A stretch of 64,000 nucleotides of DNA, taken from assembly GCA_977017645.1 (NCBI GenBank), contig OZ360243.1, positions 65,224,001-65,288,000 of the forward strand, written 5' to 3'. Below are positions 1 to 64,000 of this stretch, one piece after another. Made by a program: the position numbers and the translations under genes. The stretch's first letter is position 1. Each line of letters starts with the position of its first letter. The notes below the pieces were generated by a model. The model did not search any database. It was not told the origin of the DNA and saw nothing but the letters and a program-made list of their open reading frames with translations. The stretch is from Torpedo marmorata (Eukaryota).

Positions 1-1315
1 ATAGCGGTAACAGGATCGGTCCGAGTCAGCATGGATTTACGAAGGGGAAATCATGCTTGACTAATCTTCTGGAATTTTTTGAGGATTTAACTATGAAAAT
101 GGACAAGGGAAAGCCAGTGGATGTAGTGTACCTGGACTTTCAGAAAGCCTTTGATAAGGTCCCACATAGGAGATTAGTGGGCAAAATTAGAGCACATGGT
201 ATTGGGGGTAGGGTACTGACATGGATAGAAAATTGGTTGGCAGACAGGAAACAAAGAGTAGGGATTAGCGGGTCCCTTTCAGAATGGCAGGCAGTGACTA
301 GTGGGGTACCGCAAGGCTCGGTGCTGGGACTGCAGCTGTTTACAATATACATTAATGATTTAGATGAAGGGATTAAAAGAAACATTAGCAAATTTGCAGA
401 TGACACAAAGATGGGTGGCAGTGTGAAATGTGAGGAGGATGTTATGAGAATGCAGGGTGACTTGGACAGGTTGGGTGAGTGGGCAGATGCATGGCAGATG
501 CAGTTTAATGTGATAAATGTGAGGTTATCCACTTTGGTGGCAAGAACAGGGAGGCAGATTACGATCTGAATGGTGTCAAGTTAGGAAAAGGGGAAGTACA
601 ATGAGATCTAGGTGTCCTTGTTCATCAGTCACTGAAAGTAAGCATGCAGGTACAGCAGGCAGTGAAGAAGGCTAATGGCATGTTGGCCTTCATAACAAGG
701 GTAGTTGAGTATAGGAGCAGGGAGGTACTTTTGCAGTTGTACACGGCCCTTGTGAGACCACACCTGGAGTATTGTGTGCAGTTCTGGTCTCCAGGTTTGA
801 GGAAGGACATTCTTGCTATTGAGAGAGTGCAGCGTAGGTTCACAAGGTTAATTCCCGGGATGGCGGGACTGTCGTATGTTGAAAGATTGGAGCGATTGGC
901 TTGTATACACTGGAACTTAGAAGGATGAGAGGGGATCTGATTGAAACATATAAGATTATTAAGGGATTGGATACACTAGAGGCAGGAAACATGTTCCCGA
1001 TGTTGGGGGAGTCGAGAACCAGAGGCCACAGTTTAAGAATAAGGGGTAGGCCATTTAGAACGGAGTTGAGGAAAAACTTTTTCACCCAGAGAGTTGTGGA
1101 TCTGTGGAATGCTCTGCCTCAGAAGGCAGTGGAGGCCAATTCTCTGGATGCTTTCAAGAAAAAGTTAGATAGAGCTCTTAAAGATAGCGGAGTGAAGGGA
1201 CATGGGGAGAAGGCAGGAACGGGGTACTGATAGTGGATGATCAGCCATGATCACAGTGAATGGTGGTGCTGGCCCAAAGGGCCGAATGGCCTACTCCTGC
1301 ACCTATTGTCTATTA
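1..1315 (+). mobile_element. CR1-type LINE, 3' part of ORF2 (RT) and tail, frameshifted
   Basis: [44 protein letters not shown] and RKNFFTQRVV motifs split over three ORFs. Confidence 0.95.
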
Positions 1316-1359
1316 AAAAACATAAAATTGTCAATGTATCACAATCATTGACATTGTCA

Positions 1360-2175
1360 TGTCTTCGTGTTTAACAGCACAGTAACAGGCACTTCGGCCC
1401 AACTTGTCCATGCTAGTCCCACTTGCCTGCTTTCATTCCCTATCCCTCTAAATCTTGAACAAGCTGTGAGCTGCTGGAGGAACTCAGCAGGTCTGGCAGC
1501 ATCCGTGGGTAGGAGTGGTCAGTCAATAAATTGGATTAGGACCATTTATAGTGAGATTTCTTTCTGAATCTAATCTCTTCACGTACACATCTACATGTCT
1601 TTTGTGCATTAAATTTGCTCCCGCCTCTACCTCTTCCTCTGGCAGCTCATTCCACACATCCACCACCATCTGTGTGTAGAAGGTGCACCTCTGGTCCCTG
1701 TTAAATATTTCCGCTCTCACAGATCTCATTTTAGATTCCCCTAATCTGAGAAAAGGGTACGAATATTTACCTGATCTATTCCCCACAAGATTTTATAAAC
1801 CTTTATATGGTCCATTCTCAGCCTCCTGTGTTCCAGGGAGAAAAGTCTCAACTGATAGTCTCTCCTTATAATTCAAGTCCACCAGTGTCAGTAGCTTCCT
1901 CATGATTCTTTTCTGCACCCTTTCCAGCCTACTGATATCTTTCTGATAGCTGAGTGCCCAGACTGTGCACCATACTCCAAGTGTGGTCTCACCAACATCT
2001 TGCACATGTCCCTGCTCATGGACTTAACGCCCTGACTGATGAATGCAAGTGGACCAAACAACATCCTCACCACCCTGTTTACCTGCATCGACACTTTCAT
2101 GGAACTAAGTACCTGCACCTCCACGTCTCTCCATTCCACACCACTCAGCAGGTCCCATTAACTGTGTAAGTCTGA
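1360..2175 (-). mobile_element. Degraded CR1 LINE 3' fragment with a short Penelope-type piece at about 1465-1527
   Basis: LVRPHLEYGAQ, RLERVQKR and FYTQMVVDVWNELP remnants on the minus strand. Confidence 0.8.
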
Positions 2176-2461
2176 AAGGGGGCGTTTTAAGTTGGAAGCA
2201 TCTGTTTAGTGCTGAGAAAAGCCCTGCATGGAAATGGAATTTCCCCCGGGAGCTCAGAAGCCTGGAAATAGATGGAATATTGCTCTACTCCAGGAGGTAA
2301 GCCAACTTTCAACTATGCAGCACTGATTTTTTTCAGCATTTAGAATTCCCAGGCCAAGATCTAGGATTCACTGCTGTAAGAGTGGCAAAACGAGAATCAA
2401 TCAGTTCCTTCCGAGGGAGATCATTTCAGTACGATGGAGAAAGAGGGGAAATGGGATTAGC

Positions 2462-3166
2462 AAGGTCAAATTCAAGTGCAAGTTTATCATCCGATTATAC
2501 AAGTACAACCCGAAGAACCAGCGTTCTCCTGTCCTCGGTGTAAAACACTGCAAACACACATACAGACATATGCACAGAACCTACCTGTCTATACACATAT
2601 TAAAATAAATATTATTAATAAATAGTAGAGTCATAGGGAGCTATTATAGCATTTCAATAGTCATTCAGCTTTCTCACTGCCCGTGGGAAGAAACTGTTCC
2701 TCAGCCTGATGGTTCTGGCTCTAATACTCCTGTATCTCTTTCTCGAGTCTCCCTCACCCCATCAACGTGATCTACCGGGATTGTTGTCTGAAGAGGACGC
2801 GCAAAATCATTGAGGACCCCTTCCACCCCGCACACAGCAACTTTCAGCTGCTCCCATCAGGGAAGAGATACAGGAGTATCAGTGCCAGCACCACCAGGCT
2901 GAGGAACAGCTTCTTCCCACGGGCAGTGAGAATGCTGAACGACCAAAGGAACTGCTCACACTAACCATCCGAGACTCTCATACTCAGGAAATAATATTTT
3001 TTATTTATTTGTATAGATGAAATACTTTTCCTGCATATGTATTGTTTGTCTGTATGTGTGTTGTGTCTGGTTGTGTGTCTGCGTGTTTTGCACCGAGGAC
3101 CGGAGAACGCTGTTTCATCGGGTTGTACTTGTACAATCAGATGACAATAAACCTGACTTGACTTGA
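2462..3166. mobile_element. Head-to-head pair of Rex1/Babar-like LINE 3' ends
   Basis: 2746-3166 (+) encodes DPFHPAH..LLPSGKRYRS and ends in (cttga)n. 2462-2745 is the reverse complement of the same tail. Confidence 0.8.
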
Positions 3167-3274
3167 AACTGTTAGCACTGTGAGGAAATGCTGCATTGCC
3201 ACCTGTGCTGCCTTTCAGGGGTGCTGTTAGTTTGCACTCTCAGCTGAACGATGAGAATGGATTTAGCCCCATTG

Positions 3275-4440
3275 GCAGCAAATGTGGACTTTATTATTGG
3301 AATTTGGAAGGATGTGGGGAGGATTTAATTGAGACATATTACATTCTGAAGGGATAAATAAGATAAAAGCAGGGGGTTGTTTCCACTGGCACGGGAGACA
3401 AGAAATAGGGGACATAGCCTCAAGTTAACCAGAGGTGTGCGATCCAGTGATCATTGGAGGATCAAAGGTGGAGAGGGTGAGCAAATTTAAGTTCTTGGGT
3501 GTCACTATCTCGGAGGATCTTTCCTGGACCCAACACACGAATGTCATCGTGAAGAAAGCACGTCAGAGCCTCTACTTCCTCAGGAGTTTGCGGAGGTTTG
3601 ATATGACAACAGAAATCCTGGCAAATTTCTACAGAGGTGTGATGGAAAGTGTGTTGGCCGGCTGCATCACGGTCTGGTATGGGGACACCAATACCCCTGA
3701 GCGTAAAGCCCTGCAAAAGATAGGAGAAACAGCCCAGGACATCACAGGCCAAACCCTCCCCACCATCGAGAACATCTACGGGGAATGCTGCCGTCGGAGA
3801 GCAGCAGCAATCATTAAGGATCCACACCACCCAACACACACTCTGTTCTTGCTGCTACCATCAGGAAAGAGGTATAGGTGCCACAAGACTCGCACCATCA
3901 GGTTCAGGAACACCTACTACCCCTCCACCATCAGACTCCTCAACAACAAACTCAATCAGGGACTCATTTAAGGACTCTTACTTTTGCACTTTAATAATTT
4001 TTTTCTCTCTTTGTATTGAACAGTCAGTATATTTACATTTCTTTATTTGTTTACATGTGTACGTTGAGTACAATTTTTTTGACTACCGATAAGCGGTAAT
4101 TCTGCCGCGCCCGCAGGAAAAATAATCTTAGGCTTGTGTGTGATGTCATGTATGTAATCTGACAATAAATCTGAAATCTGAAGATTCAGGGAAGTAGATT
4201 TAGGACAGAGGTAAGAAGAATCTGTGACATTCTCTGCCCAAGGAAGCAGCAGCTTCTTTAAGTATATTTAAGACACTGATAGAAATTTGAAGAATAGAGG
4301 AAATAAGGGTTATGGGGAACAGGTGGGCAAGTGGAGCTGAATCCATGGCCAGATCAGCCATGCTCTTGTTGAAGGTTGGAGCAGGCTCGCTGGGTCAGAT
4401 GGCCGACTCCTGCTCCTGTTTCTTGGATCCTTATGTAACT
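3275..4440 (+). mobile_element. CR1 3' fragment interrupted by a Rex1-like LINE
   Basis: CR1 sequence breaks at ggacatagcctcaag (about 3424) and resumes at aagattcaggg (about 4181). Confidence 0.75.
3428..4180 (+). mobile_element. Rex1/Babar-like LINE 3' end (DUF1891-type C-terminus)
   Basis: ORF 3435-3971 VERVSKFKFLGV...LLPSGKRYR. Tail aataaatctgaaatctg. Confidence 0.88.
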
Positions 4441-4454
4441 TTACATTGCTTTGT

Positions 4455-4720
4455 ATGGCACGTTTTGGACGACCCGGTTAGCGTAACAGTGAGCACAACA
4501 CTATTACAGCGCCAGCGACTCGGGTTCGAATCCGACGCTGTCTGTAAGGAGTTTGTACGTTCTCTCCGTGTCAGCGTGGGTTTCCTCAAAGTGCTCCGGT
4601 TTCCTCCCATCCTTCAAAACAACGTATGGGGGTTGTAGGTCAATCGGGTGTATTTTGGCAACACGGGCATGTGGGCCAGAATGGCCTGTTACCATGCTGT
4701 ATGTGTAAATTTTTTTAAAA
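4455..4720 (+). mobile_element. HE1-like tRNA-derived V-SINE
   Basis: B box gggttcgaatcc, V-domain ctgtctgtaaggagtttgtacgttctc...ccggtttcctcccat, and CR1-like tail. Confidence 0.85.
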
Positions 4721-4723
4721 TTA

Positions 4724-4846
4724 TCTGTGGCAATTTAGAATTAATACATGCATACGAGCGCTGAGCCCAACCGGGGATGAAGCGTGCATTTATCGGACCA
4801 AAACTAATGCGGGCTCACCCGACACCTTTGGTGACTCTCGATAACT
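4724..4846 (+). pseudogene. Diverged 18S rRNA fragment (5' domain)
   Basis: ctgtggcaatttagaattaatacatgc...gcgtgcatttatcggaccaaaac...ctttggtgactctcgataac follows the conserved 18S motifs CTGTGGTAATTCTAGAGCTAATACATGC, GCGTGCATTTATCAGA and TTTGGTGACTCTAGATAAC. Confidence 0.85.
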
Positions 4847-4859
4847 AAGTGAATAACTT

Positions 4860-5002
4860 ATGGCATGGGAGGAGTATGAAGGGCTATGGATTGGGTGCAG
4901 GTCAGTGAGACTAGACCAAAAAAAAATGGTTCGGCACAGACTAGAAGGGCCGAAGGGGCCTGTTTCTGTGCTGTAGTGTTCTATGGTTCTATGGTTATAT
5001 GG
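4860..5002 (+). mobile_element. CR1 3' tail
   Basis: Matches the tail at 27020-27148 and ends in (ctatggtt)n. Confidence 0.8.
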
Positions 5003-5634
5003 TATGGGAGCTTGGAATGTACAAAATGACTGTGATTCCTACCTTTACAAAAACGAGGAGGCGGGGGTTGACTATTACACAGGATCGACCAATACACGAA
5101 TATATACGGTAAAAATAATTTAATTTGCCTTAAAGTGCAATGGAGTGTTATGAAAGAAATCTGAAGTGTACAATATACTGTAAGTACAGCTCTTTTAACT
5201 TCTTATTCAATTCACCCCAATTAACCAAATAATGTGACTGGAGTGTGAGTAGGTGACTAACGTGCACCTCATCTGCAACCAATTTGTGTTTCAATATCAT
5301 TGTGATTAGAGGTCTGAAGGTTCTTGGTTCTATCCTAGCTTTCAGCAGTGGCAAGGAAGGAATTTATTACATCTCATAGATATGCTGCCTCTTTGCTCGA
5401 GCGGTATGGATTCAATCATGACCTCTGGTGCTGTCTGCGTGGAGGTTGCACGTCCTCACTCCAACCACATAGTTTTCCTCCAGGCGTCATGGTTATGGTG
5501 TCGTACAGCATGGAACAGGCACTTTGGTCCAATTAATCGATGCAGACCAAGATGGCATTCAGGGCTGGTCCCATTTGCCTGCAACTTGGTCTATATCCTA
5601 AATTATTCCTATATAAATATCTGTACAAATGCCT

Positions 5635-5902
5635 AAATTTAAATTTAAATTTAATTTATTTAAATTTAAATTTAGACATACAGCACGGTAACAGGCCCCT
5701 TCGGGTCACGAGCCCGTGCAGCCCAAATACACCAAATTGACCTACAATCCCCGGTACATTTTTAAAGGGTGGGAGGAAACCAGAGCGCCCGGAGGAAACC
5801 CACGCAGACAGGGGGAGAACGTGCAAACTCCTTACAGACAGCGCCGGGTTCGAACCCCTGTCCCGATCGCTGGCGCTGTAATAGCGTGGCGCTAACTACT
5901 AT
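5635..5902 (-). mobile_element. HE1-like V-SINE
   Basis: Reverse-complement V-domain and B box, with (aaattt)n tail. Confidence 0.88.
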
Positions 5903-6899
5903 CCGGTTTTATTGCTTCTAGTAGCTTGTTCCAGATACAAACTACCCTCTGGGTGAAAGAGGTTCCCCTGAGGTCCGTCTTAAACTAATCTCACATGAGT
6001 AAAATTATGTTGCCTTTGCTCTGCATGAACTGATCTCTCCCTTTAAAACTGCTCTTGTGTACTGTGTTCTATTTACTGTACTATGTATGGGATGACCAGC
6101 TGAACTGCTCACAAAAAAACTGCACCTTGGTACCTGTGTCTATAAATGAGCAAAATCTTTCCTTCTGGAAAAGTTCAAGATGCAGTGAAAAAGTTTGTTT
6201 TGCGAGCAGTTCAGTTTGTCAAACCGTACATAGTACAGCAAGTAAAATAAAGTTCAGACTGCAGAGTAACAGAGTTAGGACAGAGCAAAGGCCACATAAT
6301 GTTACTGGAGTGAGATTTGTTCAGGACAGGAAACGGTGGGAAAGAAACTGTCCTTGAATCTAATGCAGTGTGATCTCACACTCATGAATCGAGGAGGGTG
6401 AAGAGTGTGAGATCAGAATCAGAATCAGAATTTATTGACATGAACAAGTCATGAAATTCAGTGTTTATGATGAGTCTTTTCATACGTTGGCTGCTTTTTC
6501 CAAGGCAGCGGGAAGTGCACTTGGTGTCGATGGAGGGGAGGGTGGGGTTTGTGTGATGGTCTGATAATGCCTGGTGGTTAGCACAGACTCGATGGGCTGA
6601 ATGGCCTATTTCCATGCCGAATGGCACTAGACTAAGTATGAATGTAAAGATTGGTCCTTTGCAAATGTCCAGATTTCTCCACCGGGAATATTAATTTTTA
6701 CCAAGAGTATGTTACCAGAGCCAATGCTATTCCTCTAATACCTTTCTAAATTTGCTCCGATTCAAGCCTGAACAGTATTGGTGGATCATTTGGCCTGTGA
6801 GAGCTTAATGACCCATCTTAGATGCCATTGGATGATGGTTGAGGGAAGGAATCTTAACTTAATTTTATTCCACCTCAGTTTTTGCAGGCAAAACATAAT

Positions 6900-7215
6900 C
6901 ATAGAACCATAGAACATTACAGCACAGATAACAGGCCCTTCAGCCCTTCTAGTCTGTGCCAAACTATTATTCTGCCTAGTCCCACTGACCTGCACCCAGT
7001 CCACAGCCTCCATACCCCTCCCATCCATGTACCTGTCCAAATTTTTCTTAAATGTTAAAATTGAGCCTGCATTCACCACTTCAGCTGGCAGCTCGTTCCA
7101 TAATCCCACCACTCTCTGTGTGAAGAAATTACCCCTAATGTTCACCCTAAACTTCTCCCCTTTCACCCTTAACCCATGTCCTCTGGTTTGTATCTCACCT
7201 AACCTCGGTGGAAAA
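6900..7215 (-). mobile_element. CR1 3' end
   Basis: RGNFFTQRVVGLWNELP ORF remnant plus tail. Confidence 0.9.
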
Positions 7216-7265
7216 ATTAAATTAAATTAAGTTTTAACAAAATATTCGGGCATCACAGAGCCACG

Positions 7266-7660
7266 GGGGTAAAACACGAAAGTCTGCAGAAGTAAAATCA
7301 CAAATGCTGGAAAAACTCAGCTGGTCAAACAGTGTAAATTTAGACAAAATTACAGGCCATTTCGGCCCCCAAGTCCGTGCCGCCCAATTACACCCAATTG
7401 ACCTACAAACCCTGGTACATTTCGAATGGTGGGAGGATACTGAAGTACTCGGGGGAAACCCATGCAGACACGGGGAGAACGTAGAAACTCCTTACAGACA
7501 GCGTGGGATTAAAACCCCGGTCCTGATAGCTGGCGCTGTAACAGCGTTGCGCTAACCGTTATGCTAACCGTGCCACCCCAACGGTTCGGGCTTGAGCCCT
7601 TCGTCAAGGTATGCTCAGCTGATAGAGCTAATGTTTCACAGCTCCAGCATTTGTGTTGAG
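7266..7660. mobile_element. Penelope-derived short element split by a V-SINE (7336-7577, minus)
   Basis: gtaaaacacgaaagtctgcag...ctcagctggtcaaacagtgt, then the SINE, then ggttcgggcttgagcccttcgtcaaggtatg. Confidence 0.75.
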
Positions 7661-8097
7661 TTTGCACGAGTGGGTTTCCCCAGATGGCTCCAGTTTCTTC
7701 CCACATCCCAAAGGCATGTAGTTTGATTGGTTAATTGGCCACTGTAAATTGTCCCTGGAAATTAGGTGAGTGGTAGAGGTTTGGGGGTGGGGAGATTTAA
7801 TGGAACATGGGGAGCATAAAGTGGATAGGATTAAAGTAAAAAGTAAAAATGCGTGATCGATGGAGGGGCAAAGAATTGATATTTATGCATGTATTTATTT
7901 ATTTATAACACCGTAGAAGCTGATTCTGGCCGTTGAAACCTGTGCCATGCAATTACGCCCAATTAACCTACCAACCCCGTACGTTTTTGGAACGTGGAAT
8001 GAAACCAGAACACCCGGGGAAAACCCACACAGGTCATGGGGAGAATATGCTAACTTCTTACAGACAGCGCGGGATTCGAACCCGGATCGCTGGCGCT

Positions 8098-9110
8098 TGT
8101 GAAAGTAAGGTTGTGCCTTACGAAGTAAGGTTCTGCCCTGCTGCTTTGCAAAAGAATTCCGAGGGTTATAAATATTCAGAGAGTGGGGGGCTCCATGACT
8201 TGTGTTCCTGGGAAACCCCAGCCCAGTTAGTAAGTTTCCACCAGCCTGGAGTTTCCCCATTCAGGTGACAATGCCTGAGGAAAGGGGAACCTGGTTATGT
8301 GATTGATTTACATAGTGGTGCAATTTGCAGATGAATAGTGTCACCGAAGACTCTCGTAAACTTCTACAGGTGTACCGTGGAGGGCATTCTGGTTGGTTGC
8401 ATCACTGCCTGGTATGGAGGCGCCAACGCTCAGGACAAGAAAAAACTCCAGAGGGTTGTTAACTCGGCCTGTGACATCACGAGCACCAGACTTCACTCCA
8501 TCGAGGACATCTACAAGAGGCGGTGTCTTAATAAAGCTACCTCTATCCTTAAGGACCCCCACCACCCAGGCCATGCCCTCTTCACTCTGCTACCATCGGG
8601 AAAAAGGTACAGGAGCCTAAAGACAAGCACTCAACGGCACAAGGACAGCTTCTTCCCCGCTGCCATCAGATTCCTGAATGATCAATGAACCAAAGACACT
8701 GCTTTACTTTAACTTTTTGTGCACTATTTTTATTTAATTTTGTAAGGTGGTTTATATAAATGTTTGCACTATGATGCTGCCGTAAAACAACGAATTTCGT
8801 GACTTGTTCATGACAATAAATTCTGATTCTGATAATGTGTAGCTTAATGCTGATAGGGTGATGCTTGTCAAATGGGAGAAGACTGTTTTGTGGATTGGTC
8901 AAGTCAGATTGCGGCAGGGTATACAAACCGATGTAATTGTATGTTCTGGGAGCTCCTTGATCCCCTACGGGGGTGATGGACCTCCCGCTAAGCTTGTGTG
9001 TAATAAAGGAGTACCGGGAAACTAAAGTGTCTGAGTCCTCCGTTCCTTACGGAACGTTTGCTGAAGAATAGAGCATCACCCAGGACCTGGACAAAAAACG
9101 ACCATCCACA
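8098..9110 (+). mobile_element. Solo LTR (about 0.5 kb after removing the nested LINE)
   Basis: TGTG...CACA termini, 4-bp target duplication cgct/cgtt, and ATTGG (about 8894), TATA-like (about 8919) and AATAAA (9002) in LTR order. Confidence 0.7.
8338..8832 (+). mobile_element. Rex1/Babar-like LINE 3' end nested in the LTR
   Basis: ORF NFYRCTVEGIL...DPHHPGHALFTLLPSGKRYRS. Tail aataaattctgattctga. Confidence 0.9.
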
Positions 9111-9369
9111 CGTTGTAATAGTGTTGTGCTAACCGCCACGCTAACCGTGCCACCCACATATGACAATAACAGAATCAGAATCAGAATTTATTGTCATGAA
9201 CAAGTCACGAAATCTGTTGTTTTGCGGCAGCATCACAGTGCAAACATTCATATAAATAAAAACAGTGTTGGTGTCATGAAATTTGCAATATTGACTAAGC
9301 TGCAGTGAAGCCTCAGACACAAAGCTGTGGTACATCCTTCTCTTCCCAGCACCATAAGGCAGAGATGAG

Positions 9370-9612
9370 GAAGAACTGCTTCTTCGAGAGAGTAGTGAAT
9401 CTGTGGAATTCTCTGCCCAAGGTAGTCGTAGATGTTGCCTCATCCAAAATATTAAATGGTAAAAAATGGTAAAGGAATTAAGAGTGATGGGGAAAAAGGC
9501 AGATTGGGAGATGAGTCCCTGTCGAGATCAGCCATGATCTTGTTGAATGGCAGAGCAGGCTCGACAAGCCAGACGGCCGAATTCTGCTCCTATATATTAT
9601 CTTCTTTTACGT
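9370..9612 (+). mobile_element. CR1 3' end, degraded
   Basis: gaggaagaactgcttc...gtgaatctgtggaattctctgccc and tail agatcagccatgatctt. Confidence 0.75.
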
Positions 9613-10117
9613 TCTCATACATAAAATTATAACTTCCAGCACAGACAGAGAAGTCCACGAGCAATTAAGGAGAATTGCAGATGTGCTGAGCGTCTCAGTC
9701 AATTGGAAGGATCCAGAATGTTTCAACAATCTGATCCTCTGTAAACAGAGCCATTTGCTGATTTGCTTTAGAAACTGGCTCTGCAGATGTGACAGCAATT
9801 GTTCTACAGAGCATGAACACGTTCCCCAAATAAACAGAGGCTATCCTGAAGGAGTATCTTGGCATCGTTGCCAATAGACAGCTGGTATTAGCATTTGGCA
9901 AACACTCCAGTGAGCATGAAAGTTCCTCCTAACTGTTCTCATGAAACTTTCAATTACATGTCTGTCAAAATTAAACAAGGATCCATTGCGTTGCTGGGAT
10001 GCCATTGTGTTCCTCCCCTGCTTTTAAATTGATGATATTATACATGTCTATTTCTGGTTGCTTGATCAAGAACAACCTCACTTTTCAGCTGAATCAACAG
10101 ATTCCAGATTCAGCAAT

Positions 10118-10546
10118 AAGAGAGCAGCAGCAATCATCAAAGGCCCTCACCACCCAGCACACGCTCTGTTCTCACTGCTGCCATCAGGAAAGAGGTATAG
10201 GTGCCACAAGACTCGCACCACCAGGTTCAGGAACAGCTGCTATCCCTCCACCATCAGACTCCTCAACGACAAACTCAATCAGAGACTCATTTAAGGACTC
10301 TTACTTGTGCACTTTATTGATTTTCTTTTTGTTCTCTCTGTATTGCACAGTCAGTTTGTTTACATTTGTTATCTGTTCACAGTTCTATGTTTGTTTACAT
10401 GTTTTACGCTGTGCACAGTTTATTTTTTGCACTACCAATTAGTGGTAATTCTGCCGCGCCCGCAGGAAAAAGTAATCTCAGGGTTGTATGTAATGTCATG
10501 TATGTACTCTGACAATAAATCTGAAATCTGAAATCTGAAAATCTGA
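10118..10546 (+). mobile_element. Rex1/Babar-like LINE 3' end
   Basis: Near-identical to 3800-4180, with (aaatctg)n tail. Confidence 0.88.
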
Positions 10547-10662
10547 AAAAGATATTAATGAGTGGTTTCACTTTGAATTCCCTCATGTTCCATCCTGGTT
10601 CAAGAAAGCATGTTATTCCTGCTTTTTATGACCTCAGGATGTCTCAAGAGTCCTTTACAGCC

Positions 10663-11450
10663 AAGATTCAAGATTCAAGATTCAATTTATTGTCATGCAA
10701 TAAAACAGTGTCATATTACACGAAATTGCTTTTGCCTGCTGTAAGGCAGACAGATCCGCCATCGGCAGAAATTGCCTGAAGCGCCTCTTACAGTCAGAGA
10801 ATGAGAAGCAAAAGAGAGTCCCCCCAGTCACCGAGTGTCTATAGATTCACCTCCAGCGCTTCCGCAGCCTCCGCAGCCACACAGAGTCCAGTCCAAACCA
10901 TCAGCAACCCGAGCTCCAGATCCGAACCTCCGACACGGTCAGGAACCCTTCAGCGCCTTCGGCACCCCCTCACATCCCGGTTCCAATACCTGGTATTCCT
11001 TCAGCCAGTTTCGAGCCAGTCTCCAGCAGACCGCAGCCCAGCGCAAATCCCCCGACAGCAGTCTCCAGCAGCCCGCAGCATGTGTTGGTCTTTCAGCCGC
11101 AGAGCCCCCTCACTGGTCACCGTCCCGCGGGTCATCTCCTCTGCTTCGCCTTCTCAAACGGGGGATGGTCTCCCCGTTTTATGGTGCCCTGCGCCAGTCC
11201 TCCGCTACCCTGGAGTCTGCAACCCCTCGTGGCTGCTGCCGATCATAGGCACCGCCATCTTGGGCGCAGACCCCGCGGATGTGGGATTTTAAATAAAACT
11301 ACTGTCGGCTCCTTTAACGGGTCGTTCAAAGCCTGTGCAGAGCTGACTGGGCAGTTGAACCCCGCGGGAGTGCTGTGTCTCTGCTCCTCGCTCCCCGCGG
11401 TCCGCACCAGCGGCAGCACTGCCATTACAGCGGCTCCGGCAGCACCGCCA
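10663..11450 (-). mobile_element. Non-autonomous GC-rich retroelement with (tcttgaa)n tail
   Basis: Tail (aagattc)n on the plus strand. Shares segments, including CAAGATGGC, with 13320-13921 in the opposite orientation. Confidence 0.7.
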
Positions 11451-11794
11451 CAGCCAATGAACAGGAGCAGAATTTAACCCAAGAGTTAATGACAGTCGAT
11501 TAAATTAATTGTAGCATGTGTCAGCTACAACATGGTTGACACTGAGTTAGAGGCTTTTGGGTTCCAAACCCACTCCAGAACCTTGACCACAAAAACCCTC
11601 AAGAAGTGTTGCATTGGGTTGGATTTCCAAGAGATATCAATCTACTCTCTCAGGTGGATGTAAATTATCCTGTAGATACTCTTTTGAAGATCGCTGATTT
11701 TGAGGATACAGATTTGTCATCCAACATTATGAGAATATATCAAATGGTCATTAGAGCATTCTTCTTTATGGGAGCTTGCTGGGTTCATATTATT

Positions 11795-12595
11795 TGGAAA
11801 GTGTACAGGTCATGCACTTTGGTAGAAGGAATAAAAGGGCAGACTATTATTTGGATGGGGAGAAAATTCAAAATTCGGAGGTGCAAAGGGGCTTGGGAGC
11901 ACTCGTGCAGGATACCCTAAAGTTTAACCTCCAGGTTGAGTCGTGGTGAAGAAGGTGAATACAATGTTGGCATTCATATCCAGAGAAATAGGATACAAGA
12001 GCAGTGATGTGATGTTGAGGCATTATGAGGCACAGGTGAGGCCTCACTTGGGAGTATGGGGTACAGTTTTGGGTTCCTTAAAATTTAAGAAAGAACGTGC
12101 TGGCATTGGAGAGGAGTCAGAGAAGGTGACAAGAATGATTCCTGGAATGAAGGGATTAGCATATGAGGAACTTTTGATGGCTCTTGGACTATACTCCTTG
12201 GAGTTCAGAATGTGGGGGAACCTCATAGAAGCATTTTGAATGTTGAAAGGCCTGGACAGAGTAGATGCGGCAAAGTTGTTTCCCATGGTAGGGGAATCAA
12301 GAGATAACAACTTCAGGATTGAAGGGCGCCTATTTAAAAAAGAGATGTGGAATTTCTTTTGCCAGAGAGTGGTGAACCTCTGGAATTTTCTGACATGGGT
12401 GGCTGTGGATGCCAGGTCATTGGGTGTATTGATGACAGAGATTGATACCCTGACTATTCAAATACCTATCAAAGGTTAGGGGGAGAAGGCAGGAGAGTGG
12501 GGCTGAGTGGCAGAATGGATCAGCTCATGATGGAATGGTGGGGCGCTCTCGACAGGCTGAATGGCCTACTTCTGCTACTATATATTATGGTCTCC
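11795..12595 (+). mobile_element. CR1 3' fragment, degraded
   Basis: VKKVNTMLAFISR, VRPHL and NFFCQRVVNLWN remnants. Confidence 0.88.
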
Positions 12596-13319
12596 TTTCC
12601 TGCATTAAAAATGTGACCTCAAACCACAAACTGAATGGAAAATGTAGAGTTGTGCAGTTTTTTTTTGCACTACCAATAAATGGTAATTCTGCCTCACCCA
12701 CAGGAAAAAGAATCTCAGGGTTGTATGTGATGTCATGTGTGTACTCTGACAATGAATCTGAAATCTGAAAAGGTTCTATAGAAATGTAAACCTTTTATTT
12801 TACCCTTGTGGACCAAATTTCTCAACCCCTTGAAAGGAGATACCCTATTTCCTGCATTTATCTGCATCCCAATAATATTTCCTGTAACGTGGCATTGTTT
12901 CCCTTCTGAACAACTTCAACACCATCATCCTGCGCTTGCGACTGTGGGAACGTGTGCATGCAATGACCATGAAGCCCCCTATAAAACAGGGGGGGTGCCC
13001 TGTCCAAAAACAAACATTATTGGGGACTGACGAGAGACAGCAGATGCTGAAATCCGGAGCAAAACAAAAAAATCTGCTGGAGGGACAGTACCTCTTGAGG
13101 AAAAAAAAGAGGGATGTGTTATTATCGTTGGGCTACAACTCTGTTTGACACCAGTACACTTACAGACACGTATTTATGTGTAAGCGCAGACATAGGGCAG
13201 GAATCAAACCTAAAAGGCAAACAAACCATCAACAGAAGTACATTGCACCAATGAATCTCAAATTTCTGTCCTGCCCACACATAATAGATACATCGCAGAT
13301 TTGTTCAGACTCAACTATT

Positions 13320-13921
13320 GACTTTGTGTCTGGACCCAAGATGGCAGCACCTATGATCAGCAGCGGCCTTGAGGGGTTGCAGACTCCGAGGAAGCGGAGG
13401 ACTGGCGCAGGGCATCAAAAAAATGGGGAGACCACCCCCGTTTGAGGAGACGACCCACGGGATAGTGACCACAGCAGCAGACCAGCGAGGGGCCCTGAGG
13501 CTGAAGAACACACAGGTGGCGCGGGCTGTTGATGACTTGAGGCGAGGAACCCAGGCAGGCTGCGGGTTGCTGGCGATTGCTGTCAAGAGACTCGCTGAAG
13601 GGTTACTAGCTATCGGAACCAAGGATGCGAGAGGGCACTGGAGGCTTCCTGATCGTGTCAGAGGTGTGCATCTGGAGCTCGGGTTGCTGATGGTTTGGCC
13701 TGAAGGCTGTGTGGCTGCACGAGCGCTGGAGGTGAATCCACAGACCTTCCGTGACTCTGGGGGGGGGGGGGGACTCTCTTCTGCTTCTCTTTCTCTGACT
13801 GTAAGGGGCGCCTGGCAATTTCTGCTGATAACGAATCTTTATCTGCCTTATGGTAGACTAAAGGGAATTTCGTGTAATATCACATTTTGTTTTATTACAT
13901 AACAATAATCTTGAATCTTGA
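13320..13921 (+). mobile_element. Second copy of the GC-rich non-autonomous retroelement
   Basis: cccaagatggcagcacctatgatcagcagc... ending ttattacataacaataatcttgaatcttga. Confidence 0.7.
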
Positions 13922-13949
13922 AGGGATGGATCATTACATAAGACAACAG

Positions 13950-15934
13950 ATACAAACATGTACACTTCTTTTGTTTATTTATTAATGCAGGTAGCATAGT
14001 ATTCCATTCTTTACAAGGATAGGAACAGGTCAGGTAATATCTATTCACCAATAACTTACTTTACTAGAAAAAAAAGAGAAATACTGTGTCCTCAAAGCTC
14101 CACATCTGAAAGGTACTGCATAAATTGTACAAATAACTTAGAACCTGTATTATTTGCCTTTTCTACCAGTTTTCTATGTCACATTGCACATCTGTTTTGG
14201 CTTTGTCAGTACCTCGAAAAAAATAAAACAAGAACAAGACAAGAGTTATTTTACAATAAAAGGAAAGAGGTGCAATGGGGAGAGTGACGTGTGTTAAAAA
14301 AAAAACAGCCACTAAAATGTTGCACAAGGATTATATAATGTGCATGCTGTACACCGTGGACAAGGGTGCCGAACACCATCAAGAGTCTTTGGGTGGTTTT
14401 CTGGCACTGCGCTATTAAAAGGACTGCCAATAACTTGCTTGTTAACTCCCAGATGTGCTGAATTTAATGAGATTTTACAGTTATTTAGTCCTTGATTAAC
14501 TTCCATGTGATTGAGGTAGAAAAGATTGGACATTGAAAGCAAAAAAAAAAGATTTATTTTAAGGGCTTGTAAATAAATGTTTTATTCACATTTTATTTAA
14601 ATTGACTGCAGCGGTTAAAAGTTGCGAGAGGAGCTAAGTTTTTTTAAATTATTTTTAATGTTTTGTGTGAAGGAGACGACATTAACAGTACTTAACTCTC
14701 AAGGCTACAGAAACTCTGAAGCATACAGGAGGTACACATTACCAGAACCACAGTATTTTGTCACTAGGCCTCAGACTTTGAGGCAATAGTGCTAACATGC
14801 AATTTTTATATTTCCTGTACAACCACAAAAGCAGAAATTTTGTGGTGAGATGGACAAGCAAAAACAGACATTGTGGTGCCAGGAAACCATCCAAACATCA
14901 GCAAACCAAAACAAAATTAAAAAAACCCTCTCAAGCAGAATCGCAATAGATCAACAAAATTAAGTCTAGTTTATTTTTTTTCTTAAAAAATTATCCAACA
15001 AGACCGTAGCAGTCTTTTTGTTTTATAATCCACTAGCAATTATAATTGTTAAATGTATACAACCATTCAGCTTGCACAGCATGTAATGAGATAATTCTTC
15101 TACATCTTCTTGATAGTCTGAATTACAAACAACAGTTACAGGAACTTGTTCACAATGCATTTCAGCCAGGGACAATAGATGCCCAGATTCTTCATTGGTA
15201 ATATCCGCGTATTACACTGATCGCCTGCAACTGATAGCACTTCCTATGTGGAGGCTGAAGGTCAGATAAATGGTCTGTCTACAAGGTAATGCATCAAACA
15301 ACTTCCGCTGGTGAGAGGCAGCAGATCTGGGAGCTCGTTTTCGGCAGTTTTACGAGCAGAGAGGAGTAATCTGGCTCTCTTTTGTTCTTTTGCTGTCTCC
15401 TCCTTCAAACTCTGTGTGCCTTCCCTCTTGATCCCAGAGTCCTCTCGCCCTCAGCTGATCGCGGTGTGTTCAAGAAGCCCCACACGGTCTCACGGATGAC
15501 CATTTTTTCCTTGTATATTTTACAGGTATTTTCAGGATTGGGGGCTGTGGCCAGTGGGGAGGGGAGTGGGGGTTGCTGGAAGGCAGAGAGAAGGAAGGGT
15601 TGGTGGTATCTTGTTTAAAATGCTATTTCACAGCACAAGATCCTGTCTCACAAATAAACAGGCGACGCTTCTACAATGGTGTATTCACAAATGATGGTTT
15701 GACAACTCTGTATACCTACACAGCATACAGAGCTCCTTAAAGGGTGAAGTCTAGGGAAACTCTTATCTGACGCAAAGCTTACTAATTGAAGTAGTCTATG
15801 GTTGCCCAGTTGCCGAGGTCTCCTGTCATCTGAAAACAGGTGAAGTTGCTTGCATTTTTGTTGAATCCCTCTTACAGAGAATGTTAATGCAAAGCAGGCG
15901 CGCTCTGCAGCCTGGAGCTTCACGCCGGAGATCT
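13950..15934 (-). other. GATA3: GATA3 3' UTR with tandem polyadenylation signals
   Basis: AU-rich and repeat-free. Minus-strand AATAAA at 14975-14970, 14597-14592, 14586-14581, 14558-14553 and overlapping hexamers near 13983-13974, the last followed by GU-rich sequence. Confidence 0.7.
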
Positions 15935-16234
15935 CTAGCCCATTGCAGTGACCATACTCGAGGGATGGTGAGGTCCAAATGACAGACTGGAGGACGGATG
16001 AACCGGGGTCGGTGTCGTCAGCATGTGGCCGGAATGACTGAATGGTGGGATGTGATGAATCGGGGACATGTGTCTCGTGAGCGCTGTAGGACTGAAAGAA
16101 CTGGCCTTGTCCATGAGGCTCTTTGAAAACTCATCCAGACCGTCGTGGGTCTTTTTGCTCTTCTTGGATTTGCTGGACATTTTCCGGTTCCGGGTTTGAA
16201 TTCCCTCTTTCTTCATGGTCAGTGGTCGGTTAAT
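15935..16234 (-). CDS. GATA3: GATA3 last coding exon
   Basis: Acceptor ctgtag|ATT. Translates [25 protein letters not shown]...SSMVTAMG, with stop TAG at 15937-15935. Confidence 0.98.
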
Positions 16235-16849
16235 CTACAGGTGAAAGAAAGCAAGGCATTTTTAAAACGTCTTATTCCTTCCAACCCCGGGCCGATGGTT
16301 TAACCTTTGCCAAGGGCCGATGCATCCTGGAAACTTTCCACAACCTCACTCTTTTTGCCACCTTGAAGAAACAAACGTGTGATGAGTAAAGAAAGATTTG
16401 CACTTATTTGTCATTTGTATAGTCCCTGGATACCCAAAACCAATAATGCACCCCTGAAGTATGGCCACAATTGCACAGGGAACACAGTGGTTGATTTTTA
16501 CACACAAGATCCCACAAACAGCATTATAATAATCAACAGAGCATTTGTTTTGGTATGCTTAATCGAGGGATCAGCTCATGATTGAATGGCGGGGCAGAAT
16601 CGATGGGCTGAATAGCCTATTTCTCCCATGTCTTATGGTCTTGTGGACAAATATCAGCCAGGACTGCAATGCCACTGAATCATTTATTTTCACTCAGTCA
16701 ATGTGTGGTGTGACAAGTTAGCACCTCCAAAAAAGCAGCTATTTTTAGGAACTACACTTGATTATCAGCTTGTGTAAGTTTGTTGTGGCAAGCTAATCAC
16801 CTACAGATGGTTCATCCCAATTCTGTGCTTAACTGATATGTTCACAGGC

Positions 16850-17145
16850 ATACACAGATATCTACACACACGGCAACATACACACACACGCACACTAACT
16901 CACTCACGCACACACTCACGCACACTCACGCACGCACTCACTCAGGCACACTCACGCACGCACTCATGCACGCACCAACATTGACGCACACACACACGCC
17001 AACATACACACACGCACATGCACATGCATACAGACATGTACACACACACAAACACGCACACATGCACTCACACTCACACATGCACTCACACATGCACACC
17101 ATACACACATGCACACACTACAACACACACATATACAAACACACT
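16850..17145. repeat. Degenerate (CA)n/CACG microsatellite
   Basis: Seen directly. Confidence 0.95.
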
Positions 17146-17997
17146 GCAATCAGAAGCAAAAACCTTTACTCCTCCTCATGCTAGATCACTAAAGATAATT
17201 GTGACACGCAGTTTAATTAGGTGAACCATCTCAGACTGGGAGTTGAACAGGTCTATAAAATATTACATTGCAACGTTTTATTTACGAAATTCAGTTGGCT
17301 AAGTTTCAGTACTGATGATATTTTTGCCGTCTACCAAATTTCTTGACTTGTTCATGACAATAAATTCTGATTTTGATTCATATACGAACAAGTGAAGAAA
17401 GTCCCTCCAACCTCTCCAATAAAACAGAGACCTTTACTATCTTAACCCAAGATGATGCTTATTTTTGCTTGACTGTTTCTTTTACACAATGTGGCAAAAG
17501 GGAGACCAGAAGTAAAGTTACAAATGTTCTCAGGTTTCTGCGAGTACTATCTAAGTCATCTTCATTTACAATTCTGTTACTCAACTCCCATCTTCAAATG
17601 CTCTGTCTTATGTAGCGTCAATGGCTATCAATCAGGTTTTAAGTGGAAAACTAACACCTTCAAAACAGCGCAGAGCAAGGATTGGCACAATCTGATTTTC
17701 AGGAAGAAGAGCCCATAAGTGCAGAATCAAAGAGAGCTCGATCTTAAAAAAAAGCACCGAATCTAAAACAATAGTAGTTTGTGCGGTAAATGTCAGGAAG
17801 TGATTGCACATTTGAAACACTTCCCTCAATAACAATGATGAGGAACCAACAAAAAGCATATGAAACAGAAGGAGTTTTAACCAACTTCACCAATAGACGG
17901 CCAGAAATTTTTTTTAAATTTCCACAAACACGATTTAACCATCCATAATGTACAAATTCAACAGATGTGCTCACTTCCCTGACAACTGACAATACAT

Positions 17998-18925
17998 GCC
18001 ATAGAACCATAGAGCATGAGAGCACAGAGGCAGGCCCTTTGGCCCATCTAGTCCATGCCGAACTATTATTCTGCCTAGTCCCATTGACCAGTCATCGCCC
18101 TGCATATTCCTCCCATCCATGTACCTACCTATCCGAGTTTTTCTTAAATGTCAAAGTCGTTGCAAGAGCTGAGACTTGCATTTAAATTTATATTAGAACA
18201 TAGAATATTACAGCACACTACAGGCCCTTCAGCCCACGATGTTGTGCTGACCTATATTTACCTAAAAAAACCTAAACCCCCCCCCCTACCTCATAACCCT
18301 CTATTTTTCTTTCATCCATGTGCCTGTCTAAGAGTCTCTTTAAATGCCCCCAATGTTCCAACCTCCACCCTGGCAAGGCATTCCAGGCACCCACAACTCT
18401 CTGTGTAAAAAACTTACCCCTGATGTCTCCCCCAAATCTTCCTCCCTTCACTTTGTACACATGTCCTCTGGTGTTTGCTACTCCCGCCCTGGGAAAAAGG
18501 TGCTGGCTGTCCACCCTATCTATGCCTTTCCTAACATTGTAGACTTCTATTAAGTCACCTCTCATCCTTCTTCTCTCCAAGGAGAAAAGTCCCAGCTCTG
18601 CTAACCTTGCCTCATAAGACATATTTTCCAATCCAGGCAACATCCTGCTAAATCTCCTCTGCACCCTCTCCATAGCTTCCACATCCTTCCTGTAATGAGG
18701 TGACCAGAACTGAACACAATACTCTAAGTGTGGTCTCACCGGATATTTAGAGCTGTAAACATCACTTCACCACTTCTGAACTCAATCCCCCGACTAATGA
18801 AACCCAGCATCCCATAGGCCTTCTTAACTGTCCTATCAACCTGCGCAGCGACCTTGAGAGATGGATTTGGACCCCAAGGTCCCTCTGTTCTTCCACACTG
18901 TTAAATATCCTACCATTAACTCTGT
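17998..18925 (-). mobile_element. Two adjacent CR1 3' fragments
   Basis: ORF 18272-18739 [18 protein letters not shown]...KFFTQRVVGAWN. A second tail lies at 17998-18152. Confidence 0.92.
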
Positions 18926-18949
18926 TGCACTATTTCAAATCGTTTACAC

Positions 18950-19217
18950 ATTTTTAAATTTAAAAAAAAATTAGACATACAGCACGGTAACAGGCCATTT
19001 CAGCCCACGAGCCCGTGCCGCCCAATTACACCCAATTAACCTACAAACCCTGGTACGTTTCAAATGGTGGAAGGAAACAAGAGCCCCCGGGGAAAACCCA
19101 CACAGACACGGGGAGAACATACCAACTCCTTACAGACAGCGCGGGATTCGAACCCCGGTCCCGATCGCTGATGCTGTAAAGGCGTTGTGCTAACCGCTAC
19201 GCCAACCATGCCGCCCC
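18950..19217 (-). mobile_element. HE1-like V-SINE, near full length
   Basis: Complete tRNA head, V-domain and tail. Confidence 0.9.
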
Positions 19218-19539
19218 AATGTTACATTCTGAACTGCAGTCACCATTTTAATGAAGAAAACACAATAGGTGTCAGCAACCTTCACAAGTACGATAACACT
19301 GATTGGGGAATAAACATTGGACAGGGTGTCACGGAGAATTTCCTGACTTTTCAAAAGGGTATTCAAATCCCTGGAGTGGGACCCCACCTCACAGATGAGC
19401 CACAAGTGTCTGCAATGTATATTGTGAAATGGAACTACTGACACGTGTCACATGGTTGAGATTGGAAGTATCAATTTCTTAGTATGTGCTTGTGCATCGT
19501 GTTCAATGCATAGGCAGGTGATGCTACCTTTCATCAGAC

Positions 19540-19655
19540 TTGATTCAGACAAAGGGTTTTCTACCTTAAAGTCTGACTGGTTCTCTTTCCACAGATGCTT
19601 ACTGACCTGCTGAGTGTCTCCAACTTGTGTCAGATTTTCAGCATCTGCAGTTGGC
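19540..19655. mobile_element. Old Penelope-type terminal fragment
   Basis: cagatgcttactgacctgctgagt...cagcatctgcag. Confidence 0.55.
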
Positions 19656-19735
19656 TTTTAAAGGATTTTTGTTTAAATCAGCCGGAGAAACAGAATTTCG
19701 AAATTCTCTTTTGAACAGAATTCTGTTTCTGTTTT

Positions 19736-19968
19736 GGGGCGGCAGTTAGCGCAACCTGTTACAGCATCGGCGACCCAGGTTCAGATCCAGCGCTCGCTGT
19801 TAAGGAGTTTGTACGTTCTCCCCGTGTCTGCGTGTGTTTCCTCCAGGTGCTCCGTTTCCTCCCACCCTCCAAAAACGAACGTGGGTTGTAGGTGAATTGG
19901 GTGGCACGGACTCGTGGGCCAGAAGGGCCTGTTACTGTGCTGTGTGTCTAAATTTAAAATTTAAAATA
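19736..19968 (+). mobile_element. HE1-like V-SINE
   Basis: V-domain and tail gggcctgttactgtgctgtgtgtctaaattt. Confidence 0.88.
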
Positions 19969-20499
19969 ATAAATTGCTGACACACTGTGATCACACCAAG
20001 TATTGGGTAAACATATGGGTTGAAGTGCTGCTCTGAACACTGCCTGTGGCACTGTTGCAAGATTACAGAACGTAGTTTTTTGCTGTTTCACACCCCGAGG
20101 CCAAGTCTGCATCTCGTTTGCATTAAATCCAGCGTGGATGTAAAGCACTGCACATGCTCCTCAGTAGATAACTGTTAAATCACTAAAACTGTCCGAGCTG
20201 CTCAGTTTGTAGCTACAAAGCATTCTACTTTGAATTACTTTTCTTGAAAACAAACTAAGTGCTGAAGCAATGGGGTTCTGTATTTTCACTCTGTTCCGAA
20301 GTTATAGATGAAGCCAATCAAATCTATTCCAACAACCCATTTTGGGGGAATTGGAGGCAGGTAGTGGAGGATTCGTTTATTTCCAATGGAACCAATTTCC
20401 TCTTACATTTTTCTTAAAAGATGCTGTTACTGCCATTATATTCAACTTATTTATGTAAAGATACAAAAGGAGAACAGAGCAGGCTCACGCAGAATATTG

Positions 20500-21198
20500 T
20501 AAATACATACAGAAATGCTGGAGGAACTCAGCCGGTCTTGCACCATCCATAGGAGGTAAAGATATATTACCGACGTTTCGGGCCTGAGCCCTTCTTCAAG
20601 GTATAAGCAATCAGACATCTCAATAAAGACTGGGGAGAGAAAGGGGGAAAGAATGGCCGGGGAGGAGTCCAGACCAACAGCCAAAAGGTGTTAATTGAAT
20701 ATGATAAGAGGAGAGGTAAGAATTGATTTTGGCTCTGTGAAAGGAGACAGAGAGAAAAGGGAAGAGAGAGAGAGAAACAGAGCTGGGGGAAAGACGACAA
20801 GGGGATGAAGATGGGTGGGGGGGGGGTTGTTTAATGGAAACCAGAGAAGTTGATGTTAATGCCATCCAGTTGGAGGGTGCCAAGACAGAAGATGAAGTGT
20901 TGTTTTTTAACAGAAACCGGAGAAGTCGATGTTAATGCCATCCGGTTCGAGGGTGTCCAATTAACACCTTTTACTTGTTGGCCTGGACTCCTCCCCCTCC
21001 CATTCTTCCCCCTTTCTCTCCCCAGTCTTTCTTCATACACCTGCCTGCTTTTTGCTTATACCTTGAAGAAGGGCTCAGGCTCAAAACGTCAGTAATACAT
21101 CTTTACCTCCTATGGATGCTGCGAGATTGGCTGAGTTCTTCCAGCATTTCTGTGTTTTTACTACAATCACAGCGCCTGCAGACTTCCGTGTTTCACCA
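20500..21198. mobile_element. Penelope-like element remnant with inverted termini
   Basis: Arms about 20505-20610 and 21050-21160 are inverted. The internal minus-strand QHFIFCLGTLQLDGININFSGF resembles the C-terminus of the Penelope GIY-YIG domain. Confidence 0.82.
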
Positions 21199-22122
21199 TG
21201 TGGAATAATAACCAGCCCCTCAAATGTCCCTGTGTGGGTCTTGGTTCTGTCATTATGTATTCAACTGTTAAGAGCATCAGACTTAGACCTAATTCTGAGC
21301 TCCACCAATGTCATTGAGAGGAAATGTCCATTGAGAGGGTGGAGTAGAGGAGTGGACTGCACAGTGATGACATGCAAGGATCACTCGGTTCCAACCACTG
21401 CCCTGAAAAGTGCAAACAGGGCAATCACAAAACTCCCTGGAAAGACAATGGCACCCTGTACCTTCCAAACACCATGGCATGAAGGCCCTGGAAAACACGG
21501 ACCACTTCCCATGTCTTGGAAGCAGCATCTTAACCGAGGAAGACATCGACAATGAAGTTTGTCGTTTTCATGGGTAAAGAGTGTTTGAAAATCAAGAGAT
21601 CAAACCTGGCACAAAACGGATCAGCGGAACTCTCTGCCCTCCTGTGTGCTTCTGAGATGTGGACATAAAGGACAGGAGGCTGGAGAGTTCTCCAGATCCA
21701 CTGGCAGGATAAGCAATCCAAACACCAGTTTCCTGTCCCAGACCTTCCCCATTAGTGAAGCCCAACTTACACTCAGGCAGCTCCATAAGACAAGCCCCAC
21801 CCTTTGCATGCCCGACAACAGCCTCCCAGATTGAAAACTGTCACAGAAGAGATCACCAGAACAGATAAAATCTCCTTACATAGAACAGCATAGGAACAGG
21901 CCCACTGGAACACATGTCTGCGCCGAATATGATGCCCAATTTATGCTAAAAAGTTGCTCTATTTCCTGCAGAACTGTACCACTAACTGCAACTATGAATA
22001 TTTATTTAGCTACCTATTATCTCTTTCCATTGTGGGTTAATTTAAGATATTCGCAGTTGGGCATATCTTACTGACCGGATTGGCTGTAGCGAGAAAGAAT
22101 TTCAGTGCACATGTGCATTGGA

Positions 22123-22325
22123 CAGTAAAACCCCCAGTATCCGGCACCTATGGGGATGGGTAGATGCCAGATAAGTGAATTTTCCGGTTGCTTGAGACTG
22201 CATGTGCGTGGATTGGCGAACTAACCGCTGGGGGCGCCAATTTTAAACTTCCACATTTTTTAACTATTTATTTTCCGCAATTTTTTTGCCGGTTGCTTGA
22301 ATTCCGGATAATTGAGATTTTACTG
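22123..22325. mobile_element. Tigger/pogo-like MITE
   Basis: Imperfect terminal inverted repeats cagtaaaacccccagtatccgg / ccggataattgagattttactg. The TA duplication is not intact. Confidence 0.65.
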
Positions 22326-22521
22326 AACATGTATATGACAATAAACTCATTATCATTACATTCATATGTCTGTCTCAGAGCCTCTTAAATGCGACTGTTG
22401 TATCTGCTTCCACCACTACATCTGGCAGCCCGTTCCAGGCACCCACTATTCCCTCTGTGATAAGCCCCACACATCACCTTTTAACTTTTCCCTCTTCACC
22501 TTAAATGCATATCCTCTGGAG

Positions 22522-22896
22522 CAGTGGTTTTCAAACTGCCCCCCTAAACTCACGTTCCACCTTAAGCAATCCCTATGCCATAAGTGCTCTGTGATTAGTA
22601 AGGGATTACTTAAGGTGGTATGTGAGTGGGAAGAAAAGGTTTGAAAGCCACTGTTTTAATCATACCTAATTGACTCGTTATGTGTACGGTTTCATAACTC
22701 CAAGGGAAATGGCCCAATGACAATTTTTCTCAAGCAAAATATTTCAGTAACAATTGGGTCTAGAGCAATGGTTCTCAACCTTCCCTTCCCACTCACATAC
22801 CACCTTAAGCAATCCCTTACTAATCACAGAGCACCTATGGCATAGAGATTGCTTAAGGTGGAATGTGAGTTTAGGGGGACAGTTTGAAATCCACTG
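22522..22896. mobile_element. hAT (Charlie-like) composite MITE
   Basis: Terminal inverted repeats cagtggttttcaaactg / cagtttgaaatccactg and a perfect 8-bp target duplication ctctggag (22514-22521, 22897-22904). Confidence 0.92.
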
Positions 22897-23315
22897 CTCT
22901 GGAGTGTGACAGTTTTAGCCTGGGGGAAAAGATTCTGGCTGTCTACTCTATCAATGCCTTTCATAATTTTATATAGCAACCCAAATTTGTCCAACCTCTC
23001 CTCATCGCTCACACCCTCTAATCCTAGTAAATCTCTTCTGTATCCTTTCCAAAGCCTCCACATCTGTTCGTTGAACATTTCCATGACGATTCAAAGTGGA
23101 GAAGGGCATGTGTTGGCTTTCCCATTGAGAACACCCTGAAGTCCGGTGCAAATGGTTGAAAGAACCCAACACCTCCTAAATAAGCCACCCTCAAGAAGCT
23201 CCTGCCTCACCCATAGCAAGGTCTGCAGGTCTTGCTAAGGTTTCCTTGGTCACCTCAGAACCACAGAAGTGGAGGTAAGTCAACTTCGATCTCCAGAGAT
23301 GGCCCAAGAGAAGAG

Positions 23316-23568
23316 CACAGTTGGCGTAGCAGTTAGCGCAACGCCTTTACAGCGCTAGCAATCGGGACCGGGGTTCGAATCACGCACTGTCTGTAAGGAG
23401 TTTGTACGTTCTGTCCATGTCTGCGTGTGATTTCCCCGGGGGCTCTGGTTTCCTCCAACCGTTCGAAACGTACCGGGGGTGTAGTTCAATTGGGTGTAAA
23501 TTGGGCGGCACGTACCCGTGGGTCGAAATGGCCTGTTACCGTGCTGTGTCTAAATTTAAAATAAAAAA
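23316..23568 (+). mobile_element. HE1-like V-SINE
   Basis: Head, B box, V-domain and tail. Confidence 0.9.
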
Positions 23569-23639
23569 ATGAGTCTATTTTTCCCTCCACTGAAGATCAG
23601 CTTTACTCAAATGACACTTGTCCTGTGGCACATGTGAGC

Positions 23640-23792
23640 NNNNNNNNNNNNNNNNNNNNNNNNNNNNNNNNNNNNNNNNNNNNNNNNNNNNNNNNNNNNN
23701 NNNNNNNNNNNNNNNNNNNNNNNNNNNNNNNNNNNNNNNNNNNNNNNNNNNNNNNNNNNNNNNNNNNNNNNNNNNNNNNNNNNNNNNNNNNN
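23640..23792. other. Assembly gap (others at 48433-48761, 55174-55417, 59310-59506)
   Basis: Runs of N. Confidence 1.
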
Positions 23793-24559
23793 TATGAGAG
23801 TCTCGTGATCATCTCACATCTACACCAGCCAGTTAACTGTTAAAGAAATGGAGGAATTAAAACATTCCTTATTTAGAATGGTTATTATGGATTTCTCAGG
23901 ACATTAAAATATGTATTTTAGGTTCTGACTTGTTGCCTATCTACATCAGAAGCCTCTTCTAACTTTAACCAGCAAAGCAACAAATGACATTCTTAGCTAC
24001 TTAATTTCTATCTCCTCCACGTCCTTCTTCAACACGAGTTATCAAATTGTCCCAAGGGTTCACTCCATTATTGTACCTTCACAGAGGATAAGCACCCATC
24101 TGCTTTCCAAACACCACTTTGAAACCACTATTATATTCCCAAACTCATTCGCAGACAGGAGCTGAAAGTTAATTTTCCAAACACACATCCAAGCAGAGAA
24201 CTCACAATCGGTTGGTGGTTTTGACTTATCGGCTTGCTTATTAGCACAAGAGGCTACTCATTCTCATTTTTGTCCCACAGTTGTATGTCAAGATCTCCCT
24301 CCCATCAGCAGGGCAGCCAGGATAATCAAACGGAAATATTCCTCCCATGCACAGAATTTGTTGAACATAAGTCGGACTTGTCGAAGGGAATATTAGTTAA
24401 CCTTTTATTCATGGAAAAACACTATCGCAGTGGCAGGACAGTAATAGGTATTCAACAAACAATGTTGTCCGTAGTATAAATTTACTCCACTAGTTAATTT
24501 AGTAATGACATCGTTGAGAACTGACTCCACAACCGCAGGTTGAAACATGGGCCACATAA

Positions 24560-24937
24560 GGGGGAATCTTTCAGAAACGTATAAAGTTATGAAAAGAGTA
24601 GTTAAGACAGAAGTAGGGAGGTTCTATCCACTGGCAGGTGAGACTAGAACTAAGGGACATAGCGTCAAGATTCGGGGAGTTGATTTAAGGCAGAGATAAG
24701 GAAGAACTGCTTCTCCTTGTTACCTGTGCAACTCTCTGCCCAAGGAAATAGTAGAGGCTGTCTCATTAACAGGATTTAAGACACAGTTAGATAGATTTTT
24801 GAAGACCAGGGGAACTAAGGGTTATGGGGAACAGGCGGGTAAGTCTACCACCAGATCAGCCACAATCTCATTGAATGGCGGAGCAGGCTCAATAGGTCAG
24901 ATGGCCAACTCCTGCTCCTATTTCTTACGTTCTTATA
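24560..24937 (+). mobile_element. CR1 3' fragment, degraded
   Basis: Same subfamily sequence as 3275-4440. Confidence 0.75.
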
Positions 24938-25349
24938 ACCACAGTCACTCCAACCCAAAAAACTAACTGCACAAGTACTTTAAAGCATCGCACATGCCAA
25001 ATCTAGATATTTATGCTAAAAGTTGTGATTTTCTCAAATTGTACGTTGAACACATTAATACATAATAGCATCTGATGAAGTCAAAAGGAACACATTAACC
25101 CTGTAAGGAATACTGAGTCATTTAAAAACTATGCAAGCAGTTTTATTTATCTTATCATTGCTAAAATGTTGACTTCAACCCCCTTTTTCCTCTTCCTCCA
25201 CCTTCTTCCTTATACATAGTCCACCTCCTGACATGTGATGCATTTTCTAGTGACTCAAACTCCCATGTACCTAGACAGGAGATCAAGTCCTTGTGATGTC
25301 ACCCAAACCACCAACAACTCCCTTCTACAGAGGTGAGTTCAATCCTACA

Positions 25350-27148
25350 TTGAGGAGTATAAAAAAATGCAAGAAAAACCTCAAGAAAGAAATCAGGAAG
25401 GCTAAAAGAAGATATGAGGTTGCTTTCGCAGACAATGTCAAGGAAAATCCTAAGGGTTTCTACAGGTATATTAAGAGCAAAAGGATAGGAAAGGACAAAA
25501 TTGGTCCATTTGAAGATCAGAGTGGTCGGCTTTGTATGGTGCCAAAAGAGATGGGGGAGATCTTAAATGGGTTTTTTTCATCAGTACCCACTCAGGAAAC
25601 AGGCACAGAGTCGTGGGAAGTAAGGAAAACAAGCAGTGAGGTCATGGAACCTATACAGATTAAAGCAAATAAGGGTGGATAAATCCCCAGGGCCTGACAA
25701 GATATTCCCTCGGACCTTGAGGGAGGCTAGTGCAGAAATTTCAGGGGCTCTGGCAGAAATATTTAAAATGTCCTTAGCCACGGGTGTGGTGCCAGAGGAT
25801 TGGAGGGTAGCTCACGTTGTTCCATTGTTTAAAAAAGGCTCCAAAAGTAATCCAGGAAATTATAGGCCGGTGAGCCTGATGTCAGTGGTAGGTAAATTAT
25901 TGGAAGGTGTTCTAAGAGATCAGATATACAATTATTTGGATAGCCGTGGACTGATTAGGGATTATCAACATGGCTTTGTGCGTGGTAGGTTGTGTTTAAA
26001 GTTGACAAAGGAAAGGCTGTGGATGTTGTCTACATGGACTTTAGTGAGGCCTTTGACAAGGTCTCGCATGGGAGGTTAGTCAGGAAGGTTCAGACACTAG
26101 GTATTCATGATGAAGTAGTGAACTGGATTCAACAATGGCTGGACGGGAGAAGCCAGAGAGTAGTGGTAGATGATTGCTTCTCAGATTGGAGGCCTGTGAC
26201 TAGTGGTGTGCTTCAGGGATCGGTACTGGGACCATTGTTGTTTGTCATCTATATCAATGATCTGGATGATAATATGGTAAATTGGATCAGCAAGTTTGCA
26301 GATGACACGAAGATTGGAGGTGTTGTGGACAGCGAAGGTTTTCAAACCTTGCAGAGGGATCTGGACCAGCTGGTGAAATGGGCTGAAAAATGGCAGATGG
26401 AGTTTAATGCAGACAAGTGTGAGGTGTTGCATTTTGGAAAGACAAACCAAGAAAGGACATACACAGTAAATGGTAGGGCACTGAGGAGTGCGGTAGAACA
26501 GAGGGATCTGGGAATACAGATACATAATTCCCTGAAAGTGGCGTCACAGGTGGATAGGGTTGTAAAGAGAGCTTTTGGCATATTGGCCTTCATAAATCAA
26601 AGTATTGAGTACAGGAGGTGAGAAGTTATGTTAAAGTTGTATAAGACATTGGTGAGGCCAAATTTGGAGTATTGTGTGCAGTTTTGGTCACCTAACTACA
26701 GGAAAGATATCAATAAGATGGAAAGAGTGCAGAGTTAGGTCTTTATTCCCTTGAGCATAGAAGAATGAGGGGAGATTTGATACCTCTATTTAAAATTATG
26801 AGGGGGATAGACAGAGTAAATGTAGATAGGCTTTTTCCACTGAGGGTCGGTTAGATACAAACCAGAGGACATGGGTTGAGTGTGAAAGGGGAAAAGTTTA
26901 GGGGGAACATTAGGGGGAACTTCTTCACACAGAGAGTGGTGGGAGTGTGGAACGAGCTGCCAGCTGAAGTGGTGAATGCAGTCTCAATTTTAATATTTAA
27001 GAAGAATTTGGACAGGTACATGGTTGGGAGAGGTATGGAGGGTTATGGGCTGGGTGCAGGTCAGTGGGACTAGGAAAAAAATGGTTCGGCACAGACTAGA
27101 GGGGCAGAGGTGGCCTGTTTCTGTGTTGTAATGTTTTATGGTTCTACA
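25350..27148 (+). mobile_element. CR1/HER1-type LINE, 5'-truncated ORF2 with internal deletions
   Basis: KENPKGFYRYIKSKR, PGNYRPVSL, YMDFSEAFDKV, QGSVLGPLLF, KFADDTK and NFFTQRVV motifs plus tail. Confidence 0.96.
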
Positions 27149-28749
27149 TAACAAAGCTCTATTTGGGTCATTGAGCTCTTCCAATGTATTAATGTCTAAA
27201 ATTCTTTGCATTTACCTCAAAAATAGCTACTGAGCAAATTTGTCATTTGAACAACATATTTACAAATAACAACCATAGATTTTTATTACAGTAAATTCAA
27301 ATCTGTTAGCATGAAAATCGTAGCATCATCACAGATACTGTTAAATTATTATCATATCATGACATACTGTATTCTTTTTAACATCCGTGCATAATAAAAG
27401 ATATATAATGCCCTCATACTAACTAGATGAACATGGATAAAAGGGAAAAATAGATTTAATGAGGTATTGTCTAAGCTAAAAAGTCAAAACAAAAGTAAAA
27501 GAGTGGAAACTACTGAGCATAACATCAAATAATCTGATAGCAGGAATGATTGATGAACATCACATCACTTCCTCGCTATCCTTCAAACCCAGTGTGTCAC
27601 AGTACATGCCGCATTATCAAAATAAATCTTTGTTTAAACAGGTATTGCTGTTTGTGCAAAAGGCCAGTTTGAAAATTTTCATCATATCTGTTTAAAATTA
27701 TTGGTAAATCAAATCCATGGAAGGTGGCAACCCCCAAACATAAGAATTTTAATAAGTAAATTCCGGAGGCTAATCACTGTCTTTTTCAATGGAACGCTTT
27801 TGAACCACTCTCACAACTAATAAGACAGAACAGAGATAGGCAGTCTCCAAATCAGCAAACATTACTCAGAAGAGCCTGTGGGCTAAATTTTATTGGCAGC
27901 TCCAGTGAAATGCACACCAGATGAAGTCTGTTCACACTGCTGCACCGTAAAGATTAATTGATCGAATTAGACCGGCGCCGCTCACGTGACAATTACTACA
28001 GACCCTAAATCCTTCCCAATAAACTGACAACACAGGTGGTCTGTCCCACACTGCCCCGACAGTACAATCCTGGTTTGATTTCATGGGAACACAACGAGAA
28101 GGTATCATTTCCAATTTTTAAACCTTGCACTCATGATTCCGTCCTTTTGTGAACTACCTTTCCAAAGAATTTGATTAAAGTTGCATATTAACACGTCAAC
28201 CATTTCAAGGCAATTACACTCACACTGATCTTCAATTCCCACTCATTTACAACTGAATTGCCTTCAATTTCATTTTATTATCAGTCGCCTACTTCGACTC
28301 GCAGAATTTATTTCGCAACATTAACATGCAATGTTTCTCCAATCGTAAGGCACAAGTTCTGGCCAAATATATTTCTTTTGTGCGGATTAATTTACATATT
28401 AATAGATTGAAATATGATGTATTTATTATCGGTTTCCACTCGCCATTCTCTCTCGTCTTTCAGTGGATCAGTGATATCATAACAAAACCTGGACTGTTAT
28501 TTAATTTGCTTTGACATCCACTTCACCTTTTTTTTTAACGTTTACTGTCATCCCACCATTCCACAGCTCAAGCCTTTCTATTCTGTCGAGTGCACTACAG
28601 CTTTTACAGTTGCAAGAATATTGACTGGTTTTTTTTCTTTTGACAACCTCCTGCTTTTTATTTCATCCTTTCTCATTCAAGTTGCATTTTTATCTGCACT
28701 ACTATCCTTATGAAAACCAAACTCCAGTCTGAAAAGCTATCAGAGGTTT

Positions 28750-28972
28750 TTAACATTTTTTATTAACATTTAGACATATAGGTAACATACCCTTTCAGCC
28801 CACGAGCCCGCACTGCCCAATTACACCCAATTGACCTACAACCCCCGTACGTTTTGAAGGGTGGGAGGAAACCGGAGCCCCCGGAGGGAACCTACGCAGA
28901 CACAGGGAGAACGTACAAACTCCTTACAGACAGCGCCGGATTCGAACCTGGGTCGCTGTGACAGTGTTGCCC
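28750..28972 (-). mobile_element. HE1-like V-SINE
   Basis: Reverse-complement V-domain and B box. Confidence 0.85.
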
Positions 28973-29044
28973 CTTAACTTCTTCCTAAATGTTCTTTGCC
29001 TTCTCCTGGCATGTTGTTACATCAAGTCATTCCTCTGTTAAAAT

Positions 29045-29178
29045 AATGAAAGGCTAAAGAAACTCAACGAGTCAGGCAGCATTCACAAAGAGAGAGGGTC
29101 AGTCAACGTTTCGGGTTGGGATGCTGCCTGATCCGCTGAGTCAATGCCCGCTCAAGATTCCAGCAGCCGCAGTTCTCA
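29045..29178. mobile_element. Old Penelope-type fold-back fragment
   Basis: aactcaacgagtcaggcagcat...gtcaacgtttcggg...atgctgcctgatccgctgagt. Confidence 0.6.
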
Positions 29179-29249
29179 ACTCCTCCAGTTCACGTGGATT
29201 TTCTCTCGCTCTATCTTGTTTCTAGCTCTCGTTTGGATCGGCTTTGCGC

Positions 29250-30425
29250 AGCTCGGACACATGGAAGGGCAATCTTGAAAGTGGAACTGTTAACTACAAG
29301 AGACTTCAACAAGATATGGACAAGCTGAAAGAGTGGGTGAAGAAGGCACGGCAAATGGAATCCAATGTTGGAAAATGAGAGGTGATCTACATTAGTGAAC
29401 GTTATAAAAGGCAGTGTATTTGTTAACAGCAAGAAATCAAGTCGTGCTGATGTTCAAATGGACCGAGGTGTGTTTGTACACAATTAACTAAAGCCCAACA
29501 AGCAGGTGCAGCAAGCTATTAGGAGAACAAATGGTATGTTGGCCTTTCTTACACAATGAATTGAACAAAGGAGTAAGTAAGATTTACTGTAATTTTATAG
29601 GGCCTTAGTATTATGCATATTTTTGGTCTCTTGACTTAATAAAGTATGTACGTGCCAGAGGAACTGGAGTGCAAATTAACTAAACTGATTCCAGGGATGA
29701 TTGGTTTGCGGTAGAAGAAGAGATTGAGTAGACGAGGACTGTGTTCTACATTGTTTACAAGAAGAAAAGAAGATCTTAGTTGTGGGGCTATAGAGCATGA
29801 AAGCTGGCCCTTCGGCCCAACTCATCCACCCTGTCCAAGTTATCGACCTGAGCTAGTCCCATTTAGCCTGAAGATGCAGACTCAACATTATAAAAACAGC
29901 TTCTTCCCCTCCTCCATCAGATTTCTGAACGAACAATAAACCTATGGACACTACCTCACTTTTTCTCTTTTTTGCACTAATTATTAATTTTTTTTTTAAA
30001 TTAAAAATTTTAATTTAGACATACAGCACGGTAACAGGCCATTTCGGCCCACGAGTACATACCGGGGGTGTAGGTTAATTGGGCGGCACGGACTCGTGGG
30101 CCGAAATGGCCCTGTTACCGTGCTGTATGTCTAAATTAAAAATTAAAAGTTTGGCCACCCCTGGTTTAAGGGGTAGGCCTTTTAGGATAGGAATGAGGAG
30201 AGATTTCTCCACTCAAGTGGTGGAGACCCTTTGGAATTCCCCACCACAAGGGATCTGATCATCGTGATCATTCAAAACAGAGATCGCTAGATTTCTGGGC
30301 ATAAAGGAAGTCACAGGTCGGGGGAGTGCTGGAAAACAGAGGCGAGGTGAAAATCAATCACAATGAAATGCACAACAGACTCAAAAGGCTAGGTGGCAGA
30401 CTCCTGCTCCAACTTCTAATGCATT
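29250..30425 (+). mobile_element. Old CR1 fragment with nested Rex1-like tail (about 29865-29990) and SINE fold-back (about 29995-30150)
   Basis: gcaggtgcagcaagctattaggagaacaaatggtatgttggcc and related CR1 motifs. Confidence 0.7.
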
Positions 30426-30984
30426 GCTTGCTCTCAGAGAACACAATATCTTAATCAAGAGCACTGCTGTTTGTGTGAGTTTGCAGGGTTTTCTACATTC
30501 TGACAATGGCCACATTTAAAGTACTTTACTGCTGGGAAATATTTCTGAAAAGGGTGTGAAAGGCCTCACATGAGCAAAGTTTTTTCTAACCATTGTTTTT
30601 CTTTGTATCAAAATTAAACCATTTTTCCACTGGATGATACCAGTGCCAGAAAAGAAGAAGTCTGAACCATTGTTCCTGCATAGGGCATTGCTCTTTGAAT
30701 AACTGGAATTCTCTCCCACCTTCCTACCCAGCCCACCCCCTCCCCCCCTCTGCCCTCCCCACCAAAGGCACAAATAAGAAGGGGTTGTGAGAAGGAACCA
30801 CAGGCAGGTAGGGCAGAGCAATGTTCCCTCTCATTTTTAGTAGTCAGTGTGCGCAAAAATCTTATGTTGTGCAAATTTTTTTTTTCCTGTGACAAAAGTA
30901 TGTGTGCACTGAATGCTTGTGCAAACCGGAACAGGAAAGGTGAGGTGACGTAAATTAGTGATGTGCAAATGTGGTATTTGAAAA

Positions 30985-31913
30985 ACCTTTCTTTTTTAAA
31001 TCTCTTTATTAATTCCATAAAATCATGTTCATTCACTATATATATTTACCGGAAAAAAGCAAAGAAAAGCATTATCACATGTTCCATTAATCCATCCATA
31101 ACGGAGTATACATTACAGATATATATCAATTGTTTTTTTCTTTACAATTTAGTATTATAATACCAATAGGAATAAAAAGAACCAAACCACAAAAAAAAGA
31201 TAATACAGTAATTTCATCATAATACACTTTTTTTATAAAAGCTAAAGCAATCTAAACTAGCCTACCACCTCCCCAGAATTGCACTGACCTGTAGAAATAA
31301 TATAACTTCAAATCATGAGGAATCATAAGCTCTGATAATAGTCGATAAAGGAACCCCAAATATTAGTAAATTTTAGGTTTAATTTAATATTTGAACATCT
31401 AATCTTTTCTAATGTTAAATAGGACATTAAACTTGATAGCCAATCTTCATATATAGGAGGATTACCATCCTTCCATTTTAGCAAGATCTGTCGCCTTGCA
31501 ACCAGAGAAGAAAAAGCAATCACATGTTTTTGATTATTAGTAAGATCATGATTACTAGGATCATTTATACCAAATATTGCTATAAATGGATTTGGATCTA
31601 ATTGAGTAGCTAAAACCAAAGAAAGAGTACAAAAAATTTTGTTCCAAAATCTAACTAACTTAGGGCACAACCAAAACATGTGAAATAATGTACCTTCATG
31701 AACATTACATCTATCACACATAGATGATATATTTGATGAAAATCTAGCCAGTAAAGATTTCGAGTAATGAGCTCTGTGAACTACTTTGAATTGAATTAAA
31801 TTATGTCTTGCACATAATGAAGAGGTATGGATATGGTCCAAAATATTGGACCACACTGAAGGTGAAAAAACTTCTAAAAAATCTCTTTCCCAAGCCTCCT
31901 TTATTTTATCCAC
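30985..31913 (-). mobile_element. L1-clade LINE 3' end (ORF2 CCHC region, 3' UTR, polyA signal)
   Basis: ORF 31323-31913 LIQFKVVHRAHY...CDRC...GTLFHMFWLCPKL. AATAAA and an A-rich tail near 31010. Confidence 0.9.
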
Positions 31914-32100
31914 ATGCTGTATCGTGCTGAAAAACCGACTAACTAGTTAACAGAAACAGTTAGCTAAGAGATTATTTTCAATAAGTATAATTATTAATTA
32001 CTACATTATTTTAGGTAACTAACCTTTTGTGCGCACATTAATTTCCTTTGTGCGCTGGTTGCAAAACGTGTGTGCACGCGCACACGCCAACAGCTTAGAG

Positions 32101-32473
32101 CAGGGTTTCCCAAACTTTTTCTTTCCACTCACATACCACCTTAAGTAATCCCTATGCCATAGGTGCTCTGTGATTAGTAAGGGATAACTTAGTGGTATGT
32201 GAGTGGGAAAAAAAGGTTGAGAACCACTGCTCTAGACCCAATTGTTACTGAGATATTTTGCTTGAGAAAAATTGTCATTGGCCCATTTCCTTTGGAGTTA
32301 TGAAACCGTGCACATAACGAGTCAATTAGGTACGATTAAAACAGTGGTTTTCAAACTTTTTCTTTCCACTCACATACCACCTTAAGTAATCCCTTACTAA
32401 TCACAGAGCACCTATGGCATAGGGATTACTTAAATTGGTATGTGAGTGGAAAGAAAAAGTTTGGGAAACCCTG
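32101..32473. mobile_element. hAT composite MITE, second copy
   Basis: Terminal inverted repeats cagggtttcccaaacttttt / aaaaagtttgggaaaccctg and a perfect 8-bp duplication gcttagag (32093-32100, 32474-32481). Confidence 0.93.
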
Positions 32474-32478
32474 GCTTA

Positions 32479-32751
<273 letters not shown>

Positions 32752-32924
32752 TTAAAATAGAGCTGAGTCCACAACCAGATCAGCCATGATCTTATCAAAT
32801 GCCAGAGCAGGCTCAACTGGCTGGATGGCCAACTCCTATTCCTTATGCTCTTATGGAAATAATATTTCCAAAAACACATAACTTTCTTTCCTGTTTCCAT
32901 GATAGCAGAGCAAGAATATGCCAT

Positions 32925-33154
32925 CATAAATTTCGGTCCACGAGTCCGTGCCGCCCAATTTACACCCCATTAACCTACACCCCCAGTACGTTTTGAACGG
33001 TGGGAGGAAACCGAAGCCCCCGGAGAAAACCCACGCAGACACGGGGAGAACGTACAAACTCCTTACAGACAGCGCGGGACTCGAACCCCAGTCCAGTCCC
33101 GATCGCTGGCGCTGTAAAGGCGTTGCGCTAACCGCTACGCCAACCGTGCTGCCC
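32925..33154 (-). mobile_element. HE1-like V-SINE
   Basis: Well-preserved head and V-domain. Confidence 0.9.
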
Positions 33155-33359
33155 TTATATAAAATGTTCTGAAGGTGCTTCAGAGGGCAACTAAATGCAA
33201 CCTTTTTTCTCTCATTGACTTTGAACATCTGGGTCGTTTGGAAGACTTTCTCAAACAAATATCTGCCTTGGGAGAGTGTAGACATGCTGCATGCAAGTAG
33301 ACTGTTTCCTGAAGCACGAAGCCACAGAAAATTAAATCTGCACAAATACTACCGGACAA

Positions 33360-33590
33360 GGCATGGTGAGCATAAAGGTAGCGCAACGCTTTTACAGCGC
33401 CAGCGACCCGGGTTTGAATTCGCCGCTGTCTGTAAGGAGTTTGTACATTCTCCTCGTGACCTGTGTGGGTTTCCCCCGGGTATTCCGGTTTCCTCTCACA
33501 TTCCTAAAGGTAATGGTAACTTAATTTGGTTTAGATGGCCAGAATCGGCGTCTACAGTGTTTTATTATTAGAAAAAAATTAAATAAAAAG
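33360..33590 (+). mobile_element. HE1-like V-SINE
   Basis: gcgcaacgcttttacagcgccagcgacccgggtttgaatt plus V-domain. Confidence 0.85.
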
Positions 33591-33714
33591 TATTTGATGT
33601 TGTTGTGAATTCCTAACTGGATGAATAACATCCAGGCAAGTGAACAGAACCTGAGTAAACTGGGCCTGTCAAATGTTCCATGGGGACTCCATCTACCTCT
33701 CCAGCTGCCCAGGA

Positions 33715-34037
33715 AAAGCAATCAACGCAATGAAAGACCCGTCACACCCTGGACACATTCTCTTCTCCATCCTCTCTATGGGGAGAAGGCTCAAGAGTGT
33801 GAAAATGCGCACCAACAGGCTTAAAGACAGTTTCTTCCCCGCAGACATCAGGCTCCTGAATAACCCCACCACAGTGCTGCTCTTGCTTGGTGCTAACTGA
33901 TCTTTCTTTTTGTTATATTCCTATCCTCTGTAAACTGTGCCCTCTCCACAGCCATATGAAAGATAGAGATAACCTGTTGGACTGCTCGCAGAAGACTTCC
34001 CACTGTACTAGGTTTAATGTGACAAATAAACTTAAAA
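33715..34037 (+). mobile_element. Old Rex1-like LINE 3' end
   Basis: KDPSHPGHILFSILSMGRRLKS...DSFFP remnant. Confidence 0.75.
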
Positions 34038-34157
34038 CATTGTCGTTAAAACACTGCCTCACCAGGACAGGATGTTTAAGACTTACATGTTTTTTTGTTT
34101 TAACCATGATAGCTCACTTAGAAATGAAACATTCTTTTTAAATATTTGAAAAATTAT

Positions 34158-34397
34158 TTAAATTTTAAATTTAGACATACAGCACGGTAACAGGCCATTT
34201 TGGTTCAAGAGACCGTGCCACCCAATTTACACCCAATTAACCTACAACCCCCGGTACGTTTTGAACAGTGGGAGGGAACTGGAGCCTCCGGGGAAAACCC
34301 ACGCAGACACGGGGAGAACGTACAAACTCCTTACAGACAGCGCAGGATTCGAACCCTGGTCCCAATCGCTGGCGCTGTAAGAGCGTTGCACTAACCA
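34158..34397 (-). mobile_element. HE1-like V-SINE
   Basis: Tail, V-domain and B box. Confidence 0.9.
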
Positions 34398-36084
34398 CTT
34401 TTAGAAAGGAACCGGTAACTACAAGAGAATGGTACTTTCTCAGTTTGGCAAGTGAATCTGGTGCTGGGGTGAAATGGAGGAGGAGAGAAATATCTTTGCA
34501 TCTTCCCACTAGTCAAGAGCTCCATCTAAAAAATAAATTTCCATTTGCCCAGCCCACTTAATTTTTGCTCCTGTTGATCTGCTCTGCATTGCCAGCAACA
34601 GAATGTGAATGTTTATTTTTAAAAGAACATGTAGTGGCCTTTTAAAAATAACAAAAGCAAGGGACACAATTCAAAGGATGCCTGAAGAACACTTCTTAAT
34701 ACATGTTATTGTACTGAGTATCCAGAGCAGCCAAGGCTAATAGAGTGTCACATATTTTTCTGCTGATCACATCGACTTCGAGCTGATCCTGTTTGGACAG
34801 TCACCCGAAACTCCTTCACCAAACTACTCGTTTCGTTCACCCACACCAACACTCCCCACCCCTCCTCCCGAATTCTTGTTCAAACACCTTTGTGTTTTGA
34901 GGTCGGGGAAGTGATATTGTTGTAGAAAGCAGTTATCTCGACCCAGCAGATATCCGGCAGCCCTTCTCTAGGAAGTCAGCTTTATGCATTAGAGAACAGG
35001 GAAGGTGGGGGTGGGGGAAGAGAGTACAAAAAAAATGGGGAGACCTGCTGCCAAGTAAATGCACTGAAAGCACTTCCCTCCCTCGAAAGTTTTCCTATCT
35101 TAACGAGGCTAAGAAAGATTGGAATTCCATTAGAGGTCAATCATTAAAATCAACATTTTCACAGAGGCACAAAGGGAGCAGAATGGTTTGGTTAGGCCAG
35201 TGCAATCGGGACATTACATTTATGTTGATTGATGTGGGGTAAATGATAACCCATGTTACTTTTTTTTTGTTTCCCTTGGTAGAAGGTTAAGACGGAGGAG
35301 GGCGGGGGGGGGGGGGGCGTTGCGCAGGCAGGGGCAAAAAGTAGTCTAGCAAACTACGCACATCGCAAAGCCAGAACAAGTCAGGTTCAAATGAAGACTG
35401 CTGAAGAGACGGCAGCTCTCTCAACAATCACAATGTGTACTCTGGAACATTATTGATAGCCAGGGTGCCAGCGATAATTGGCGTTTCAATAGGCCTGTCA
35501 AATGGTTTAGGAATGGTTTGTTAAAACTTACAGGCGAATGTCACTTAAATATATTGCAAGATATATATATATTAAATGGAATTAGGGCATTATGTGGCTG
35601 ATTGTAGAGTCTATCAAAGGGGGTTTTGATACGTATGATCAAATAATGCAGATGTGATGGTGGAAAAGAAAATAAACAAAATTGACAGAGGAAAATCATT
35701 AAAATTTACAGTGATCTTTCCAGGAAGTCGCTTGAGGAATATCACACATGCTAAGAGTTTGGATAGACTAATGATTTAATTTCCATTTATGTTTGCGATG
35801 ACTAATTTAAAGTTTCTGTCAATGAAAAAGGCAAGAGATGTGCAGGCTTTCAAAACCAATACAAGGAGAGGTGAGATGTTCTGCCTCTTTAATGTGTGGT
35901 ACAGAAATACTAGAAAATACTCGTGTCTATCAAAGCTGCTCGGTCTTACAAGATATTGCAAGAGCCGATTGAAATACTGGAGGTGTGGTGCGGATTTCCG
36001 CAAACCACCCCTTGCTCCCCCCACCCAAATAAAGTCTTACTCAGATCAGGAAATGAAAAGCTGCTGTTAGATCCTTTAATCCCG

Positions 36085-36655
36085 TCATGTTCCTCGCTTT
36101 CAAATTATTGGGAAAGTATTTTCCGTACCTTGTCTTTAGTTCTTAATGTTAATTTGGCTTCTAACCCTTTTCTAGCCCTATTTGGAATAAGTAAGTCAGC
36201 TGATTTAAATTTATCTAGGCTACAATCCCACGTAGTTGCCTTTGCTCTCCTTATTGCCAGAAGAGCTATACAGTACTTATGAGATGGAAGGATGCTGTCC
36301 CTCCTACACATACTCAATGGTTATCTGATGTGACGGCATGCTTCACTCTGGAAAAAATCAGATGCTCTACTAATGAAATGAACCGTAATTTTCTTAACTT
36401 ATGGGGTCCTTTCCTTAATTATTATCAGAATTTATAAGATTATTGGATTCCATTTTATGGTTTGGTTGCATTTTCTTTCATACATTAGTGGAACATATAC
36501 GTTTAATCACAACTTCACAAGGGAGGGGTTAGATTATTAGAGTAGGTTTTTTTTTCATATTTTTTTTTATCTCTTTCATAGGTTGTTTACAGCCATTTGT
36601 TAATATATATTTACATTGTTGGATATATATTCTTGTTGTTACCTATGTGTGAGCA

Positions 36656-36693
<38 letters not shown>

Positions 36694-36700
36694 AAAATAT
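36085..36700 (+). mobile_element. L1-clade LINE 3' end ending in (TA)n
   Basis: YWESIFRTLSLVL...NPFLALFGI...VAFALLIARRAI, homologous to the 31323-31913 ORF. Confidence 0.8.
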
Positions 36701-36734
36701 TGGAAAGAGATCCTTTAATTCCCCCACTACATAC

Positions 36735-36880
36735 CAGTCTCCTCTTGGGTTTGATGAGAGGTCGGTTCTGGCCGTTCATTTTGTGGTAGAGACCACAAGC
36801 ATTGCACAGATAGTGCCCAGTACCATCCCTTCTCCACAGCGGGGTAGAGGTGGCTCCACAGTTCACGCATTCTCGACCTT
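36735..36880 (-). CDS. GATA3: GATA3 zinc finger 1 exon
   Basis: Acceptor tttgtttcag|AA. Translates [49 protein letters not shown]. Donor CTG|gtatgt. 146 nt. Confidence 0.98.
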
Positions 36881-37159
36881 CTGAAACAAAATCAGAAGAC
36901 AGTCACTTCCAGTCACGACAACTCGGCACAGATTATGAAATGAATGATTGCTCATGAAGTGGCAGAGAATGCATGCTACACTCCATATATTTGCTTCACT
37001 TCATGGCAGAGTTGCCCAATATATTAACCACTAGCCACATGTGGCTAAGTGGAAATCCAAACGTGACTGATTGTCCTTCAGATGGGTAAATAGCACATGA
37101 ATAAAGACAGTATTCTTGGACACATGGTTCCAGTATTCATTTGGTTGGTGTGTACCTTC

Positions 37160-37292
37160 AGAATCATAGAACATTACAGCACAGAAACAAGCCCTTCAGC
37201 CCTTCTAGTCCATGCAGAACTATTATTCTACCTGGTCCCACTGACCTGCACCCTGACCATAGCCCTCCATACCCCTCCAATCCATGTACCTG
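37160..37292 (-). mobile_element. CR1 3' tail
   Basis: Matches 6900-7040. Confidence 0.85.
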
Positions 37293-40200
37293 GCCAAACA
37301 GAACCACATCCATAACATAGAACGGGAAGCAAATAATCTGAGAGCTTTATTTTTATAGTGCTGGTGGTCGGGGGGAGAGTTGTTAGCTAAATAATAAATT
37401 TTAAGTGCAATTATCAGAGTTGATTAAAGAGATTTCTACCAATATGAGTCTCAAAGTTATTTCTGCAACCCTAGTCAAAGTAGATTGTTTCAGTGCAATT
37501 TTATCCCTCAAATCTGACTCTCCACCACCACCCTAATTACCCTTTTCCTCTAGATGTTCCTAAGACCCTTTGTTTTTCTTTATTTTTTGGTTCATCAGGT
37601 GGTCTTTGGGCAAAGTTTTAGCGTTATTTATGGTAGTTGGTACTTCCCAATGCTCTTTAAAACGGTTCTTTAGTTAATTTATTCACTAGCGCCACATGGA
37701 CCTAAAATTACAATGAAAACGTGCTTTAACTCACTTTTTAGGCAAATATTTGCAATTTACTGGAAAAGCAATTACATTAAGCTGAGTGCAGTCTTTAACT
37801 TGCAGGTCAGAATATCTTGCTAAGGCTATTTGCAAAATTTGTTAATGGTCGATTTTTATTGGAGGGCCAATAGATATCCGAACAAGTCATTTACATAGAC
37901 TGAGAGAGTCAGAAAATAATTCCCAATTTTATATCTAGTTATTCATTAATCAGTTAATGCCCCAGCGCACTGGGTGCGCAAATAGATTAATAAATAACGT
38001 CAAAAATGACTACATACACACAGAAAAATTAAAACAATGGATAATTACAGTTTTCAATAAAAAAAATGCAAGTCAACAAAATGGCACGGACACTGCAAAA
38101 AATATATATTAAACGTCGAGATACAAAAGTGTCAACTGTACTACGCTGGCTATTGCCATTGACAGCAGCAGAAAAATGTGCATGGCCCATGGTAATAATG
38201 GTTACTCAGCACTGCTGACAGTTGACATCTTTTTTGACAAGAATATGCCATACACTGGACAATGTCCTGGCCTACATAAAGTTGCACACCTATTAAAATG
38301 TCGAATGCACATATCCCCAGTTCACTACAGCTTGATCGGTCAACTTCCAAATGGTGCAATTTACAGTCACGAAGTATTTTTTCGCGATCCCCTGAAAAAA
38401 CAGAAGGGGAACGGTCAATGCATTTGTATATGTATTCTTTGTCAGTCCGAGGGACACTCAGACACATTAAAAGGGACTTTGTGCATTAGATTTTTTAATA
38501 AACATTCCCCCCCACCCCAAAAAAAAAGAGGGCGAGAGTTATCCTGATCCGTCTTGACTGATTTTAAATTCCAGGTAATGTTTCTACTCACATAAAACTC
38601 CGCTCCTGCCCCTGAGTCTAATTGGGGCTAAATCATACCTTCAATCGAACTAGCCAGAGCATTCCCTGCTGTTAGACATGCTCATCGTTAAACTGAAAAT
38701 AACGTGAGTTCATTCTGGAATTAAATGCCGTTTTAAGGGATAATATGGAGGTGAGTATTTGTTTTCACTAAAGGGGGGGGGGGGGGTTAGCGGGTGAAAT
38801 CGACACGTCCCGTTCTCTCAGTTGCAAACCCTTGCATTTTCAGTGGCGCGTGTACGCGGTGACGACCACAGTTTTTAATAAATAAAAAAGTTAGTTGGTA
38901 TCATCAATACGACTGAACATTACATCCTAATCATTTTCATTTCAGCATTGCCGTCATTAACTTCTAAGTCACTCTATATTTGCTTCTTTTTAACGTTCCT
39001 TTTTGTCCTATTTCTTTGCTAGCCTGGCCGTTCCTGAGTGAACCTTTGTACAGCATGTAAAGAAGTGTTGAATCAGTACATTAAAATGCATCCGCACCCT
39101 AACCACAAGCTCTAACCGTTTTTCCAAGTGTTGTCGCATGACATGTTCTCGATAGAAAATAATATAATTGAGGGCAAGGCCCTCTTAATCAATTTGCGTT
39201 CCCACTCTTTTGCCTTTAAGTGTTTGTATATCCCGTTTTGTTTGTAAAAATAGTGAAATATTTATGATAAAACGTTCCCTTTGGTTTGACTTCTCCAAAC
39301 CGCAAAAACTTACTTATGCATTTAAAAGTTTCAGAGTTGAAAAAAATACATCACACTGCGCGTCAAATGTGACCTATTTTAAAACATTTTTTTCCTACCC
39401 TGTATCAACTTACGCCTAGTCTGCTGCCGTGCACAACTTTACAAAAACAGCTTTGTAAAAATCTAGCTGATGCGAGTCATTTTCAATAAATTAGCCTTGG
39501 GAGTTGGTCTGCAGCACAAATAGCTATTAATCTCCCATAATCCCACCAAGGTACATTATATAATCATGGGCGAGTATTTTGCAAACGCCACTCATCCAAA
39601 TGTTTGATGCAATATTATAACATAGGCTTTATTTAAATATTACATTTCAAAATCGTTAACTATTATCGCGGCAATTCAAGAGTACTGCTCGGTGGAAAAG
39701 CTTGGGTTATTTTATAGAATATTCCGTGCTTTCTTTGCCGGTTGCCTCTAAAAATGATATATTTAATGATTTATTTATTTGTTAATGAATGTTTATATTT
39801 GTTTTAACTATCACTGCCTGAGTGTGGCGTTCATTAATGTTGGTTGACGTTAAGTAACATCGGGCTGGCATATTTTGCTGGGTCACTTTGTCACAGCAGT
39901 TAATGTTTTATTTGTAGAAGTCTGCGGGTTCCCTTCACCCCACCTCTCTGTCCATTGCTCTGTAGTGTTCCATTACCGCATCCGGAATCTATTAAAGTTC
40001 CCGGCGCTGGATAAACAATGTAGCTGTCGCGTGCATCGGTCTGAAAATTATTGGATTTAACTAAAACATCGAGACCCGGGGATAATAAAAATGGCCAGTC
40101 TTGTGTGTCTCAGTCCTATCTATCTGCAGTTCCACGGTGAGGCAGGCAGCCCCCGAAATCTGGTCGCTGGATCTGCTTTCTCACCGCGAAACCTCCCGAG

Positions 40201-41066
40201 ATTAAAGCGACTCCAAATCCAATAACAAAAGCGATTACGAATCACACGTACAAAATCACACTTTGCGAGGAGAGCGTTTAATGGGAAAAACACTGCGGTT
40301 TCCCCCCACGTTAGGAGACTTCGAGTTGGAGCCTCGCGTCTGGTGTATTATCACAGTTGATAACAAGCTGTGAATTACAGTACCTGAGCCACTCAATGAG
40401 GAAATGGGGGGAGTGGTTTGATATTAACGCAGAGATTATTTCCAGTGTTGGTTTTGGAAGTCTATGTCAACACCGGTAGATAATAGAGATTCGCATTAAT
40501 TTGATATTATTGTGTTCAGTTACACTAGTTTAGTTTGAAATGTTTACATTTACTAGTTTCTTTTTGGTAACAGTTTGTCGATGTTTTTGGACTTCTACTC
40601 TATTTCAAGGCTTGTATTTTACCAGCATTGTTGCTAATAGTGATATAATTCCAGGGTACATGTCTCAACTGGAGTTTACCAATCATCTGCTAAAATTAAC
40701 TCTTGCTGGAGAGTGTTTGAATTTAGATTGGAAAATAATTGTCCATGGGCAAATCAAAGTAACTGGCTTGGATGCTCAAATTGCCTGCTATATATTCTGC
40801 ATATATTTGATCCACGCAAGATTGCTTAATGATTTAGTGTAAATCTTTCCGAAATATTAAGTTTTGTTTGCGTTTGTGCAGAGGTGCGTGCTTGTTTATT
40901 CAAATATTATCCTGCACAACCCTGAATAAATTTTGCATCTCTTGAGGACCAGCGAGCAGGAATTCCAGAAAGCCACCTTGATTTAACAGTGGTTCCAAGT
41001 ATTTCCACGAGCAATGCCACACATAGTGCGGGATGCCTGGTTGACTATGCAAGAAGCCATGCTTAC

Positions 41067-41594
41067 CTGTGCTAGATCGTGCTTTTGGTTTTGCTTTGGA
41101 GTGGAAGCTTGGGGGAGATCCTCCGAGCAGGCTGCCAGATGGAAAGAGGCTGGAGCTGTATTCAGGGACGTAAGGTGGGTAAGAGGTCAGAGGGTGATGG
41201 GCTGCAGTTGAGCACCCTCCTAATGCCATGCTGCTTCTAGGGTGGGAGGATCCCGTCTCCAACTTCATGCCCTCAGCCAGGGACACCTGGTACTTGATGC
41301 ACTCCTTGTCCTCCTGCCGGCTGGAGCTGGTGGAGATGGTGGGGTCTGGGGAGACATCCTTGGGAGGGGTAGGGGGGAAGGTGAAGAGATGAGGGCTGGA
41401 GTGTCCCGCTGAGAGGGATGCAGACGAGGACGGAGGGTAAACGGAAAGAGCTCCCGGGGAGCTGTGATGGAGCGGGGCTTTGCTGAATGCACTCAGATTC
41501 CAAGGAGAAGCATTGTGATGAGTTGCAAGGGCTTTTCCTCCATCAAGCCAGGACAGGGAGCTATGAAGCAGAGGAGGACGACAAACCTGACCCC
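41067..41594 (-). CDS. GATA3: GATA3 second coding exon
   Basis: Acceptor ttccag|GG. Translates [10 protein letters not shown]...[17 protein letters not shown]...KPKARSST. Donor G|gtaagc. 528 nt, phase 1-1. Confidence 0.97.
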
Positions 41595-42738
41595 CTGGAA
41601 CGTCAAAATAAAAGCATGTATCAGTATAAATCAATGCATTGTTACAGCAATCCTACTGAAACTTATCTTCAAATCTATTTGTTATAGATGGTAACATTTC
41701 AATCTCACATTTTTCTTTAAAGCTCGATACTCACGCAAAGCGACATTATTAGTTACTTTAAAATTACCCTCTGTTGATAGCGTTATTTTAATTCTTTAAT
41801 TCTGTGCATTCTTTCTTATAACATGCCAGATTTTCACCGATAATCTGAAATGTTTTGTTTTCTTCCTTCCAGAGAATAGTAAGCGTTTTATATATTCATT
41901 TCCCCCCCGCTTATAGTCTTTCCGCAGTCGATATAATGTTTTGCACTCACGACAACGGCTCTAAAAGAGACCTCCCTTTAGACAGACATTTTAACAAACC
42001 TTTCTTAATTAAAAAAATACTGTGTACATTTGTCGGCAAAACGGCAAAGAGAAATAAATTAGTCCACAAATGATATCTTCAATTTATGAACTACAGTATC
42101 TGGCATTCTCCACCACCCGCTGAACCTGTCAACGACGACGACTGGAAATGACAGTTTTTAAACGCGATGAACAGGTCACAAATGAACGCCCACGCGGCTA
42201 ATGGCCAGAAAAAAATATTTCAACATTTTGTACTCCGAGTCCAGCCAAACGCTTGAAATGTCAAACTCTGCAGCGGGATACACAAATGTAATAAATCCCT
42301 ATTGGATTGGAAAACCCCGTCCAATTGCCGTCATAATTTAGTGCCTTTATTTTTTTTTTTTAATAGTTTCAAGACCCAGAGAAAAGCACCCCCTTCTATT
42401 ACATCCGGGAAGTGCTCGCAGGGGGTAAAAAAGGCACGAGTGCTCCCTTTATTTTTGTGTAGATTGTGAACAACATGTCAATTTCAGGTTTATCAAAAAA
42501 GAAATTTTGTTCCTTCGTATCTTGGGGTCCACAAGACCAAGTAGATGTTCCGTAGAAATAAACTTTCTTCCTCTCCCCCCACCCCCCCCCCAAACTCTCC
42601 AGTAAACATGTATTTTTTTCCCGCAAATTAAAAAAAAACGTTTCACTGTGTACGTTTGGGAAATCTTGAAACGTGCGCGGATTTATGTTGAAATAACCCT
42701 CTGGATGGGCAGTTGGAAGGAAGCGAGCGAGCCCTTAC

Positions 42739-42973
42739 CGTGGTGAGGAGTGGGGTATCTCTGCACGGCTGCTCTGACCGAGTTCCCATAGTAAGAGGCA
42801 ACGTGGTTGGCTTGGCCGTCGATGTTGAAGAGTACATCCACTTCTTCGGACGGGAGATACGGCGCCGAGTCCACATAACCATGGCCAAGACCGGGGTGGT
42901 GAGAATCGGGATGCTGTCCATTTAACACGGCGGGATGGTGATGACTCATCCAGCGAGGCTGGTCGACTTCCAT
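42739..42973 (-). CDS. GATA3: GATA3 first coding exon (N-terminal transactivation region)
   Basis: ATG at 42973-42971. Translates MEVDQPRW...[12 protein letters not shown]...QRYPTPHH-G. Donor G|gtaagg at 42738. Confidence 0.97.
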
Positions 42974-43108
42974 CGCGATCAATTCTGAATGTGTTCTTTT
43001 TTAATATAGAAAGCTGTATGATATATATGTGTTAACAAGCCCAATATCTGATCTCTTTAGATTAAAGAATCCACAACAATGATCCTTGCCGTCTCTTCCT
43101 TCATACAC
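42974..43108 (-). other. GATA3: 5' UTR part of the first coding exon
   Basis: Good pyrimidine tract and acceptor tttctctcctctgttgtgcag|G, with the AG at 43110-43109. Confidence 0.6.
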
Positions 43109-43517
43109 CTGCACAACAGAGGAGAGAAATGAAATAATTAGAGGCAATGAACCCCTGGCCTTTAAATATAGACACAAAATCGGGGAGTGAGGAAGCAAAT
43201 CTATTTAAAACGAAAGTAAGGCACAGTGTCTTGGAGCGCTGCATGAGAATTTCATGCTTAATTTAAATAAAGATTTAAAAATGCTCTTCCATGACTTCAG
43301 CAGGAATCGAATTCCCAATTCTCTCGTCCACAAAAAAAATAAAGAATAATTCTAAATCGGAACTGTCTTCGCAATAATTGCCGTTCTGTTCCAATTGCAT
43401 CTTCTACTGTGCCTTGAAATAAAACAAATACTCTTATAAAACAGTTCTGCTTTAGAAGGAAGCTTTGGGATGAAATGAAGTTGTTATTATTATTTTGCAG
43501 AAGAATGCAAGACAAAC

Positions 43518-43651
43518 CTTGTTGCTGGCTGAGAGGGTTTTATCAGCGGCGCACACTGGCTACGGCTGCAGAGCTGACTGATCAGATTGTGTTTATGTCC
43601 CAGGGTTTTTTTTACAGTGAAGGCATTCTCTCTGAACTGGCGGATGGCGCC
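43518..43651 (-). other. GATA3: Non-coding proximal first exon (exon 1b equivalent)
   Basis: Begins GGCGCC...TTCAGAGAGAATGCCTTCACTGTAAAAAAA, resembling the recalled 5' end of human GATA3 mRNA. Candidate donor AAG|gtttgt at 43517. Confidence 0.6.
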
Positions 43652-44010
43652 AGTCGGCTCACACAACGGCGGGTCGCAACTTAAAAAACAACCCCCTCCC
43701 TCGCGGCCAATCGGAGACCTCCTCTCCTCCCGGCCACCCCCATGCTCTACCCGCGTACCTGCCCCTCTCATTGGTCCAGCCGCCCCCACAGCCCGTCCCG
43801 CCCTTGGCCTGCCTGCCTATTGGCTGCGTCTGGCGCCGGGGGGAGCCACTCCATTGGCTGGTTGTTCGGTACCGTTGTTGGAACGAGGAGGAGCCAGCAG
43901 AGAAATAATCAGAGGAAGTCTCTCCTCCTACATTAGTCATGACTGATTGAAGTTGGGAGAGTCAGCATCTGACTATTGGCTGCCAGTTAACGTCAATCAC
44001 ATCTCTTCCG
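43652..44010 (-). promoter_or_regulatory. GATA3 proximal promoter (GC/CpG-rich, multiple CCAAT boxes)
   Basis: CCAAT/ATTGG at 43707, 43770, 43819, 43853 and 43975. GC boxes (ccgccc) near 43780 and 43798. Lies directly upstream of the inferred exon 1. Confidence 0.75.
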
Positions 44011-44871
44011 CGATGAAAGTTTTCAAAATAATTTTTAAAATCATACATTTTCAGTAAAACATCGTTATTTATATAATGTTGCATCCAAACTTGGAATTGT
44101 CTTGTACTTAAACTCGCGCATACACCTGCATAGAGGCGAAAAGTCAGGTTAAAACAAATGCACCACTGGGTAATTAAACAACGGTGGGAATTGTGAAAAG
44201 GGGATACATTTTAAACATAAAAGTGAATTAAAATCCTGAAAGCGCCCTTGGCGTTGAGGTCGTGGAACCAGATTCTGTTAAACGTGCCCCAAGTTTTGCT
44301 TTTGGAAGATAATTTCACCAATATGGATTCAAAGCAAGGGAAAAGTTGCAACAGGTGATTTCCCCCTCTCTCCCTCCCTCTTCTCTGGGTGCATTGGCGA
44401 CAGGTAGGCACGGTGCCTGCGCCCGGGCATCCTTCCACTCCAATGCTTCGCAATAGGAGGGCCGCGGGCTGGTATTTAGCGACTTAATTCCCCGTTTGGC
44501 GGGTTCTGGCCAACAGATTGACAGTATGTAATTGGGGAAGGGGAGGTTGCTCTTTTGATGCTATGCATTTTACTGAAATGCCCAGCCATACCGACGCCAC
44601 TTGGCGTGACGTCATTAGCTGAATAAACAGGCAGGAAATGAGTGGAGCACAATGAGAGAGAGAGAGAGAGAAAACATATAGAAAATTCCATTCTTAAAAG
44701 ACTGATATTCAACCAGAATTAACACGCGAGGGAGAAAAACTACTTTTTTTTATCCATGTCATGTAGTGGTGAGAAAAGAAGTGTTGGAGTTTCAAAAAGG
44801 TTTTTTTCCACTTCTGAACTTTTGTCTGCCAACAATCTTGCGTTCGCTTTCGCTACTGCACAAAACATTTA

Positions 44872-45042
44872 AAGTAAAACACGAAAGTCTGCAGACACCG
44901 TGGTTGAAGTAAAAACACAATGCTGGAGAAACTCAACTTTGATGAAGGACTCGAGCCTGGAACGTTGGTTGTGCATCTTTATCTTTACTATATAAAGTAC
45001 ACTGTTTGACCTGATGAGTTTCTCCAGCATTGTTTTATTTTT
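44872..45042. mobile_element. Short Penelope-derived fold-back element
   Basis: gtaaaacacgaaagtctgcagacacc...aatgctggagaaactca / tgagtttctccagcatt inverted ends. Confidence 0.8.
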
Positions 45043-45442
45043 ACAAAACATTTGATGCTGGTTGGATTCACTCTGATCAGACAACACACGGAGAAAGGGC
45101 ATTCCTGTATTTCAAATCTCTACTTCAAAATCATATAATAATGTATTCGATTTGAGACGAGGTCTCGAGTGCTCTTGATGTTAGTCACCCGAGGCATGCA
45201 TGGGTTCGTTCAGCCGGACTTGCGAAGTGTCTTTTCTTTAATGTATATTTTAATCAATTTTATCGCTCAGCGCGCACACGCACACACTATCAGCATTGTA
45301 TACCGTTCAACGTAACTTTTCCCCTTCCCCCAAAATGACAAATTTGAGTTCGAATGCTTCATTTGTTAAATTGGCGATTGATTCCAATCCGATAAGTTTG
45401 TAAATAGCTCTGAGGCTATCCATGCGGTTAAATGAAAGAAGT

Positions 45443-45592
45443 CAAACACGAAAGTCTGTAGACACCGTGGTTGAAGTAAAAACCTAAAGTTGGAGAGACT
45501 CGGCAGGTCAAACAGTGTACGTTATGTGGCAAAGATAAAGATACATAACCAACGTTTCGGGCTTGAGCCCTTCATCAAGGTATGAACAAAAT
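45443..45592. mobile_element. Short Penelope-derived element (single arm)
   Basis: Same sequence family as 44872 and 46684. Confidence 0.8.
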
Positions 45593-46683
45593 GCAGTTAA
45601 ATCCCCGGTAACATTAAGAGGCGGTGTAAGAATGCTACACGCGTGTTACATGTGTGTGCTGTTTCTCAAATTAACATCCTTAATCAAGAACATGGGAGAA
45701 CAGCGTCCTTTATCAACGACACGAAAGACCATTTCCCGAGATAGTTTCCCATCAAACCCCCAACAACATGGTACACTATTGGCCCCATCTGACCTACCCT
45801 TCTCTTCAGACGAACAAGCTATTTTATAAACTTTCTTTCTCAAGGGATGAGAGATAATAAAACCAAAAGCCTCGTGAATGGACGGACGGATGGGATTTTA
45901 AAACAGAGAAAATTAAGCGATGTTAGCACAGAATGTAAATCTGTCCCACTTTACATGAACCGGTTTAACAGGATTGTAAATCGGGTTTCGCCCGGGTCCA
46001 ATATTAAAGATCATTGAAACTTCGTTCTTGCTCAATTGATTGATTCACAACCGATGAACAATTCGACTGTAAGTCAATAAGCTAGCGGCCCGTCTCATCT
46101 CAAAATGTCACGTGGAATCTAAACAAAGCCTCGACAATCCAAATAGTGTAATGGTCGACAAATAGTTGTCTAGTATCTACAATGGACGAATAATGATACA
46201 GGGACAATCAGGACTATAATTACAATCTATGGACCATAATTTATTGAGACAGGCCACACACAGTGGCGAAGGACGGGAGGGAATGGATATGGTACATTGC
46301 GGATTGATGGGATGATGTGTGAAAGTTGGGAACCTCCGCTGAACGCGTCACCTCCAGCACTAAGGGACGCGGAGTATGTGAAGAAAATCTCTTCTCATTC
46401 GTGTGTGTGTGTTGTACCTTAAGGGTCACTTGTGATGCCACATGGAACGCACTGATTGACAGGGCCCTGCTAATAGGCACAATTGTTTCAACAACTAGCT
46501 CCCCCCAAAAAAAAATCCCTAATAGCGAATTTGAAAAGTGTATACGGCGCTCCACCATAATATATGTCGACTTCCCCCCAAAAGTAAACTTTATTCCCAA
46601 TAAAAATATATATACACAAAAGAAAACAGTATTTCTAGATTCTTGGTGACATATCGTCTTTTAGTCTGTACATTTCTTACATT

Positions 46684-47010
46684 GGTAAAACACGAAAATC
46701 TGTAGACACCGTGGATGAAGTAAAAAACACAAATGCTGGAGAACTCAGCAGGTCAAACAGTGTATTTTATGTAGCAAAGGTAGAAATACATAACCGACGT
46801 TTCGGGCTTGAGCCCTTCATCAAAGTATGAGAAAATGCCGGCAGGCGTCCGAACAAAGGAGTGAGGGGGGAAGGGGGGTGGGAAAGGCAGGCATTTTCTG
46901 ATACTTTGATGAAGGGCTCAAGCCTGAAACGTCGGTTATGTATTTCTACCTTTGCTACATAAAAGACACTGTTTGACCTGCTGAGTTTCTCCAGCATTTG
47001 TGTTTTTTAC
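46684..47010. mobile_element. Penelope-derived element with about 120-bp near-perfect inverted arms
   Basis: About 46720-46838 is the reverse complement of about 46890-47010, with a G-rich spacer. Confidence 0.88.
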
Positions 47011-48244
47011 ATTTCTTACATTGTCGTGTTGGCCAATTATCATTCTTTGTCGCTCCATTGCTTCCTGGGGGAAGATATCCCCTCCGTTATTTCAAGGGCT
47101 TCCCCTCCATTCTCAGCCCCCTGATTCTCTGTAGCGGAAGGGACCTTCTATGTGGATTCTCTCTTTCCAGTTGTGAGATCAAACAATTGTGAGAGGGGAT
47201 GGGAGTTGGAGGGGAGATATATAAAAATGCCTGGGGAATATTATCCATTGATCCGCATCGATTTCCTCCGAAAGATACCAATACATTCGCTGCTCTGATC
47301 TGCCAGCACAGTGGCGATAGACCACGTGTAAAAGGACAGATCCCAAGTAGCATGCAATTACTCTTTAATTAATCGGGTTACAGTTGTTCCACGTTGATCT
47401 CATGCCTGTCTCTCTTCTACGTGTTATATTTGGTTTAAACCACCGCTCCCCTGCGCAGGTAAAGCTGTATAAATAGACCTTAGCTCAGGCAGGGGGTTAA
47501 GCTGAGGACAGGCAGCCTGGAGGCGGACAGCCCCCTTAACGTTTATAGAAAATAATGAAAAAAAAACCTGAAATATAACAACTATCTTGCAGTTTGCGTG
47601 CGGACGGGGACTGGGAGATAATTAGTGGGCAGGGTATTTCAGGCAGGAAATACTTTAAACAGTATGTTACCGGCCTAAAGTAGCCATTTCCCTCCTTCTT
47701 ACTGAAAAACAAAAATAGTCTTTTATAAATCCTTGAAGAAAGCGGATTTTAAAAAGTGCGATAAATCCCACTTTAACTCGTCTATTAAAAGACGGAGCTT
47801 TTTTTTATTTATAAATAAATCGGTATAATGCGAAGATTTCTAGATTTACGAAAGCAGAACCGATATTTCACAAGAGAACTTTTCGGATAAAAGAGATCAG
47901 ACATCTGTAGCATAAGGCAGGCCGGTTATTTATTATCCCAGCCTCCCTCCCTGAGAACAATCTTATTTAAAGTGCTAATTCGATTCTTATCAGATTTATT
48001 ACTTACAGAACAGCTAAAGGTGTTAGAGCGCTGATATATTTATAGTTAAATAGTGACACGTAGAGGAGGAATGGGTTTTCTTCAGAAAATTGATAACTCT
48101 GAAGTTTAGTCGAAATATGAAAAAACGAACAGTGTGAAATGAATAATCAGCGATTGTGTAATGTAAAAAATATTAAAGAGTAACTAACACTGTCCCTCCG
48201 TGTGCTAATTTACTCGCTTAGAATGCGGGGTGGTTATTCGGCTG

Positions 48245-48432
48245 GTGTGTGTGTGTGTGCGCGCGTGTGCATTCAGTGTGTGTATGTGTGTGTACGTGTG
48301 CATTCAGTGTGTGTGTGCGTGTGCATTCAGTGTGTGTGTGCATTTAGTGTGTGTGGGTGCAGTTAGTGTGTGTGCGTGCGTGTGCATTCAATGTGTGTGT
48401 GTGCGTGTGCATTCAGTGTGTGTGTGCATTTA
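48245..48432. repeat. (TG)n/TGCATTCAG compound satellite running into an assembly gap
   Basis: Seen directly. Confidence 0.95.
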
Positions 48433-49531
48433 NNNNNNNNNNNNNNNNNNNNNNNNNNNNNNNNNNNNNNNNNNNNNNNNNNNNNNNNNNNNNNNNNNNN
48501 NNNNNNNNNNNNNNNNNNNNNNNNNNNNNNNNNNNNNNNNNNNNNNNNNNNNNNNNNNNNNNNNNNNNNNNNNNNNCAGTGTGNNNNNNNNNNNNNNNNN
48601 NNNNNNNNNNNNNNNNNNNNNNNNNNNNNNNNNNNNNNNNNNNNNNNNNNNNNNNNNNNNNNNNNNNNNNNNNNNNNNNNNNNNNNNNNNNNNNNNNNNN
48701 NNNNNNNNNNNNNNNNNNNNNNNNNNNNNNNNNNNNNNNNNNNNNNNNNNNNNNNNNNNNNACACGCTAAGCAGTGCTAGTCAATTTCAGGTCCAAGTTC
48801 CTCTGAGTTTCACTCTGTAATCAACTTTACGATTGTCTGAACCAAAACGACCACGAGTTAAGACGGCTCTTTCATTCATTTACTGCGGTTTTCCGCGAGT
48901 GTTTTCTGTCAATGGTTCTCCTTTTCGTTTGTTACTGGATATATTTACGCTGCCAGAAAAAAAAGTAAATAAATCTTCAGTTCTCCAACGTATCCAGTTG
49001 AAATTTGGACTGAGCCGCGCGCGGTTAGAGGAATAATTTTGATATTCCTCTGATCGGAGCGTCCAGACCTTCAGGATAAGGGGTAGGGCCGTTTGGTCCG
49101 AGACGTGGAGACATTTCTTGAAAATTCCCTCCATCCCCGAGGGCCATGGATGCTTGTTCTGGAGTGCATCCAAAACCTACTGTTGATCGTTTAATTTGGA
49201 CGGTCCTTGGATCAGTGGAGGTACAGACCGGGTGGGGAGGGGTGTTATGAAAGGCTAGTGCATGTACAATGGGCAAGATTCCCGGCCCCGTGTCTTCATC
49301 GCTGATTGGACCGCTGTACGTTATAAATTACTAGATTTACTTCCATCTACACTGTGCCCTGTCTGTTGAAATCCCATCCTCGAAGCTCGACGAGAGATTG
49401 AGAATGAATGCAAGAAAATATGCGTAAATTCGACGACAACCCCAGTAACTCTACGTCTGATTAGAACTCCCAGTCAGGTTCTAACTTCAGTATTCTGGCG
49501 TTTCAGGCCGACGAGAGACAAGCTTGCAAAA

Positions 49532-49657
49532 TGGGCTCAAGCCCGAAACATTGGTTATGTATCTTTGCTACATAAAGTACACTGTTTGTCCTGCTGAGTT
49601 TCTCCCGCATTGTGTTTTTACTTCAACCACGGTGTCGGCAAACTTTCGTGTTTTACC
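49532..49657. mobile_element. Short Penelope-derived element, truncated
   Basis: gggctcaagcccgaaacattggttatgt...aaactttcgtgttttacc. Confidence 0.8.
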
Positions 49658-52518
49658 CCTACAAAATTGTTGACAATATCGCTCACTATTCAATTCAGTA
49701 TTAAACATAATGATATTGTGCGAGTAGATTCAACTCGCACGAAGAATGTGTTATGGGAGGGGAACTATTGTCTTGTTGGGGAAATAATTGTGGAGGAGCC
49801 TTTCAGTGACCAGAGGAAAAAAATACCTCAAATAGCTAGGCCAGGTAATTTATACTAAGTTTTGCGTTTCTGTCACCTAGAGCCGTGTCTCGGGCCCGTT
49901 AAGGATTTGATACATCTCTCAGCCCTTCTGGTCCAACTGACCGCAACGGATACCAATCCCATTAAATGGCACCTTGACAGAGTGAAGGATGGGCCGTGAG
50001 TCTGAGCTATTGACATTGGTGCCTTTGTCACCTGGAATATTCGACCTGGCATGTTCTGAGATAGTAGCCAATGACTGCCGGAGATAACTGTAGCAGTCGA
50101 TTCAGACTCAAGTGTTTTCTCTCTCAGAGGAGCAGAAAGGACCTCTATCTACCGCCTCTCAGAGGTGACACTGTGTATGGTTAACACAGAACAGTTTCAT
50201 AAAAGCGCGACAATCATCCAAAAAACATCCCTTCTCTCGACTCTACCCCCTTCATAGCGGATGGAATAAAAGGAATAAAGAACATTGTTCGGATGATATT
50301 AAGCATTTTATCACAAAGTTTAGGAGGTGTTACTTTATCTCTCTCCCCACCCCTGTCAAGTTTTACAAGACCCAGTCCGGGCCCCGGAACTGTCCAAGAT
50401 ATTTTAGCATTTCCAAATGGAAACAAATTCCATTGGATGACAGTCCCAAATTTACCGCATTCAGTCTTTCAGTTAAAAGCAAAAGAACGGGGTTAATGGC
50501 TGATCAATCTCCAACGGAGCAACCGGCCGCTCGCTTCGCAACGCTGGATTTGAAAGGAACTACGGCGCGTTTATACGACCCCCCCCCCCCCCCCCCCACT
50601 TATGTTGGTTACAGTCCCAGAAACAACACGCGAAATTTTCAAACGAGAGATTACCATCGCCGTCACTATGTCCTGGTTGAGAAGGCAGGAAGGAGGGAAT
50701 GAACGCGGTGAGAAGGGAAGGAGAAGGGCCGGGCGATGAACCTGATTTACTGCCCTTCAATTCGACTATGTTGATAACTCTTACCCTACTGAGTAGCTCG
50801 GTAGATGCGCAACATTAAAGTACCCATGACAAAGCAGAGTATACCACATCAAATGTTTTATCGCACGAATTTTAAAAGTTTCACACATAGCTTTATATAT
50901 CCCTAGGTAAACACACAGTCGTCTGGGTACATTTGTAAACATGTACAAGCACATATGTATATGCTCATGTACATACATAAACAGGCGTAGACGTATGTAT
51001 CTTCATATGCATATATACACATGAACAAGCACATGTTCACAATGCGCAGGGGTTTATATGCGTGTGCTTACATATACACACACCACTTACAAGCGTTGCC
51101 GCTGAATAATCTGCCAAGAAGGGGCGCATTTCTGGAAAAAGTGAAATTGACATGAAATTGATCAGTATTTAGTTTGACAAGAGGCAGCTGTGACGGTGAA
51201 ATCACTTCGTCTTCTTGTTCATTCTGTTTCCAAGTGTTTTACAGAGGAGCGAAGGCCCGTAAAGAGCGTTAGAATAAATGCTTTATCCCCAGCAGATATA
51301 TCCCCGGGGTTATAAACAAAAATTGCCAGCATGCGTAACGATAAAACGACACTTGCCTAAATGTTCCCTTGGTCAGTTAATAACTTCCACTGTAACAGAT
51401 GATCTTCATTGTGGAGTCAGTACCAGATTGTAATACTACAGACCGCAGAATTATAAATAAAAGCGTTTAAGTTATACTAGCGTCGAAGACATTAATCGTA
51501 TATCAGAACTGTTATTTAGTTTATTTTATACAATGATTCGCAGGGATATCTTCGACGTTCTTGACACAGTTTAACACTCGTTCAATTTTACATTTTAATG
51601 CCGTTGAAACGGAGAATATGGCGCCGAGTCCCCGGCATCCCACCTATGTATGTCCTGTTTCAGCTTGACAGATAGGTACAATCAAACAAATCCTGATTCA
51701 CCTCACACCTTACAGCGCAGTAAACCTAGCTTCAACCCGACAGTTTAGTGCGGATCGACTGCAGCGCTCAACCCGAGTTAGCCGTAAAAATAAATTAATT
51801 GTGATTACTTTCATACAGCGCAGTCTACGCTGCCTTTGCACGGTCGGAATGTATAAGGAGAATCTTTAAGAATCCATCTTAAATCAGTTAATAACGATAT
51901 TCAATTTGAATGTCAGAATCACCATTCAAACCAGCTTCACGGACTCGGACGGTTCTTTGGTTTCAGACGATCCCGAGGATAGATTGTTATGTTACTCCAT
52001 CTGAAATTATTACTGTTCTGTTTCAATCAAACCAGTATACCCGAAACCCCAATGGCCCGGTCGATTTCCAGAGTAATTGATTTCATGATATTCTCAGCCA
52101 CATTCTCTCTTCTGGTTGACAATCGTCCTCACAATATAATTTCATTGCAAAATACGGGTTGACACTCTCAACAAGAATACATCTCACTTCGACAAGACTC
52201 CTCCCGTTGTCACTGCTAATCCTATATGTGTTTTTCCCCCTGCTTTAACATCAGGGGGGAAAAAACATTATTTAGTCCCGAGTGAGCGCCTTCGGGACTT
52301 GCCCCGTTCCACGTGGAAAAAGATGCTGAGAAAATATAAATATTTACTGACCTCTTGAGCTCTTGTGCTCGCCACTCACTGCCTTTTTTCTTCCCCAACC
52401 CCCCCCCCTCCTCCCCCTTCGATCTCTCTCCCAAAAGGTATCGCACGGTGACGGCAGAGAAGCGACGAACAATTAAAGCAGAGCCCTCTATTTCAACCAG
52501 CGAAAATTCTTCACTCAC

Positions 52519-52673
52519 CCGTGTCTGCTCACGCAATGCCTGTCTCCCAAGTTCTCTTCCGGGTTGTTAAAGGTACTCGGGTCAAAGCGAGGAATGACCA
52601 GAGAACGCAAGACGATTAAATCTTCCTTCAAATGGTTTAGACAGAAACAAACAAACAAACGCGGCGTTTTATA
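52519..52673 (-). promoter_or_regulatory. Candidate distal promoter and alternative first exon (exon 1a-like)
   Basis: TATAAAA on the minus strand at 52673-52667 and consensus donor GG|gtgagt at 52518, about 9 kb upstream of the proximal exon 1. Confidence 0.4.
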
Positions 52674-53924
52674 AGCGTGGCTCTGATGTAGGGGATGTGC
52701 AATATCTCCGGGGGTCGTCATTTAACTGTGTGATGTTTATATATTTAATGCAATAACGTGGAAATATTTTAAATGCACGTTCTGGGAATATATCGTTTTA
52801 TTAAAATTTTATGAAACACTATTAATGCAATCTCCGCCCTTTTCACGTCGACCCCCCTCCTTCAAATAAATTTATTTAATTGGATTAATTCATGCAATAA
52901 ATAGATGAAGCTTTTCGGCGACTTTTATTTCAAACCGTTACAAAATTTCTGGTTAATCCAGCAAAAAAAAAGGCATCGGAAATGTGATCATATTTTTAAT
53001 CATCTAAAGCTTAAATACTCGGTCACAAGAAGGGAACTAACAGCGGCCCAATTCTCCTTGTGAGCGGCATTTCAATCCATGTCTTTAATGAAAAGATAAT
53101 CTTTCATAAGTGTCGCAGACAGATAGTATCTGGGTAAAACGTGAAGATTTTGTTACAGTTCGGGGGGAATCTCCTACACACGAAATTAAAACTGGTTTTG
53201 AGAAAAATGCATTTAACCTGTTTTGGGGATTTATATTACCGCAGAATTTTACAGAGGGGCTTTTAATATTTTACCCCTCCCACATCAACCAATACTATCT
53301 ATGAAAAAATGTTAAAATTAATTCTTGTGTGTTTTTATATATTGTTTTACTGTATATCTGAGTCTAATAAATCTAGTGGAAACTGATTACATTCCGGCTG
53401 GTCTGATGACGAACGTTATGGTATCATTCATTGTATCTCATTGTATGCTAAACGTAAATTGATCGCCGCAATTTCTATCATCGGCGAACGAATGCAATCA
53501 AGCTAATAAATTAAAGATAATTAAGTAGAAACCTCGGGATTGACAAAATTCGGAAACAATGAACAGAAGTGCAGAATTAAAAAACAAAGACCCATTTCCA
53601 GAAGGCTAAGAGCAGACAAGGAGAAACCCGACTTTACATTTATTGCAGGATATATAGCAACGAAGAAAACATCTTTATTCTCCGCATTCATTCGATATAA
53701 TGAACAACTAACTGTGACGCACGGGAGTGACGGATTCCGTTAGACGATAACAGAATAATGCGTTTGCAGTATCTATTGTTGGCGTGTTACACGAATATCT
53801 GTGGTATAATTCTTTATTTTAATATATCAACTTTGTTGTGCCTTTTTCAGATTAACGTCGAAACCTCCGAGGTCAAAGGAACGGAATTATATTAAACGGC
53901 TTGCAATGTTAGATGTACGATATA

Positions 53925-53931
53925 CATAATA

Positions 53932-53977
<46 letters not shown>
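53925..53977. repeat. (TA)n microsatellite
   Basis: Seen directly. Confidence 0.95.
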
Positions 53978-53981
<4 letters not shown>

Positions 53982-54382
53982 ACGCCTTAACAAACAAATG
54001 AATTATTCCAGTGAAGTTGATTGCAATAGACGTTGGGTTATCTGCATTTTGTTCCTTTGTTTTAATTGTGCGAGATCTTCTGTTACCACAGCGTGTGTGC
54101 TTGAAGTGAGGGTTTCCGCGATGCAGATGAAACCGGAGGCAGTAAAGGGTTTTATTTTGCCAGATAGAGGATGGAAGAAAGCCAATTTGGGCGATCACAT
54201 TGATAGCAGTTGACATATATTAATATGAGTAAGATTTTAGTTACTGTGTACCAATACACTAGGCGCTGTTCCTTTATGTTGTGGCAACCGCCCACTAATC
54301 CGTTAGGTCTTGTTTGCCTTTCTTGTGCTTTTAAAGGCATTTTGCGTCTTTGAAATGGCCATTGCATGTTCCAAGAAAGGAG

Positions 54383-54384
54383 GG

Positions 54385-54415
<31 letters not shown>

Positions 54416-54454
54416 TAGGAAGAGAGAGAGAGAGACAGAGAGGGAGAGAGGGAG
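54383..54454. repeat. (GA)n microsatellite
   Basis: Seen directly. Confidence 0.95.
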
Positions 54455-57181
54455 ATCTGAAGTTAGCTTTCTTCATATCCGATGAATACTTTTCAAGAAC
54501 ACAACAATGAACAATGCCTAGACTAAGACATGCTAATGTTTCATTTTGGTAAAGGATGGATTAAGATTACCTACAATTATTTATGAGATTTATTGCAATG
54601 TGTATTTCAGCCTTAATTTTACAAATAATTTGATAATCCTTCACTTCCCTTCCCAACCCATGGAATATATTATTGTGCATTAGGTCATAGTACTATTGAT
54701 ACTTCATTCAGAAAAGAACCCGAGGAACAGGATTGGGAGTAAATTTATCCAGGAAAGATCATTAGCATTAGAGATGCTAATGAGAGTTTATTACTCCACG
54801 AAAGGCGACAAAAAAAAATTCATCTGCTAAATGGATATTATCAAGAAACGTTTGAAACTTTTTATACAACGAAAATATATTTGATGATTTTTATTATTAG
54901 TCATTAATATTGGAATACCTCTTATAGTTTTATTTGCATCCTTAGTGCTCAAAGGCACTCATCGTTGTTAAAAAGATAATAACAGGACGGATAGGTATAC
55001 GAATAAATTCTTACATCTCTCCTCGGAAATGATATGCTTTGTAATTTAAAAAAAAATCTCGATCTGACATCGAATTTCACGGTCATCTTCGGCCAAATGA
55101 TGCAATCGGCCCGCAGCATCTGATTTATGATAGGAGGTCTTTATACCATCTGAATATCCATCCAAACATCAGTNNNNNNNNNNNNNNNNNNNNNNNNNNN
55201 NNNNNNNNNNNNNNNNNNNNNNNNNNNNNNNNNNNNNNNNNNNNNNNNNNNNNNNNNNNNNNNNNNNNNNNNNNNNNNNNNNNNNNNNNNNNNNNNNNNN
55301 NNNNNNNNNNNNNNNNNNNNNNNNNNNNNNNNNNNNNNNNNNNNNNNNNNNNNNNNNNNNNNNNNNNNNNNNNNNNNNNNNNNNNNNNNNNNNNNNNNNN
55401 NNNNNNNNNNNNNNNNNTCTTTCCCCCTCCCTCTTTTTGGGCTGAAAATTTTAATTAAATTGTACTAATACCAACAATTTTTCATCTGAGCTCCGTTAGT
55501 GTTTTTTTATGGCGAGCTGGGGCTGACTTTCTAAATATTAGTGAAGGTGGCGAATTATAAATTACTTGCTTCTTATCTGTACTGCTCATGGAGCCGGGAT
55601 AAGAACGCCTGATTAAGAAAGAAGTCAGGGCCAACGTCGGATTCATAATGATTTCGAATAATGCACCCTTATCTCTGCGTGGCAGATAATCAGCCTTTCA
55701 ACTCCCAGTGTTTTGTTACATTGGGTAATTTATTGCATCTAATACATCACAATGAATCTGATGTAAAAATGCGATGGTCACCGTTGTGAAGCCCCCTATT
55801 TTTCATCCAGGGGGTAGTGAAATGCCTTACGATTTTAATTGGGAAAATATAGTGGATCTGATAAGGACAATAATCTGCCTTTGAGTGCTCGAGTGCTGTT
55901 TAATTAGTGTGTCAATTTCTAGCCTGAAATTAACAAGATCGACCTGAAATTGCGCGCTTTTGCCTTTCTAAAGCACCTCAAGACATTTTCATCAGACTGC
56001 ATGTCTAGAATACTTGCATTACAAAAAAACAATGATAATTATCATAAACATTAGAGGCATTGCACCATGAAGACCGCGCAACAATATTTTGCATATTAAA
56101 ACGGGGATTGGTCATTCCACTAAATGTTTCGTTCTTTCCAGGAGATTCACTTCTATGAAAACTGATTAGAGAGCAGTTTTGAGGCTAAAATTTGAGCATG
56201 CATTCTGCAAATATCACACTTGATGTTCTAAAAATCGATGGGCACTGCAGAAGCGGAATACTATTTTCTGTGTACGAATATTCCGTTGCTTAATTTCCAT
56301 GTATGTTTTCAGACACATCTTAGATAACACCGAGGATCATTGTGAAGCATATAATGGTATTATAGCACTGCCTGTCAAAATTCATGCAGGATCCCAAGAT
56401 AGGTTTTGACGAAATAAAACGCAGCCGCATTATTGGCATCTATTCATTGATAAAACATTCAGCTCGTTTCGTTGTTTCTTAATATATTGATTCCATTAAG
56501 GAATCCTTGCTTGCTCTCTTGCACAGGCGCCTACAGAAATTCTGTTTTTTAAAGCGCTTTCGTCCATAAACACTTTAAAAAAAACGCGTGTTCTTAATTT
56601 CTCCGCTGATTGACTGGTTTTGGCAGACAAAAGATTCAGCTCGCTCTACAAGCACACTGAACAGCAAGTCAATCTAGAATAACGGGAGCCGACCAGAGAA
56701 CATATTCTGCATAATTAGCCGTTTATTTAAGCATTTCCAACGCAAATTAAACCCTGGCGTTTGCATAATGGTTGTATGGCACACTGACACTCGGGATCCC
56801 CAACATGATTCAGGTATCTCTTTGGTTACCAACATCAGGTGTCCTTTTATAACGGAGGAAATACAGCGTTGCAATGTAAGTCGTCAGGAAATCACCATTC
56901 CCATTGCCTGTCATTTATTTGCGGAATTATGCAGCATCACTCTCTGACATTGCAAATAAAATAATTTATCCACGCGTTAAATACGACAATTGAGAAGATT
57001 TATTCATATCAACACCCTCACAATCATTTCAGATTTTAAAATTAGCTCCACGCATTTAACCCGCATTTTCAATTCCTTGCCAATAATAAATTTGCATGAT
57101 ATTTGCAACTTTAATTAGTGCATTCACACCTTCCTCCCAGTCTCCGTTCCTCCAGCCATCGCTATAATCCCAGCCATCTCT

Positions 57182-57188
<7 letters not shown>

Positions 57189-57251
<63 letters not shown>
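57189..57251. repeat. (CA)n microsatellite
   Basis: Seen directly. Confidence 0.95.
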
Positions 57252-57253
<2 letters not shown>

Positions 57254-59129
57254 ACATACAACATCCCATCTCTCCCCACCTCTAGACTTAAAACAAAGAC
57301 AGCCTGCTGCGAGAATAATCTCGTAAGCAATTGATTTTTTATATCAAAGTCTTCATTGCATTTGGTAAAAGCACAAAGGACTTTCATCACCATTGAACAT
57401 CAGGAACCCAAGCCCACACCTCAAGGCATTTGGCAGTCCAGGTTGCCCTTTTCATTGCAGGTGACACATGGAGACGAAAGCGCCTGGGCCACTCACTTCA
57501 CCCGGTCTGATATTGAATATAGTTGTGCAGAAGTGGGATGAGGAGTGGCGAATGAATTGGGGGTTATAAATGGGGTTGTACCTGTTTGAGGTAAACGGAC
57601 AGCGAGCGTTCAAATCTCTCTCATTCCCATGTTTAGAAGGAAATGAATCTTGTATTGTGACAGACCTCATTCCAAAGCCCACAATTTCCAAGGGTTTCGC
57701 TGGTTGGACGGTTTATCTTTAGGACAGTATGAGGCAGAACCTCATTACAGCGAGCGGGCTGGGATTAGAAGTGGTATCTCGGAACATTTAATACATTAGA
57801 ATGATAATTTCATTAGAATAGCAATCCTACAATAAATCGGCATACTATTAACCATGGGGATAAATAAAAACATAAAACAATGCATATTACTGATTCCGAT
57901 TATTACATGGCACGAATTTTAGAAAAAGTATATTTTGCACGCGGATAGTTTTATTTTCAAACGAGCAAATTAATATAATGTTAAAACTGGATTAAACACG
58001 CCTAGAAAGCGGATTTATATATGAATTTGCATTGGTGTGCATACAAAGCACGTCTATAGCTGGGGAGATCTTCACTATTATTTAACGCACTGGACTTGAT
58101 CACTTGGAATGTCTTTATATGAAATGAAAATATTTTATTGCACTTAGAATTTTGCTTCTATTTAGTAACAGAATGCGTTTGAATCCAGTTATCGCCGATT
58201 TCAATGTGGTCTTTAGATTTTTGAATAACCCCTTGAAAACCCAAGTTTAGAAAAAAGTTACATTGTGGGGTTTTTTAACAAATATTCGACACTGTGGTTT
58301 GGTTCGGCACTAACAATGTTGCGATTTTCACGCTGACTTCAGTCTGCGCTGATTTCGGGTTCGTTCCATTCGGGAATTCATTACTATTAGTAAGAGAGGC
58401 TTTAAGCGGCTTAGTGAATGGCTGTTTGTGGAGATTCGGGAGCTCTAGTAAAAAGGACTCAGTTTCACAGCAATCGCTGGAACAAATAAATGTCGTTTAG
58501 CGTTTACACTCCGTCTGGCGACGTCTTGTCGGTAGCTAGCTGGAGACCTCCATTTCCACACGGCTAAAATGTCCTTGGCTCTTTACAGAGCCTAACTTCG
58601 AAGCTATCAGGTTCTACTGATCGCCTTCATTTCACAAGGCTTTGGTTACAGCAGCGAGTTGTCCCGAAATTTACTTACTGCTGCCGGGTCCCCAATGAGT
58701 GCCAGAGATCCTAATATCCAATGGCCAGGGATCACTTGCATTTCGTTAACGTTTTGCCCTCTGCGTGTATTTGTGTCCAGTTAGATTCCCCTTACATAAA
58801 CTGAGCACTTTTCTCTGCAAATTTAATAGACACAAACTATTTAGGATTTTAATTGGTTTCATCAAAGGAAACAAAATGCTCACAAGAAAGTACCGATCAA
58901 TGACCGTTTTATGTCGTTCGGTGGAGGGGGGGGGAGTTTATATATTGTCTTGGGAATAATAACATCGCACTGTTGGAGGGATGTGTTTGTTCCTTGACAA
59001 AGAAGGTGTTTTTTTTTGTCATTGAAATTGTTGACAAGAAACTAAATGCCTACATTTATTGCAAATCGCAATATATTAGAACAACTTGCAGCATATATGT
59101 TTACAATATGCATACACACACCATATAGC

Positions 59130-59236
59130 CACACACACACACACACACACATATGGTTGTGTGTATAATATAGTGTGTATAAATATGTGTATATACTTAT
59201 GTGAGTTTATATTATATACACCTCTCTCTCTCTTTT

Positions 59237-59293
<57 letters not shown>

Positions 59294-59300
59294 GTATATA
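59130..59300. repeat. Compound (CA)/(TG)/(TA) microsatellites
   Basis: Seen directly. Confidence 0.9.
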
Positions 59301-59905
59301 ATTTCATATNNNNNNNNNNNNNNNNNNNNNNNNNNNNNNNNNNNNNNNNNNNNNNNNNNNNNNNNNNNNNNNNNNNNNNNNNNNNNNNNNNNNNNNNNNN
59401 NNNNNNNNNNNNNNNNNNNNNNNNNNNNNNNNNNNNNNNNNNNNNNNNNNNNNNNNNNNNNNNNNNNNNNNNNNNNNNNNNNNNNNNNNNNNNNNNNNNN
59501 NNNNNNGACATTTAGGATGGTATTGAGACCTCGGGCCTTTTACGTAGAAGCCCGGGTAAAGGCACCACCTCACAAACCGATCGCCGCAACTCCTGCCCCC
59601 GTACGCAGTGGGTTGTATAGTGGCCCCATCGGCCTCCTCGAAGCCCACCTCACCAGAGTGGAAGCAAATCAATCTTCGATTCCGATGAGCCGCTTCAGAA
59701 GAAGTTGCATGTTTGAAATAAACGAAGCGTATTTTATTTCCACCAAAAATTCACTCACGCGCATTGCTGACATTTTTGGAGCGATGTATGAATTTATGAT
59801 CTACTTTTGTTGACATGCGCATGAAAGTCATTTTGCCAGGAGCACCGTGGAATGTACGAAATTACGCGTGCACACACATTCACCAAAATCTTAAATTATG
59901 GCGCA

Positions 59906-60071
59906 TGGTTACTCAAGCGGTGGTCTGTGTGTGGGGGGGGGGGGTGGTTACTCAAGCGGTGGTCTGTGTGTGTGTGGGGGGGTACTCAAGCGGTGGTCTG
60001 TGTGGGGGGTTACTCAAGCGGTGGTCTGTGTGGGGGGGTTACTGAAGCGGTGGTCTGTGTGGGGGGGGGGA
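59906..60071. repeat. G-rich minisatellite, 5 units of about 29-40 bp
   Basis: Unit ggttactcaagcggtggtctgtgt(g)n. Confidence 0.92.
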
Positions 60072-62604
60072 GAAGGCGAGGTTGGAGTGTTCAGTCCACG
60101 GTTAACAAAATTGACAGGGTTTTGGAATAAGCAACAGGACGTGGAAATGTGTAACTTCGAGTAGACGCGGGGCGGGAGGGGGCATGCTGGAGGCTAATTC
60201 GGACAAGTGGCGGCAGGAGAATTTGGGACGGCAGTTGTCTATTATTTTGACTCCCTGTCTCAATCCATGCACACTATCTCCTATCCGTCACTCGTAAATA
60301 GCTCGGCACACATCAACATATCATAGTCTAGGATTAAGTAAACAGAGAGATTGGTGGGAGATTTTCATCTATGCACTGCACTGTGGACACAATGGTCCTG
60401 TTACTTCATGCAAGACGGGGACTACATTGCACCAGCTCCAAAATATTAGAGCAAACTTGAAACTCAAGGGCTCAAAGGGTTAAGCGGCATATTTCTCTCA
60501 GACAGGGAGTGTTGTCCGTCTCCAAGCGCCGCAGGATTTAAATGCCGCCAGCATCAAATGATCGAAATAATCTTAAATAAATAAGTGCGCGGTGAATCTG
60601 CAGGCATATTGAGTTAATGTCGTTCAGAGACTTCCAAGGCACAGTTTCAGGGGTTGGACGTGGTGAAAGGGAAGGTAGAATCAGCTTTGAAGCAGTGTAT
60701 TGAAAATAGATGTAAGTGTAAAAGTTGTACCTCCAGGGCTGTTAAGAGGGTCCCTCAAATCACTAACTTAAATAATACGGTTTAGGGCAAAGCGAGCGTT
60801 ATGTTGTGTCATCTTACAAGTCGCTCTGATTGACACCGCGCACCGAGGATCGGGTTAATCCTGTCTTCACTCTTCTGCGTTTTCATAACTCATTTATCCC
60901 TCCTAGATTATGACTTTGATCGTTGCCATGGAGAAAACGATAGGACTAAAGCCATTTCCATGTCTGTAAGAAGGCCATTATTCCGCATGCATAGGCCATT
61001 TTCAAAAAGGTCGTCGCAAAGTCATCGGCCACTGAACAGGTTTTCAGTTCGGATTTTATTTCCCACTCAACCTTACATCTCCCCTTTAAATATAAACGCC
61101 CTGCACCTTTTCAATAAATAAGCGCGGCAGTTTGTTGAGATGGGAAAAAGACGCAACGATTTTGTATCTTCATCAATTTCTTTGCGGGAAACAATTATTT
61201 TCCACGTGGAAATGGTGTTCAAAAGCAACCTGGAATCAAACCTAATTAATTTCATTACCTGTTGCATACGCCTGCAATATCACAATGCAACATACATGTA
61301 ATTGAACGTCGCGTTCATCGCGTCTGGTGGGGTTTGAAATACACAGAGATACACAGTTAAGTATATAAATCAACCCTCGCAGTATATTTACCTCTGGTAC
61401 TCAGAGGCTGACAATGTCGCACTAATTGCCGGAAAAATCGACACTGCCAGTGTAAGATGCAAATTGGATGAAATTATTCCACACATGGATTTAACATTAT
61501 AATAATTTCTGGGATAGTTTCCCCTTTCCATATCTGTTATCATACATGTAATTCCACTCATTGGACTGACAGTAACAGGCCGCTGAACACTGGATATTAA
61601 ATTTCCATCTCTGACAGAATTCAGAGAGATTGCTACCTCTGGTTCTCCTTTTTTTTAAAAATATTTTTTTTGTCAAGGCAATACAGAAATGAGTCTGATT
61701 GTCTATTTTATGTAATAAACGCCCTGGATTAATTGATGGGCTCACAATACTTCATTACTGATAAAGACTCTAGGACTAATGCTGATGTTCAGCAGAGGCT
61801 GATAACATTTTGTTAACAAGTAGATAACAGAAGAGCAAGATATGTTTGTTTAGCTGTTTTTAGATAACCGGCTGCCTGGTTTAACGATAAGTTTTTCTTT
61901 TGTGAATGATTGCAAATGGAGGTGCGGCCGAATCCTCTATTTTGATTTGTCATCAACCGGTATCTATCATAAGAAAAAAATGAAGTAAAGAGGTTTCATT
62001 ATACCATTTAATGATGTTTAAATTGTTGTACCTATCCTTCCAGATTGGCCCTTTAAAAGAGCGCCGTATTAATTGATACCGCCCGAATTAATGACACTGT
62101 GTTAGAAAAGTGTCTCTCAAATTAACCAATTAAATACAAACAAAATCTTTAAGAAAGAATATCGAAAAGCTTATCTCGAACTACTAACAGGCAGAATTTG
62201 AGAACAACTCGAGATTGCTGTTTTTTAACACTTCAGAAACACTTCTAGCAGCGGTGTACTTAAACTGAGGTTCACACACAATGCGGTCAATTATCCTCCT
62301 AAAGAGATTTATATTTCCTCCCTGACCTCCAAATCTATCCAAATATTCTGAAAACAGTACGGCTAAATCATATTGTTTGTTTCTTTAAAAATGTTTCAAC
62401 AATTAATATTGTCGAGAAATTCTACGTTTTAAAAGTCAGATTTTATTGATAGTTCTGGCTTCAGTCAAGGGTGTTGGACAACTTGGAGTATTGTCTGTGA
62501 TTCGTTTATATTTCAGTTTCTCGGCTGTACACCCATTCATACACCGTTTTTTAAAAAATCCCCGATGTTTCCCTGGTTAACAGAAGCCGCCTCACTCAGG
62601 TTGA

Positions 62605-62830
62605 TGTAAAACACGAAAGTCTGCAGACACCATGATTAAAGTAAAAACACAATGCTGGAGAAACCCAGCAGGCCGAACAGACATTGTACGTTCTGTAGCA
62701 AAGATAAAGATACATAACAACGAAAGTGTGATGAAGGGCTCAAGCCCGAAACGTTGGTGATGTATCTTTATCTTTGCTACATAAATGACACTGTTTGTCC
62801 AGCTGAGTTTCTCCAGCGTTGTGTTTTCAC
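62605..62830. mobile_element. Short Penelope-derived fold-back element
   Basis: Same family, with inverted arms around tgatgaagggctcaagcccgaaacgtt. Confidence 0.85.
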
Positions 62831-63704
62831 CCAGGTTGATTGCAGTTTCAACCGGCAGCTGCAAGTGAAGCGATGAACGGCAGATGGCTCCGTTTCTCCC
62901 CTGTTCAATCCATCAATCCAATACATTGAAAATGCTCGCACCACGAATTTGTCCAGTTCTCTCATTCTCCCCAGCTTCCCTCTCTGCCAGCTTTGAGGAA
63001 CGTCGCTCTATTTTAGCAACAGCGATTTATTTGTTTTGAAGTCCATTATCATGCGGAATTTGGACAGAGTAATATTATTCTCTGTGCAGACCGTTTGAAT
63101 CTTGTTGCAAAAAGAGCCGGTAACAATGAAACCAATTTAATGACTACCCCAGATAAGAAAAGAAACCCTTTGCAGATCAATATTTGTAAAGGAAATGAAA
63201 CGTGAGGTCGGACCTTATCAGGATCATAAACATGTATCAAAGTATTCAAATGAAGCTATTACGAAGCTTAAGAAAATACATCAACCCTCCATAACGCCGG
63301 AGGCGATGTTAAAAAAATGTAGATAACCCAAATTTTACAAAGTATAGTGTTTATTCGGTTTTTTTTACTGCATGTTTAATTATGCAGAAGTGCTGTCAAC
63401 AGATAACTAATGAGATTCTTAATTAATTTCTGATTCCCCGTTTCGTGGCACGGTCCACAGTGACTCTGGTATGATTAGCAGTGGACCATTGCAAACCCGG
63501 AGTACAGCTGGGAATGTTTGATGTTCATGCACTTACCACCGTCCAACTGTACAGGACCCCACAAAGCAGTCACTCACATCCCTGTCAATCTTTTAATTTG
63601 TCATTTGCTTTTGTTGCAAACTCAGCCAATATTTTAAGCTTTTAAGTGAAGGGAGAGTGGCGGTAGAATTTATGGGGTGCATGGTGTACATAATGCATGG
63701 TGCA

Positions 63705-64000
63705 CTGGGAATATACGTTCAAGTTCAAGCTTATTGTGGGAGGACATACGTGACATCACACAATTTTGAGATTTTTTTCCTGAGGGCTAGGCGGAATTTC
63801 TACTTATTGGTAGTGGAAACTGTACTCAAGAAAAATATACCTATACAAAAGAGATGATCATTTAACTTGTGTCCAGAATTATAAAAACATAAGGGCAGGA
63901 GTCAGCTATCTGGCCCATGGACTCTGCTCCGCCATTCAATATAGCTGATCTGGCTGTGGATTCAGATCCACCTTATCTGCCTTTTCCTCATTATCCTTCA
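63705..64000 (-). mobile_element. LINE tails (Rex1-like at about 63710-63850, CR1-like at about 63885-64000)
   Basis: (ttcaag)n tail and ttttcctgagggctaggcggaatt, then gcaggagtcagctatctggccc...tgatctggc. Confidence 0.65.

Follow-up and report, generated by a model that had tools for sequence, protein, structure and literature searches.

The window analysed here, a stretch of 64,000 nucleotides from contig OZ360243.1 of Torpedo marmorata, contains at positions 46685-47010 a fold-back of two inverted arms, each of which matches the 3' end of a Penelope-like retrotransposon and carries a minimal type I hammerhead motif. Its features, in window coordinates and with element positions counted on the full-length unit of locus L067 described below, are:

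46670..46684, target-site duplication, left copy; identical letters at 47009-47023; 13-16 bp long, according to how one counts its overlap with the end of the element
46685..46891, minus strand, left arm: element 3' end with tail (unit positions 3574-3783), 94% identical to the L067 unit
46685..46719, minus strand, 35-nt tail, present in the left arm only
46789..46829, minus strand, minimal type I hammerhead motif of the youngest subfamily, A1; U3 at 46823 and a wobble pair U2.1-G1.1, with the cut predicted between 46796 and 46795
46887..46891, head-to-head seam; about 5 nt common to both arms, whose alignments overlap here
46887..47010, plus strand, right arm: element 3' end without tail (unit positions 3626-3749), 98% identical to the L067 unit
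46900..46940, plus strand, minimal type I hammerhead motif, also A1; U3 at 46906, predicted cut after 46933
46975..46996, plus strand, conserved block downstream of the motif, common to all subfamilies and used as a hammerhead-independent probe for element ends
47009..47023, target-site duplication, right copy, matching 46670..46684

The minus-strand motif reads catact-TTGATGA-a-gggc.tcaa.gccc-GAAA-cgTC-ggttatg. Its minimal type I layout is as described in an earlier note made from the letters of the window, with an extra A, a 4-bp stem II, an ACGU palindrome, a GUC or GUU cleavage triplet and, across copies, tcaa or tcag loops. In place of the canonical core CUGANGA, with its Watson-Crick C3-G8 (or U3-A8) pair, the motif has U3 together with G8. 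The opposite arm had been said to repeat the motif; the layout is indeed the same, but the letters differ at two positions, a G at stem I position 2.6 (46900) and a T at stem II position 11.1 (46925), and the plus-strand copy has a G10.1-U11.1 wobble and has lost the outer pair of stem I. Over 46742-46842 and 46887-46987, the arms are 96% complementary.

Copies of the motif elsewhere in the window

All nine motifs reported in the earlier note were located at, or within a few bases of, the positions it gave, and four fold-backs lie within the window. The remaining copies, compared with the element unit, are:

7300..7612, minus strand, A2-like copy split by another repeat; motif part 7578-7612, tail part 7300-7335
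20509..21193, fold-back of the tcag subfamily (B1); motifs 20563-20607 (minus) and 21055-21100 (plus), the plus arm alone is tailed
44875..45044, fold-back of the older tcaa subfamily (A2) with motif 44935-44980 (plus); target duplication of 11 bp, with only the minus arm tailed
45444..45594, minus strand, solo truncated A2 copy; motif 45544-45584
49533..49655, plus strand, A2 copy with its truncation inside the motif
62607..62827, A2 fold-back; target duplication of 9 bp, again with only the minus arm tailed

Position 3 is T in seven of the nine motifs; the motif at 62727, which is sited at the inversion seam, has G, and the one at 49533 lacks the position. The 7578 copy, interrupted by another repeat, has GAAC in place of GAAA. 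The B1 fold-back also holds remnants of the endonuclease C-terminus at 20829-20959 (minus). An Rfam scan of the window gave no hammerhead match at E<=10.

Several other repeats share the window. Two older, diverged Penelope-type ends at 1493 (minus) and 19604 (plus) have no recognisable core. An abundant SINE-like repeat of about 250 nt occurs at 5638-5921, 7335-7577, 18937-19219, 28781-28949, 32923-33152 and 34137-34420, the second of these copies having inserted into a Penelope end directly after the cleavage triplet, and two inverted pieces of it form a hairpin at 30023-30126. A second inverted-repeat family of MITE-like look (22513-22904 and 32101-32482; about 390 bp in total, arms of 114-128 nt, about 90% complementary) showed no hammerhead motif and no clear target duplication in its two copies. 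The segments 25989-26618 (plus) and 31326-31946 (minus), of about 200 codons each, are presumably LINE-type coding fragments, judging by their motifs.

The arms belong to a protein-coding Penelope-like retrotransposon

A genome search with the plus arm returned 40 matches, and most of the 30 that we examined run upstream through a pyrimidine-rich 3' UTR into an open reading frame with reverse transcriptase (RT) and GIY-YIG endonuclease (EN) motifs. Because the arms continue into this frame, we take the family to be a protein-coding Penelope-like element (PLE) and its short copies to be 5'-truncated insertions of it, in agreement with the Penelope origin proposed earlier. Pfam matches to RVT_1 (E 2.5e-6) followed by GIY-YIG (E 0.0017) were both weaker than the Pfam cut-offs; the frame also contains the motifs DKG, YIDD and YCIRC..YIGET and, in translation, a CX4CX2C linker between RT and EN. 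The tcag subfamily, window copy included, is linked to the same kind of frame. A PDB sequence search with an 879-aa frame gave no match.

The element is about 3.8 kb long and its 3' end consists of the pseudo-LTR (pLTR), the minimal type I hammerhead and, optionally, the 35-nt tail. Locus L067 gives a full partial tandem, in which a pLTR with motif and tail is followed by a unit of 3,783 nt with the same motif and tail at its end. Matches to the 5' region carried the upstream pLTR motif in 26/30 cases, all 26 with U3, and two same-sense motifs, 3.1-4.4 kb apart, were present in 13 of the 20 longer regions. Most copies are plain truncations extending into the reading frame, and no tandem monomers were found. 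None of 20 full-length regions, drawn from thousands of candidates, has an unbroken frame (the longest open frames have 1,044 and 879 codons).

By its RT with C-terminal GIY-YIG domain, pLTR tandems, inverted truncated copies, tail and target duplication, the sequence identifies an EN+ Penelope-like element. The linker makes it probably Neptune-type, a CX2-5CxxC linker between RT and EN being a feature of the Neptune clade that is also common to Nematis (PMC8557442). In the upstream pLTR of A1, an AUG lying in the hammerhead core starts a frame of 17 codons that is in phase with the main one, whose likely start lies about 180 nt downstream, and a cut would remove that upstream AUG; the core AUG is absent in B.

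In three loci (L067, L068, L083), the 5' third of the main frame contains GAPNATAAD-like units of about 51 nt, tandemly repeated in variable copy number and followed by a long proline-rich stretch. One A1 insertion lies within a segment of more than 10 kb present as many near-identical copies on small contigs (L003-L009, L027, L075-L085; 96-99.9% identity). At G000:C53:56320935-56321073 there are four tandem copies, 35 nt apart, of an element stretch that starts at the predicted cut site.

Fold-backs arise anew with each insertion

Element ends cluster at unit positions 3745-3757 or 3773-3783, and solo ends are of both kinds (43 tailed, 35 untailed, 1 other). Among the collected loci we found 16 adjacent head-to-head inverted pairs with arms from about 60 to about 1,000 nt, and 14 of these have exactly one tailed arm, a duplication of 8-16 bp and a seam of their own. 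Given the solo-end proportions, the chance of at least 14/16 such discordant pairs if ends were independent is about 0.002. In the other two pairs both arms are tailed and a convincing duplication is lacking; an inversion within a tandem accounts for one, and the other joins two neighbouring subfamilies.

The fold-back at 46685-47010 is thus a single insertion, a truncated, head-to-head, two-headed stub of the protein-coding element, and such structures form anew each time. The earlier note had proposed a non-autonomous family of ribozyme-bearing fold-backs; the arms are instead ends of the coding element that have lost its 5' part, and as the 14 single-event fold-backs checked all have different seams, a fold-back family that spreads as a unit is not supported. 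Such a family, or a retrozyme-like one, is very improbable. It might have been suggested by the four fold-backs in the window alone and by the mobilisation in trans of pLTR cis sequences in rotifers (PMC3846280), but the distinct seams, the range of arm lengths, the prevalence of plain truncations into the reading frame and the lack of tandem monomers all speak against it. The strict one-tail rule supports priming from both nicks: the element's protein would nick both target strands about 15 bp apart, and DNA synthesis would be primed from each nick at the RNA's two internal start sites, giving arms with different end types.

The inverted arms do place a motif on a transcript from either strand, as the earlier note pointed out, but a transcript of the fold-back is predicted to form a single long hairpin (-223 kcal/mol, z -25) in which the lone sense motif pairs with its own antisense. 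For this reason, the fold-back probably does not work as a ribozyme unit, and its arms would give no partner for a dimer, each transcript having one sense copy predicted to be paired in this way.

U3-G8 is the norm in this genome

We searched the 6.2-Gb genome with an exact 26-mer and with a looser motif pattern. The exact 26-mer gave 68,676 matches with T3 and 465 with C3, as against 0 for reversed-pattern controls, so these motifs are not chance occurrences; the looser pattern gave 97,593 matches with U3 and 2,435 with C3. The suggestion that U3 is fixed in an amplified family therefore holds on a larger scale than had been proposed. Where the exact A1/A2 pattern matched with C3, the cause was a scattered point change, a one-base deletion or a seam. 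The possibility that C3 is retained next to an inserted U was ruled out for A1, in which no C adjoins the core.

Since many copies had been chosen with motif patterns, we re-sampled element ends with the downstream block. This gave 144 ends, of which 73 span the motif and the other 71 are truncated or too diverged. U3 was present in 25/25 A1, 10/11 A2 and 20/23 B ends, and C3 in 11/14 ends of the E/E'/F group; other changes were scattered and mostly of CpG type. The earlier statement that no copy has the canonical C3 thus applies to the window and to the young subfamilies, but not to the genome, in which the older subfamilies F and E have C3.

The family is also present in contig sets from five coded organisms. 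Among the matches listed for these organisms there was no T-to-C change at position 3 and the neighbouring position 2.1 varied, a weak hint from sequence that U3 may be shared beyond the T. marmorata genome. The A1 marker (T at 2.1) makes up about 93% in X6 and 15-35% in X1, X2 and X7, as if A1 had expanded in only some lineages, contig depths being a poor measure of this.

Subfamily history and a likely one-base slip

Subfamilies were split by their tail side into F and E, with C3, and E', B1-B3, A2a, A2b and A1, with U3; the fold-back at 46685-47010 belongs to A1. Majority sequences were taken from 6-40 copies per subfamily, many of them chosen by motif patterns. A tree of 66 copies, with motif columns excluded and 43 near-identical A1/B rows left out, gave a ladder F - E - E' - (A, B), in which the branch dividing U3 from C3 subfamilies has support of only 82/78, a level that neither establishes nor rejects a single U3 group. 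A search for an outgroup found no distant copy with an endonuclease piece, and a short outgroup-rooted tree gave no resolved order. The direction from C3 to U3 is instead indicated by copy age, taken as the median divergence of copies from their subfamily's majority sequence (F 0.105, E 0.11, E' 0.085, B/A2 0.05-0.08, A1 0.016).

With the shared upstream sequence as reference, E' is one base longer than E next to the old C3. Subfamily E has no predicted stem I, and a core-blocking helix is favoured there by 5-7 kcal/mol; the predictions for E', A2, B1 and B2 show stem I again (-2 to -4.4 kcal/mol). Because the gained base and the return of stem I coincide, U3 likely originated by a one-base slip that rebuilt stem I and not by plain substitution: it would have arisen once, when a base inserted next to the old C3 moved the register, bringing stem I back but giving up the core pair. 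In the two youngest subfamilies stem I is again at its weakest and a non-catalytic fold is preferred, the first stem I pair having become a U-G wobble in A1 and most of stem I having been lost in B3.

Conservation of the motif between subfamilies

Copies decay neutrally after insertion, so selection has to be tested between subfamilies. Among the seven with U3, 0/24 constrained motif positions changed, as against 14/27 third-codon positions of the endonuclease and 34/48 flank columns (Fisher p 2e-5 and 1e-9, respectively); the core is accordingly conserved relative to its flanks, a lack of which the earlier note would have counted against its reading. Changes occurred at three of the six free positions (N7, one loop base and H17), and apart from N7 and H17 the rest of the core, the extra base after A9, G10.1-C11.1, GAAA and the NUH triplet are invariant. 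Protein coding was rejected as the cause of this conservation: the frame closes after 17 codons in 25/25 A1 ends with AUG or a variant start, and B has no AUG.

In 12 chosen copies, 92.5% of cells in stems I, II and the palindromic remnant of stem III were paired, compared with 10-44% in slid controls. Covariation among the same copies comprised one pair changed on both sides and one shift of the stem I bulge, with a score matched by 52/500 shuffles; stem II pairs do not covary.

Does the motif cleave?

With moderate confidence, based on these sequence comparisons, we read the locus as a single truncated head-to-head Penelope insertion whose ribozyme is attenuated, likely slow, and kept in shape by selection. 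Copy 5' ends fall exactly at the cut site 78 times and at a control site 4 nt away 60 times (p 0.15), and the copies inspected were true truncations or internal deletions in 20/20 and 18/20 cases; with no excess of ends at the cut site, cut RNA does not appear to be a favoured template. Every single mutant of the CUGA region is low in activity in a type III hammerhead (PMC9901934), minimal PLE hammerheads are slow even as dimers, and the motif of an anole element cleaves only with protein, its cleavage being dispensable for insertion in vitro (PMC11167929), which are the reasons for preferring attenuation over a non-cleaving fold or full activity. Any cleavage would be expected not in fold-backs but in tandem transcripts, whose two same-sense motifs are separated by 3-4.4 kb, and the element's protein would probably help. 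Slow cleavage may be tolerated or even favoured, as a cut in the downstream motif, which is placed after the coding region and ahead of the priming sites, would separate the two. Counting against this reading are the weak formal covariation, the level of support for the U3/C3 branch together with the lack of resolution in the outgroup-rooted tree and the reliance on copy age for direction, the small and often motif-selected sets behind the subfamily majorities, the two inverted pairs with two tails, the broken frames of all 20 full-length regions, and the weak stem I and non-catalytic fold of A1 and B3, which also fit decay in progress. A stronger version is tentative, and we would sooner expect it to fail than to hold: the hammerhead would be deliberately kept slow, each successor since subfamily E having a different brake beside the cut site (a lost stem I, then U3-G8 via the slip, then a second wobble or shortened stem I) while the other catalytic bases stay fixed and the template stays joined to its priming sites.

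It is rather unlikely that the motif no longer cleaves and is kept as a protein-bound fold or, at the level of DNA, as a promoter or packaging signal of the pLTR. The low activity of C3U-type mutants in the type III hammerhead, the cleavage-independent insertion of the anole element in vitro and the lack of a pile-up of ends at the cut site would all agree with this, as would the continued weakening of stem I in A1 and B3 and the success with which Penelope clades without a hammerhead spread (PMC8557442). The positions that did change (N7, loop, H17), however, are those that a hammerhead leaves free, while G8, G12 and the NUH triplet were kept; a DNA signal is not expected to follow this pattern, although a protein-bound fold could. 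At the other extreme, a U3-G8 core fully active in its own context, its wobble offset by the shifted stem I, loop contacts or protein, would account for the strong conservation over several subfamilies; U3 also weakens the predicted core-blocking helix of subfamily E, tertiary contacts can rescue natural core variants, and the protein dependence of the anole motif leaves room for such help. We consider full activity improbable in view of the type III mutagenesis, the second wobble adjoining the core in A1, the lack of a genomic trace of cut templates and the slowness of minimal PLE hammerheads even with C3 and as dimers.

Comparison with known systems and significance

The element, its pLTR hammerhead and the fold-back layout are of already known kinds; comparisons here refer to the available text of the sources cited. 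The minimal hammerheads of metazoan PLE pLTRs (Cervera and De la Peña, 2014; PMC4209133) share the type I layout, the extra base after A9, G10.1-C11.1 and a palindromic 15.2-16.2 with no real stem III, and they too occur mostly as solo truncated copies, with opposite-strand pairs 100-700 bp apart. Discussion in that text is confined to compensated U3-A8, whereas here U3-G8 is fixed across seven subfamilies in about 98,000 matches, the one-base shift of register can be traced, and the youngest subfamily has a second wobble. The earlier note called the U3-G8 combination unusual; it is the norm in this genome and has a precedent in one Saccoglossus kowalevskii PLE row with U3 and G8 (PMC4209133, Fig. 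S3), for which we found no comment or test in the available text. No running-text account of a fixed U3-G8 family was found in the literature searched, although the kinetic literature on position 3 and Lunse et al. (2017) may cover it.

Head-to-head inverted, 5'-truncated pLTRs, partial tandems, short target duplications and a tail of 30-40 bp at one end only are all described for EN+ Penelope-like insertions (PMC8557442, PMC3846280). We see no difference in kind, the one-tail rule having been counted here in 14/14 single events; a tail of the 35-nt type was also described earlier (PMC8557442, PMC11167929). The protein of the Poseidon element in Anolis carolinensis (Frangieh et al., 2024; PMC11167929) makes nicks in both strands and extends them, starting at two internal RNA sites that bracket the tail. 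As here, the pLTR hammerhead of that element lies upstream of these RT start sites, the RNA continues from the tail into the reading frame, and no ends are mapped at the cut site in the available text; its motif, however, has C3-G8 and overlaps the start of the reading frame, whereas ours has U3-G8 with the long frame about 180 nt downstream, and our element's protein has a Neptune/Nematis-type linker, CX4CX2C. Non-LTR retrozymes (bioRxiv 10.64898/2026.07.22.740005) share the type I hammerhead and a link to Penelope pLTRs, but they are non-coding head-to-tail tandems, in contrast to the inverted truncations of a coding element seen here. The saltern ribozymes HHmeta and HHphage (PMC3088659, PMC7151607) likewise have a natural core change beside C3, one of them with U3, and cleave slowly; these are prokaryotic-virus ribozymes with two unpaired inserted bases, unlike the single base absorbed into stem I here.

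What is new is the proposed one-base-slip origin of the U3 core and its conservation between subfamilies, which together make a clean bench test possible. The fold-back is ordinary in itself, and its one-tail rule favours priming from both nicks. Descriptors demanding C3-G8 or U3-A8 would overlook about 98,000 motifs in this one genome. The role of the hammerhead in Penelope elements has been stated to be unclear (PMC8557442); with a very successful wobble-core lineage and its older C3 relatives in one genome, it can be asked whether cleavage rate has been selected up, down or neither, and, if deliberate slowness were true, the dated subfamily series would be a natural test of what the Penelope hammerhead is for.
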